Assembly (NCBI GenBank): GCA_964016885.1
Contig: OZ024742.1
Location: forward strand, 69,750,001-69,814,000
DNA from: Eledone cirrhosa
Lineage: Eukaryota
Reading direction: 5' to 3'
Length of the DNA stretch: 64,000 nt
Of this stretch, positions 1 to 64,000 are shown piece by piece (position 1 is the stretch's first letter; each line of letters opens with the position of its first letter). The notes beneath the pieces were generated by a model. It worked only from the letters and a program-made list of their open reading frames with translations, did no database searches and was not told where the DNA came from. The translations under genes were made by a program, and so were the position numbers.

Positions 1-1373
1 CACTGAGCACCTCCGGGATATTCGTCTCGGGGGTAATTCCCCCATCGCCCGCCACTTTGGTGGCCCTGGACATTCCGCACGCCATCTCAGTCTGTGGCCT
101 ACTCCAGTGCCACGGAACACCCGCCAATCGCCTTACGGTCGAACAACGAACTATCTTCATCCTACAGACCCACACTCTCCCCGGCCTGAACTCCCCACCC
201 TTATTCCTTTAGCCTTCGACCGCCCCCCTCCCCCTACACTTATCCCCCACTAACACCACTAACACACCCCTCCTTTTCACCGCCCACCCCACAACTAACA
301 ATACTAACACCTCCACACCACCCCTCATCTGACCACCCTTCCCCAACTAACATACTAACATCCCTCCCTTCTTCTCCTCCTCCCCCTCCTTATCACACGC
401 ACACACCCACCGGCACATATATACACGCGCTCACACTAAACACACACCCTACTACCACCACTAACCCTCACCCCCACACCTCCATCCCACCACCCCGCAA
501 CTAACCTCACTAACACCCCCTAACCCCAAGCACACGAACACACGCACCCACTTACACCACCCACCCCACATGCAACTAACATCACTAACACCCCCCAACC
601 CCACGCACACGTACCCACACACCCTCGTACACCACCAACTCTACACACCCTACCACCACTAACCTCCACTCACACCTGCATTCAATCCCTCCTCACCTCC
701 CGTATACTAACACCCACTAACACCTCTTCATCAAACTACACACACACCAGTACACCACACTCCCTCCATAGAACCACACACACCCTTCTCTCCCCGCTCC
801 ACCCACACCCTCGCTCCACACTCACTCATCCCACTAACACCTCTACTAATACACACACACACACCCTCCTCACTCCAACTTTCACACCTACCCATTCTCG
901 CCCCTTTACCATTCCACCGACTGCTGCTATGCCCTCTGACCACCTCCCAGCACAAACAGACACACAGCACTCCCACTGCTTGACCATTTCCTGTTGCGCG
1001 CGCACCCCACATCTCTCCTCTTCCGACCCTCGCTTCATGGAATACCCGCACGCAGAAATTGACCAACACAGAATCCGCTAAACACCTTTGGAATTTACCT
1101 ATTTTTCAACCATCCTCTTGCGTAATCACCTATATAACTCACCCACACACACACCCCAAAACAATTTTTTTTCTCCACACGCTACCTACACCCACAACAC
1201 TTAAACCCCACACACACGTGCTTTCCACTACATATTTACACCCTCAGCCTCCTGCTTCCTCTCCCCCACCCCTCTATCCACACATACACAGACACTCCGA
1301 CCCCCCCCCCCCTCCCACACACACACACCTCTTCCTGAACATGCAACCCCGTTCTTCCCCCAACCCTTACTTT

Positions 1374-1404
<31 letters not shown>

Positions 1405-1850
1405 GTACACCTACCCACACACACCACCTTCAGCCCTCCCCGCTCGGACACCCCGTCTCCCTCTCCCCACTCCACCCGCCACCACCCCTACACACCCCAC
1501 ACCCTTCCACCACCTGTTTTATCTCCCTTTTAATTTCAGTTTATTTTGATCATGCTTTTATATTTAAATTTATTTCATTCCTTGTATTTTGATCATACTT
1601 TATTTTTATTTTTATCTTTATTTTTTTATTTTTTCATTCGCACCATTTCCTTTCGCTATATGTCTCTCCACCACTCCCCTACACACCCTTTGAACTCTGT
1701 TCCCACACACTTCTCACCTGAGGAAGGGCTTATGCCCGAAACGTCGTCCCCCACAAACACCCCACTCTCCAGAGCGTGAAATTAATAAACATTCGTTGTA
1801 CCGCCTCTCTGTTTTGTCCCTGTTCAAATTTTTCCATTATATATATATAT
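1..1850 (+). mobile_element. 3' end of a Penelope-like element: GIY-YIG C-terminus (1-212, one frameshift), CA-rich tail, HHR and polyA signal
   Basis: Translation gives TEHLRDIRLGGNSPIARHFGGPGHS and then VCGLLQC...RLTVEQRTIFILQTHTLPGLN, typical of a PLE endonuclease C-terminus. HHR at 1716-1747, AATAAA near 1784, ends in (TA)n. Confidence 0.75.
1716..1747 (+). ncRNA. Minimal type I hammerhead ribozyme
   Basis: ac-CTGAGGA-a-GGGC ttat GCCC-GAA-ACGT-C-gt; palindromic stem III ACGT; stem I only 2 bp. Confidence 0.75.
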
Positions 1851-2242
<392 letters not shown>

Positions 2243-2743
2243 TACATATATATTAAAAAAATAGCACCATGTAAACACATCCGATGTTTTACAGAACCGG
2301 AATATATATATATATATATATATACAAAATTAAGATAAATTAAATGAATTTAATATAAATCAAAATTATGGGTGTCATGCCAGAAAGACATGCACCATAT
2401 CACCCGGAAAATAAGCTCTAAGATACTAACGAGTAGGTCCGAGCATTTTATAATAACTAAAAATTGATTAACATATATATAAACATGAATAATCACAGTA
2501 GATAATTTTTACAAGTGTTTAACCACACATAGCTAGGTAGGTAACTAAATAAAGTTGACCAGAACTTCAAAAATAGATACCTTATAATATGATTAATCTT
2601 CCCTGTATATATTCCATTAAAGAAATATATTTCACCAATTAATCGGATGGTAAACCACGGAAGTGGGGACTTGGATTTTCAACAACGAAGAAGTTTCAGC
2701 AATCCGTGCTTACACTTCAAGTTCAAACCTGCGACTGTCCATC

Positions 2744-2780
<37 letters not shown>

Positions 2781-2937
2781 CGATAACTTCACTAGTTCCT
2801 TTCCAGAATTTTAAATAAGATAAATTCTTAATTTGTGGTATTATTCTGTCTAAAATGTTTTTGCTAAGTCTGCCAAGGTCCAATTTAGATGGAGCAATTA
2901 ATCTGACTGGTAAATCCGCTTCAAAATTCCTATATAA

Positions 2938-3049
<112 letters not shown>

Positions 3050-3099
3050 GTTCTATTTAAATTGTTGGGATACAACAAGCAAATATATATATTTATATA

Positions 3100-4726
3100 G
3101 GAATTTTGAAACGGATTTATCAGTCAGATTAATTGCACCATCTAAGTCGTCCTTGGCAGACTTAGCAAAAACATTTTAGACAGAATAATACCACAAATTA
3201 AGAATTTATCTTATCTAAAATTATAGAAAGGAACTAGTGAAGTTATCGATTGGTTTAAGGAAATTAAATATAACTATAATAATAAGTGTATTCAGTTGGA
3301 TATTGCTAACTATTACCCATCTATCACTCCTAATCTACTGAATAAAGCACTAACTTACGCATTTAAACATACAGACTTAACTAGCAATGAAATGCACATT
3401 ATATTATCGGCACGGAAAACATTAATAGAATTTAATAACCAACTCTGGACTAGGGCAGATAGAAATAATAACTTCGATATAACTATGGGATCATCCGATT
3501 CCGCTCAGGTAACGGATCTTGTGGGCCTCTTTATAAATAATTCTCTACATAGGAAAATACCTGATACAACCGGAGGTTTATATCGTGACGACATGCTTTT
3601 ACTTATAGAAAATAATAACTGTGAACTAAATAGAAAAAGAAAACAAATTTTACAATTTTTTAATTACCTTAATCTAAAAGTAGAAATAGAGAATAACCAT
3701 AAAATAGTTAACTTTCTAGATGTAACACTAAACCTTAACACATGTCTTCATTATCCATTTCACAAATTAAATGAGAACTTAAACTACGTCAATTTTAACT
3801 CTAATCACCCCAGATCCGTTAAAAATACTATAGTGAACTCTGTACAGGAACGAATTTCGATAATTTCAACTAATAAGAATATATTTGACGAAAAAGCACA
3901 TTATTACAACGAACCGTTAGGTAGAGCTGGGTATAGAAATAAAATTAAATACATTGATAATAATATAACAACTAACCATATTCGTAACAATTTTAACTAT
4001 TTTAAAAATGTTAACAACTATAATAGAAAACCTTACAATAATTCCGAAAACAAAAAAAGAAATAGAACTAGGAACATATTATGGTTCGCTCCTCCTTTTT
4101 CATTAAATATTAAAACCCCTATTGCTAAACTATTTTTTAAAGTTCTTGACAAATGCTTTCATAAAACACATAGATATTATTCAATTTTTAATAGACATAC
4201 TATAAAATTAACTTATTCTTCCACCAAAAGCTTAGCGCAAAATATTAATAGAATTAATAATAGAAATTTAAAACCTAACCAAAATACCACTAATAACCCA
4301 AGCAATATCCAATTTGATAAATGTAACTGTAGAATTAAATCTAACTGTCGGTTAAATAACAATTGCTTAGCTAAAACTATAGTATATAATTGTAATGTAA
4401 AAACTAATTTTAATTCATTTAATTATGTGGGATCCACTTCTACAGAGTTTAAATCCCGCTTCAATAATCATAAAAATTCTTTTACAGATCCAAACAAAAA
4501 ATCTTCAACTTCTCTATCTAGCTTATTATGGGACCTCAAACTAAATAATGTTGAATATTCGTTGATTTGGAATATTATTTCATAAGCTACTCCTTTTAAC
4601 TCCACTTCAGAAAATTGTGATCTTTGTATAGAGGAAATATTTTTTATATTAAAGACCAAAAATTCCCTGAACCTAAGGAACAATTTATTCAGTTGCTGTA
4701 GACATAGATTGAAAATCAACGTTTAA
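3100..4726 (+). pseudogene. PLE reverse transcriptase plus C-terminal GIY-YIG endonuclease, disrupted by in-frame stops (TAG 3224, TAA 4583)
   Basis: RT motifs DIANYYPSI, FDITMGSSDSAQVTDLVGL, GLYRDD, VNFLDVTLNL, SNHP. Endonuclease CNCR...CL..TIVY...YVGST..FKSRFNNH, with CDLCIEE..CCRH after the stop. Confidence 0.85.
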
Positions 4727-6315
4727 ATATAAATTTAAAACGTAATATATAATTAATTAATTAATTATATTAATATATTGAACCTATCGATAAATCATTA
4801 GATTCCTTCATTTTTTGACTGATTATACACTCAAGTAAAAAAAACTTTTCTTCCTAAATATAAATAAACATAATAAATTCTTCTAGAGAAATATACTGAA
4901 AGCTCTTAAAAGGGGAAAATAATTTTTGATAGTTTCTCCTATTTTCGAAAGTTTATCTTTTGAAAGTTTTTTTTTCTTTCTCTTATGGATATAAAAGTAA
5001 ATTAAGTTAGGTAAATATACGTGGAAAATTTTTATACTAAATTTATTAAACATATCATTATTTTAAAATTAAAACTTGAAATATTCTATATTTTTAAAGA
5101 TATATTGTTTTAAAATTATATTGCTTATAATTATATTTCCAAATCGTAATATAATTCTTTTGTATTTTATGTACTTCAAGTATACTATGTACTATATTTA
5201 TATATTCTTCTCTATATATATGTGCGTATATGTGTGTATATGTGTGTATTGAAATACATATACATATGTTTTATGCGTGTATGTCTATTTGTATGTATAT
5301 ATGTTTGTGATGCATATCTACATATTCGTGTGGGTTCATATATATATATGTATACGTGTGAATTGTGTATGTATATATATATATATGCATACAATTCGAT
5401 TGCACTTATTTATAGAGATTATCCCAAGGTTCGTGACAAATAAACATAAAATAACAGTCATAACTACATAACAGGTTAATCTTATAAAACTTATATAAAA
5501 TTTTGTATGATAACATAAAGTGTGTATAACAAAAAAGATTTCCTTTAATATCTTAATAATTTGTAACATCTATATAACTAAATAACATATTTTCCTTCAC
5601 GCTGCTTTGATATTACATTGAAAAGACTTTCTCTGATTTTATAAGTTTCCTATATCTTAAATTAAAAAATCCTTTATATTTTGTATGTATATATTATATA
5701 CGTAGTTAGATATGTATATATATTTTTATACGTGTGTATATATATTTATATATTTTCTGCGTGTGTATATGTGTTATATTCTTCTTATAATATATAGTCT
5801 TAATAATAATATATAGATTTCTTAATATAAAGATCTCAATTTTTAAAGTATTGATCTCAATATTATAACTGATTAACTAAACATTTAATCATATTTAAAC
5901 AATGGTTAAATTTCTCATATTATATATGTATATTCCATTCATGCTTATTAACATTTCAAAATTTTATTTATTCATTTCATCTCAAATGTTAAGATAAATC
6001 TACAAGATATGACTTGGAGTTTTCACTCTCTCTCTCCTTTCTCTTTCTCCTCTCTCTCTCTCTCTTTTTCTTTTACTATTTCTATTTCTTTTCTCTCTCT
6101 GTTGTTATGCTCTCTCTCTCTCTCTCTCTCTCTCTTTTCTCTCTTTTTTCTCTCTCTGTTATTCTGCTCTCTCACTTTCTCTTTCTCCGTAACCCAACGG
6201 CTTACCTAATACTATAAGTATAAATATAACTCCACTATCCGGGAGCTTCCAACAGTAATGGTTGCATTCTTTAAGGGTATGTCAATATTTATTTATAAAA
6301 CTGCTCTATATTATA

Positions 6316-6376
6316 TTTTATCTGATGAAAGCACACCATAATTTAACTTAGTGTCCTTGAAATATGTATAATCAAA
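6316..6376 (+). ncRNA. Degenerate type I HHR in the PLE 3' tail
   Basis: ttttat-CTGATGA-(stem II)-GAA-ATATGTAT-A-atcaaa; same stem I/III design as the HHRs at 48304, 48649 and 51121. Confidence 0.55.
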
Positions 6377-6418
6377 TAAATATGGTTTTATAAATATAGT
6401 TTCCATTTGTTAATATCG

Positions 6419-6477
<59 letters not shown>

Positions 6478-6618
6478 CGGCTCTGTAAAATAGTAAAATA
6501 TCTGATGTGTTTACATTGTGCTATTTTTTTTAGTGGTAATAAGGTGGTAATGAATTACTGACCTTTCCTGTTTATAATTATATATAGTGTATATATAAGT
6601 ATAAATAATATTATTATT

Positions 6619-6808
6619 GGCGGTGGATTAGCAGTATCGGTAGAGGGTCGGATGCCATGCTTTGCAGCACAGTTACGTCCCTTTACGGACTGAGTTCAAA
6701 TTCCGCCAAGGTTAACTTAGCCTTTCATACTTACGGGGTCGATAAAATAAAGTACCAGTAATGCTCTGAGATAATTGCTGGCCTTGTGCCAAAAGTAGAA
6801 ACAATTAT
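6619..6808 (+). mobile_element. tRNA-derived SINE (octopod-type)
   Basis: A-box-like start GGCGGTGGATTAGCAG, B-box GAGTTCAAATT, body CTTTCAT..GGGGTCGATAAAATAAAGTACCAG; related copies elsewhere in the window. Confidence 0.75.
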
Positions 6809-7366
6809 TATATATATATATATATATATATATAAACAGAATAACTGGGCATGTTATAATCATTAAACATCTTTCCCCAAAAAAGTGCAACATAGTTACC
6901 TCCCTTAGATTTTTACGCCTCTTTGTAACCACCATTTTTTATTTACAAATTAGGCTCATTCGCCTTCATCTTCATAAGCTATAAACTCTGATGTCTATTT
7001 ACCTCTCCTTTAAAGGAATCTTTATCCAAGGAATTATTAGTTGGATTAACTTTAAATAACATTAATTTAAAGAATTCTTTCTTCTCTGAAGATTCTATAC
7101 TAATAACATTAACAACAATGTATTATATTTGGGTGCGTATACGTACAAAATATATGTGTGAACTGTTACTCGTTATTGTATTGATGAAACATAATGTAAG
7201 ATGTAAAGTTTGGTTTTAAACATATTGCCTTCTTCTCCATTTATTGTGTTTATACTTGCTTTGCTGACCTTCTGTGCTTAATCTTCATTAAATATTAACC
7301 CTTCTAAACTTTCTCTCTCCTCCTTTCTTATGATACATATTTCTTCCTTTATATATATATCTCTTC

Positions 7367-7409
<43 letters not shown>

Positions 7410-7410
<1 letters not shown>

Positions 7411-8061
7411 TAGGATTGGTGCCCTGAAATAGCGATGTATACATGAATGTATGTATAGTATATGTGGCGATATACTGTATGCTTAATTAAAAACATTTTC
7501 AAGACCTTGCGCTATTATTTTAAAGTAGTGACTATGTCAATTACTTCTTTTTTCAACAAGGGAAGAGAGATAAGCTGACAGATCTGTTTCACATTGTTGG
7601 TGTTCATCAGAGCTTAGCACACGCCGTCCTTTGTTGAAAATTATAGAGGCAGGATTCTTATAGAATTCCAGTAATAATCAGGAATAATCTTGAAAATGTT
7701 TTTAATTAAACATACAGTATATCGCCAAATATACTATACATACATTCATGTATACATCGCTATTTCAAGGCACCAATCCTAATTTTCAATTTTTGCTGGA
7801 CCGGCAATCGCTTCCTATAATCAGTTCCTGATTATTACTGGAATTCTATAAGAATCCAGCCTCTATAATTTTCAACAAAGGACGGCGTGTGCTAAGCTCT
7901 GATGAACACCAACAGTGTGAAACAGATCTGTCAACTTATCTCTCTTCCCTTGTTGAAAAAAGAAGTAATTGACATAGTCACTACTTTAAAATAAATGCGC
8001 AAGGTCTTGAAAATGTTTTTAATTAAACATACAGTATATCGCCAGATATACTATACATACA

Positions 8062-8066
<5 letters not shown>
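7410..8066. mobile_element. Retrozyme-like insert: inverted partial unit plus about 1.2 forward 317-bp units; HHRs at 7571-7616 (minus) and 7893-7938 (plus)
   Basis: Direct repeat TCTTGAAAATGTTTTTAATTAAACATACAG at 7688 and 8005. HHR taagct-CTGATGA-ACAC caaca GTGT-GAA-ACAGATCTGT-C-a(a/g)ctta. (TA)n on both sides. Confidence 0.8.
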
Positions 8067-8109
<43 letters not shown>

Positions 8110-8112
<3 letters not shown>

Positions 8113-9340
8113 CAATAAATGAAAACCAACAGGTGCGTGTGTTTTTATCAGCAGCATGAACCTCTCAAAGTATAACAATATATATATATATGTATTTCAA
8201 TTTATATACATTTCAATTTATTATAAATTTCCGGTTGGTTGGTTCGATAACCGGATGGTTATAACAGGAAACATGAGTGGACTAGCAACATCACAACTAG
8301 TAATTAAGGACAAAATGAAGACATACAGACACATAGAAAACCAAACTAACAAAACAAATCAGGCACACAACAGATAGAACAAACAAACAACTAGTGACAA
8401 GTAAATAGGCACATAAATAAATAAGTAAATAAATAAATAAGTAAATAAACACACACACGGATGTAACGTTTGCGCAAACTAAGCACACTACACACAAAAA
8501 CAAGATGGTGTAGGACAGAACAAAGGAGGGACACAAAATAAAAACCCAGTCACTGAGGAGGTCACAGAATGTGTGACGATAGAGCTTTGACAATATATAA
8601 ACAACCATCCGGTTATCGAACCAACCAACCACCCGGAAATTTATAATAAATGGAAGTGAAAACAACAGGTGTGTGTTTTTATTGGCAGCATGACCCTCCC
8701 AAAGTATAACAATGTCTGTTTCAACACAGCTTTTCCAATAAGAAATCTTGTAAAACAAATTAAAAAACGAGCTATATATATATATATTTCGTTTCTGAAT
8801 TTGTTTAGCAAGATTCATTATCTGAAAACGTGTGTTGAAACCGATATTGTTATGCTTTGGGAGGGTCATGTTGCCAATAAGAAACACACGCACCAACTGC
8901 TTTCACTCCAATTTATTATAAATCAAATTTAAGAATTTAAGAATTTATAAATTTCCGTTGGTTGGTTGGTTCCATAACCGGACGGTTGTTCATATATTGT
9001 CAAAGTTATTTCGTCACACTTTATGTGACCTCTTCAGTGAGCGGTGATTCTTTTCTTTGTTTTGTGCCTCTCCTTTGTTCTGTCCTACGCTATCTTGTTT
9101 TTAGGACAGAACAAAGGACAGGCATAAAACAAAGAAAAGAATCCCCAGTCACTGAAGAGGTCACAGAATGTGTGACGAAAGAACTTTGACAATACATGAA
9201 CAACCGTCCGGTTATGGAACCAACCAACCAACCGGAAATTAATAAATTCTTAAATTTATAAATTTAATTTATAATAAATTGGATTGAAAGCAACTGGTCC
9301 GTGTGTTTCTTATTGGCAACATAACCCTCCCAAAGCATAA

Positions 9341-9342
<2 letters not shown>
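8110..9342. mobile_element. Complex inverted/tandem cluster of one small HHR-bearing family; HHRs at 8549-8591 (plus, GAAA mutated to GATA), 8999-9041 (minus), 9148-9190 (plus)
   Basis: gtca-CTGAAGA-g-GTCAC agaatgt GTGAC-GAAA-gaac-TT-tgac; CCGGTTAT.GAACCAACCAACC blocks repeated in both orientations. Confidence 0.7.
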
Positions 9343-13924
<4,582 letters not shown>

Positions 13925-13925
13925 C

Positions 13926-14375
13926 TTTATTTGGGTTTGTTGGTTCACCACTGGATAGAACTGGTCATTCTGTGTGGTCAGCCATGATGTAATGTTATGG
14001 AAAGCACTCAACGTAATGCAACCACCCGTCTTCGTTTGTGTAGTTGGTGGTGCGAGTACGGAGTTAATTATTACAAAGTACTGATGTAAATCCTTGAAGG
14101 GTTTATTATAATATGATTATTTCAATGACCGGATTCTCACCTGATGATGTCACCGGATTCATACTGAACCCGGTCATTGAAATAATCATAGTATAATAAA
14201 CCTTTCAAGGATTTACATCAGTACTTTGTAATAATTAACTCCGTACTCGCACCACCAACTACACAAACGAAGACGGTTGGTTGCATTACGTTGAGTGCTT
14301 TCCATAACATTACATCGTGGCTGACCACACAGAATGACCAGTTCTATCCAGTGGTGAACCAACAAACCCAAATAA
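13926..14375. mobile_element. Fold-back mini-element with an HHR at 14138-14193 (plus)
   Basis: Inverted arms about 13926-14136 and 14168-14375; cac-CTGATGA-(ACCGG.TTCA tac TGAA.CCGGT)-GAA-ATAATCAT-A-gta. Confidence 0.7.
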
Positions 14376-14409
14376 ATATTCCTCCATAAATGTCGAGCGC
14401 TTTCAGATG

Positions 14410-14620
14410 TAATAATTGTTTCTACTTTTTGCACAAGGCCAGCAATTATCCCAGTGTATTATTGTTACTTTATTTTATCGACCCCGTAAGGATGAAAGGC
14501 AAAGTTAACCTCGGCGGGATATGAACTCAGACCATAAAGAGCTGTAACTCGTTGCTGCAAAGCATGGCTGGACGCCATGCTTTGAAGCAAAGAGTTACAG
14601 CCCTCTACTGATACTGCCAA
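14410..14620 (-). mobile_element. tRNA-derived SINE, same family as 6619
   Basis: Reverse complement of the 6619 body (TTTATCGACCCCGTAAGGATGAAAGGCAAAGTTAACCTCGGCGG). Confidence 0.7.
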
Positions 14621-15962
14621 ATGAACAGCGGCACCGACTCCAGTGTACAGCTATCGCCAGCATGGGGCTAACTAACCTTACACCTTTCGGATTTTGGATG
14701 CTTTGAGCTTTGTCTACCGCTCACCTAGTCCACCGCTGCTCCCATGTCGGCAATATCCAGACTACGGCAGACCTCACTGATTCCTCTAAATATTTCTGGG
14801 TATTCTAATATAACGTGTATTGTATTGACTGATTTCTCTATCCTATACTTCAGGGCATTTGAGATCCACGTTGAATATTAAGACTTGAACATACAGCAGG
14901 TATCACCTGATACCACCCCTTCTCTTCCATCCTCTATATCTATATGTATAGCCCTGTATTATCCGAGTACCCCTCGATCTTTCTTATATTTCCCCTGTGT
15001 TTTGATTTCCTCGATATCTTCCCTGTACTTCCGTTTTACTCCATGCATCACCACCCTAGTTATGACTGCATTTTTTGTTTATGTATTTTTATTGTTTTAT
15101 TTATTTACGTATTTGTACTTTATTTTTTTATATTGTATTTTGCTTATTATTCCTTTTACTTATGTATGTACTTACTCGCTCTATTCCCAGTACATAACTA
15201 CCACTGTGATCATTAGCACACGACCCTGGAATATACTCTATGTACCCATGTATCTGTTTCCTTATTCATTCCCCATACCCACCCTAGAAGCACACTAATA
15301 CAACCTGGACTAACTGGGGACTTGATATAGGCTATTAGTGCATTTCATCGCGTTTTACCACTCTCAACCTCACACCACGGGTGTGAATAAATATTAATTG
15401 TCTGGTAACACGCGATGATACGATGGATGTGGCAGATTTCCTGACTGCGCGCCGGCCAATAGGGCGTTTTAGCCTTCCTTGAGTGTTTGGAAAAATAAAT
15501 TTACCCTTCTTTCGATAAACGAAATTACTCGGACCCGCTCCTTCGTTCCGGGGCTAGGCCGGGCTCGAGACTCGCAGAGCTGCCGGCATTGACCGCCAAA
15601 TAGTACCCTTATTTTCTAGGCTTAGTCATAACCCTTAGCTGTATCATGCCTCTTCCTACTAGCACTTAACTAAACCCCCACACTGTGTGATATAATAGCA
15701 ACCGCTTGGTATATACGATGGCCAGCTGGCGATGGGGGGGGGGCACGCTGACACAACCGACGCCTAAGACAGCTACATTCCTGGAGTGCTCGGAAAAACT
15801 AATTTTCATTTCTTTCGCTAGACGATATTACTCGGAACAGCTGGCACGTGGAAGCAGGTGGTTAGCGTAGGACCCGCAGTCACCCCTGGTTATTGACCGC
15901 TAGCACGGGCATATTTTTACTATATATACTACCCTGACCATTTATCGTAACTATATATATCA

Positions 15963-16652
15963 CAATTAAGTTAAAGATGTACATCCATATATGTATACTG
16001 AAATACTAGTATGTATATGAATACACACACGTATACATATGTAGATGTACCAAGTTTTTTCACTGGTCACTTTACTGTGAGTGGCCAGCTATTCTGTATG
16101 TAAACACACAGACAAACCGGTTTTTAGAGTCATACTGGTTACAAACGAAACGAAATTTAATTTCGTTTCGTTATTTGTTTTTATCGTCTCCGTTGAACCG
16201 GTACTTACTCACACTCTATGCAAATTAGTCTGCCCACTACTAATTTTCATAGAAAAAGCATATAACGATATGTGCTTTTACGATTCTCTAGAGAGGCCGG
16301 AAGATAGGTAAATATTGCTGATGAGTTGTAACAACAACGAAACTAGTTCAATATTCCTTTGTCTGGCTTTCTGGAGAATAGAGGAAAGGTGTTTCCTCAA
16401 AAACCAGTATGACTCTAAAAACCGGTTTGTCTGTGTGTTTACATACAGAATAGCTGGCCACTCACAGTAAAGTGACCAGTGAAAAAACTTGGTACATCTA
16501 CATATGTATACGTGTGTGTATTCATATACATACTAGTATTTCAGTATACATATATGGATGTACATCTTTAACTTAATTGTTTAAGCGTCAGTCATACAAA
16601 AGTGAGTTACAAACGAAACGAAATTTAATTTCGTTTCGTTATTTGTTTTTAT
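15963..16652. mobile_element. Retrozyme-like insert: one 468-bp unit with terminal direct repeat plus inverted partial copy
   Basis: GTTACAAACGAAACGAAATTTAATTTCG at 16138 and 16606; 15963-16140 is the reverse complement of about 16402-16580; TA flanks. Confidence 0.8.
16311..16355 (+). ncRNA. Canonical type I hammerhead ribozyme
   Basis: AATATTG-CTGATGA-GTTGT aaca ACAAC-GAA-ACTAGT-T-CAATATT; stem I extends via ATTCTCTAGAGAGGCCGGA / TCTGGCTTTCTGGAGAAT. Confidence 0.9.
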
Positions 16653-17115
16653 ATATATCACACCTAAACTTCTTCATAAAAGCCTCCTTCTGTTAATTGT
16701 CACCTTCTCTCTATATCAATTACACATACTCTCTATTTCTCACTCTCTCTGTTTTTCTTTCCCCTACACACTCTCTCTCTCTCTGTCACTCCCTATCTCT
16801 CTTTCATTCACACACACTCTCTCCCTTTTTAATCTCTATGTCTGTTTGTCCTTGAAAAAACATATTTCGCGGCAATATCGAGCATGTCTGACCAGTCTGA
16901 TTGAGGAGTGACCTCAGCGCTAACACTTTCATCTGGCGGGATGGTAGTAGTACATTAAAGGCTTGCGCCCTCACACCAGAAGGTAGTAACTTGACCCAAT
17001 TATCGGCACTTGAGGGCGGTCTACGCAGCTACTAGCTGCTAAAATACCGGCCTCTTGTCTCTGATTTAAACACCAAGGATTTTTATCTGCTATATTCCTT
17101 CGTTATATTTTCAAT

Positions 17116-17171
17116 TACCTGAAGATGTCACCGGATTCATACTGAACCCGGTCATTGAAATGATCATAGTA
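17116..17171 (+). ncRNA. Type I HHR, same family as 14138
   Basis: tac-CTGAAGA-(stem II)-GAA-ATGATCAT-A-gta; palindromic stem III. Confidence 0.7.
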
Positions 17172-17484
17172 TAAAAACCTTTCAAGGATTTACGCCAGCA
17201 CATGCCTCCTGTTATTTTGTAATAGATAGATAGATAGATAGATATATTTCTTTATTAGCCACAGGGGCACAAAAGAAGGGGACAAATACAAAGGGGGAAG
17301 TTTACATACAATAAAAACGTGTAAAATGTTATCACAGATGGAATTTAAAAGTTAGTCGATTTTCCCCAATAGAGGGAGACAGTTTATATGGGTAACACAT
17401 ACCCCCGAAAAAAAATGTGCAACCCTCATCTCCAGGAGTACTAAGAGCTTGTACTCCTTTCCTCTCCTCCTCCCTTTCCTCAAC

Positions 17485-20400
17485 CTACAGGCTGATATAG
17501 AGAGAAGGCCCATTCACTCGGGCCATTCTCGCCACTTTCACCCACCTTTCATAAAACTTGCTGGGGTACAGCACCTCTCTCTCCATCCTGATTCTTCTTC
17601 CAAAGTGGTATTTGAAAAAAAGAATCAGTTGTTGGCCGGAGAGAAAGGTGTCTGACCTCAGCCCTTTCAACCTTGTCCACCATACAACCTCTTTCGCCAT
17701 AGCTATCACACAAAGGAAAACCGCCTCTCCTTCGTTTTTGAAGGAGGGTGGCGGTTTGATCATGACAATGGACTCGGTGGTCAACTGGATTGGTCCCACC
17801 CGCGACAATAGTCGTTCTACATAGCCCCACAGGTCAGTGACGCCCGGGCAGTGTATGAATGCGTGCGCGACGGTTTCTTCGTCTCGCACGCACCTCGGAC
17901 AGATCTTTTTTGCAGGGTCCCTTCCCGGGCGCCCATGTCTGTAGAGCTTGTCTCGAACTGGTAGAGCTCCTCGGTAGCACTGCCAGGCCAGGGACTTTTG
18001 GAAGTTGTCCATCGGTCCCGGGCGGAAGGTCCTACCGAACAGACTGGCCAGTTCATCTTCCTCTACGCCTAGAGTTTCACCGAGCGCGTTGTCGCACTTG
18101 CTGCGGACCAACCCTCTATAGAATGATGAAGTGGAGTCTCCACTGATCGCCGGGTCCGCCTGCCAGAGGGCTGTGAGCGCCTGAGCACATTCGATGTGCC
18201 AGTCGCCCATTTTCCTCGGTCTCTGCTTGACCCAGGACTGCAGCTCGGTCAGCGAGACGAGTCGTAGGAAGGCTCGCCTCACGAACGGGGCCCACACCGG
18301 TTGTCCGGTGAGGAATGCGTAGAGATGCCGCAGCCTGAGCGCGTGTTTGCGCATCGTCAACCACGGCATCCCCAGCCCTCCGTTAGAAGGGTGTTGGCAG
18401 CAGATGGATCTTCTCACCAAAGGAGCCCGCCTCTTCCAAAGGAATCGGAAGAGCGCGCGCTCCATTTTGGCGAGCGTTTTGGCTGGACAAGGCACGACGG
18501 TCAAGCGGTAGTAGATGGCGGACGCTATAAAAGTGTTCGCCACCTCCGCTCGACCTTTCAAGGATAGTTTGCACTCGGCCCACTTCTGGGTGAGTGCAAA
18601 CACCTTGGCCGTCACTTCGTTCCAGTTCTTCTCCACCTGGAGGTCCGGACCAAACCAGACCCGAGCAGCTTTACCGGTCCTTCCGTCCAGCGTCCGACGA
18701 CGCCATCGGAAGGCATCGGTCTGCCTCTCCACGATCCGAGTTGCAAACCGATGGACTTGTCCCGGTTCAGCTTCGCTCCTGTGAGACTTTCGTATTCCTT
18801 TAGTAAGGTGCCGACTTCCTCGATTTGCGAGGCGCTCGACACCATTGCTGTCACGTCGTCGGCGTAGGCCGACGCCGCTTTCCGCAGTCCCGGTTCCAGA
18901 GGGATGCCCTGCAATAGCTCCAGCTTCCGCAGTAGTGGCTCGAGAGTCAGTACGTACAGAAGGGAGGAGAGAGGGCATCCCTGTCGAATGGATCGCGTAA
19001 TATGGAACGGCTCCGAGAGGTAACCGTTCACCTTGACCCTTGAGCAGATGTTGCTGTTGTGCATTGCAGCAATCCAGCCCCTGAACACGGGTCCGAAGCC
19101 TGCCGCCTCGAGCACCGCATCCAGGTAACGATGGTCAACCCTATCGAAAGTCTTAGACTGATCTAAGTTGATCAGGGCCCCACCGAAGCCGGGTTTACAC
19201 CCTACCCTCTCTATGATGTATCGCATGAGGTGGAGGTTGTCGCTTATGGACCTGGTCGGGATCGCGCACGGTCTGCGCTTCTCCCACCAGGTTCTCGACG
19301 ACAAGCGCCAGCCTCTTTGCCAACACCTTGGCCAAAATCTGTAACTCTGTGTTTAGCAGAGTTATGGGCCGGAAGTTGCCTATGTCATCCCCCTTATTCT
19401 CGTCCTTCCTGATTAGTGTGACCACGCCCCCGGTTACAGAACTGGGAATTCTCCCGTTCTGTTGCCAGTTGCAGTAGACCGCTTCCAGGAGACCGGAGAA
19501 TAAGTCCGGCATTGCTACGTAAAATTCGTAGGGTAGACCGTCGAGACCTGGAGATTTGCGTTTGCCGCATTGGCTCAGCGCGTCCCCTATCTCTGTGGCT
19601 GAAATCGGCTTTTCACAGAACTTCGCCTCGCTGTCCGAGAGTCGCGGTAGGCCGTCGAGGTATGGACCGAAATCCATAGCCTCTCCCGGCGCGCCGCTCC
19701 CCCCGAACAGCCGAGCAAAGTGCCGCTGAAAAGCCGCACACATCTGCTTCGGCTCACGTATCACGCGTCCGTTTTGGTCCTTCAAAGACCGAATCGTGGA
19801 CTTGTTGCCACTTTTTGCCTCCGTCACTCGGGCCCAGCTAACAGCTTTGGCTCCCTCGTTTCCCAGAGCACGTATTTTGCTTCTGACAACGCAGCCCTCG
19901 TGCTTTGCGTCGAAGAACTGGTCCAAGGCCGTTCTCGTTGCTAGCACGCTGGCTACGTTGCCACTTCTAATTGCCTCTTCTACTTTATCTACCAGTTCCT
20001 TCTCGGTTCTATTTCTATCTAACGCTAATTCTTTACTAAAAACTATCGAGTCTAATCTAGCTGCCCTCTTGAGAGAGTACCACCATCTGTTGTTGACAAT
20101 GGCCCCTGTCAAGTGCTGTTTAACTAAAGTGCTAATCCGTCTACTGTAGGCTTTGCTTGTCGGTAACGACAAGTTCAGCTTCCAGTAGCCGGGTCCTTGT
20201 CTATGGGTTCTATCAAGGTTGGCCATGCAGGTCACTAGTTTGTGATCTGAATAGGCAACCATGAACATTTGTGGACAGCTTAACATGTCCCTATCCTTAT
20301 TTCTAACTAGAACCCTATCTAGGTACGATCTAGATGTTCCGCTACGATTACTCCACGTCCACAGTGGCGCAGTCGGAAAATCTAGTCGATATCTATCGGC

Positions 20401-20922
20401 CAGGTCAAATCGGTCGATTAACTGTTTGAGGCTGTTACACCCCCCTTTATCGGGACATGCTCCCACATAGTCCCAACGTGCATCTAGGATTCCATTCCAG
20501 TCCCCCACTAAAAGCAAGGAGCGGGACGTTCCCAGAAAAGTCTCTAGACGTTTGAAGAAGTCTGGCCGCGGTGTCCCGGATGGGGCATATGCGGCCACCA
20601 GCCTGAACGCTCCACCTTCACTACCGTCAACGTCTAGGACCACCAGTCGACCCTCCGGGTCCAGATGTACCGTCTGTGTTACGAGGCCCAGGTGTTTCCG
20701 CAACAAAACGGCAACTCCGCCCCCACCCCCCGGTTGACAGAGAGATGCGTAGATCTCAAAGTCATCGAAGATGGGGGCCAGCTGTCGCTCGCCGTGGATC
20801 CTGGACTCGCAAATGGCTACCACATCCAAACTGTGCGACCTGAGGTCGTTTAAGAGTTTGCCCTGTTTCCAGGGCATCCCCAGGCCGCGTACGTTCACAC
20901 ATCCAACTCTTATATTGGCCAT
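17485..20922 (-). pseudogene. Tx1 ORF2 (APE endonuclease, RT, Zn finger) with two frameshifts
   Basis: Three ORF pieces collinear with the intact 1145-aa ORF at 31237-34674. Confidence 0.88.
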
Positions 20923-20959
20923 GTTGGTGCTGAAAAGTTAAAAGAGGAAAAGAGATCAC

Positions 20960-22873
20960 TCACCCTTCGCCTCCTGGGGACCAGGCCGCACGATTTCCAT
21001 GGGGGTGTTGGAGGGGTTGTCTGGATGGGTGGTGGTTTCCGGCGGGGTGGGGACGCAGATGTTTGGTGGGGTGGGGTCTGGTGGGATGGGGGTGTCTGGG
21101 GTGGGGGAGGCATTTGAGAAGGACGCGGTTGAGTGGTTTCACGCAGGAATTCCCCACATCCTTCTCAAATGTTTCTTTTAGGGACCTATAAGTTTGTATA
21201 GGGACCCTAATCAGTTTAAGGTTCAGTTTTTTGCTATTTTTTATAGAGTGGGCGAAAGTTTTCCCTTCGGTGAAAACCGAAGGGTCGTTCGTGATGGTCT
21301 CCATTAGTGTTTTGTTTTCAGTATTTATGTAAGTGTAAGTGTAATTTTCTTGTGTTGTGTTTGTTTTTGTCTGTAGTTCTTGTGTGTGCTTTCGTTTTGT
21401 TGTAGGTATTTTGTTTTCAGGAGGTGGGGGTTTTGTTTGTGATATTTTTGTTGTTTGTGTTGGTGGTTGTATGTTTGTGGTAGTGTTTGCTGGTTTTTTG
21501 CTTTTGTGATGTCTTTTCTTTCTTTTCGAGCGATGGGGTTCTACCTCGTCTTCACTGGGTGATGGCGAGATAGCCTCATCTGTTGTATCGTCTGTGTGAT
21601 TGGGGAGGGGTATGTCTTGGGGAGCTGTTGTGTCTGTATGTGATTTTGCAGTGGTTTTAGGTGGAGTGGGGTTGGGTGGGACTGTGTTTGTTGTGGTTAT
21701 TTTTGTGTGTTGGTGTTGTTGTTGTTGTGGTGGTGTTGGTGGTTGTGTTGTTTTGATGGGTGTCGGCAGAAGAGCCTTTTTTTGGTTCATTAGTTTAGGA
21801 CAGGAAGCCCTCAGGTGACCCCTGCTAAAGCAATGGTAACATGAAGGCCGCCTACCCTCAACCGAAAGGTTTATGTAGGTGAGTCCGTCCAGGAGTACAC
21901 GCTGTGGGATCATAGCTATTCGCTCTGGGCTCATTTGCACCAGAACTTCAATGCTAGTCCCATTGAATACATCTCTGGGGGACTTGCCTACTGACAGTAT
22001 TCTGTCTTCATCAAAATTGATGAAGCCGCACAGTATCCACCATATGTTCACCTTTGGTGTGACACTTGTGATTCTGATCTTTTGTGTCCTTTTTCCCATG
22101 TATGTAGGGAAAAAGGTGTACAGGTTGGATACAATTGGCGACACAGAGTAATGTTGGGCCGTCAATTGATCCTTCATGAGTACCGAAATACTCCCAAAAA
22201 GTTTACTTCTTTGAATGAATGCAATATCATTCATTGAATCTTTGAAAACCAGTTCAATATCTTTCTGTGACAATTGGACTGGTTTTCGGGTAGAATTGGA
22301 AACTGTCCTAAAAACTATCGTTTTGAGAGCAGTTTCCTTGCGAATTTCTACCGGAGAATTGATGCTAAAAGCACCATTTTTTTCGAAGGTGACATATCTC
22401 TTAGCGTCCTTTAAAAGGTGTTCAGCATTTGTTATGTCGAGATATATCAATTGTTCTTTCTTTTGAACTTTCTCCGCAAAGGAGATTTTTGGTTTCTTTG
22501 TGGAATCCGTATTGGTGGTGTTGTCATTATTGTTGTTATTGTTGTTGTTATTCTTGTTGTCACCGATGTTGGTATCATCCGTATTTTCCTTGGTGTTGTT
22601 GTTGTCTTTGATGCTGGTGTTATTGGCGTTGTCTTTATTTTTTTCTTTGTTGTTGTTATCATTGTTGCTTTTATCATCATTATTGGTTTTGCTGTTATTT
22701 TTGTTGTCATTGAGCTGTTTGGTGTCATTTGTGTTGTTTGGATGTGAATTCGTTTTTTTATTTTCATTTTGTCTTTCCATCTCTATAGTATCTAGTGAAG
22801 AAGACGTTGTTGACTGCGAGCTTTGTAGTCTTACCGCCTCTCCACCACCATTATCGTTGGACGCAGCGTTCAT
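20960..22873 (-). CDS. Tx1 ORF1 (Gag-like, CCHC zinc knuckle), C-terminus frameshifted relative to the 34.7-kb copy
   Basis: 637-aa ORF with CYHCFSRGHLRASC; lies upstream of the APE-RT ORF. Confidence 0.85.
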   Translation of the reverse strand: MNAASNDNGGGEAVRLQSSQSTTSSSLDTIEMERQNENKKTNSHPNNTNDTKQLNDNKNNSKTNNDDKSNNDNNNKEKNKDNANNTSIKDNNNTKENTDDTNIGDNKNNNNNNNNNDNTTNTDSTKKPKISFAEKVQKKEQLIYLDITNAEHLLKDAKRYVTFEKNGAFSINSPVEIRKETALKTIVFRTVSNSTRKPVQLSQKDIELVFKDSMNDIAFIQRSKLFGSISVLMKDQLTAQHYSVSPIVSNLYTFFPTYMGKRTQKIRITSVTPKVNIWWILCGFINFDEDRILSVGKSPRDVFNGTSIEVLVQMSPERIAMIPQRVLLDGLTYINLSVEGRRPSCYHCFSRGHLRASCPKLMNQKKALLPTPIKTTQPPTPPQQQQHQHTKITTTNTVPPNPTPPKTTAKSHTDTTAPQDIPLPNHTDDTTDEAISPSPSEDEVEPHRSKRKKRHHKSKKPANTTTNIQPPTQTTKISQTKPPPPENKIPTTKRKHTQELQTKTNTTQENYTYTYINTENKTLMETITNDPSVFTEGKTFAHSIKNSKKLNLKLIRVPIQTYRSLKETFEKDVGNSCVKPLNRVLLKCLPHPRHPHPTRPHPTKHLRPHPAGNHHPSRQPLQHPHGNRAAWSPGGEG

Positions 22874-23121
22874 AACGTAATCAAAATTTTACAATATTTT
22901 TTTTTCCCAAGATTCGATGGAGAAAATTTTTTAAATGGATATTCCGCCCCTGAAGGGGCGAAAATGAGTTGACCCACCACCTGAAGGTCCAGACGGGTGG
23001 TCAAGTTACACAATGATATAAAATTGAACTAAAAACTCACGTTTTTTCCTTACATAAATTAACGGAAACTTCTCCGCGAAGTGACACACGACTGATAGAG
23101 AGAGAGATAGATAGATAGATA

Positions 23122-23520
23122 TATTTCTTTATTAGCCACAGGGGCACAAAAGAAGGGGACAAATACAAAGGGGGAAGTTTACATACAATAAAAACGTGTA
23201 AAATGTTATCACAGATGGAATTTAAAAGTTAGTCGATTTTCCCCAATAGAGGGAGACAGTTTATATGGGTAACACAGACCCCCGAAAAAAATGTGCAACC
23301 CTCATCTCCAGGAGTACGAAGAGCTTGTACTCCTTTCCTCTCCTCCTCCTTTTCCTCAACCTACAGGCTGATATAGAGAGAAGGCCCATTCACTCGGGCC
23401 ATTCTCGCCACTTTCACCCACCTTTCATAAAACTTGCTGGGGTACAGCACCTCTCTCTCCATCCTGATTCTTCTTCCAAAGTGGTATTTGAAAAAAAGAA
23501 TCAGTTGTTGGCCGGAGAGA
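23122..23520 (-). mobile_element. 5'-truncated Tx1 family A 3' end (about 400 bp)
   Basis: Matches 17245-17645; (GATA)n on both sides. Confidence 0.9.
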
Positions 23521-23522
23521 CA

Positions 23523-23581
<59 letters not shown>

Positions 23582-23964
23582 TATTTCTTTATTAGCCACA
23601 GGGGCACAAAAGAAGGGGACAAATACAAAGGGGGAAGTTTACATACAATAAAAACGTGTAAAATGTTATCACAGATGGAATTTAAAAGTTAGTCGATTTT
23701 CCCCAATAGAGGGAGACAGTTTATATGGGTAACACATACCCCCGAAAAAAATGTGCAACCCTCATCTCCAGGAGTACGAAGAGCTTGTACTCCTTTCCTC
23801 TCCTCCTCCTTTTCCTCAATCTACAGGCTGATATAGAGAGAAGGCCCATTCACTCGGGCCATTCTCGCCACTTTCACCCACCTTTCATAAAACTTGCTGG
23901 GGTACAGCACCTCTCTCTCCATACTGATTCTTCTTCCAAAGTGGTATTTGAAAAAAAGAATCAG
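23582..23964 (-). mobile_element. 5'-truncated Tx1 family A 3' end (about 380 bp)
   Basis: Matches the family A 3' end; GATA flanks. Confidence 0.9.
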
Positions 23965-23970
23965 AGATAG

Positions 23971-25399
23971 ATTTCTTTATTAGCCACAGGGGCACAAAAG
24001 AAGGGGACAAATACAAAGGGGGAAGTTTACATACAATAAAAACGTGTAAAATGTTATCACAGATGGAATTTAAAAGTTAGTCGATTTTCCCCAATAGAGG
24101 GAGACAGTTTATATGGGTAACACATACCCCCGAAAAAAAATGTGCAACCCTCATCTCCAGGAGTACGAAGAGCTTGTACTCCTTTCCTCTCCTCCTCCTT
24201 TTCCTCAACCTACAGGCTGATATAGAGAGAAGGCCCATTCACTCGGGCCATTCTCGCCACTTTCACCCACCTTTCATAAAACTTGCTGGGGTACAGCACC
24301 TCTCTCTCCATCCTGATTCTTCTTCCAAAGTGGTATTTGAAAAAAAGAATCAGTTGTTGGCCGGAGAGAAAGGTGTCTGACCTCAGCCCTTTCAACCTTG
24401 TCCACCATACAACCTCTTTCGCCATAGCTATCACACAAAGGAAAACCGCCTCTCCTTCGTTTTTGAAGGAGGGTGGCGGTTTGATCATGACAATGGACTC
24501 GGTGGTCAACTGGATTGGTCCCACCCGCGACAATAGTCGTTCTACATAGCCCCACAGGTCAGTGACGCCCGGGCAGTGTATGAATGCGTGCGCGACGGTT
24601 TCTTCGTCTCGCACGCACCTCGGACAGATCTTTTTTGCAGGGTCCCTGCCCGGGCGCCCATGTCTGTAGAGCTTGTCTCGAACTGGTAGAGCTCCTCGGT
24701 AGCACTGCCAGGCCAGGGACTTTTGGAAGTTGTCCATCGGTCCCGGGCGGAAGGTCCTACCGAACAGACTGGCCAGTTCATCTTCCTCTACGCCTAGAGT
24801 TTCACCGAGCGCGTCGTCGCACTTGCTGCGGACCAACCCTCTATAGAATGATGAAGTGGAGTCTCCACTGATCGCCGGGTCCGCCTGCCAGAGGGCTGTG
24901 AGCGCCTGAGCACATTCGATGTGCCAGTCGCCCATTTTCCTCGGTCTCTGCTTGACCCAGGACTGCAGCTCGGTCAGCGAGACGAGTCGTAGGAAGGCTC
25001 GCCTCACGAACGGGGCCCACACCGGTTGTCCGGTGAGGAATACGTAGAGATGCCGCAGCCTGAGCGCGTGTTTGCGCATCGTCAACCACGGCATCCCCAG
25101 CCCTCCGTTAGAAGGGTGTTGGCAGCAGATGGATCTTCTCACCAAAGGAGCCCGCCTCTTCCAAAGGAATCGGAAGAGCGCGCGCTCCATTTTGGCGAGC
25201 GTTTTGGCTGGACAAGGCACGACGGTCAAGCGGTAGTAGATGGCGGACGCTATAAAAGTGTTCGCCACCTCCGCTCGACCTTTCAAGGATAGTTTGCACT
25301 CGGCCCACTTCTGGGTGAGTGCAAACACCTTGGCCGTCACTTCGTTCCAGTTCTTCTCCACCTGGAGGTCCGGACCAAACCAGACCCGAGCAGCTTTAC
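23971..25399 (-). mobile_element. 5'-truncated Tx1 family A copy (about 1.4 kb)
   Basis: Encodes the ORF2 C-terminus (to 24210); joins family B directly at about 25400. Confidence 0.9.
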
Positions 25400-28300
25400 A
25401 GCAAAAGGGGACAAAACAAAGACATGCCGGGGATTTTACATACAATCGTGTAAAAATATGAAACAAACAATTATAACAATCAAAATCCCCAATAGGGGGG
25501 AGACGCCACAAATGGGTTGTTTAATACTCCGTCGATAGAACAATCCTCAACTTCAGGAGCGTGTTGTGCAAGTGCTCCTTTCTTCCTTTTGCTCTCTTCT
25601 TTAAACTACAGGCTTATAAACAGAGAAGGCCCAATCACTCGGGCCATTTTCGCTTCATTCACCCACCTTTCAGTAAATTTACTAGGGTGTAGTGCCTCTG
25701 TCTCCACTCTTATTCTCCTTCTAAGGTGATACTTAAAGAAGGGAATTAATTGTTGTCCGGAGAGAAAGGCATCTGTTCTCAGTCCTCTCAATCTCGTACA
25801 CCATATAACCTCTTTCACCATAGCCACTGTACAGAGGAAAACCACCTCTCTTTCGTTTTTGAAAGAGGCTGGCGGTTTGATCCTTACTATGGACTCCACA
25901 GTCCACTGGATTTGTCCCATACGCGATAGCAGTTGTTCTGCATAGTTCCACAGGTCGCTTACGCCCGGGCAGTGTACAATTGTGTGCAAGACGGTTTCAA
26001 TGTCTTGCTCGCATCTTGGACACGGCCTCTTGGAAGGATCCCTGCCGGGGCGTCCGAACCTGTAGATCTTATATCGAACGGGTAGAGCTCCTCGGTAACA
26101 CTGCCAGACCAGGGACCTCTGGAAGTTGTCCACAGGTCTCGGGCGGAATGTCCTACCGAACCGACTGGTAAACTCGTCGTCTTCGACGCCCAGAGTCTCC
26201 CCGAGCACGTCGTCGCACTTGTAAAGTACTAACCCTCTATAGAATGTCGAAGTGAAGTCTCCACTGATTGCTGTGCCCGCCTGACAGAATCTGGGCGCAT
26301 TCAATGTGCCAGGTGCCCATCTTCTTCGGTTTTCGCTTGACCCAGGACTGCAGCTCCGTCAGCGAGACAAGTTGTGGGAAGGCCTGTCTCACAAACGGTT
26401 CCCACACAGGTTGGTCCGTGAGGAATACCTGGAGATGCCGTAGCCTCAGCGCATGTTTGCGCATTATTAGCCACGGCATGCCCAGCCTTCCGTTGGAAGG
26501 GTGTTAACAGCAGGCGGATCTCCTCACCAGTGGAGCCTGCTTCTTCCACAGGAACTGGAAGAGCATGCGTTCCATCTTGGTGAGGTATTGCCGGGGACAA
26601 GGCACGACAGTCAAGCGGTAGTAGATGACGAACGCTATGAAAGTGTTCGCCACCTCCACTCGACCTTTCAAGGATAGTTTGCACTCTGCCCACTACTGGG
26701 TGAGCGCAAATACCTTGGCCATGACCTCGTTCCAGTTTTTCTTCACCTGGAGGTCTGGACCGAACCAGACCCCGAGCAATTTCACCGGTCCTTCCGTCCA
26801 GCGTCCGACGACGCTGTGGGACGGCATCGGTTTGCCTCTCCACGTTCCGAGTTGCAAACCGACAGACTTGTCCGGGTTCAGTTTTGCTCCTGTAAACCTT
26901 TCGTATTGCTGTAGTAGGTTGCCGATTACCTCGATTTCCGAGGTTTTCGACACCATTGCCGTCACGTCGTCGGCATAAGCCGACGCCGCTTTTCGCAGTC
27001 CCGGTTCTAAATGGATGCCCTGCAAAAGCTCCAACTTCCGCAATAGTGGCTCTAGAGTCAATACGTACAGAATGGAGGAGAGAGAGCATCCTTGTCGAAT
27101 GGAACGCGTGATTGCGAACGGCTCCGATAAGTAGCCGTTCACCTTGACCTTCGAGCAGATGCTGGTGTGCATCGTCTTGATATATCCTCTGAAAACGGGA
27201 CCGAAACCGGCTGCCTTGAGGACCGCTTCCAAGTATCGATGGGCGACCCTATCGAATGCCTTAGACTGATCTAAATTGATCAGAGCCCCACCGAAGCCGA
27301 GTTTACACCCCACCCTCTTTATGATGTATCGCATGAGGTGGAGGTTGTCGTGTATGGACCTAGTCGGGTTGCACACGTTTGCGATTTCCCTACCAGGTTT
27401 TCGACGTTTATTTCGTCCCCCTTGCTCTCGTCTTTCCTGATCAGCGTTACTACGCCCTTGCCTGCAGAACTGGAAATTGTCCCGTTCTGCTGCCAATTGC
27501 AGTAGACGGCTTCGAGGACGCCAGAGAACAAGTCCGGCATGCCTATGTAAAACTCATAGGGTAAACCATCTAGACCGGGTGATTTGCGTTTCCCGCAGCA
27601 GCCCAGAGCTTCCCGTATCTCAGTGGCTGTGATCGGTCTTTCGCAGAACTCGGTGTCCATGCTCGAGAGACGCGGCAGGCCGTCGAGGTATGAACCAAAG
27701 TCCATTGCCCCCTTCGGTGCACCGACGTTCTGCTCAAACAGTGGTGCCGCTGAAAGGCCGCGCACATCTACCTGGGGTCAAGTAGCACGCGTCCGTTTTG
27801 GTCTTTCAAAGACCGAATCGTGGACTTGTTGCCACCTTTCGCTTCCGCTACTCGGGCCCAGCTAACAGCTTTTCTCTCTCGTTTTTTGCTAGAGCACGTT
27901 ATTTACTTCTGACCACGCAGTCTTCATGTTTCGCGTCGAAGAACTGGTCGAGAGCCGTTCTCGATGCTAACACTCTAGCTGCGTTGCCACTTCTAAGTGC
28001 CTCCTCTACCTTGGCTACTAGTTCTGTTTCTGATTTGTTTTTCTCTAAAGCTAATTCTCTGCTAAACCCTATCGATTCTACTCTAATTACTCTCTTGAGA
28101 GAGTACCACCATTTATTGTTGACGATAGCTCCCGTCAACTCTTACTTAACTAATTTACTTATCCGTTCACGTTAGGCTTTTCGTGCCGGCAACGTCACGT
28201 TGAGATTCCAGTATCCGGATCCTTGTCTATGTATTCGATCTCGGTTGACTATGCAGACGACTAGTTTATGATCTGAATAGGCAACCATGTGCATTTGTGG

Positions 28301-29536
28301 ACAGCTTAACATCTTCTTGTCCTTCTCTCTAATGAAAAACCTATCTAAATACAATCTAGTAATCCCGCTACGGTTTGTCCACGTCCACTGTGGTGCAGTC
28401 GGGAAATCTAGTCGATATCTATCGGCCAGTTGGAATTGGCTGATTATATTTTTGAGGCTGTTGCACCCCCCTCTACTGGGACATGCTCCCACATAGTCCC
28501 ATCGTGCATCTAGGATACCATTCCGGTCCCCCACTAAAAGCAAGGAGCGAGACATTCCCAGAAAAGACTCTAGATGCTTAAAGAAGTCTGGCCGCGATTG
28601 CGATTGCCCGGTCGGGGCATAAACGGCCACCAGTCTGAGGGCTCCACCTCTAATACTGTTCACGTCTAGGACTACCAGTCTACCTTCCGGATCCAAGTGT
28701 ACTTGCTGTACTTCGGGATTCAGGTTTTTCCGAAACATGACATTCACTCACCCTGCACCTCCCAGCTGACAGAGAGATGTGTAGATCTCAAAGTCATTGA
28801 AGATGGAGGTTAGTTGCTGCCTGTTGTGGATCATGGACTCGGTGGTAGCTATTACATCTATACCGTGTGACCTAAGGTCGTTTAAAAGTTGGCCCTGTTT
28901 CCAGGGCATCCCTAGGCCATGTACATTCACAATTTCAACTCGTAAGTCAGCCATGTTGGTGGAGAAGAGTTGGCAAAAAGGACGAAAATGTGCACTTACC
29001 CTTTCGTTTCCTGGATATCGGGTTGTTCAATCTCCATTTCAGTTCTGGTGGGGGCGTTGAGTGGGGTGGGGAAACATTTCAACAGGACACGGTTTATTGG
29101 TTTTGGGCAGGGGTTGCCAACGTCCTGTGAAAATCGTTCTTTAAATTTCTGATAGGTTTCTATCGAAACCCTTATCAGTTTTAGGTGTGGTTGAGAGTAT
29201 GCCTTGACAAAAGTTTTCCCCTCAGTTTCCACTTTGGGGTCCTGTGAGATGATCTCCATCAAATGTTTGTTGTTGGGGTCGATGTATGTATATTGTTGTT
29301 TTTGTTTTAGCTGTGTTGTTTTAGTTTGTTGTTCGTCTGTGAGCTTTCTTTTTTGTGCTTGGGATGGTGTTGGTGTCTGTTTTGTTGGTAGGGGAAAGTT
29401 TAGTTGTGGTGTTGTTTGTGTTGTTGTTTGTGTCTGTGGTTGTGTGTTGGTTTTGGTGATTAGACTTTTGGGGGTTTTGTGGTGTCACTTTTTTGTTTTT
29501 TGGACTTCCGAGGCTCTTCTTCTTCTTCTTCTTCTT

Positions 29537-29567
<31 letters not shown>

Positions 29568-30888
29568 AGGAAGGAGAAGCAGCCTCATCAGTTAGTGAAT
29601 AATCATCATCAGGAGTGTGGGATAGGAGTATGTTGTGTGGTGATGGTATTTTAGTGTGTGGGTTCGTGGTAGTGTTGGATTGAGTGATGTGGGGTGGGTC
29701 TGTGTTCTTCAGTGGTGCTGTCTGTGTTTTTTCTGTTGTTTGTGGTTGAGTGGTTGTTTCTTTGTGTGTGTTTTCTTGGTTTGTGTGTTGTTGTTGTTGT
29801 GGTGGTGGTGGTTGTTGTTTTGGTGTTGGTGTTGGTAAAAGTACTTTTTTTTTATTTGTTTGTAAAGAGCAGGGGCTTTTAAGTGTGATGTGCTTTCACA
29901 TCGAAAACAGTGTGCCTCCCTCCTTCAGTTACAATGTTAATGTAGTTCTTGTTGTCGACCAGCACTCTTTCGGGGATTTTTGAAATTATTTCTGGTTTCA
30001 TTTGAATCAGAATTTCCAAATTAGTTCCTGCTCACCTTTGTCTGGTCGACTTCCTGACCGAAAGAATTGTATCGTTTTCTGGCTCTATGAAACCTGATAA
30101 GATACACCAAATGTTGATGTTTGGTGGTATGTTTTTTATTTTAATTTTTTGTGTTTTTTTCCCATGTAAGTAGGGAAAAATGTGTGTGCTTTGGCAATGA
30201 CGGGTGTAACAGAATGCTTTTGTTCGAGGGCCTCGCTTTTAAAAAGTACCGAAATACTTCCATATAGTCTGGCCCTCTGCATAAAATCAATGTCCGGCAG
30301 AGCCTCTTTCAAGGTGGTTTCAATTTCCCCTTGACTGAGGAATACCGGTTTTTTGTTTGATTTGAAACAGTTCTGAAGGTGACTGTCATTCGAACTGTTT
30401 TTCGTTTAATTTCCAAAGGTGAGTTTATTTGAAACCCACCCTTTTCTTCAAATTTTATAAATTGTTTCGCATCAGACAACATCTGCTTTGAATTGCTGAT
30501 GTCCAACTCTTTATATTTTGTTTTGTTTATCACAGTCTGTGCAAATGCTGTTTTTTCAATTTTGTTGTTGTTGTCGGTTTTTCGTGTGTAGTTGTGTCAA
30601 TTGTTTCTGCATTTTCTGTATTTTTTGGTGTATGTTGTGGGCTGTTATTTTCATCTTTTGTTGTGCAAATATCCATTTCTTTACGAAACAATGTTTTGTT
30701 GTTGTTTGTCTCCATAGATACTTCTATGGAAGTAGAGGGATATATAACGCTTATATCTGCCTCTTTCCCTCTCTTCTCGCTGTTAACGCTAGCTAGCGTT
30801 CTCTGTAAGTCACACATTGTTAGAGTCAAGAAAAATTTTAAAACTTCTCAATAATTTTTTTAACTAAATTTTCGCCCCACAGGGGCAA
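25400..30888 (-). mobile_element. Tx1 family B, near full length, decayed
   Basis: ORF2 fragments (MADLRVEIVNVHGL, SDHK, LDQSKAFDRV, YADD, CPRC) and ORF1 fragments homologous to family A; many stops and frameshifts; followed by a long (GATA)n. Confidence 0.88.
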
Positions 30889-30906
30889 TAGATAGATAGA
30901 CAGATG

Positions 30907-30998
<92 letters not shown>

Positions 30999-31236
30999 TA
31001 TTTCTTTATTAGCCACAGGGGCACAAAAGAAGGGGACAAATACAAAGGGGGAAGTTTACATACAATAAAAACGTGTAAAATGTTATCACAGATGGAATTT
31101 AAAAGTTAGTCGATTTTCCCCAATAGAGGGAGACAGTTTATATGGGTAACACATACCCCCGAAAAAATGTGCAACCCTCATCTCCAGGAGTACGAAGAGC
31201 TTGTACTCCTTTCCTCTCCTCCTCCTTTTCCTCAAT

Positions 31237-34200
31237 CTACAGGCTGATATAGAGAGAAGGCCCATTCACTCGGGCCATTCTCGCCACTTTCACCCACCTT
31301 TCATAAAACTTGCTGCGGTACAGCACCTCTCTCTCCATCCTGATTCTTCTTCCAAAGTGGTATTTGAAAAAAAGAATCAGTTGTTGGCCGGAGAGAAAGG
31401 TGTCTGACCTCAGCCCTTTCAACCTTGTCCACCATACAACCTCTTTCGCCATAGCTATCACACAAAGGAAAACCGCCTCTCCTTCGTTTTTGAAGGAGGG
31501 TGGCGGTTTGATCATGACAATGGACTCGGTGGTCAACTGGATTGGTCCCACCCGCGACAATAGGCGTTCTACATATCCCCACAGGTCAGTGACGCCCGGG
31601 CAGTGTATGAATGCGTGCGCGACGGTTTCTTCGTCTCGCACGCACCTCGGACAGATCTTTTTTGCAGGGTCCCTGCCCGGGCGCCCATGTCTGTAGAGCT
31701 TGTCTCGAACTGGTAGAGCTCCTCGGTAGCACTGCCAGGCCAGGGACTTTTGGAAGTTGTCCATCGGTCCCGGGCGGAAGGTCCTACCGAACAGACTGGC
31801 CAGTTCATCTTCCTCCACGCCTAGAGTTTCACCGAGCGCGTCGTCGCACTTGCTGCGGACCAACCCTCTATAGAATGACGAAGTGGAGTCTCCACTGATC
31901 GCCGGGTCCGCCTGCCAGAGGGCTGTGAGCGCCTGAGCACATTCGATGTGCCAGTCGCCCATTTTCCTCGGTCTCTGCTTGACCCAGGACTGCAGCTCGG
32001 TCAGTGAGACGAGTCGTGGGAAGGCTCGCCTCACGAACGGGGCCCACACCGGTTGTCCGGTGAGGAACACGTAGAGATGCCGCAGCCTGAGCGCGTGTTT
32101 GCGCATCGTCAACCACGGCATCCCCAGCCCTCCGTTAGAAGGGTGTTGGCAGCAGATGGATCTTCTTACCAAAGGAGCCCGCCTCTTCCAAAGGAATCGG
32201 AAGAGGGCGCGCTCCATTTTGGCGAGCGTTTTGGCTGGACAAGGCACGACGGTCAAGCGGTAGTAGATGGCGGACGCTATAAAAGTGTTCGCCACCTCCG
32301 CTCGACCTTTCAAGGATAGTTTGCACTCGGCCCACTTCTGGGTGAGTGCAAACACCTTGGCCGTCACTTCGTTCCAGTTCTTCTCCACCTGGAGGTCCGG
32401 ACCAAACCAGACCCCGAGCAGCTTTACCGGTCCTTCCGTCCAGCGTCCGACGACGCCATCGGAAGGCATCGGTCTGCCTCTCCACGATCCGAGTTGCAAA
32501 CCGATGGACTTGTCCCGGTTCAGCTTCGCTCCTGTGAGACTTTCGTATTCCTTTAGTAAGGTGCCGACTTTCTCGATTTGCGAGGCGCTCGACACCATTA
32601 CTGTCACGTCGTCGGCGTAGGCCGACGCCGCTTTCCGCAGTCCCGGTTCCAGAGGGATGCCCTGCAATAGCTCCAGCTTCCGCAGTAGTGGCTCGAGAGT
32701 CAGTACGTACAGAAGGGAGGAGAGAGGGCATCCCTGTCGAATGGATCGCGTAATATGGAACGGCTCCGAGAGGTAACCGTTCACCTTGACCCTTGAGCAG
32801 ATGTTGCTGTTGTGCATTGCAGCAATCCAGCCCCTGAACACGGGTCCGAAGCCTGCCGCCTCGAGCACCGCATCCAGGTAACGATGGTCAACCCTATCGA
32901 AAGCCTTAGACTGATCCAAGTTGATCAGGGCCCCACCGAAGCCGGGTTTACACCCTACCCTCTCTATGATGTATCGCATGAGGTGGAAGTTGTCGTGTAT
33001 GGACCTGGTCGGGATCGCGCATGTCTGCGCTTCTCCCACCAGGTTCTCGACGACAAGCGCCAGCCTCTTTGCCAACACCTTGGCCAAAATCTGTAACTCT
33101 GTGTTTAGCAGCGTTATGGGCCGGAAGTTGCTTATGTCATCCCCCTTATTCTCGTCCTTCCTGATTAGTGTGACCACGCCCCCGGTTACAGAACTGGGAA
33201 TTCTCCCGTTCTGTTGCCAGTTGCAGTAGACCGCTTCCAGGAGACCGGAGAATAAGTCCGGCATTGCTACGTAAAATTCGTAGGGTAGACCGTCGAGACC
33301 TGGAGATTTGCGTTTGCCGCATTGGCTCAGCGCGTCCCCTATCTCAGTGGCTGAAATCGGCTTTTCGCAGAACTTCGCCTCGCTGTCCGAGAGTCGCGGT
33401 AGGCCGTCGAGGTATGGACCGAAATCCATAGCCTCTCCCGGCGCGCCGCTCCCCCCGAACAGCCGAGCAAAGTGCCGCTGAAAAGCCGCACACATCTGCT
33501 TCGGCTCACGTATCACGCGTCCGTTTTGGTCCTTCAAAGACCGAATCGTGGACTTGTTGCCACTTTTTGCCTCCGTCACTCGGGCCCAGCTAACAGCTTT
33601 GGCTCCCTCGTTTCCCAGAGCACGTATTTTGCTTCTGACAACGCAGCCCTCGTGCTTTGCGTCGAAGAACTGGTCCAAGGCCGTTCTCGTTGCTAGCACG
33701 CTGGCTACGTTGCCACTTCTAATAGCCTCTTCTACTTTATCTACCAGTTCCTTCTCGGTTCTATTTCTATCTAACGCTAATTCTTTACTAAAAACTATCG
33801 AGTCTAATCTAACTGCCCTCTTGAGAGAGTACCACCATCTGTTGTTGACAATGGCCCCTGTCAAGTGCTGTTTAACTAAAGTGCTAATCCGTCTACTGTA
33901 GGCTTTGCTTGTCGGTAACGACAAGTTCAGCTTCCAGTAGCCGGGTCCTTGTCTATGGGTTCTATCAAGGTTGGCCATGCAGGTCACTAGTTTGTGATCC
34001 GAATAGGCAACCATGAACATTTGTGGACAGCTTAACATGTCCCTATCCTTATTTCTAACTAGAACCCTATCTAGGTACGATCTAGATGTTCCGCTACGAT
34101 TACTCCACGTCCACAGTGGCGCAGTCGGAAAATCTAGTCGATATCTATCGGCCAGGTCAAATCGGTCGATTAACTGTTTGAGGCTGTTACACCCCCCTTT

Positions 34201-34674
34201 ATCGGGACATGCTCCCACATAGTCCCAACGTGCATCTAGGATTCCATTCCAGTCCCCCACTAAAAGCAAGGAGCGGGACGTTCCCAGAAAAGTCTCTAGA
34301 CGTTTGAAGAAGTCTGGCCGCGGTGTCCCGGATGGGGCATATGCGGCCACCAGCCTGAACGCTCCACCTTCACTACCGTCAACGTCTAGGACCACCAGTC
34401 GACCCTCCGGGTCCAGATGTACCGTCTGTGTTACGAGGCCCAGGTGTTTCCGCAACAAAACGGCAACTCCGCCCCCACCCCCCGGTTGACAGAGAGATGC
34501 GTAGATCTCAAAGTCATCGAAGATGGGGGCCAGCTGTCGCTCGCCGTGGATCCTGGACTCGCAAATGGCTACCACATCCAAACTGTGCGACCTGAGGTCG
34601 TTTAAGAGTTTGCCCTGTTTCCAGGGCATCCCCAGGCCGCGTACGTTCACACATCCAACTCTTATATTGGCCAT
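31237..34674 (-). CDS. Tx1 ORF2: APE endonuclease, reverse transcriptase, C-terminal zinc finger
   Basis: APE motifs NVRGL, ICES, GDWN, YLDR, SDH; RT motifs KSPGLDGLPYEFY, NFRPITLLN, LDQSKAFDRV, IRQGCPLS, YADD; CPRC...ETVAHAFIHC. Confidence 0.96.
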   Translation of the reverse strand: MANIRVGCVNVRGLGMPWKQGKLLNDLRSHSLDVVAICESRIHGERQLAPIFDDFEIYASLCQPGGGGGVAVLLRKHLGLVTQTVHLDPEGRLVVLDVDGSEGGAFRLVAAYAPSGTPRPDFFKRLETFLGTSRSLLLVGDWNGILDARWDYVGACPDKGGCNSLKQLIDRFDLADRYRLDFPTAPLWTWSNRSGTSRSYLDRVLVRNKDRDMLSCPQMFMVAYSDHKLVTCMANLDRTHRQGPGYWKLNLSLPTSKAYSRRISTLVKQHLTGAIVNNRWWYSLKRAVRLDSIVFSKELALDRNRTEKELVDKVEEAIRSGNVASVLATRTALDQFFDAKHEGCVVRSKIRALGNEGAKAVSWARVTEAKSGNKSTIRSLKDQNGRVIREPKQMCAAFQRHFARLFGGSGAPGEAMDFGPYLDGLPRLSDSEAKFCEKPISATEIGDALSQCGKRKSPGLDGLPYEFYVAMPDLFSGLLEAVYCNWQQNGRIPSSVTGGVVTLIRKDENKGDDISNFRPITLLNTELQILAKVLAKRLALVVENLVGEAQTCAIPTRSIHDNFHLMRYIIERVGCKPGFGGALINLDQSKAFDRVDHRYLDAVLEAAGFGPVFRGWIAAMHNSNICSRVKVNGYLSEPFHITRSIRQGCPLSSLLYVLTLEPLLRKLELLQGIPLEPGLRKAASAYADDVTVMVSSASQIEKVGTLLKEYESLTGAKLNRDKSIGLQLGSWRGRPMPSDGVVGRWTEGPVKLLGVWFGPDLQVEKNWNEVTAKVFALTQKWAECKLSLKGRAEVANTFIASAIYYRLTVVPCPAKTLAKMERALFRFLWKRRAPLVRRSICCQHPSNGGLGMPWLTMRKHALRLRHLYVFLTGQPVWAPFVRRAFPRLVSLTELQSWVKQRPRKMGDWHIECAQALTALWQADPAISGDSTSSFYRGLVRSKCDDALGETLGVEEDELASLFGRTFRPGPMDNFQKSLAWQCYRGALPVRDKLYRHGRPGRDPAKKICPRCVRDEETVAHAFIHCPGVTDLWGYVERLLSRVGPIQLTTESIVMIKPPPSFKNEGEAVFLCVIAMAKEVVWWTRLKGLRSDTFLSGQQLILFFKYHFGRRIRMEREVLYRSKFYERWVKVARMARVNGPSLYISL

Positions 34675-34707
34675 GTTGGTGCTGAAAAGTTAAAAGAGGA
34701 AAAGAGA

Positions 34708-36624
34708 TCACTCACCCTTCGCCTCCTGGGGACCAGGCCGCACGATTTCCATGGGGGTGTTGGAGGGGTTGTCTGGATGGGTGGTGGTTTCCGGCGGGGT
34801 GGGGACGCAGATGTTTGGTGGGGTGGGGTCTGGTGGGATGGGGGTGTCTGGGGTGGCGAGGCATTTGAGAAGGACGCGGTTGAGTGGTTTCACGCAGGAA
34901 TTCCCCACATCCTTCTCAAATGTTTCTTTTAGGGACCTATAAGTTTGTATAGGGACCCTAATCAGTTTTAGGTTCATTTTTTTGCTATTTTTTATAGAGT
35001 GGGCGAAAGTTTTCCCTTCGGTGAAAACCGAAGGGTCGTTCGTAATGGTCTCCATTAGTGTTTTGTTTTCAGTGTTTATGTAAGTGTAAGTGTAATTTTC
35101 TTGTGTTGTGTTTGTTTTTGTCTGTAGTTCTTGTGTGTGCTTTCGTTTTGTTGTAGGTATTTTGTTTTCAGGAGGTGGGGGTTTTGTTTGTGATATTTTT
35201 GTTGTTTGTGTTGGTGGTTGTATGTTTGTGGTAGTGTTTGCTGGTTTTTTGCTTTTGTGATGTCTTTTCTTTCTTTTCGAGCGATGGGGTTCTCCCTCGT
35301 CTTCACTGGGTGATGGCGAGATAGCCTCATCTGTTGTATCGTCTGTGTGATTGGGGAGGGGTATGTCTTGGGGAGCTGTTGTGTCTGTATGTGATTTTGC
35401 AGTGGTTTTAGGTGGAGTGAGGTTGGGTGGGACTGTGTTTGTTGTGGTTATTTTTGTGTGTTGGTGTTGTTGTTGTAGTGGTGGTGTTGGTGGTTGTGTT
35501 GTTTTGATGGGTGTTGGCAGAAGAGCCTTTTTTTGGTTCATTAGTTTAGGACAGGAAGCCCTCAGGTGACCCCTGCTAAAGCAATGGTAACATGAAGGCC
35601 GCCTACCCTCAACCGAAAGGTTTATGTAGGTAAGTCCGTCCAGGAGTACACGCTGTGGGATCATAGCTATTCGCTCTGGGCTCATTTGCACCAGAACTTC
35701 AATGCTAGTCCCATTGAATACATCTCTGGGGGACTTGCCTACTGACAGTATTCTGTCTTCATCAAAATTGATGAAGCCGCACAGTATCCACCATATGTTC
35801 ACCTTTGGTGTGACACTTGTGATTCTGATCTTTTGTGTCCTTTTTCCCATGTATGTAGGGAAAAAGGTGTACAGGTTGGATACAATTGGCGACACAGAGT
35901 AATTTTGGGCCGTCAATTGATCCTTCATCAGTACCGAAATACTCCCAAAAAGTTTGCTTCTTTGAATGAATGCAATATCATTCATTGAATCTTTGAAAAC
36001 CAGTTCAATATCTTTCTGTGACAATTGGACTGGTTTTCGGGTAGAATTGGAAACTGTCCTAAAAACTATCGTTTTGAGAGCAGTTTCCTTGCGAATTTCT
36101 ACCGGAGAATTGATGCTGAAAGCACCATTTTTTTCGAAGGTGACATATCTCTTAGCGTCCTTTAAAAGGTGTTCAGCATTTGTTATGTCGAGATATATCA
36201 ATTGTTCTTTCTTTTGAACTTTCTCCGCAAAGGAGATTTTTGGTTTCTTTGTGGAATCCGTATTGGTGGTGTTGTCATTATTGTTGCTATTCTTGTTTTT
36301 ATTCTTGTTGTCACCGATGTTGGTATCATCCGTATTTTCCTTGGTGTTGTTGTTGTCTTTGATGCTGGTGTTATTGGCGTTGTCTTTATTTTTTTCTTTC
36401 TTGTTGTTATCATTGTTGCTTTTATCATCATTATTGGTTTTGCTGTTATTTTTGTTGTCATTGAGCTGTTTGGTGTCATTTGTGTTGTTTGGATGTGAAT
36501 TCGTTTTTTTATTTTCATTTTGTCTTTCCATCTCTATAGTATCTAGTGAAGAAGACGTTGTTGACTGCGAGCTTTGTAGTCTTACCGCCTCTCCACCACC
36601 ATTATCGTTGGACGCAGCGTTCAT
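34708..36624 (-). CDS. Tx1 ORF1, nucleic-acid-binding protein with CCHC knuckle
   Basis: 638 aa; Asn-rich N-terminus, EGRRPSCYHCFSRGHLRASC, Pro/Thr-rich linker, conserved C-terminal block. Confidence 0.9.
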   Translation of the reverse strand: MNAASNDNGGGEAVRLQSSQSTTSSSLDTIEMERQNENKKTNSHPNNTNDTKQLNDNKNNSKTNNDDKSNNDNNKKEKNKDNANNTSIKDNNNTKENTDDTNIGDNKNKNKNSNNNDNTTNTDSTKKPKISFAEKVQKKEQLIYLDITNAEHLLKDAKRYVTFEKNGAFSINSPVEIRKETALKTIVFRTVSNSTRKPVQLSQKDIELVFKDSMNDIAFIQRSKLFGSISVLMKDQLTAQNYSVSPIVSNLYTFFPTYMGKRTQKIRITSVTPKVNIWWILCGFINFDEDRILSVGKSPRDVFNGTSIEVLVQMSPERIAMIPQRVLLDGLTYINLSVEGRRPSCYHCFSRGHLRASCPKLMNQKKALLPTPIKTTQPPTPPLQQQHQHTKITTTNTVPPNLTPPKTTAKSHTDTTAPQDIPLPNHTDDTTDEAISPSPSEDEGEPHRSKRKKRHHKSKKPANTTTNIQPPTQTTKISQTKPPPPENKIPTTKRKHTQELQTKTNTTQENYTYTYINTENKTLMETITNDPSVFTEGKTFAHSIKNSKKMNLKLIRVPIQTYRSLKETFEKDVGNSCVKPLNRVLLKCLATPDTPIPPDPTPPNICVPTPPETTTHPDNPSNTPMEIVRPGPQEAKGE

Positions 36625-36849
36625 AACGTAATCAAAATTTTACAATATTTTTTTCCAAGATTCGATGGAGAAAAATTTTTTAAATGGATATTCCGCCCCT
36701 GTAGGGGCGAAAATGAGTTGACCCACCACCTGAAGGTCCAGACGGGTGGTCAAGTTACACAATGATATAAAATTGAACTAAAAACTCACGTTTTTTCCTT
36801 ACATAAATTAACGGAAACTTCTCCGCGAAGTGACACACGTCTGATAGAG

Positions 36850-36885
<36 letters not shown>

Positions 36886-36887
<2 letters not shown>

Positions 36888-39800
36888 ATTTCTATTTATT
36901 TGCCACGAGGGCACAAAAGAAGGGGACAAATACACAGTGGGGGAGTTTACATAAATCGAGTAAAGAAAAAAGGAATAACAATAATAATATAATAATAAAA
37001 AGTCCTCAAAAGGGAGGGGGCGTGTTGGTGATTGCACATACCCCCGAAAAGTGTGCAACCCTTTTCGCGGGGGAAGCCCAGAGAGGAGGCGCTCCCCCTT
37101 TCCTCTTCACTTCTTCACCTACAGAACAATGTAGAGAGAAGGCCCATTTACACGAGCCATTCTCGCTTCTTTCACCCACCTTTCATAAAACTGTCTGGGG
37201 CCAAGCACTTCTCTCTTCATCCTGATCCTTCTTCCGAAGTGGTATCGGAAGAAGTAAACCAGGTGATGGCCGGAGAGAAAGTCACCCGACCTCAGACCTT
37301 TCAGGCGCGTCCACCACACAACCTCTTTCATCATGGCTATTACGCACAGAAAGACCGCCTCTGCTTCATTTCTGAAGGGAGGAGGCGGCTTGATGTTCAC
37401 CACAGACTCGGCGGTTAATCGAATCGGCGCCACACGCGACAGCAGTCGTTCGACGTAGCCCCACAGATCGGCAACGCCAGGGCAGTGTACCAGTGCATGC
37501 GCAACGGTTTCCTCGTCGCGCACGCATCTGGGACAGATCTTTTTCGCTGGATCCCTGCCCGGGCGCCCGTGTCTGTAGGCTAGGGACCTCTGGAAGTTGT
37601 CCATGGGTCCCGGGCCGAAAGTTCTACCGAACAGGCTGGCCAGTTCGTCCTCCTCCATGCCTAGCGACTCTCCAAGGGTGTCGTCGCCCCTGCTAGCCAC
37701 CAGCCCTCTATAGAATGTCGAGGTGGATTCTCCACTGACAGTCGGGTCCGCTTGCCAGATAGCCGTGAGCGCCTGGGCACACTCAGTGTGCCAGTTGCCC
37801 AGTTTTCTCGGTCTTTGCTTCACCCAGGATTGCAGCTCGGTGAGCGAGACGAGCTGTGGGAAGGCTCGCCTCACAAACGGGGCCCACACCGGCTGGCCGG
37901 TGAGGAATACCTGTAGATGCCGTAGCCTCAATGCGTGCCTAAGCATCAACAGCCACGGCATACCCAGCCCTCCTTTCGAAGGGTGCTGGCAGCAGATGGA
38001 TCTCCTCACCATGGGAGGCCGCTTCTTCCAGAGGAACTGGAAGAGCATGCGTTCCATGATGGTGAGCTTTTCCTTGGGGCAAGGCACGACGGTCAGGCGG
38101 TAGTAGATGACGGACGCTATGTAAGCGTTCGTCACCTCCGCCCGACCTTTCAGTGATAGTTTGCACTTGGCCCACTTCTGGGTCAGCGCAAACACCCTGC
38201 TCGTCACCTCGCCCCCATTCTTCTCCACCTGGAGGTCCGGTCCGAACCAGACCCCGAGCAGCTTCACCGGGCCCTCCGTCCACCGCCCGACGACACCGTC
38301 TAACGGCATCGGTTTGCCCCTCCACGTTCCGAGTTGCAAACCGACTGACTTGTCCCGGTTCAGCCTAGCCCCCGTCAGCCTTTCGTATTCCTCCAGTAGG
38401 GTGGCGATCGCCCCGATTTCCGAGGCGTCCGCCACCATTACTGTTACGTCGTCGGCATAGGCCGAGACCGCTTTGTGCAATCCCGGTTCCAGGGGTATGC
38501 CCCGCAGCAACTCCAACTTCCGCAGCAGTGGCTCGAGAGTCAATACGTACAGAAGGGAGGAGAGGGGGCACCCCTGTCTGATGGACCGGGTGATTTGAAA
38601 CGGCTCCGAGAGGTAGCCGTTTACTTTAATCCTAGAGTAGATGTTGCCACTGTGCATGGCAGAAATCCAGCCCCTGAAAACGGGCCCGAAGCCCACCGCC
38701 GCTAGCACCGCATCCAGGTAACCATGGTCGACCCTATCGAACGCCTTAGATTGATCCAAGTTGATCAGGGCCCCACCAAAGCCGGGTTCGTTGCCAACCC
38801 TCTCTATGATGTATCGCATGAGGTGGAGGTTGTCGTGAATGGACCTGGACGGGATAGCGCATGTCTGCGCGTCTCCCGCCAAACCACCCACCACAAGCAC
38901 CAACCTCTTCGCCAACACCTTGGCCAAAATCTGTAACTCTGCATTCAGCAGCGTTATGGGCCTAAAGTTACTTAAGTCGTCCCCCTTGCTCTCGTCCTTC
39001 CTCACTAGCGTGACCACGCCCTTGGTCACAGAACAGGGAATTCTCCCGTTCTGTTGCCAGTTGCAATAGACAGCCTCGAAGAGTTCGGAGAACAAGACCG
39101 GCATAGCTAAATAAAGTTCGTATGGTAGACCATCGAGACCCGGAGATTTGCGTCTGCTGCATTGGCTGAGCGCTTCCCCGATTTCAGTGGCTGTGATTGG
39201 CCTTTCGCAGCACTCCGCTTCGCCGCTCGAAAGACGCGGTAGACCGTCGAGGTATGGACCGAAGTCCACATCCCCGTCCGGCCCCCCGCCCCCTCCGAAC
39301 AGTCGAGCAAAGTGCCTTTGAAAGGCCTCGCACATCCGCTCAGGTTCAAGGATCACCCGTCCATCCTGGTCTCGCAAAGACCGAATGGTGGATTTAATCC
39401 CACTCTTGGCTTCTGTCACGCGGGCCCAGCTAACAGCTTTGGTCCCCTCGTTTCCTAAAGCACGTATTTTACTTCGGACAACGCAGCCTTCGTGCTTCGC
39501 GTCAAAGAACTGGCTCAACGCCGTTCTCGCCGCTAACACTCTGGCTACGTCTCCGCTCCTAATCGCCTCTTCTAGTTTATCTGTTAACTCCCTTTCCTTC
39601 CTATTTCTATTCGCCGCTAGTTCCTTACTGTAACCTATCGAACTTACTCTAATCTCTCTCTTTAGAGATACCCACCACCTGCTGTTGACGATCGCTCCCG
39701 TCAACCGCATCTTAACTAAGCTACTAATCCGGTTCCTGTAATCTTTCTTTGCCGGCAAGGACAAGTTCATCTTCCAGTAACCGGGACCCTGTCTATGCGT

Positions 39801-42560
39801 TCTATCAAGGTTGACCACGCAGGTCACTAATTTGTGATCTGAATAGCCAACCATGAGCAATTCTGGACAACTAAATACGTCCCTATCCTTACTCCTAACC
39901 AAAAACCTATCTAGGTACGATCTAGATTGTCCACTGCGGTTTGCTCAGGTCCAGGTTGGCGCAGTTGGACAATCTAGTCAAAATCTATCGACCAGGTCGA
40001 ATCGATCGAGTAACCCCTTGAGGCTGCTACACCCCCATCTATCGGGACATGCCCCTGCATAGTCCCAACGCGCATCTAGGATTCCATTCCAGTCCCCCAC
40101 TAAAAGCAGGGAACGCGATGTTCCTAGAAAAGTCTCCAGACGCTGGAAGAAGTCGGCTCTTTCCGCCCCGAAGGGGGCATAAAGACCGACCAGTCTGAAA
40201 GCCCCGCCTTCACCGCCTCCGACGTCCAGCACCAGTAACCGACCCCCCCCCCCCCCGGGTCCGAGTGAACAATCTGTACGTCGAGAGCCAGACGTTTATC
40301 CAGCAGTACGGCAACTCCCCCCCCCCGCCTCCGGGTTGACAGAGAGATGCGTGCATCTCAAAGTCATCGAAGGCTGGCGCCAGCTGTCGCACGCTGCTGA
40401 TCCGACTCTCGCAAACAACCATCACATCTATACTTTGTGACCTGAGGTCACTTAGAAGCTTTGCTTGCTTCCAAGCTGAGCCCAGGCCACGCGCGTTCAA
40501 ACAGCCAACTCTCAATTGATCTATTTTGGTGTTGAAAGTGAAGAAAGAAAAGCACCTACCTCTCCGGGTTGTGTAATTTCCATGGCATCATGTGTGTTGG
40601 GTGGAGGGATGTTTTGTGGTGGTGTGGGGGTACCCGAGTGTGGTGGGGTTGGGGTATTTGGAGTTGTATCAGGGAGAGGGGAGGTTATGGGGAAATCTTT
40701 CAAGAGGACGCGATTTAACGGTTTTAAACAGGGGGGGGGGGGCTCACGTCCTGTCTAAATTGTTCTTTTAAGGAACGATAAAGGTCCAGAGGGACCTTTA
40801 TCATTTTTAAATGGGTGAAGTTCTCTGTTGAGGTAAAGTTTGGCCCTTCGGTCTGCACCATAGGGCTATTATTTATTAATTTAAACAGTTTTTTGTTTTC
40901 TTTATTTATATATGTGTATTGCAACGTCTTTTTTGTGATGCTGTCAATGTTTCGGAGAGGGGAGGCGCAGATTTATTTTTGTTTGTTGAGGGTGGGGTGT
41001 TTTTGATTGGAGTTGGTGTTTGTGTGTGAGTTATTTGTGGTGTGCTGGGTGTGTGTTTTCTTTTTTTTCTTTTAACTTGTTTGAAGGCTTCTCCTCCTTC
41101 TTCAGAAGTTGGGGAAACTCTTCAGCGCTAGGTGGGAGCGACGTGATGTCTGGTTGTTTTTTTTTTTTGCGGGAGGGGTAGATTTGTTGCTGTTTTTTTA
41201 ATTATTTGTTTGGAATGCGTTTTGTGATGGTGGTGGTGGTGGTGATGTTTGTGTCGTGCTTGTGGTTGGTGATGGTGGTGGTGATGTTTGTGTTTTAGTT
41301 GGTGATGGTGGTGGTGATTTTTGTGTCGTGCTTGTGTTTGGTGCTGGTGGTGGTGATGTTTGTGTTGTGCTTGTGGTTGGTGGTGTCTGTATTTTGTTTG
41401 CTGTGTGTGGTATTAGTGTATTTTTGGAGGTGGGTGGTGTTGGTGTACTGTTTGTGGTGGGTGTGGGCAATAGTCCTTTTTGGGGGATACGTTTCTGGCA
41501 GTTAGCCTTAACGTGTCCCCTTTCCGTGCATAAATAGCATGTTGGTCTTCTCCCCTCTACAATTATATCTATTGGGGTGAGGTCATCCAGCCAGATGCGA
41601 TCCGGGATTTGTGCTATTCTTTCGGGCCTCATTTGGACTAGTAGGTCGAGGCCCATTCCCAGGAACGCATCTCCGGATGCCTTCCCCATTGACAGCACTG
41701 TGCCCTCGCCCATGTCTATGAAGCCAGCAATAGCCCACCAGAAGTCCATTGTGGGCAGCATTGTTTGTACTTTGACTCTCTGTGTTCTTCTACCCATGTA
41801 GGAGGGATAGAAGCTGTATGTTGTCGATGAGATTGGGCTTAGGGAAAGCTTCTGCGCCGTTTCCTTGTCTTTTGTTAAGACCGAAATGCTGCCCTAGAGT
41901 CGGTCCTTTCGTATGAAGAGAATATTCTTCATATAGTCTTTTAGGACCAACTCTATCTCCATTTGGCTGGGCTGTGCTGGCTTTCTCGTTTGGTTTAATA
42001 TTGTTCTGAAGAGAACTGTGCTCTCTGTTCTCGCTTTCTTGAATTCTGGGGGGGAGTTAATGGAAAACATTCCGTTCTCCCCCAAGACTATGTGTTTCTT
42101 TGCTTCGCCCAGTTTTTCTCTGGCGGCAGTTGGTGTATATGTTATGGACTGTTTTGTTTTCTGGGCGAAAGTTGCCTTGTTGTTATTTGTATTATTATTT
42201 TCTGTTTGTTTGTTTTCCGTTTGCTCATTTTCCGTAACCTTTGTTTTTTCATTTTCCTTGTTTGTTTCGTTGTCTAATTTTGTTGTATTTATTTTTTGTT
42301 CTTCAGACTTGGGGGGCGTGGCAGAGCTAATGGCAGACATGTCTGCCATCTTTTCCGCCATGCTGCCAAGAAAGAAATTTTACAGCAAAATAGATATTTA
42401 TTTTACCCCCTAAAAAGGGGGTAAATGTAAAAATGTTTCCCTAAATAACAGGTTAGTGTTCCAAATGTGTTGCACTGAAAAATGTATCTGGTACTTACTA
42501 TAGTAAGGGTAAATTCCGATGGAATAGCGGAGCCGATGTGAAGCGTGTCTTACTCTATCA
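36886..42560 (-). mobile_element. Tx1 family C, apparently full length, mildly decayed
   Basis: ORF2 927-aa piece 39902-37119 plus APE pieces to about 40520; ORF1 pieces 42361-40521 with CYLCTERGHVKANC; GATA flanks. Confidence 0.9.
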
Positions 42561-42584
42561 AGATAGATAGATAGATAGATAGAT

Positions 42585-43545
42585 ATCTTTCTTTATTTGT
42601 CACAGGCGGGTACAAAGATGGGACATTATAAGACGTAACGGCGGGGGTTTTACATAAAAATCATATAACTTTAACATTAATAAATAACAATAAACTATAT
42701 ATATAATAAAATAACAATTAAAATCCCCAATAGGGGGGCACGTTGCTACAGGTTTGTTTAACACCCCGTGGATAGAACAACCCTCACTACCAGGAACACG
42801 TTTTGTAGGTCTTCCCGTCTTCCCTCTGTTTATCTTCCTCAACCTACAGGTTTATATACAGAGAAGGCCCATTCACTCGGACCATTTTCGCCACATTCAC
42901 TCACCTTTCAGCGAATTTACTGGGGTGTAGCACATCTCTCACCACTCTCACCTTCCTTCTGAAGTGGTACTTAAAGAAGGGGATGAGTTGTTGTCCCGAG
43001 AGAAAGGTGTTTGTCCTCAGTCCTTTTAAGCTCGTCCACCATATTACCTCTTTCGCCATAGCCACCAGACAGAGGAAAACCGCCTCTCCTTCATTCTTAA
43101 ATGGGGTCATCCTCACTATGGACTCAGCTGACAACTGGATGCATCCCACGCATGACAGTAGCTGTTCAACAGAACTCCACAGGTCGGTCACCCCTGGACA
43201 CTGAACAATTACGTGCAGAATGGTTTTGATGTTCTGCTCGCATCTTGGACAGGTCATTTTGGCAGGATCTCTGCCAGGGCGTCCGTGCCTGTAGATTTTG
43301 TCTCGAACTGGTAGAGCTCCTCGGTAGCAGTGCCAGGCCAGAGACCTCCGGAAGTTATCCATAGGCCCGGACGGAAAATCCTCCCGAACAGACTGGTCAG
43401 TTCGTCCTCCTCGATGCCTAGAGTTTCCCCGAGAACGTTATCGCTCTTATCCTCCACTAATCCCCTATAGAATGTCGAAGTGGAGTCTCCGCTGATTGCT
43501 GTTTCCGCTTGGTAGAGGGCTGTGAGCGCCTGAAGGCACTCGAGG
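42585..43545 (-). mobile_element. Tx1 family D, 5'-truncated 3' fragment
   Basis: ORF2 C-terminal homology (CYRGALPVRDKIYRHGRPGRDPAKMTCPRC); distinct 3' UTR; GATA units at both ends. Confidence 0.85.
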
Positions 43546-45374
43546 GGCGATATATAGATAGATAAATCTGTATATATACAGAGCGTGTAACCGAGACTGA
43601 ACCAACGTGTAAATATATGCACATATCTAACATGTAGGTATGTAATCATGCCAGGAATTTCCCTATAAATTGAAAAAATATGAACATCTTTAATTGATTT
43701 TACTTTCTAATTGGATCTAATTGTTCAGTTATACCAGGCGTCTGACATTTAGAAATAGCACTTGTGTGACATTTGTGGTGTCAATGGTGGCTGCTGATAT
43801 GTCATTTGCATGGGTATCAGTGGTAGCCACCCTGGGCCCTTTATTTGTGGTGGTCGCAAGTGTTGATGTGACTGACTTTGGCGTTGTATTTGATGAAACC
43901 AAGTCAACTGTCTCACAATCTTTGCCGCTATACTTTTAAGAAAGACTGTTGTTCTGCAGCTACAGCTTGTACTGCTTCCACATACTGTTTCCTCTTCATC
44001 GGGCAGTGTTTGCAACCTCGGCATACTTCCTAGGCAGTGATCCTGAGTACTGTGTTGGTTGCACATGATGGTTTTGGCTTGAGTAGTTGGCATGAGCAGG
44101 AAGGCGCAACTTGCATAGGGCCCGGGTGTGCAAAACTGCAGCATGTCCCAGCTTCCCCATGCCAGGAGGTCCATTTCTTGTAGAACTTAGAGAGTTCTTG
44201 GGCTTTCTTTTTCCCATGGTCTCTGTTTTATTAGTTCTAGTCTTCTACCCCTTGACATTTAGCCACTGGTTATCTCCTGTCTGTTTATATGCGTTTTTCT
44301 TCTTAGTAGCGTCCGTTCTATAGTTTACCTTTGCTGCATTCCAATATTTCATTTTGTTATCCATCTTCTTCACTGATGTTGTCTGCGGCACAAACCATCT
44401 CCCTCTCGGCGACTTTCCTTCAGGGCTTCCATGGGTCCTTTGCAACTCGTATTTCTTTTTTTCTTTTTGGTCTTCTTTCGTCTCTTCTGTGAAAATATGA
44501 CTCAGCTGATCCATGCGTGGACTAACAAGTGAGTAGTCACGAAAACAATTCTCTTTCGCTGTATCTGTGCCGAAACCACAGCTCTGCAGGATCTTCTTAA
44601 TTAGTTTGTTTGAAAGAGAAACTGAGCATGATTTCTAGTTCCTTTAGTTTCCTGTTTCAATGAATTCGCATCACATTTACCAGAGCCTTTGTATCTGTAT
44701 TGACTTCCATACTTCAATTATAATAATCAATTATTTTTTTAAAAAAAACGAAATACAATTACTATTACTCTACAATCATAATACCTTACCTTAACGAAAA
44801 ATAACAATACAGGGCACCAATTAAAAACATAAATAAAGCAAAATACAATTACTATCTCAGAAAATAAGATAAGTAAAAAATATTGAGAAATAAGATAAAC
44901 AAAACTGATTATTGTACGTTCTGCCTGTGGCAAAATAAAAATAAAAATAAAAATAAGAATTTGTATAGTGTATGTCCTTCAGACACCAAAGCAATTATTG
45001 AAAATATGAAACAAAAAAAGGAAGATAGGAATAGAATACAAATATCATTTACCCAGTATTTAAAGTGAAAACATAACGATGTATCGGATATAGAATATAT
45101 AAACAAGGCTTGCAGGTTTAAAATAGATAAAATAAATTGACTTACTGTAGCACGTGCTCAAGTACATGTTTCACAAATATCGATGAAAAGACAGATTTTT
45201 TTAGAGAATACAGGCCATGTTTTCAGAAATTCAGATATGTACATATTTCTAATTTACAATGTTTTGAAACTGGTTTTTATACAGGTAAATTATTGTTTTA
45301 ACGAGGTTTCTTTTTTACGAGTGAAGAAAACGACGTGGAGAGACCAGCTTATACGAAACAATCTCGTATATATA

Positions 45375-46045
45375 TCTATCCATTCCATATATCAAACGAA
45401 AACCTTAATTATGTTAGCTTCCATTCAAACCATCCTAGAATCGCTAAAAGGGCCATAGTTAATAGTGTTCAACAAAGAATCTCCACACTCTCAGCTAACA
45501 AAGAAATTTTCGAGAGTAAGGCTAAATACTATAACAATGCTTTAAATAGAGCAGGTTACCCTGATAAAATTGTGTACATAGACAAAATTCATTACACCCT
45601 CCACCCCGTATAGAAATCAGCATACAATAGATATTAACACAACACACATACAGTTTATAATAATTCTAATAATGCTGATAATCAAAACCTAAGATATGGA
45701 GTCAGGACAAATCCTATTTCGACTCGATATAACTCCTATAAAACCAATAGGTCTTGTAAAAGAGTTTGATACCGTTCTGTTATGTGTCCAGGTCAGTCTA
45801 AAATATTTTACTATGTCCTGTATTTTCCGTTGCTGTGGTAATGCGGCTGGACTGCCGATCACTATATTTGATTTGCTAAGCTGTCTAAACGTATTGTTAA
45901 CTCCTATAAAACCAATAGGTCTTGTAAAAGAGTTTGATACCGTTCTGTTATGTGGTATAGTCCACCATTATCTTTAGGAATCAAGAACTTAACTTATCTT
46001 TTCTTTAATTCTCTTGATAAATGTTTTCCAAAATCACAATAGTTA
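45375..46045 (+). pseudogene. Remnant of a PLE related to the 3.1-4.7 kb element
   Basis: YPFHISNENLNYVSFHSNHP...VNSVQQRIS...ALNRAGY and VMWYSPPLSLGIK...LDKCFPK match the 3296 ORF; interrupted by a 57-bp direct duplication (45730-45786, 45898-45954). Confidence 0.75.
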
Positions 46046-47127
46046 ATATTTTCCTCTATTCGTATAATACCTACTTAAATATAATTGTTGAAAGGATAAA
46101 TTAAGCACTTCTTTTGATCTAAATAATTTATCTCATAGTATTATAACCAAATCAATTACATAAAAAACCCATACCAATTGTTAAATGTTTCCACTCATAT
46201 CATATCAATTTAAATTATACATAAGCATAGATAATTTACCTTTGAATTTTGTTATCCTAATTTTTCTTCTATAGTTACAATATTACTTTAGCATCCTCGA
46301 ATATTTTTTCTTTGGTATAGTATATATTATTTTTGGTATAGTATCTATCTTAAGCTAATATAAGTAACATATAAACTGTCTAACGGTCTATATATATATT
46401 TTTTGGCCAATCTAATAACGTCATATTTTAAATAATTTCAAAAATGTTAAGTCCAACTGTATTTTTCTCCCACTCACGTAACGTCTCCTGTGTTGGTTTT
46501 TTTTTCTAATCATATGCTTGGTTGTCACCTATCTGTCCAGCTCGTTTGACCGCCAGTATATAAAAAGAATCCTGCATCTCCTATGCATTTTGTCTGCCGA
46601 GAACATGTTTTGGATTATGTTATACATAAGCCTTGCATCTTCGAAATATGCAATAATAAAATAAATAGAGCTGATCTAAAGTAACTATCTTTCGTTTATT
46701 ATTTTTACCATTATATATATATATATATGAAAACTTAAGTAAGTGACATAGTCACTACTTTAAAACTGATAGCGTATGGTCTTCAACATGTTTTTAATTA
46801 AGCATACGGTATATTACCAAATATACTATACTTACATTCATATATATATATATATATGGGGTAACAAGTTATCGTTATAGGTAATCCAGGTAGAGGTTGT
46901 GAGTACTCTGCGTCGTGGATAGTTTTAACGTACGGCTATGTTTAACTCAAAAAGATGTTTCCATAGTCAGGCAGCAAGTTCGTGATAATTCCTATGTAGG
47001 TTATACTTGGAGTAATAATAGTGAAAGAATGAAGAGTAACATGGTTGGCTGTACAACAAGGGGCTTTATTTCAGGTATTAACAATTGTTTCATTGATCAG
47101 GTGAGTCTAGAGGCCGCTGATCGCTCA

Positions 47128-47246
47128 AAGTTGCGTCACTCGATCTCCATTACATTATTTACCTCTGATAAAATCCTCAGAATACTGAGTATTCTGAGGA
47201 TTTGATCAGAGGTAAATAATGTAATGGAGTTCGACTGACGCAACTT
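47128..47246. repeat. Short inverted repeat (about 58-bp arms) ending in (TA)n
   Basis: AAGTTGCGTCA...CCTCAGAATACT / AGTATTCTGAGG...TGACGCAACTT. Confidence 0.7.
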
Positions 47247-47405
47247 ATATATATATATATATATATATATGTAGATAAATCTACCAAGAGTTTACGGTAG
47301 TGTCCAATCCGTATGGAGAACTCAATGTATTCCGGATATCATGGAAAGAAGAGATGTAATGAAAAACCACTTTCGGTGAAAGATAAACGGTATACAGAGT
47401 CAAGA

Positions 47406-47820
47406 TAAAATATTAAACAAATAATGAATAAACAATTCCTTATATTAAACAAAAAAAGTTCATTATTTAACGATCGTTTCTAGGATATATATGTGTTAGA
47501 ATTGGTATGCATATTCAACAGATCTATGTACAAAATTATACAAAATTATACAAATTATCAAGATTAAATATACATACCAAACACATATATACGCCGTCTT
47601 CAGAAATAATATTTATTTATTTCTGAAGACGGCGTATATATGTGTTTGGTATGTATATTTAATCTTGATAATTTGTATAATTTTGTATAATTTTGTACAT
47701 AGATCTGTTGAATATGCATACCAATTCTAACACATATATATCCTAGAAACGATCGTTAAATAATGAACTTTTTTTGTTTAATATAAGGAATTGTTTATTC
47801 ATTATTTGTTTAATATTTTA
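47406..47820. mobile_element. Fold-back with 204-bp arms, apparently perfect, each containing a long-stem-II HHR (47463-47609 minus, 47617-47763 plus)
   Basis: TTATTT-CTGAAGA-[116 nt foldable]-GAA-ACGATCGT-T-AAATAA. Confidence 0.75.
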
Positions 47821-47850
47821 TATATATATATATATATATAATGGTAAAAG

Positions 47851-48150
47851 TAATTGTTTCTACTTTTGGCTCAAGGCCAGCAATTATCCCAGTGCTTTAC
47901 TGGTACTTTATTTTATCGACCCCGTAAGGATGAAAGGCAAAGTTAACCTCGGCGGGATTTGAACTCAGATCATAAAGGGAGGTAACTCTATGCTTCAAAG
48001 CATGGCGTCCGACCGTTACCGATACTGCCAATCCACAGCCCTGGTAAAAATAATTATTTCTCCTTTTGGCACAAAGCCAGCAAATATTCCAGTACATTAC
48101 TGGTACTTTATTTTATCGACCCCGTAAGGATGAAAGGCAAAGTTAACCTC
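47851..48150 (-). mobile_element. tRNA-derived SINE (47851-48040) plus tandem partial copy (48054-48150)
   Basis: Same family as 6619. Confidence 0.75.
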
Positions 48151-48210
48151 TGCTAATAAACGAGAGATAGTTACTTTAGATCATCTCTAGTTATGTGTAT
48201 ATATATATCA

Positions 48211-48259
<49 letters not shown>

Positions 48260-48843
48260 CTTCAAAATATTAATAAATATAGAGATTCATGTGATCAAAT
48301 ATATTTTATTATACATATTTCAGAGATACTGAGCTGTTTCAACAGTACGTCCTCATCAGATAAAATAAGTTGATGCCTGACATACCTTGACTATGTTGAT
48401 GGTTATAATTTAGTCATGGCAGTGATTAGTTATGACAAAACTCGATATTTATATACCTTAAGTTGAAACATGAAAAATTACATATAATACAGAGGGTATA
48501 TAAATATTGAGTTTTGTCATAACTAATCACTGCCATGACTAAATTATAACCATCAACATAGTCAAGGTATGTCAGGCATCAACTGATATGTTGATTTAAA
48601 ACTGCACTATTAACAAGTGTTTTTTAGCCTTCATATCATGTTCTCCTATTTTATCTGATGAAAACGCAAATATTATTGTTTGATGATGTTTGTTTTTGAA
48701 ATGCGCATAATAAAATATATGGAACTCCTTTAACCATCTTTTGATCTTATATTATGCATACTCCAGTCCCACAAACTGTAGAGTGCTTCTTATCCGATAT
48801 CTGCATTGCTTTATTGTACTACAATAAAACTCACCTCCTACAT

Positions 48844-48845
<2 letters not shown>
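48260..48845. mobile_element. Composite PLE-tail insert: one fold-back family (HHR 48304-48365 minus) fused to a second family (HHR 48649-48715 plus)
   Basis: Inverted arms about 48369-48457 and 48495-48584; TTTTAT-CTGATGA...GAA-ATGCGCAT-A-ATAAAA; 48586-48843 matches 50805-51230. Confidence 0.7.
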
Positions 48846-48874
<29 letters not shown>

Positions 48875-48936
48875 ATATACATTCAATCAAGCCTCCAAAA
48901 ATTAAAATCCAAAAATAATCAATTAAAATAACTGAC

Positions 48937-49008
48937 CCGGGCCATGGTATCTTGGCTCCACTGATTCTTCAAGCTCAGTCGGTACAAACTGTCTATGGGA
49001 CCTTTAAC
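48937..49008 (-). CDS. Probable second coding exon of the gustatory-receptor-like gene (VKGPIDSLYRLSLKNQWSQDTMAR)
   Basis: Strong acceptor (long pyrimidine tract ending AATTCAG), 72 nt open in phase 0, donor GTCAGT; in frame with the 51747 donor. Confidence 0.65.
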
Positions 49009-49472
49009 CTGAATTAAAGGAAAAAAAAAGAGAAGAAAGCTTTCAGTATACTCATGTGTTTAATGACGTTGTTGTTGTTCTTGCTGTTGTTGGTGGCGGT
49101 TTTGGTTGGAGTGATGCCGTTGTTGTTGTTGTTGATGATGCTGATGTTGTTGTTTTTTTGGTGGTGGCGGTGGTGATGGTGGTGATGGTGGTGTTATTGT
49201 TGTGCCACAGGTTGATACTAAACGACCGTTTCTCCACTCGACTGTCGCGTCCCTCAAGAATCTAGTGTGTGATTTGAGCAATATTTGACTGTTATTTTTA
49301 ACAGGATGAGCGACTCAATAGTCCTTCTTAAATTAGCTACAATTGTTGTTCTTTCGTATACCTGAGCCCACTTTCAATCTTCATTGAGCAGATCAATACT
49401 TGAAAGCATTCTAGCCAGAACTATCTTATTTTTTAAGTGTATCGTAATCTACATCATATAATGTGTCTACAC

Positions 49473-49788
49473 CAGGGGTGTGCAACATATTCCATTGGCG
49501 GGCCACTTTTGAACATCGGAACAACTATTAGGGCCATTAATATTTATTAAGCACCTTTCCAAAGATTCACCACAACTTCTTTCCATAACATGGAACTGGG
49601 AAATTATGACACATAACCGTATCAGTGAAGCCCTTTAGTATAGGTCAACTAACAGAACATTGTATTACGGTTACCAAAAGATTCTATATCAGCCTACAAG
49701 GTAAAAATTAAAAACGGTCATTGCGGGCCACTCTTACTTGTCTGGCGGGTCAAATTGTGGCCCGCGGACCAAATGTTGCATGACCCTG
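49473..49788. mobile_element. hAT (Charlie-type) MITE
   Basis: Termini CAGGGGT...ACCCTG with internal GCGGGCCAC/GTGGCCCGC inverted motifs; 8-bp TSD GTCTACAC/GTCTACTC. Confidence 0.75.
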
Positions 49789-50804
49789 GTCTACTCCATC
49801 CAATGTTTCCCTTTCAAGACAGTAAAATATGATTTAATGGAAATTTGGCTGCGCTTTCTAGCAGATCACTTGGTCACGTAGATGTTTCCTAATTTGATAA
49901 TATTTGAAAACGTGGGATTTTGTGTGGCGTATATTAACAAGAACTTTAACAACCGCATCAGTAATGCCAATAACTAAAATAACACCAATAAATACAATAA
50001 CAAGACAAACATCAGCAGCGAGAACACCAACAACAATTACAACAACAGTAAGAAAAACTATAACAATCGCAACACTAGTAATTATAACATTAACGGCTTT
50101 AGCAACATCCTCATAAATAACACATCCGTCACAACAATAATAACAACAACGGTAAGGACAACAGCAATATTATTAACAACAGGATCTGTAACAACAACAA
50201 CAATGACAACCACAAAGAACAAACGTTAAATTGAAATCTGAATATTTCGCTGCTATTTCTAACATCCTGAAAGACACAACACATAGACACATCTACATTT
50301 TTCCTGGGCACTACTAAAAAATCCTCCCCCGGGACGCTGTTATATTAAGCGAGAACACAACTTCAACACTATTCTACAAACACATTATCTCCAACTCAGA
50401 TTATAATATAACCACAGATTTGAATGGGAATGCTGGGATTTTTCGCGGAGAAACAAATACAATTAACTAGAATCCTCCAAATGGCGGTAAAGGGAAGATT
50501 TGCAAGAAATTCTAAATATGTTGTTTTAGTTTCCTGAAATGAATATTATGCAAACAATGACACGCGTGCGTATGACACACACATACATAAAGAGTAATCA
50601 CACACACACACACACACACATATATATAAATATAAACACCTGTACACTGTTACAACATTATTAATCTCACTAGATCCAAACACAGTACTGAGAAGTACAC
50701 TACCAACAATTATTACAGAGAAACACAGCAATAGTTACTCTCTGTTACGTTTATATATTTTCACCCCCTCCCCCTCTCTCTCTCTCTATATATATATATA
50801 TATG

Positions 50805-51232
50805 TGTAGGAGGTGAGTTTTATTGTAGCACAATAAAGCAATGCAAATATCGGATAAGTAGCACTCTACAGTTTGTAGGACTGGAGTATAAATAATATAA
50901 GATCAAAAGATGGTTAAAAGAGTTCCAAGTATTTTATTATACGCATTTCAAAAACAAATATCATCATGAGATGACATCTACGTTTTCATCAGATAAAATA
51001 GGGATACATGATATAAAGGTTAAAAAACACTTGTGAACAGTGAAGTTATAAATCAACATATGTTGATTTATAACTTCACTGTTCACAAGTGTTTTTTAAC
51101 CTTTATATCATGTATCCCTATTTTATCTGATGAAAACGTAGATGTCATCTCATGATGATATTTGTTTTTGAAATGCGTATAATAAAATACTTGGAACTCT
51201 TTTAACCATCTTTTGATCTTATATTATTTATA
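50805..51232. mobile_element. Spacerless palindrome (50887-51232, centre 51059/60) of an HHR-bearing PLE tail; HHRs at 50932-50998 (minus) and 51121-51187 (plus)
   Basis: Arms appear to be exact reverse complements; TTTTAT-CTGATGA...GAA-ATGCGTAT-A-ATAAAA. Confidence 0.8.
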
Positions 51233-51670
51233 TATATGTGTGTGTGCGTGTGTGTGTGTGTTTCAAGAGCTAGATCCGACCTCAGCCGTCGGGGTCCTGA
51301 ATTTTTTCATATTACCCACTGTACTACCCCAAGTATCGAGTACTCTGGTGCGTTATGGTCCACCTGGTATCTTACCACACCCTTTCTCATATATATATAT
51401 ATATATACAAAATGCTTGAGGTATGACCACTGTACCATACTTATGACGTGTGACGTGATGTCTTGCATGCATGTGCATTGTCCCCTTTCTGCGCCACACA
51501 AGGTACGTTACTACTTGTGTGTTTGTAGTGTACGCATATGTGTGTGTGTCTTTGCATATACGTGCATAAGCACTTTGAAACTAAACATAAATTGCGTATA
51601 AGAAAATAATAAACTCGTTAATATGTATGTGTGTGTTGATGCATGAGTATGTGTGCGTCTATGTGTGTGC

Positions 51671-51719
<49 letters not shown>

Positions 51720-51746
51720 GGTATATAAATATGAAAATCAACGTAC

Positions 51747-52829
51747 AGCAAACTGTATTGAGATACCGCTATAGAGAGCAAAGATTGCCAACAAAGTTTG
51801 TGTTACTGTCATTGAGGATACTACCATTTTTTCATCAAAATTCACATCCGTCTGAAATATGACGTAAATCAGCATACACGCAACGATAAGAGTGAATAAG
51901 AAGAGGTCGACTATATAGATGGAGAATTGTGTGTTGATTCGATCCAACAGCTCCATTATCTCTTCATATTTCTTCTGAAGATAAATCAACTTGCTGTTAA
52001 TGTTGTTAGTTGTTTTTTGTTTGTCGTCTAGCAGCTTCAATTCCTGCGTGAGTGCATGTAGCTCGGAACATATTATTTTCACCAGGAAATAAAGTAACAT
52101 CTCGTCGCTTAGTATCCTAGATGCGATGAACCAACTTAAAAGTAGGTAGTTTATAGTTTCAGCTACTGGATTTCTCCATATTGGTATTTGTGTTAAGGTG
52201 TTCATTGTAGTATTCATGAATTCACTATTACTGAATATTAGGATAATTGATATAGCAAGGATTATTACGATAGCTGAAATCACTACAGTCAATTTAATGG
52301 TCCACTTTAATTTCCTGAAATAATCTTGGTTCTTCAGAAAAACATAAGTCGTAAATTTCTTGATTAATCTTCTGCCAAACACATTATTAATGATAAATTT
52401 CATGCCATGATTCAAAATTTCCATAAAATAGAAGAACACGAAGTTTAAGTAAACGATAAATTTCCCTTTACTCAACTCTGTGTCTACCATTATACATAGC
52501 CGTATTAGATTCCAAAGTAATAATAGAAAAACAATACACTGGAAAACTTTAAATAACTTCTGTTGAGGCCTGGTTAAATAATTTGAAGGTTGCATCTCTT
52601 GACCGCTGAATAGTGTGAAATATATTAAGGGTTTAAACGTTTCCATCAGAATTTCTTTACTTGGATCTTGTTTCGATCGCCAGTGGTCAATATTAGTGGA
52701 AGTGCTACAAAAAGATAAGGCAACACTGGTGATAACAGAGGGAGTATGATGCTGACTTTGTGAATTATTATTCTTTTGTTCGTGTTCTGAAATAACTGAT
52801 ACTCTTGAGTTTGGCGAACATTTTGCCAT
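51747..52829 (-). CDS. Gustatory-receptor-like (GRL / 7tm chemoreceptor superfamily) gene, large first coding exon
   Basis: 361 codons with about 6 hydrophobic helices. GR-like segment IICSELHALTQEL...LQKKYEEIMELLDRINTQFSIYI. Phase-0 donor GCT/GTACGT at 51746. Family assignment is by eye. Confidence 0.7.
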
Positions 52830-52869
52830 TATTTTGCTGCTTCTCGGAGCCGCCTGTATTTGTAGTGAG

Positions 52870-53645
52870 CCTTTGATTATTGTTGCAGTTGTTGTTATTG
52901 TTGTGGTAGTTTAGTTTATATCGTTAGTGAATGGGGTGGAGTTGGCGGTAGTGGTATATTTTATATTGCAGGTTGTATTGATGGCAGTGGTAGTAGTGAT
53001 GATCTCTGTGATGGTGGACACATGCTATTGTCTATATTGGTGGTGGTGGTGATGGTGTCTGTAATGGCGGTGAAAGTTGTAGCAGCTATAGTGGTAGAAT
53101 CTGTAGTGGTGACTGTAGTGGAGAGGGATGCAATGATGGTAGCTGTAGTGATGGTGGTTGCTGTAATGGTGGCGGACGTAGTAGTGGTAATTAAAATGGT
53201 AGTGGATGTTGTACTGTCAAGGATAATAATGTGGTATTGGTAAATGTAGCAATGATGGTAGCTGTCATGCGAGAAATAGTGAGAGAGGTGTCTCGTGGTG
53301 TCGGCTACGGATATCTTTGAAGGTTATTGTAAATGCAGTGTCTGTGGCTAAAGTAAAACTAATACCTGTAGTGGTGACAGTATCTGTAGTGGTGGTGACA
53401 GTGGCTGTAGTGGTGGCGGTAGTTATTGTTGTGATGGTGATAGTGTCTGTAGTGGTGGTGGTGGTAATAGTGGTTGCTGTGGTAACTATAGCTGTAATGG
53501 TTGTGGTAGTGGCTGTAGTGGTGGTAATAGTGACTGAGTGACTGTAGTGGTGGTGATAGTGGCTGTAGTGGTGGTGATAGTAGCTGTAGTGGTGGTGGTA
53601 GTGATGTTGTGATGGTGGTAGTGGTTGTAGTTGTGGTGATAGTGC
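52870..53645. repeat. Degenerate (GTG/GTA/GAT) trinucleotide low-complexity tract
   Basis: Repeated GTAGTGGTGGTGATAGTGGCT-like units. Confidence 0.8.
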
Positions 53646-54449
53646 AGATGAGAAAATTGGCTCATCTGTTGTAATGTGTTTATAATGTTGTCCTACAATG
53701 ATGCATGTCATATATCGTTTAGGTAATGTATATAACGTCGTCTTCATTAGGTAAGATATAGTAGTGATACATTTACTATAGTGTTGGTAAAATGTATATA
53801 CTGTACAATTGAAGTGATGAAGCATCCGATAATGTTCAAGTGACATGTTTCATATATTTTGTGAGGCGAAATATATAATATAATGTTTGTAAATATATAA
53901 TATAATGTTTGTATAATACATAACAGACTCAACAGTTGCCGTGGAGAAAAAAAAAAACACTTTACACTCTGGAGACTTGACATTATTTATGTAACCATAT
54001 GCATTTATATTAAGTATCAATATAAAGAGCTATTCAATTACAAAGGTTAACCACACCCAAACACATACACATTCAGAAACACGCACACACATACATGCAC
54101 ACAAACATATACACAATTATAGGTACATCTCAATAAAAAAAAACGTCCATTATTGATCGGATTCATAGATTAAGAGATTACTTATCAGAGTAAGTGATAC
54201 AATTTCCATTCTATTTTGAAGCAGATTTCAATTCATTTTATTCTTTCTATTTATTTATCTATTTAGTTATTCATTTAATGAATTTAGATGTCCGTATACA
54301 GCTAGTAACTAGTACTTCTTAAGTTGTCAAAGAAAATTAGAAATTAAAATATTAAAAAACATAAAATAAATGTTTATAGGAAAGGCCAAAGAGAGACAAA
54401 ATAAGCATAAAAAAAGATAAAAAATAAATTGAAATCAAGAGAAGCTGCA

Positions 54450-54850
54450 AAGTAGCTAGAAGGTTGCTAAATATTTTCATAACCTCGATGTACTCTAAAA
54501 TTTTGTTTATAATTGGTAGATCTTTTACAACATATTGTGTCTCCAATCTTGATAGTTTTTAATGAACTGCTTCAAGATGTCCTCTCCCACACTGGTAGTA
54601 ACTAAATATATTTGTAAAAATCATGAAAGCCGCATATTCATCACTTTGTAAATGTCCCTAATCCTGGGTGATAAATTATAGCTAGCGAATATCTTAGATA
54701 ACGAACTTCAGAGGAGGCTTTCAATTCCAGTTTAGAATATTTTTACATGTTTGACGCTAATTAAGATTCGCAGGAGTGTAGCACCCTGTTATACATTGAC
54801 TAAGCTATGAAATAAAAATCATTTCAAATTATTAAATCGAACTATTATAA
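54450..54850 (-). mobile_element. Possible highly decayed CR1/L2-like LINE 3' end
   Basis: Fragmentary IYKVMN...RGH...SRL translation only. Confidence 0.3.
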
Positions 54851-55044
54851 CAAACACGTCAATATCAAATCAGATATTATATTTACTCATCTCACTCCTA
54901 CGCGAATATGATAAACTTATTATTTGACAATATTTGAATAATGTTTAAGTGAGTAGGGATTGTCCGTCGGATTATTATTTTGTTAATTATCTGATCAAAT
55001 CTAAATAGAACGGAAAAGCTGTTAAACAATTCTATTGTATGGTG

Positions 55045-55073
<29 letters not shown>

Positions 55074-55079
<6 letters not shown>

Positions 55080-57572
55080 ATAAATGCTCTGAAATAGCGA
55101 TATATATGTGAATATAGACATAGAATATTCGAAAATATTCTGTATGTTTATAATAAACATTTTGAAGACCTAATCGCTATAGAATAGAATACGTCACGTA
55201 TTACAATTAGATTCTCGATAAAAGCAAGGGAAGTAATCTACGCGTTTCATTCTTGTTAGAAATCTTCAGGACTACATATCCAGTGCTTTTATCGAGAATG
55301 ACACAGCTAGAGACTTATAGAATACTTAGCTGTGTACAGGAACTGGTTTGAAAGAGCGGTTGCCGGTCCGGCAGATATTTTCGAATATTCTATGTCTATA
55401 TTCACATATATATCGCTATTTCAGAGCATTTATTCCAATTTCTAATTTCTGCCGGACCGGCAACCGCTCTTTCAAACCAGTTCCTGTACACAGCTAAGTA
55501 TTCTATAAGTCTCTAGCTGTGTCATTCTCGATAAAAGCACTGGATATGTAGTCCTGAAGATTTCTAACAAGAATGAAACGCGTAGATTACTTCCCTTGCT
55601 TTTATCGAGAATCTAATTGTAATACGTGACGTATTCTATTCTATAGCGATTAGGTCTTCAAAATGTTTATTATAAACATACAGAATATTTTCGAATATTC
55701 TATGTCTATATTCACATATATATCGCTATTTCAGAGCATTTATTCCAATTTCTAATTTCTGCCGGACCGGCAATCGCTCTTTCAAACCAGTTCCTGTACA
55801 CAGCTAAGTATTCTATAAGTCTCTAGCTGTGTCATTCTCGATAAAAGCACTGGATATGTAGTCCTGAAGATTTCTAACAAGAATGAAACGCGTAGATTAC
55901 TTCCCTTGCTTTTATCGAGAATCTAATTGTAATACGTGACGTATTCTATTCTATAGCGATTAGGTCTTCAAAATGTTTATTATAAACATACAGAATATTT
56001 TCGAATATTCTATGTCTATATTCACATATATATCGCTATTTCAGAGCATTTATTCCAATTTCTAATTTCTGCCGGACCGGCAACCGCTCTTTCAAACCAG
56101 TTCCTGTACACAGCTAAGTATTCTATAAGTCTCTAGCTGTGTCATTCTCGATAAAAGCACTGGATATGTAGTCCTGAAGATTTCTAACAAGAATGAAACG
56201 CGTAGATTACTTCCCTTGCTTTTATCGAGAATCTAGTTGTAATACGTGACGTATTCTATTCTATAGCGATTAGGTCTTCAAAATGTTTATTATAAACATA
56301 CAGAATATTTTCGAATATTCTATGTCTATATTCACATATATATCGCTATTTCAGAGCATTTATTCCAATTTCTAATTTCTGCCGGACCGGCAACCGCTCT
56401 TTCAAACCAGTTCCTGTACACAGCTAAGTATTCTATAAGTCTTTAGCTGTGTCATTCACGATAAAAGCACTGGATATGTAGTCCTGAAGATTTCTAACAA
56501 GAATGAAACGCGTAGATTACTTCCCTTGCTTTTATCGAGAATCTAATTGTAATACGTGACGTATTCTATTCTATAGCGATTAGGTCTTCAAAATGTTTAT
56601 TATAAACATACAGAATATTTTCGAATATTCTATGTCTATATTCACATATATATCGCTATTTCAGAGCATTTATTCCAATTTCTAATTTCTGCCGGACCGG
56701 CAATCGCTCTTTCAAACCAGTTCCTGTACACAGCTAAGTATTCTATAAGTCTCTAGCTGTGTCATTCTCGATAAAAGCACTGGATATGTAGTCCTGAAGA
56801 TTTCTAACAAGAATGAAACGCGTAGATTACTTCCCTTGCTTTTATCGAGAATCTAATTGTAATACGTGACGTATTCTATTCTATAGCGATTAGGTCTTCA
56901 AAATGTTTATTATAAACATACAGAATATTTTCGAATATTCTATGTCTATATTCACATATATATCGCTATTTCAGAGCATTTATTCCAATTTCTAATTTCT
57001 GCCGGACCGGCAACCGCTCTTTCAAACCAGTTCCTGTACACAGCTAAGTATTCTATAAGTCTCTAGCTGTGTCATTCTCGATAAAAGCACTGGATATGTA
57101 GTCCTGAAGATTTCTAACAAGAATGAAACGCGTAGATTACTTCCCTTGCTTTTATCGAGAATCTAATTGTAATACGTGACGTATTCTATTCTATAGCGAT
57201 TAGGTCTTCAAAATGTTTATTATAAACATACAGAATATTTTCGAATATTCTATGTCTATATTCACATATATATCGCTATTTCAGAGCATTTATTCCAATT
57301 TCTAATTTCTGCCGGACCGGCAACCGCTCTTTCAAACCAGTTCCTGTACACAGCTAAGTATTCTATAAGTCTCTATCTGTGTCATTCTCGATAAAAGCAC
57401 TGGATATGTAGTCCTGAAGATTTCTAACAAGAATGAAACGCGTAGATTACTTCCCTTGCTTTTATCGAGAATCTAATTGTAATACGTGACGTATTCTATT
57501 CTATAGCGATTAAGTCTTCAAAATGTTTATTATAAACATACAGAATATTTTCGAATATTCTATGTCTATATT

Positions 57573-57580
<8 letters not shown>
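55074..57580 (+). repeat. Retrozyme-type array: inverted unit (55074-55374) followed by 7 tandem 310-bp units and a partial unit, in (TA)n
   Basis: TCGAATATTC recurs at 55381, 55691, 56001, 56311, 56621, 56931, 57241 and 57551; units differ by only a few substitutions; one HHR per unit. Confidence 0.93.
55548..55590 (+). ncRNA. Type I HHR of the 310-bp unit (also at 55858, 56168, 56478, 56788, 57098, 57408; minus copy 55233-55275)
   Basis: GTAGTC-CTGAAGA-t-TTCT aaca AGAA-t-GAA-ACGCGT-A-GATTAC; stem I extended by ATTCTCGATAAAAGCA / TGCTTTTATCGAGAAT. Confidence 0.9.
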
Positions 57581-57620
<40 letters not shown>

Positions 57621-57689
57621 ACAGGATTGGTGTAAATATCCAAAGGTTTAGAGTAGTCAATCCGTTGGACGAATTATGTATAATCAGTT

Positions 57690-57990
57690 ACAACAGTGGC
57701 AATACAGGCACTTAAGTTTCGTTGGGTTGTTTTTCCCAATTCATTCGTGTGTAATCTCGAAGAAAAGTGCACAGCGTTCTCGATTAAATGGAATATGCTG
57801 AAAGGATGCCCTCCTACATCAAAGGGGTGAAATTTCGTCAGCTGTGTCGTTGAGAAAAGTGGAATATACTCTTACAACAGTCCTCAAAGAAACGCTGCTT
57901 AAATACGCGCCACGACTGTTTCAATCTTCGTCCCTATAAAGCGAAATTTGTTCTGTGAAATGATCTAGACCGGATTAAAATTTTTGGCTT
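57690..57990 (+). mobile_element. Possible Tc1/mariner transposase N-terminal remnant
   Basis: FNLRPYKAKFV motif only; heavily decayed. Confidence 0.3.
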
Positions 57991-58277
57991 TTCAAATTAA
58001 CCCTTGACTCTTTATGAGACACGAGTTCGCTACCTTGGTTCTAGATAGAGTTAGCTCCCTTTTCATTTATATAATTTAATTTATTTGTCTAATTAAAGAA
58101 TAATTTAGAGATTACCTACGGTTGAAACTCACCTATATTTTCAAAAACCGCCCGGGATGGACGCTATTATTATTACTACAGGCTGAGTGAATTAGGAACA
58201 TCAACCTAATGAAAATTAGGTACCTGTATATGTCACTGTTGTAACAGATACACACACACGCACACTCGCACACTCGC

Positions 58278-58378
<101 letters not shown>

Positions 58379-58538
58379 CGTGCGTGTGTGTGTGTGTGTG
58401 CGAATGTGTGTCAGCCTATGAATTTTTGAGCCGACTCTCATATATATATATATATACTCTTTACATGAGTCACCCACGGTATCCAGAACATCACTCTTTA
58501 TTATATATATATATATATATATACCACTTTTCCTTCGT

Positions 58539-58569
<31 letters not shown>

Positions 58570-58836
58570 TTGTGTATAATGGTAGCTATGGTGCAAACAT
58601 ACACATATACACACACATACGCGCGCACACATACATACGCACAACCTTATATACATTTATATATATACACACTCATACACAAACATATATACATACACAC
58701 ATATATATACATACATACATATACACACACATATATATATACATATATACACATATATATACACACATGCACACACATACATATAAAATACACATACGTA
58801 CACAAAATTACATACACACATACATACACACATATA

Positions 58837-59207
58837 TATCTATCTATCTAAGGCGGGTAAAATTCCCGAGATCCATGGACGAGTTCTCTCCAGCGGTCTC
58901 TGTCCCTCATTATCGCTGCCATATCCTGCATCTCCAACAGACCAGTGTCTGTCCTTAGGGCATCAACATATGTTAACCTTGGTCTTCCTCTTCTAGTGTG
59001 TCCATGTAGGGGCTCCCAAAGGAGCACTGAGTGCAATGTCAACTCTGGATGTCGGTGAGCATGTCCAGCCAACCTCAGTCTCCTCTGTGTCACTTTTGAG
59101 CTGACTTTTGGGATGCTCCCATACAGCTCTGAGTTTTTCATCCTCAGTGTATACTGATTAATGTTCAGAGCCATCCTCAGCATTCTCGTGTAGCACCCAT
59201 CCACCAC
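58837..59207 (-). mobile_element. 3' end of an RTE-clade (RTE-X-like) LINE with a short (TAGA)n tail
   Basis: DGCYTRMLRMALNI...RRLRLAGHAHRH...VLLWEP.HG...RGRP..TYVD...RDRWR. Confidence 0.85.
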
Positions 59208-59492
59208 AAAAAAACACTACATGCATACGCACACCCACACATATACATGCATATATACATGCAGGCATATATACATTTACATGTACATACGCACACGGAC
59301 TGCTACATGCAGACACCTGCACATATGCATATTTGCTTACTCACACATGTGCTTCCCCATATACATATATAAACAAAACCGTAAATTAAAAATACATTAT
59401 ATAATAAAAAATACAATATACCATAAAATAACGGTAAAATAACATAACATAAAATATAAAATATAAAGAATAAAATATCAATATAGTATACA

Positions 59493-59624
<132 letters not shown>

Positions 59625-59658
59625 AAAGAATAGAGGTGTAACACACAAGTTATTATAT

Positions 59659-60034
59659 ATTGGTAAACGGAATAGAAAATGCTGACAAATTGTTCACAGT
59701 CGAAAAATAGTTTAATTAGGAATAAAAGAGTATTAGTAATTGTATGAGTTAGTATTCAGTTGTGGTTTTAAGTTTTTAAGTTTTTACCGGTTGCGCATTT
59801 CTAAATGCTTTTCAAAATTAATTTTGAGATAGAGTGTCCGTGTTGTTTGCTCTGATCTGGACACTGTATCTCAAAATTATTTTTGAAAAGCATTTAGAAG
59901 TGCGCAACCGGTAAAAACTTAAAAACTTAAAACCACAACTGAATACTAACCCATACAATTACTAATACTCTTTTATTCCTAATTAAACTATTTTTCAACT
60001 GTGAACAATTTGTCAGCATTTTCTATTCCGTTTA

Positions 60035-60040
<6 letters not shown>
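59659..60040. repeat. Fold-back element, about 180-bp arms with 19-nt loop, TA-flanked
   Basis: ATTGGTAAACGGAATAG...AGTGTCC / GGACACTG...CCGTTTACCAAT; no intact HHR core seen. Confidence 0.8.
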
Positions 60041-60090
<50 letters not shown>

Positions 60091-60383
60091 CACACATTCA
60101 TACATACATATACGGATATATACAAAGGATATATGATAAAATAATACAAAAAGAATAATAGTAATAAAATGCATATATGCTCCATATATAATCATCCGTA
60201 CACATTCCTGTGAGATGTACATAAACATATACATGTATACACAAATACACATACACACATGTAGAGGCCCACATATGCATACACCCGCACCCACACATAT
60301 ATATATATATATATATACATATATATACACACCTACGCACCCACATATACACACCTACTCATACGTAGCTATACGTACATACG

Positions 60384-60415
<32 letters not shown>

Positions 60416-60910
60416 CATATATATATATACATATATATATATACATATATACACACACACTCTGCCACATACTTACATACATGCACATGTCTGCACATAC
60501 ACGCGCTCATAAGCTCATGCATATACGTACCCATGCCCATATACACACCCCCATACATACCCACGTATATATATATATACATACACACACATATACATAT
60601 ACCTACGCACAGGTCCACACATAAAAACACTCGAATATAAACACAATTTTAATAAAATAAAATAAAATAAATAAATAAATTTACAATATTTTAGGATACA
60701 CTAAAATCTTTATGTAACTTCATAAATAGCTACATGAAAAAAGGGGTAAAATAAAAAACGGGTGCGGGTACAGGAGAAGGTGCGTGTATCCATGTGATAT
60801 ACTACACACAGGTAGTATGAGGGGCAAACTTGTGTCCGTATATAGAACAGGTAACAGTAACAGAACAATTATAGAACAATAATGACAGTAATAATCATTG
60901 TTCCAAAGTG

Positions 60911-61234
<324 letters not shown>

Positions 61235-61237
<3 letters not shown>

Positions 61238-61457
61238 ACAAGGTTGTTTGTAGAAGAGCAGCAGTCGCCCATACATACCAGTCTTCCCTCTCCTCACCAC
61301 CAAAGGAAAGAGCCAATGGCCGATACAGCTTGGCACCAGGTGAGTAAATTGGAGCAACATGTCTTGCTCAAGAACACAATGCATCTCACGGTCCGAGAAT
61401 CGAAATCACAACCTCCTAATTGCTAGCCGAATTCTCTAACCAATGAGCCACGCGCCT
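61235..61457 (-). mobile_element. Second tRNA-derived SINE family
   Basis: Minus strand GGCGCGTGGCTCATTGGTTAGAG (A box) ... GATTTCGATTCTC (B box) ... TGTGTTCTTGAGCAAGACA. Confidence 0.7.
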
Positions 61458-61478
61458 TCACACACGCGCGCGCGCGCG

Positions 61479-61524
<46 letters not shown>

Positions 61525-61525
<1 letters not shown>

Positions 61526-61785
61526 GAATGTATGTATAGTATATTTGGTAATATACTGTATGTTTAATTAAAAACATTTTGAAGACCTTGCGCTATTATT
61601 TTAAAGTAGTGACTATGTCACTTACTTCTTTTTTCAGCAAAAGAAGGGAAATAAGCCGACAGATCTGTTTCACACTGTTGGTGTTCCTCAGAGCCTAGTA
61701 CTCGCCGACCTCTGCCGAAAATTATAGAGTCTGGATTCTTATAGAATTCCAGTAATAATCAGGAACTGATTATACAGAGCTAGTG
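61525..61785 (-). mobile_element. Diverged copy of the 317-bp retrozyme-like family; HHR at 61652-61697
   Basis: Collinear with 7443-7684; TAGGCT-CTGAGGA-ACAC caaca GTGT-GAA-ACAGATCTGT-C-GGCTTA; another fragment at about 46740-46840. Confidence 0.8.
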
Positions 61786-62637
61786 AAAATATATAATATT
61801 TTCTAAAATATACGATGACTGATCACTCTGATTTGCATATTACTAGACTGACTGATCAATCAAATCTACATATTAGCAGATCCAGTGATCAGCCAGATTT
61901 GCATATCAGCAGACTGACCAGTCAGTTTCCTGCATACGAACAATTAATGGACGACGAGAAAACTATATATTCTCGGCTGCTTTCAAGTCCAGCAGTCGCA
62001 GAGCAGTGGGAGGGATCGTCATTGACGATGACCAGCCAAGCCTGAAATGCATAACGGTTGTCTCCCTTGCTTCTGCTGGACAACACCAGAGGGCGTTAGC
62101 ACCCCGGTGTTCACATAGCTACGGCTTCCTAAAATTGTATTTCTTTCGAAATACGAAATTTCTATCTATATATATATATATACTTAGACAGAGAGATTAC
62201 GGAAGTCACCGACTTTATTTTAGTGACCCCCTGCCATAGCTCAAACGCTCCATGCAATAACAAGTGGGCACCTTAAAGAAGGTCGTTGCATTGCCGAGCG
62301 AACACAATTATTTAGTCTGTTTTATGGAGGTTATCAGGTACTGGTTACACTGATCTATCTCTTGTACAAAATTTGTTTTATCGCAATCATCCGTCTATAA
62401 CAGTTATTATAAGTGATATATGCAGAGAACCATTAGAATCGGTAAATGTTACGTAATCTGGCTTAATTGCGACTCATGAGCAGGATGTCCGACAATAACG
62501 TATCGTTCTCTAGTGTGTAGCCGATGAACGAGTTCACTAGTTTGCCAATTCTAGCAGTTCACGCTCGTGCTATCGCGTGACCTCCAAAATTGTGGCAGAC
62601 AGTCGTGGAAAGCACACCCTGACTGGTTGGTTGAATT

Positions 62638-62677
<40 letters not shown>

Positions 62678-62839
62678 CAGAGCATTGGCTCAAGGTCCAC
62701 CGTGCTTTTGCCTTTGCACACGGTACAAAATTACTTTATCATACATTTGCTCTCATTCTGGGGCATTTGGAGTGTTTCCATTTATTAATATTATTGATAT
62801 TATATTCCAGAAGAAATTCTGTTGAGTGCTTCTAATCTG

Positions 62840-62902
<63 letters not shown>

Positions 62903-63220
62903 TCAAGATAAACAAGAGAAACACAGAGATGCAAGAGTCCTATTAGTTTCACGCTTGGTGGAAAAGAAAAATACATATTTCAACGTATAACCTCCCTAAA
63001 GTTATCACCACACCAAAAACAATTCTTCGTGATTGAAAACATTTCCCTTCAAAAATATTTTATTATATTAATATCATCTACTTTTTATTTATATATTTGC
63101 CTTTGCATTTTCAATAGAACTTTCAATAATCTTAAGCTATTTCTATTTATTTTTTCTTTCGTTCTTGTATTTATTTACAAAACCTGAAAATACACACACA
63201 CACACACACACGCACGCACG

Positions 63221-63290
<70 letters not shown>

Positions 63291-63525
63291 TACACAAACC
63301 ACAGAACTACAAAATGCCATCCAGGACTTTATTCTGAGTACAAAGGGGACTGTCTTTTTAAATCAATAGAATATTCTAGTAAGTCAATCGAATGCTAACC
63401 TGTTGAACCTATTTCCACCCTCAACATCCCACCTTCATAAAGAATATACATAGGAAGATATTTTAAGAGAAATTCGCATATGTTCTAACTGACCACAGAA
63501 TATGAGAACAAACTTTTTTCATATT

Positions 63526-64000
63526 TCATAACATTGATACACCAATCGAAATTCGTAATATTTTATAAAACTTCGTGAAAAGAATGAACGGGATACGTGA
63601 CAGCACGGACTCATGGCGGAGTCGGACTCCCACATTGAATGGTTTCAATTTAGTATTATTTATCCGAACATAAAGATTAGGGTATTCGTAAACAGACATC
63701 AAGACATCAAGAAGCTGACCATCGATCCTATACTCCTGCACAATCTTCCACAGCAGATCCCGTGGAACTCGGTCATATGCCTTTTTGAGGTCTACAAAGC
63801 AAGAATATACCACTTGGCAACATCCCATGATTTCTCAAAGACCTGCCACAGTGTGAATATGTGGTTGGCTGTGCTGCATCTGGGGCGAAAAAAGTCACTG
63901 TTCATCAGCTAGCTTGGACTCGACACTCTCCCTACATTGCTTCACCAGACACTTAGCATAGACTTTACCGGGAAGACTTAACAAGGAGATCCCTCCATAA
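63526..64000 (-). mobile_element. RTE-clade LINE reverse transcriptase fragment, decayed
   Basis: CFVDLKKAYDRVPRDLLWKIVQEY...PFNVGVRLRHESVLS. Confidence 0.8.

Follow-up and report, generated by a model that had tools for sequence, protein, structure and literature searches.

A young hammerhead repeat array with fixed Penelope-type ends in (TA)n

In the window, by which we mean the whole 64-kb stretch of DNA that was analysed, we found a young array of non-coding hammerhead units with fixed ends of the Penelope type, set in (TA)n. It was likely inserted by a reverse transcriptase (RT) and endonuclease borrowed from a Penelope-type element (PLE) that would have copied a multi-unit RNA, with uncut read-through a likelier template than a circle. 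The 310-bp repeat is a new family of non-LTR retrozyme, within an element class that is already known.

The original prediction had described seven nearly identical, non-coding 310-bp units with a hammerhead in each (an ACGCGT stem III and a 16-bp distal stem I), preceded by an inverted copy of 301 bp and flanked by (TA)n on both sides, and this description was borne out (Table 1). The seven units differ from the majority sequence at 0, 1, 1, 2, 1, 0 and 2 positions, respectively. Five of the seven variant events are private to one unit; a C>T change at unit position 90 is common to units 2 and 5, and neither units 3 and 6 nor units 4 and 7 have a variant in common. The inverted copy, 302 bases long when the base common with the array is counted, shows 0 differences from the majority unit. 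Its 26-nt tail is present only at the inverted end and is absent from the direct end of the array. The units stand head to tail without an LTR layout, and the GC content around them is 0.31–0.34 (54–58 kb of the window). The longest ORF starting with Met is 30 aa in sense and 17 aa in antisense, and no ORF of an autonomous PLE (telomerase-like RT plus GIY-YIG endonuclease) was found within the 310-bp unit.

Table 1. Positions of the array, of its relatives and of other PLE-type features in the window
Feature	Position	Strand	Remarks
Direct array	55375..57583	+	7 x 310 bp plus 39 bp; TRF: period 310, 7.1 copies, 99% matches
Array unit starts	55375, 55685, 55995, 56305, 56615, 56925, 57235, 57545	+	
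Inverted copy	55074..55375	-	Unit positions 74 round to 65; one of its 302 bases is common with the array
Tail at inverted end	55074..55099	-	26 nt, unit positions 40-65; at most 34 nt including the ATATATAT overlap
Head-to-head junction	55375		A single base in common; CAGA resemblance, offset by 1 base (slight microhomology)
Left (AT)14 tract	55048..55075		Presumably the left part of the target microsatellite; overlaps the inverted copy by its last 2 bases
Right (AT)21 tract	57576..57617		First 8 bases double as the unit's own ATATATAT (positions 32-39)
Type I hammerhead motif, unit 1	55524..55612	+	Recurs every 310 bp
Predicted hairpin capped by TTCTATAAG	55485..55520	+	Loop sequence retained, stem sequence altered in sister family B
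Predicted 3' domain	55642..55730	+	Unit positions 268 round to 46; closing ATAGCG/CGCTAT helix, also predicted in family B
Family B, full insertion	7409..8074		(TA)n, inverted copy 7409-7684, 1.2 direct units 7688-8074, (TA)n
Family B hammerheads in 7409..8074	7610; 7899	-; +	
Family B, 5'-truncated copy	61516..61774	-	Hammerhead at 61691; homologous end position, inside a TA run
Family B, short 3' fragment	46728..46849	+	Between TA runs; homologous end position
RT-encoding PLE	9410..13868	-	ORF 10689-12860, DKG motif, GIY-YIG remnant
Broken Hydra-clade-like PLE	2778..6420	+	ORF 3227-4585, continuing beyond one stop
Inverted insertions	1962-2195, 8496-9340, 13926-14376, 15962-16580, 47128-47246, 47405-47821, 48365-48861, 50887-51232, 59654-60044, 61099-61198		

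Non-LTR retrozymes are recognised by at least two units of 150–450 bp that are non-coding, carry a hammerhead each, have a GC content below 50% and are dispersed; the 7.1 units of 310 bp show all of these features. Where a target-site duplication is present, it should exceed 4 bp in retrozymes. Here both ends of the insertion blend into (TA)n, where the empty site and any such duplication are unreadable. We also considered a tRNA-derived SINE. The unit has no exact match to the Pol III A and B boxes and no A tail. Matches with one mismatch do not stand in the A-then-B order and are absent from the sister family described below, so this reading was dropped.

A motif scan recovered the type I hammerhead in 7 of 7 units as well as in the inverted copy. 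The CTGAAGA core lies at 55554 and again every 310 bp, with the predicted cut at 55584/55585; in the inverted copy the core is at 55269 on the minus strand and the predicted cut at 55239/55238. Stem I is built of the distal helix, an internal loop and a 6-bp proximal helix, and stem II has a U.U mismatch at its base, followed by 4 bp and an AACA loop. Elsewhere in the window, the strict scan returned 8 matches as against 0 in each of 100 shuffles, so the motif is not a chance match. Rfam gave no match at gathering level within the window and missed the hammerhead of the unit. Additionally, 13 sub-threshold Rfam matches of the miRNA type were rejected, as they were produced by the inversion hairpin.

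Folding set the hammerhead region apart from its shuffles (z -5.7), and the same was true of the unit closed into a circle (z -4.5). In a monomer, only 1–2 pairs are possible within the stem III palindrome, and stem II is predicted to be paired in 0–18% of the circular ensemble. The monomer ribozyme of the window haplotype is thus modelled as weak. Between two units, the palindrome is predicted to form a duplex of -9.5 kcal/mol. The short palindromic stem III resembles that of the axolotl HHR_Amex1, and the U.U at the base of stem II that of HHR_Amex2; according to the text of Cervera & de la Pena (2020, PMC7229834), axolotl retrozymes with a short stem III palindrome or a stem II U.U cut well only as dimers.

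A blastn search of the 310-bp unit against the rest of the window matched a sister family only, which we refer to as family B (the 310-bp family being A). Its unit is 317 bp long and 66% identical to the 310-bp unit globally. In the family B hammerhead, stem III is the palindrome ACAGATCTGT, and the AACA loop is that of the 310-bp family. The full family B insertion has two arms with 89% identity, and its inverted copy terminates in the same 26-nt tail as that of the 310-bp family. Helices were compared through folding only, as MAFFT misaligned the hammerhead core between the families; distal stem I and further hairpins are predicted in A and B alike although the sequence differs. Proximal stem I was not folded in the prediction for one family B copy (B1, direct). 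The predicted 3' domain contains the best-conserved stretch between A and B (87% over 30 columns) together with the fixed end at position 39, and it may be regarded as a candidate RT-binding region.

According to the original prediction, the ends of the copies would be permuted. This was the one part of its interpretation that we had to reject, because direct and inverted ends are fixed in both families and contigs of run X1 agree with the direct end. Across the two families in the window, unit position 39 is where all four direct ends lie (57583, 8074, 61516 and 46849), and both inverted ends fall at position 65 (55074 and 7409). In run X1, 606 contigs aligned to one unit, and 10 of them leave it at 56963, which is again position 39, and continue into (AT)n. 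This was the best supported position among the loose ends listed, where single contigs also go into TA at 56994 (position 70) and 56854 (position 240). The 10 joined ends indicate that the 310-bp family is multi-copy and dispersed, so the locus-bound expansion that the original prediction had named as its own refutation does not apply; the family is young and high-copy. It has to be kept in mind that X1 may be the sample behind the window assembly and is therefore not independent of it. Of the rest of the earlier interpretation, a young non-LTR retrozyme, a (TA)n target, a PLE-type inverted end and mobilisation by a PLE were retained.

The anatomy of the insertion points to PLEs. As described in the text of Craig et al. 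(2021, PMC8557442), EN+ PLEs carry an inverted 5'-truncated copy and a tail of 30–40 bp at one end and form partial or full tandems; (TA)n is targeted by the Hydra and Naiad clades, canonical hammerheads occur in Hydra, and non-autonomous Chlamys such as MRC1 form head-to-tail multimers. In the array we likewise found an inverted 5'-truncated copy beside the 5' end, a fixed 3' end, a tail of 26–34 nt at one end and a (TA)n target. Set against the EN+ PLEs (Hydra, Neptune and Naiad) and Chlamys of that text, the tandems, inverted copy, tail and (TA)n are alike, whereas the 310-bp unit is a self-contained repeat without an ORF.

The same arrangement is present in the window in an element that encodes an RT. 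The PLE at 9410–13868 consists of (TA)n, an inverted copy whose tail measures about 42 nt, pLTR-ORF-pLTR and (TA)n, and serves us as an internal comparison of layout, not as a demonstrated partner. Its pLTRs hold long (TG)n runs. A candidate for the partner clade is that of the Hydra-like PLEs, represented by the broken element at 2778–6420. This element has a CxCX5C linker, GIY-YIG-like, CxxC and CxH motifs, an inverted 5' piece (2778–2947) and a 3' hammerhead at 6322 with a long loop II. Pfam returned no family for its ORF 3227–4585; an Atlas lead pointed to RT, HTH_animal and GIY-YIG clusters (score 0.95), and on the strength of these clusters and the motifs we grouped the ORF with Hydra-like PLEs. 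No DNA similarity was found between this element and the 310-bp unit, and blastn of the unit revealed no autonomous PLE with matching terminal or pLTR sequence within the 64-kb window. Terminal fragments related to the broken PLE and bearing hammerheads lie at 48359(-), 48655(+), 50992(-) and 51127(+).

Studies of PLE enzymes suggest how such an insertion could be made. The PLE protein of Poseidon PAc from Anolis cuts and extends both target strands and uses uncut RNA, and two internal RT start sites bound the PAc tail (Frangieh et al. 2024, PMC11167929). By analogy, unit positions 39 and 65 may be two internal RT start sites of the PLE kind, and the 26-nt tail would then mark the second of them. 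The AT-rich target is a further likeness to PAc. In contrast, the autonomous PAc has its start in an AC-rich stem-loop that does not resemble the target (PMC11167929), whereas the main start in the 310-bp unit would lie in a AUAUAUAU run that could pair with the target.

What we observe are 7.1 direct units together with an inverted copy that bears the 26-nt tail, TA tracts on the outside, and ends common to the sister family and to other genomic copies. To produce this, a source array would have been transcribed, and its hammerheads, predicted to be weak as monomers, would have cut incompletely or only as dimers. The enzyme would then nick both strands of (TA)n, as PLE biochemistry suggests, and reverse transcription would begin at two points within the unit. 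Starting from position 39, one cDNA would span seven units, and the other, from position 65, would span one; primed from opposite strands, the two would meet head to head and be joined at 55375. Units may later have exchanged sequence to some extent.

As to the template, all eight copies carry A at position 7 of the hammerhead core, a minority state in X1, where T accounts for 80% of the depth (279447.5 of 348146.6). Drawn independently, A in all eight would be expected with a probability of about 2e-6 (hand calculation). This shared minority state indicates one source for the eight copies, as would follow from one circle, from an array of uniform units transcribed without cutting, or from growth in place. 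Within the PLE picture, we rank an uncut linear multimer first, at slightly under an even chance, because the ribozyme is predicted to be weak and because PLE RT in vitro accepts uncut RNA and has two internal starts (PMC11167929), so that a linear multimer can account for the array without a circle. A circle takes second place as a credible but less probable template, and a short insertion expanded in place comes last as an improbable one.

A 310-nt circular RNA would require the same element and enzyme, with rolling-circle reverse transcription from a fixed internal start, and we consider it possible but rather doubtful. The near-identity of all eight copies, which belong to one minority haplotype and show 0–2 base differences, fits a single circle equally well. 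Both cDNAs would have run across the predicted cut site, the circular unit folds far above its shuffles, and circles are the main RNA form of tested retrozymes, accumulating in coral, mussel and axolotl, and part of the model published in the text of PMC7229834. However, the C>T change of units 2 and 5 is unlikely to be a double hit (p 0.03, simple simulation) and weighs a little against an array copied purely from one circle; later conversion or block duplication after insertion could also yield it. The predicted weakness of the ribozyme is another point against the circle. Furthermore, PLE RT needs no cleavage in vitro, none of the RNA reads terminated at the cut site (PMC11167929), and ORF-bearing PLEs make partial tandems via the same route.

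Other sequencing runs bear on the circle as well. Between 66 and 88% of the sampled words of the unit were present in 20 runs from 17 studies with 18 coded organism labels; contigs and reads were compared with one 310-base unit in 4 of the 24 listed runs and 4 of the 18 labels. Two of these runs with other organism labels, X6 and X20, each gave one flankless contig closing on itself, at a depth of 34 and 5, respectively. Such a contig favours the circle, though the graph would look no different for a tandem source. Both contigs are free of variants and share the same two changes (window 56798 and 56801), which improve pairing of the predicted hammerhead: core position 7 becomes U, and the base of stem II gains a Watson-Crick pair. 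A circle with both changes would hold 0.83 of the query words, and several listed runs hold 0.84.

Many variants would be expected of a resident family, and X1 has them; X6 and X20 show one each. The circular copy in these two runs was probably carried over in trace amounts from a source with many copies or high expression. Since the second change is a minority of 17% in X1, this source would not be DNA like that of X1. Horizontal spread of the retrozyme as a free, viroid-like circle that passes from host to host and enters genomes by way of PLE enzymes seems to us very unlikely. Among the listed runs, none was an RNA run carrying the unit, and pattern scans of metagenome contigs and viral contigs gave no matches. 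In raw Hi-C data of organism J (X21, from a different sample than the holder, X12), there were 0 reads in 1938 million letters, which is no test of absence; likewise, the value of 0.00 of words in X23 and X24 (organism D, other sample) is no proof of it.

Another explanation would have a short PLE-type insertion, made of the inverted copy and 1–4 units, grow later in place by unequal crossover, as a minisatellite does. The C>T change in units 2 and 5 fits the duplication of a three-unit block, the family B insertion at 7409–8074 has only 1.2 units, and such growth has been suggested for arrays in the main text of Li et al. (2026, bioRxiv 10.64898/2026.07.22.740005). Nevertheless, the missing common variants in units 3/6 and 4/7 and the private nature of most variant events speak against it, and there was little time for expansion, as the array is as young as an inverted copy with no differences. 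We therefore regard growth in place as unlikely and prefer direct copying of an uncut multi-unit transcript.

We also asked how far the assembly itself could have produced the inversion or the number of units, by fold-back or mis-joined reads. Several perfect palindromes are present in the window (50887–51232 and 15962–16580, both 100%), and the unit number is that given by the assembly. On the other hand, the inverted arm stops exactly at the tail position of family B, whose arms, 89% identical, are old; the units have private substitutions; and the tandem junction is present in other runs. Among the joints listed in the four runs compared with one unit, no strand-change joint was seen. Taken together, an artefact is the least probable of the explanations, with hardly any weight left to it.

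A link between retrozymes and PLEs had been drawn in the original prediction too. The layout of the insertion supports it, although the link is not new: mobilisation of retrozymes by PLEs was proposed in the text of PMC7229834 and restated in that of PMC7761336, and Li, Clavereau & Pollet (2026, bioRxiv 10.64898/2026.07.22.740005) present retrozymes, in their main text, as non-autonomous PLEs on the basis of co-occurrence and pLTR homology in Xenopus. Our conclusion on origin is the same, and the Xenopus retrozymes are alike in unit size (averages of about 310–340 bp) and in reaching up to seven units; 8 of 9 of their dimers stayed uncut in vitro. The kind of evidence differs: in Xenopus it is pLTR homology, and here it is the anatomy of the insertion, with no homologous pLTR found in the window. 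The main text of that preprint contains neither "tail" nor "insertion site", and "inverted" occurs in one reference only.

Metazoan non-LTR retrozymes have units of 220–245 bp in coral, 350–390 bp in mussel and 330/350 bp in axolotl, as given in the text of PMC7229834. The 310-bp family shares with them a tandem, non-coding, low-GC unit in the 150–450-bp range, a type I hammerhead in each unit and a stable predicted circle. For those retrozymes, cleavage and circles were demonstrated, while in the present family both are putative; conversely, the text of PMC7229834, its supplement aside, gives no fixed ends, tail, inverted copy or (TA)n targeting for retrozymes. In the literature covered (mostly outside subscription journals, and for PMC7229834 and the preprint the main texts, whose supplements may bear on the point), we found no account of the 310-bp family or of PLE-type ends on retrozyme arrays.

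What moves animal retrozymes, and whether their arrays stem from circles, uncut transcripts or later expansion, is left undecided in the literature covered. The 310-bp family adds support for PLE mobilisation at the level of the insertion, in the form of two fixed putative start sites, a tail, an inverted copy and a TA target across two families with 66% identity. Additionally, it points to an RNA region and to positions for in vitro work with a PLE protein.

The surroundings of the array yielded several further observations. The host is an animal and may, from its microsatellite content, be cephalopod-like. The window region is rich in PLE-type debris. Of the flanks of the array (57618–57640, and 55010–55047 on the left), the right one opens with sequence closely resembling the outer end that the inverted copy of family B has at 7409, so that an older PLE-type end may lie next to the right TA tract. 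Some ten more inverted insertions of the head-to-head kind lie mostly beside TA tracts and have arms that are 75–100% identical; some of them carry hammerhead motifs (2025/2066 and 16318). An L1-like LINE cluster occupies 17222–43540 on the minus strand. It comprises two subfamilies with endonuclease, RT and zf-RVT, with (ATAG)n tracts at the boundaries, one open frame of 1150 aa at 31237–34689 and a 389-bp tandem at 23577–24353. Closer to the array, an intronless frame of 390 aa on the minus strand (51738–52910) showed weak matches to 7tm chemosensory/odorant receptors (E 3e-5 and 1.4e-4, below Pfam cut-offs).
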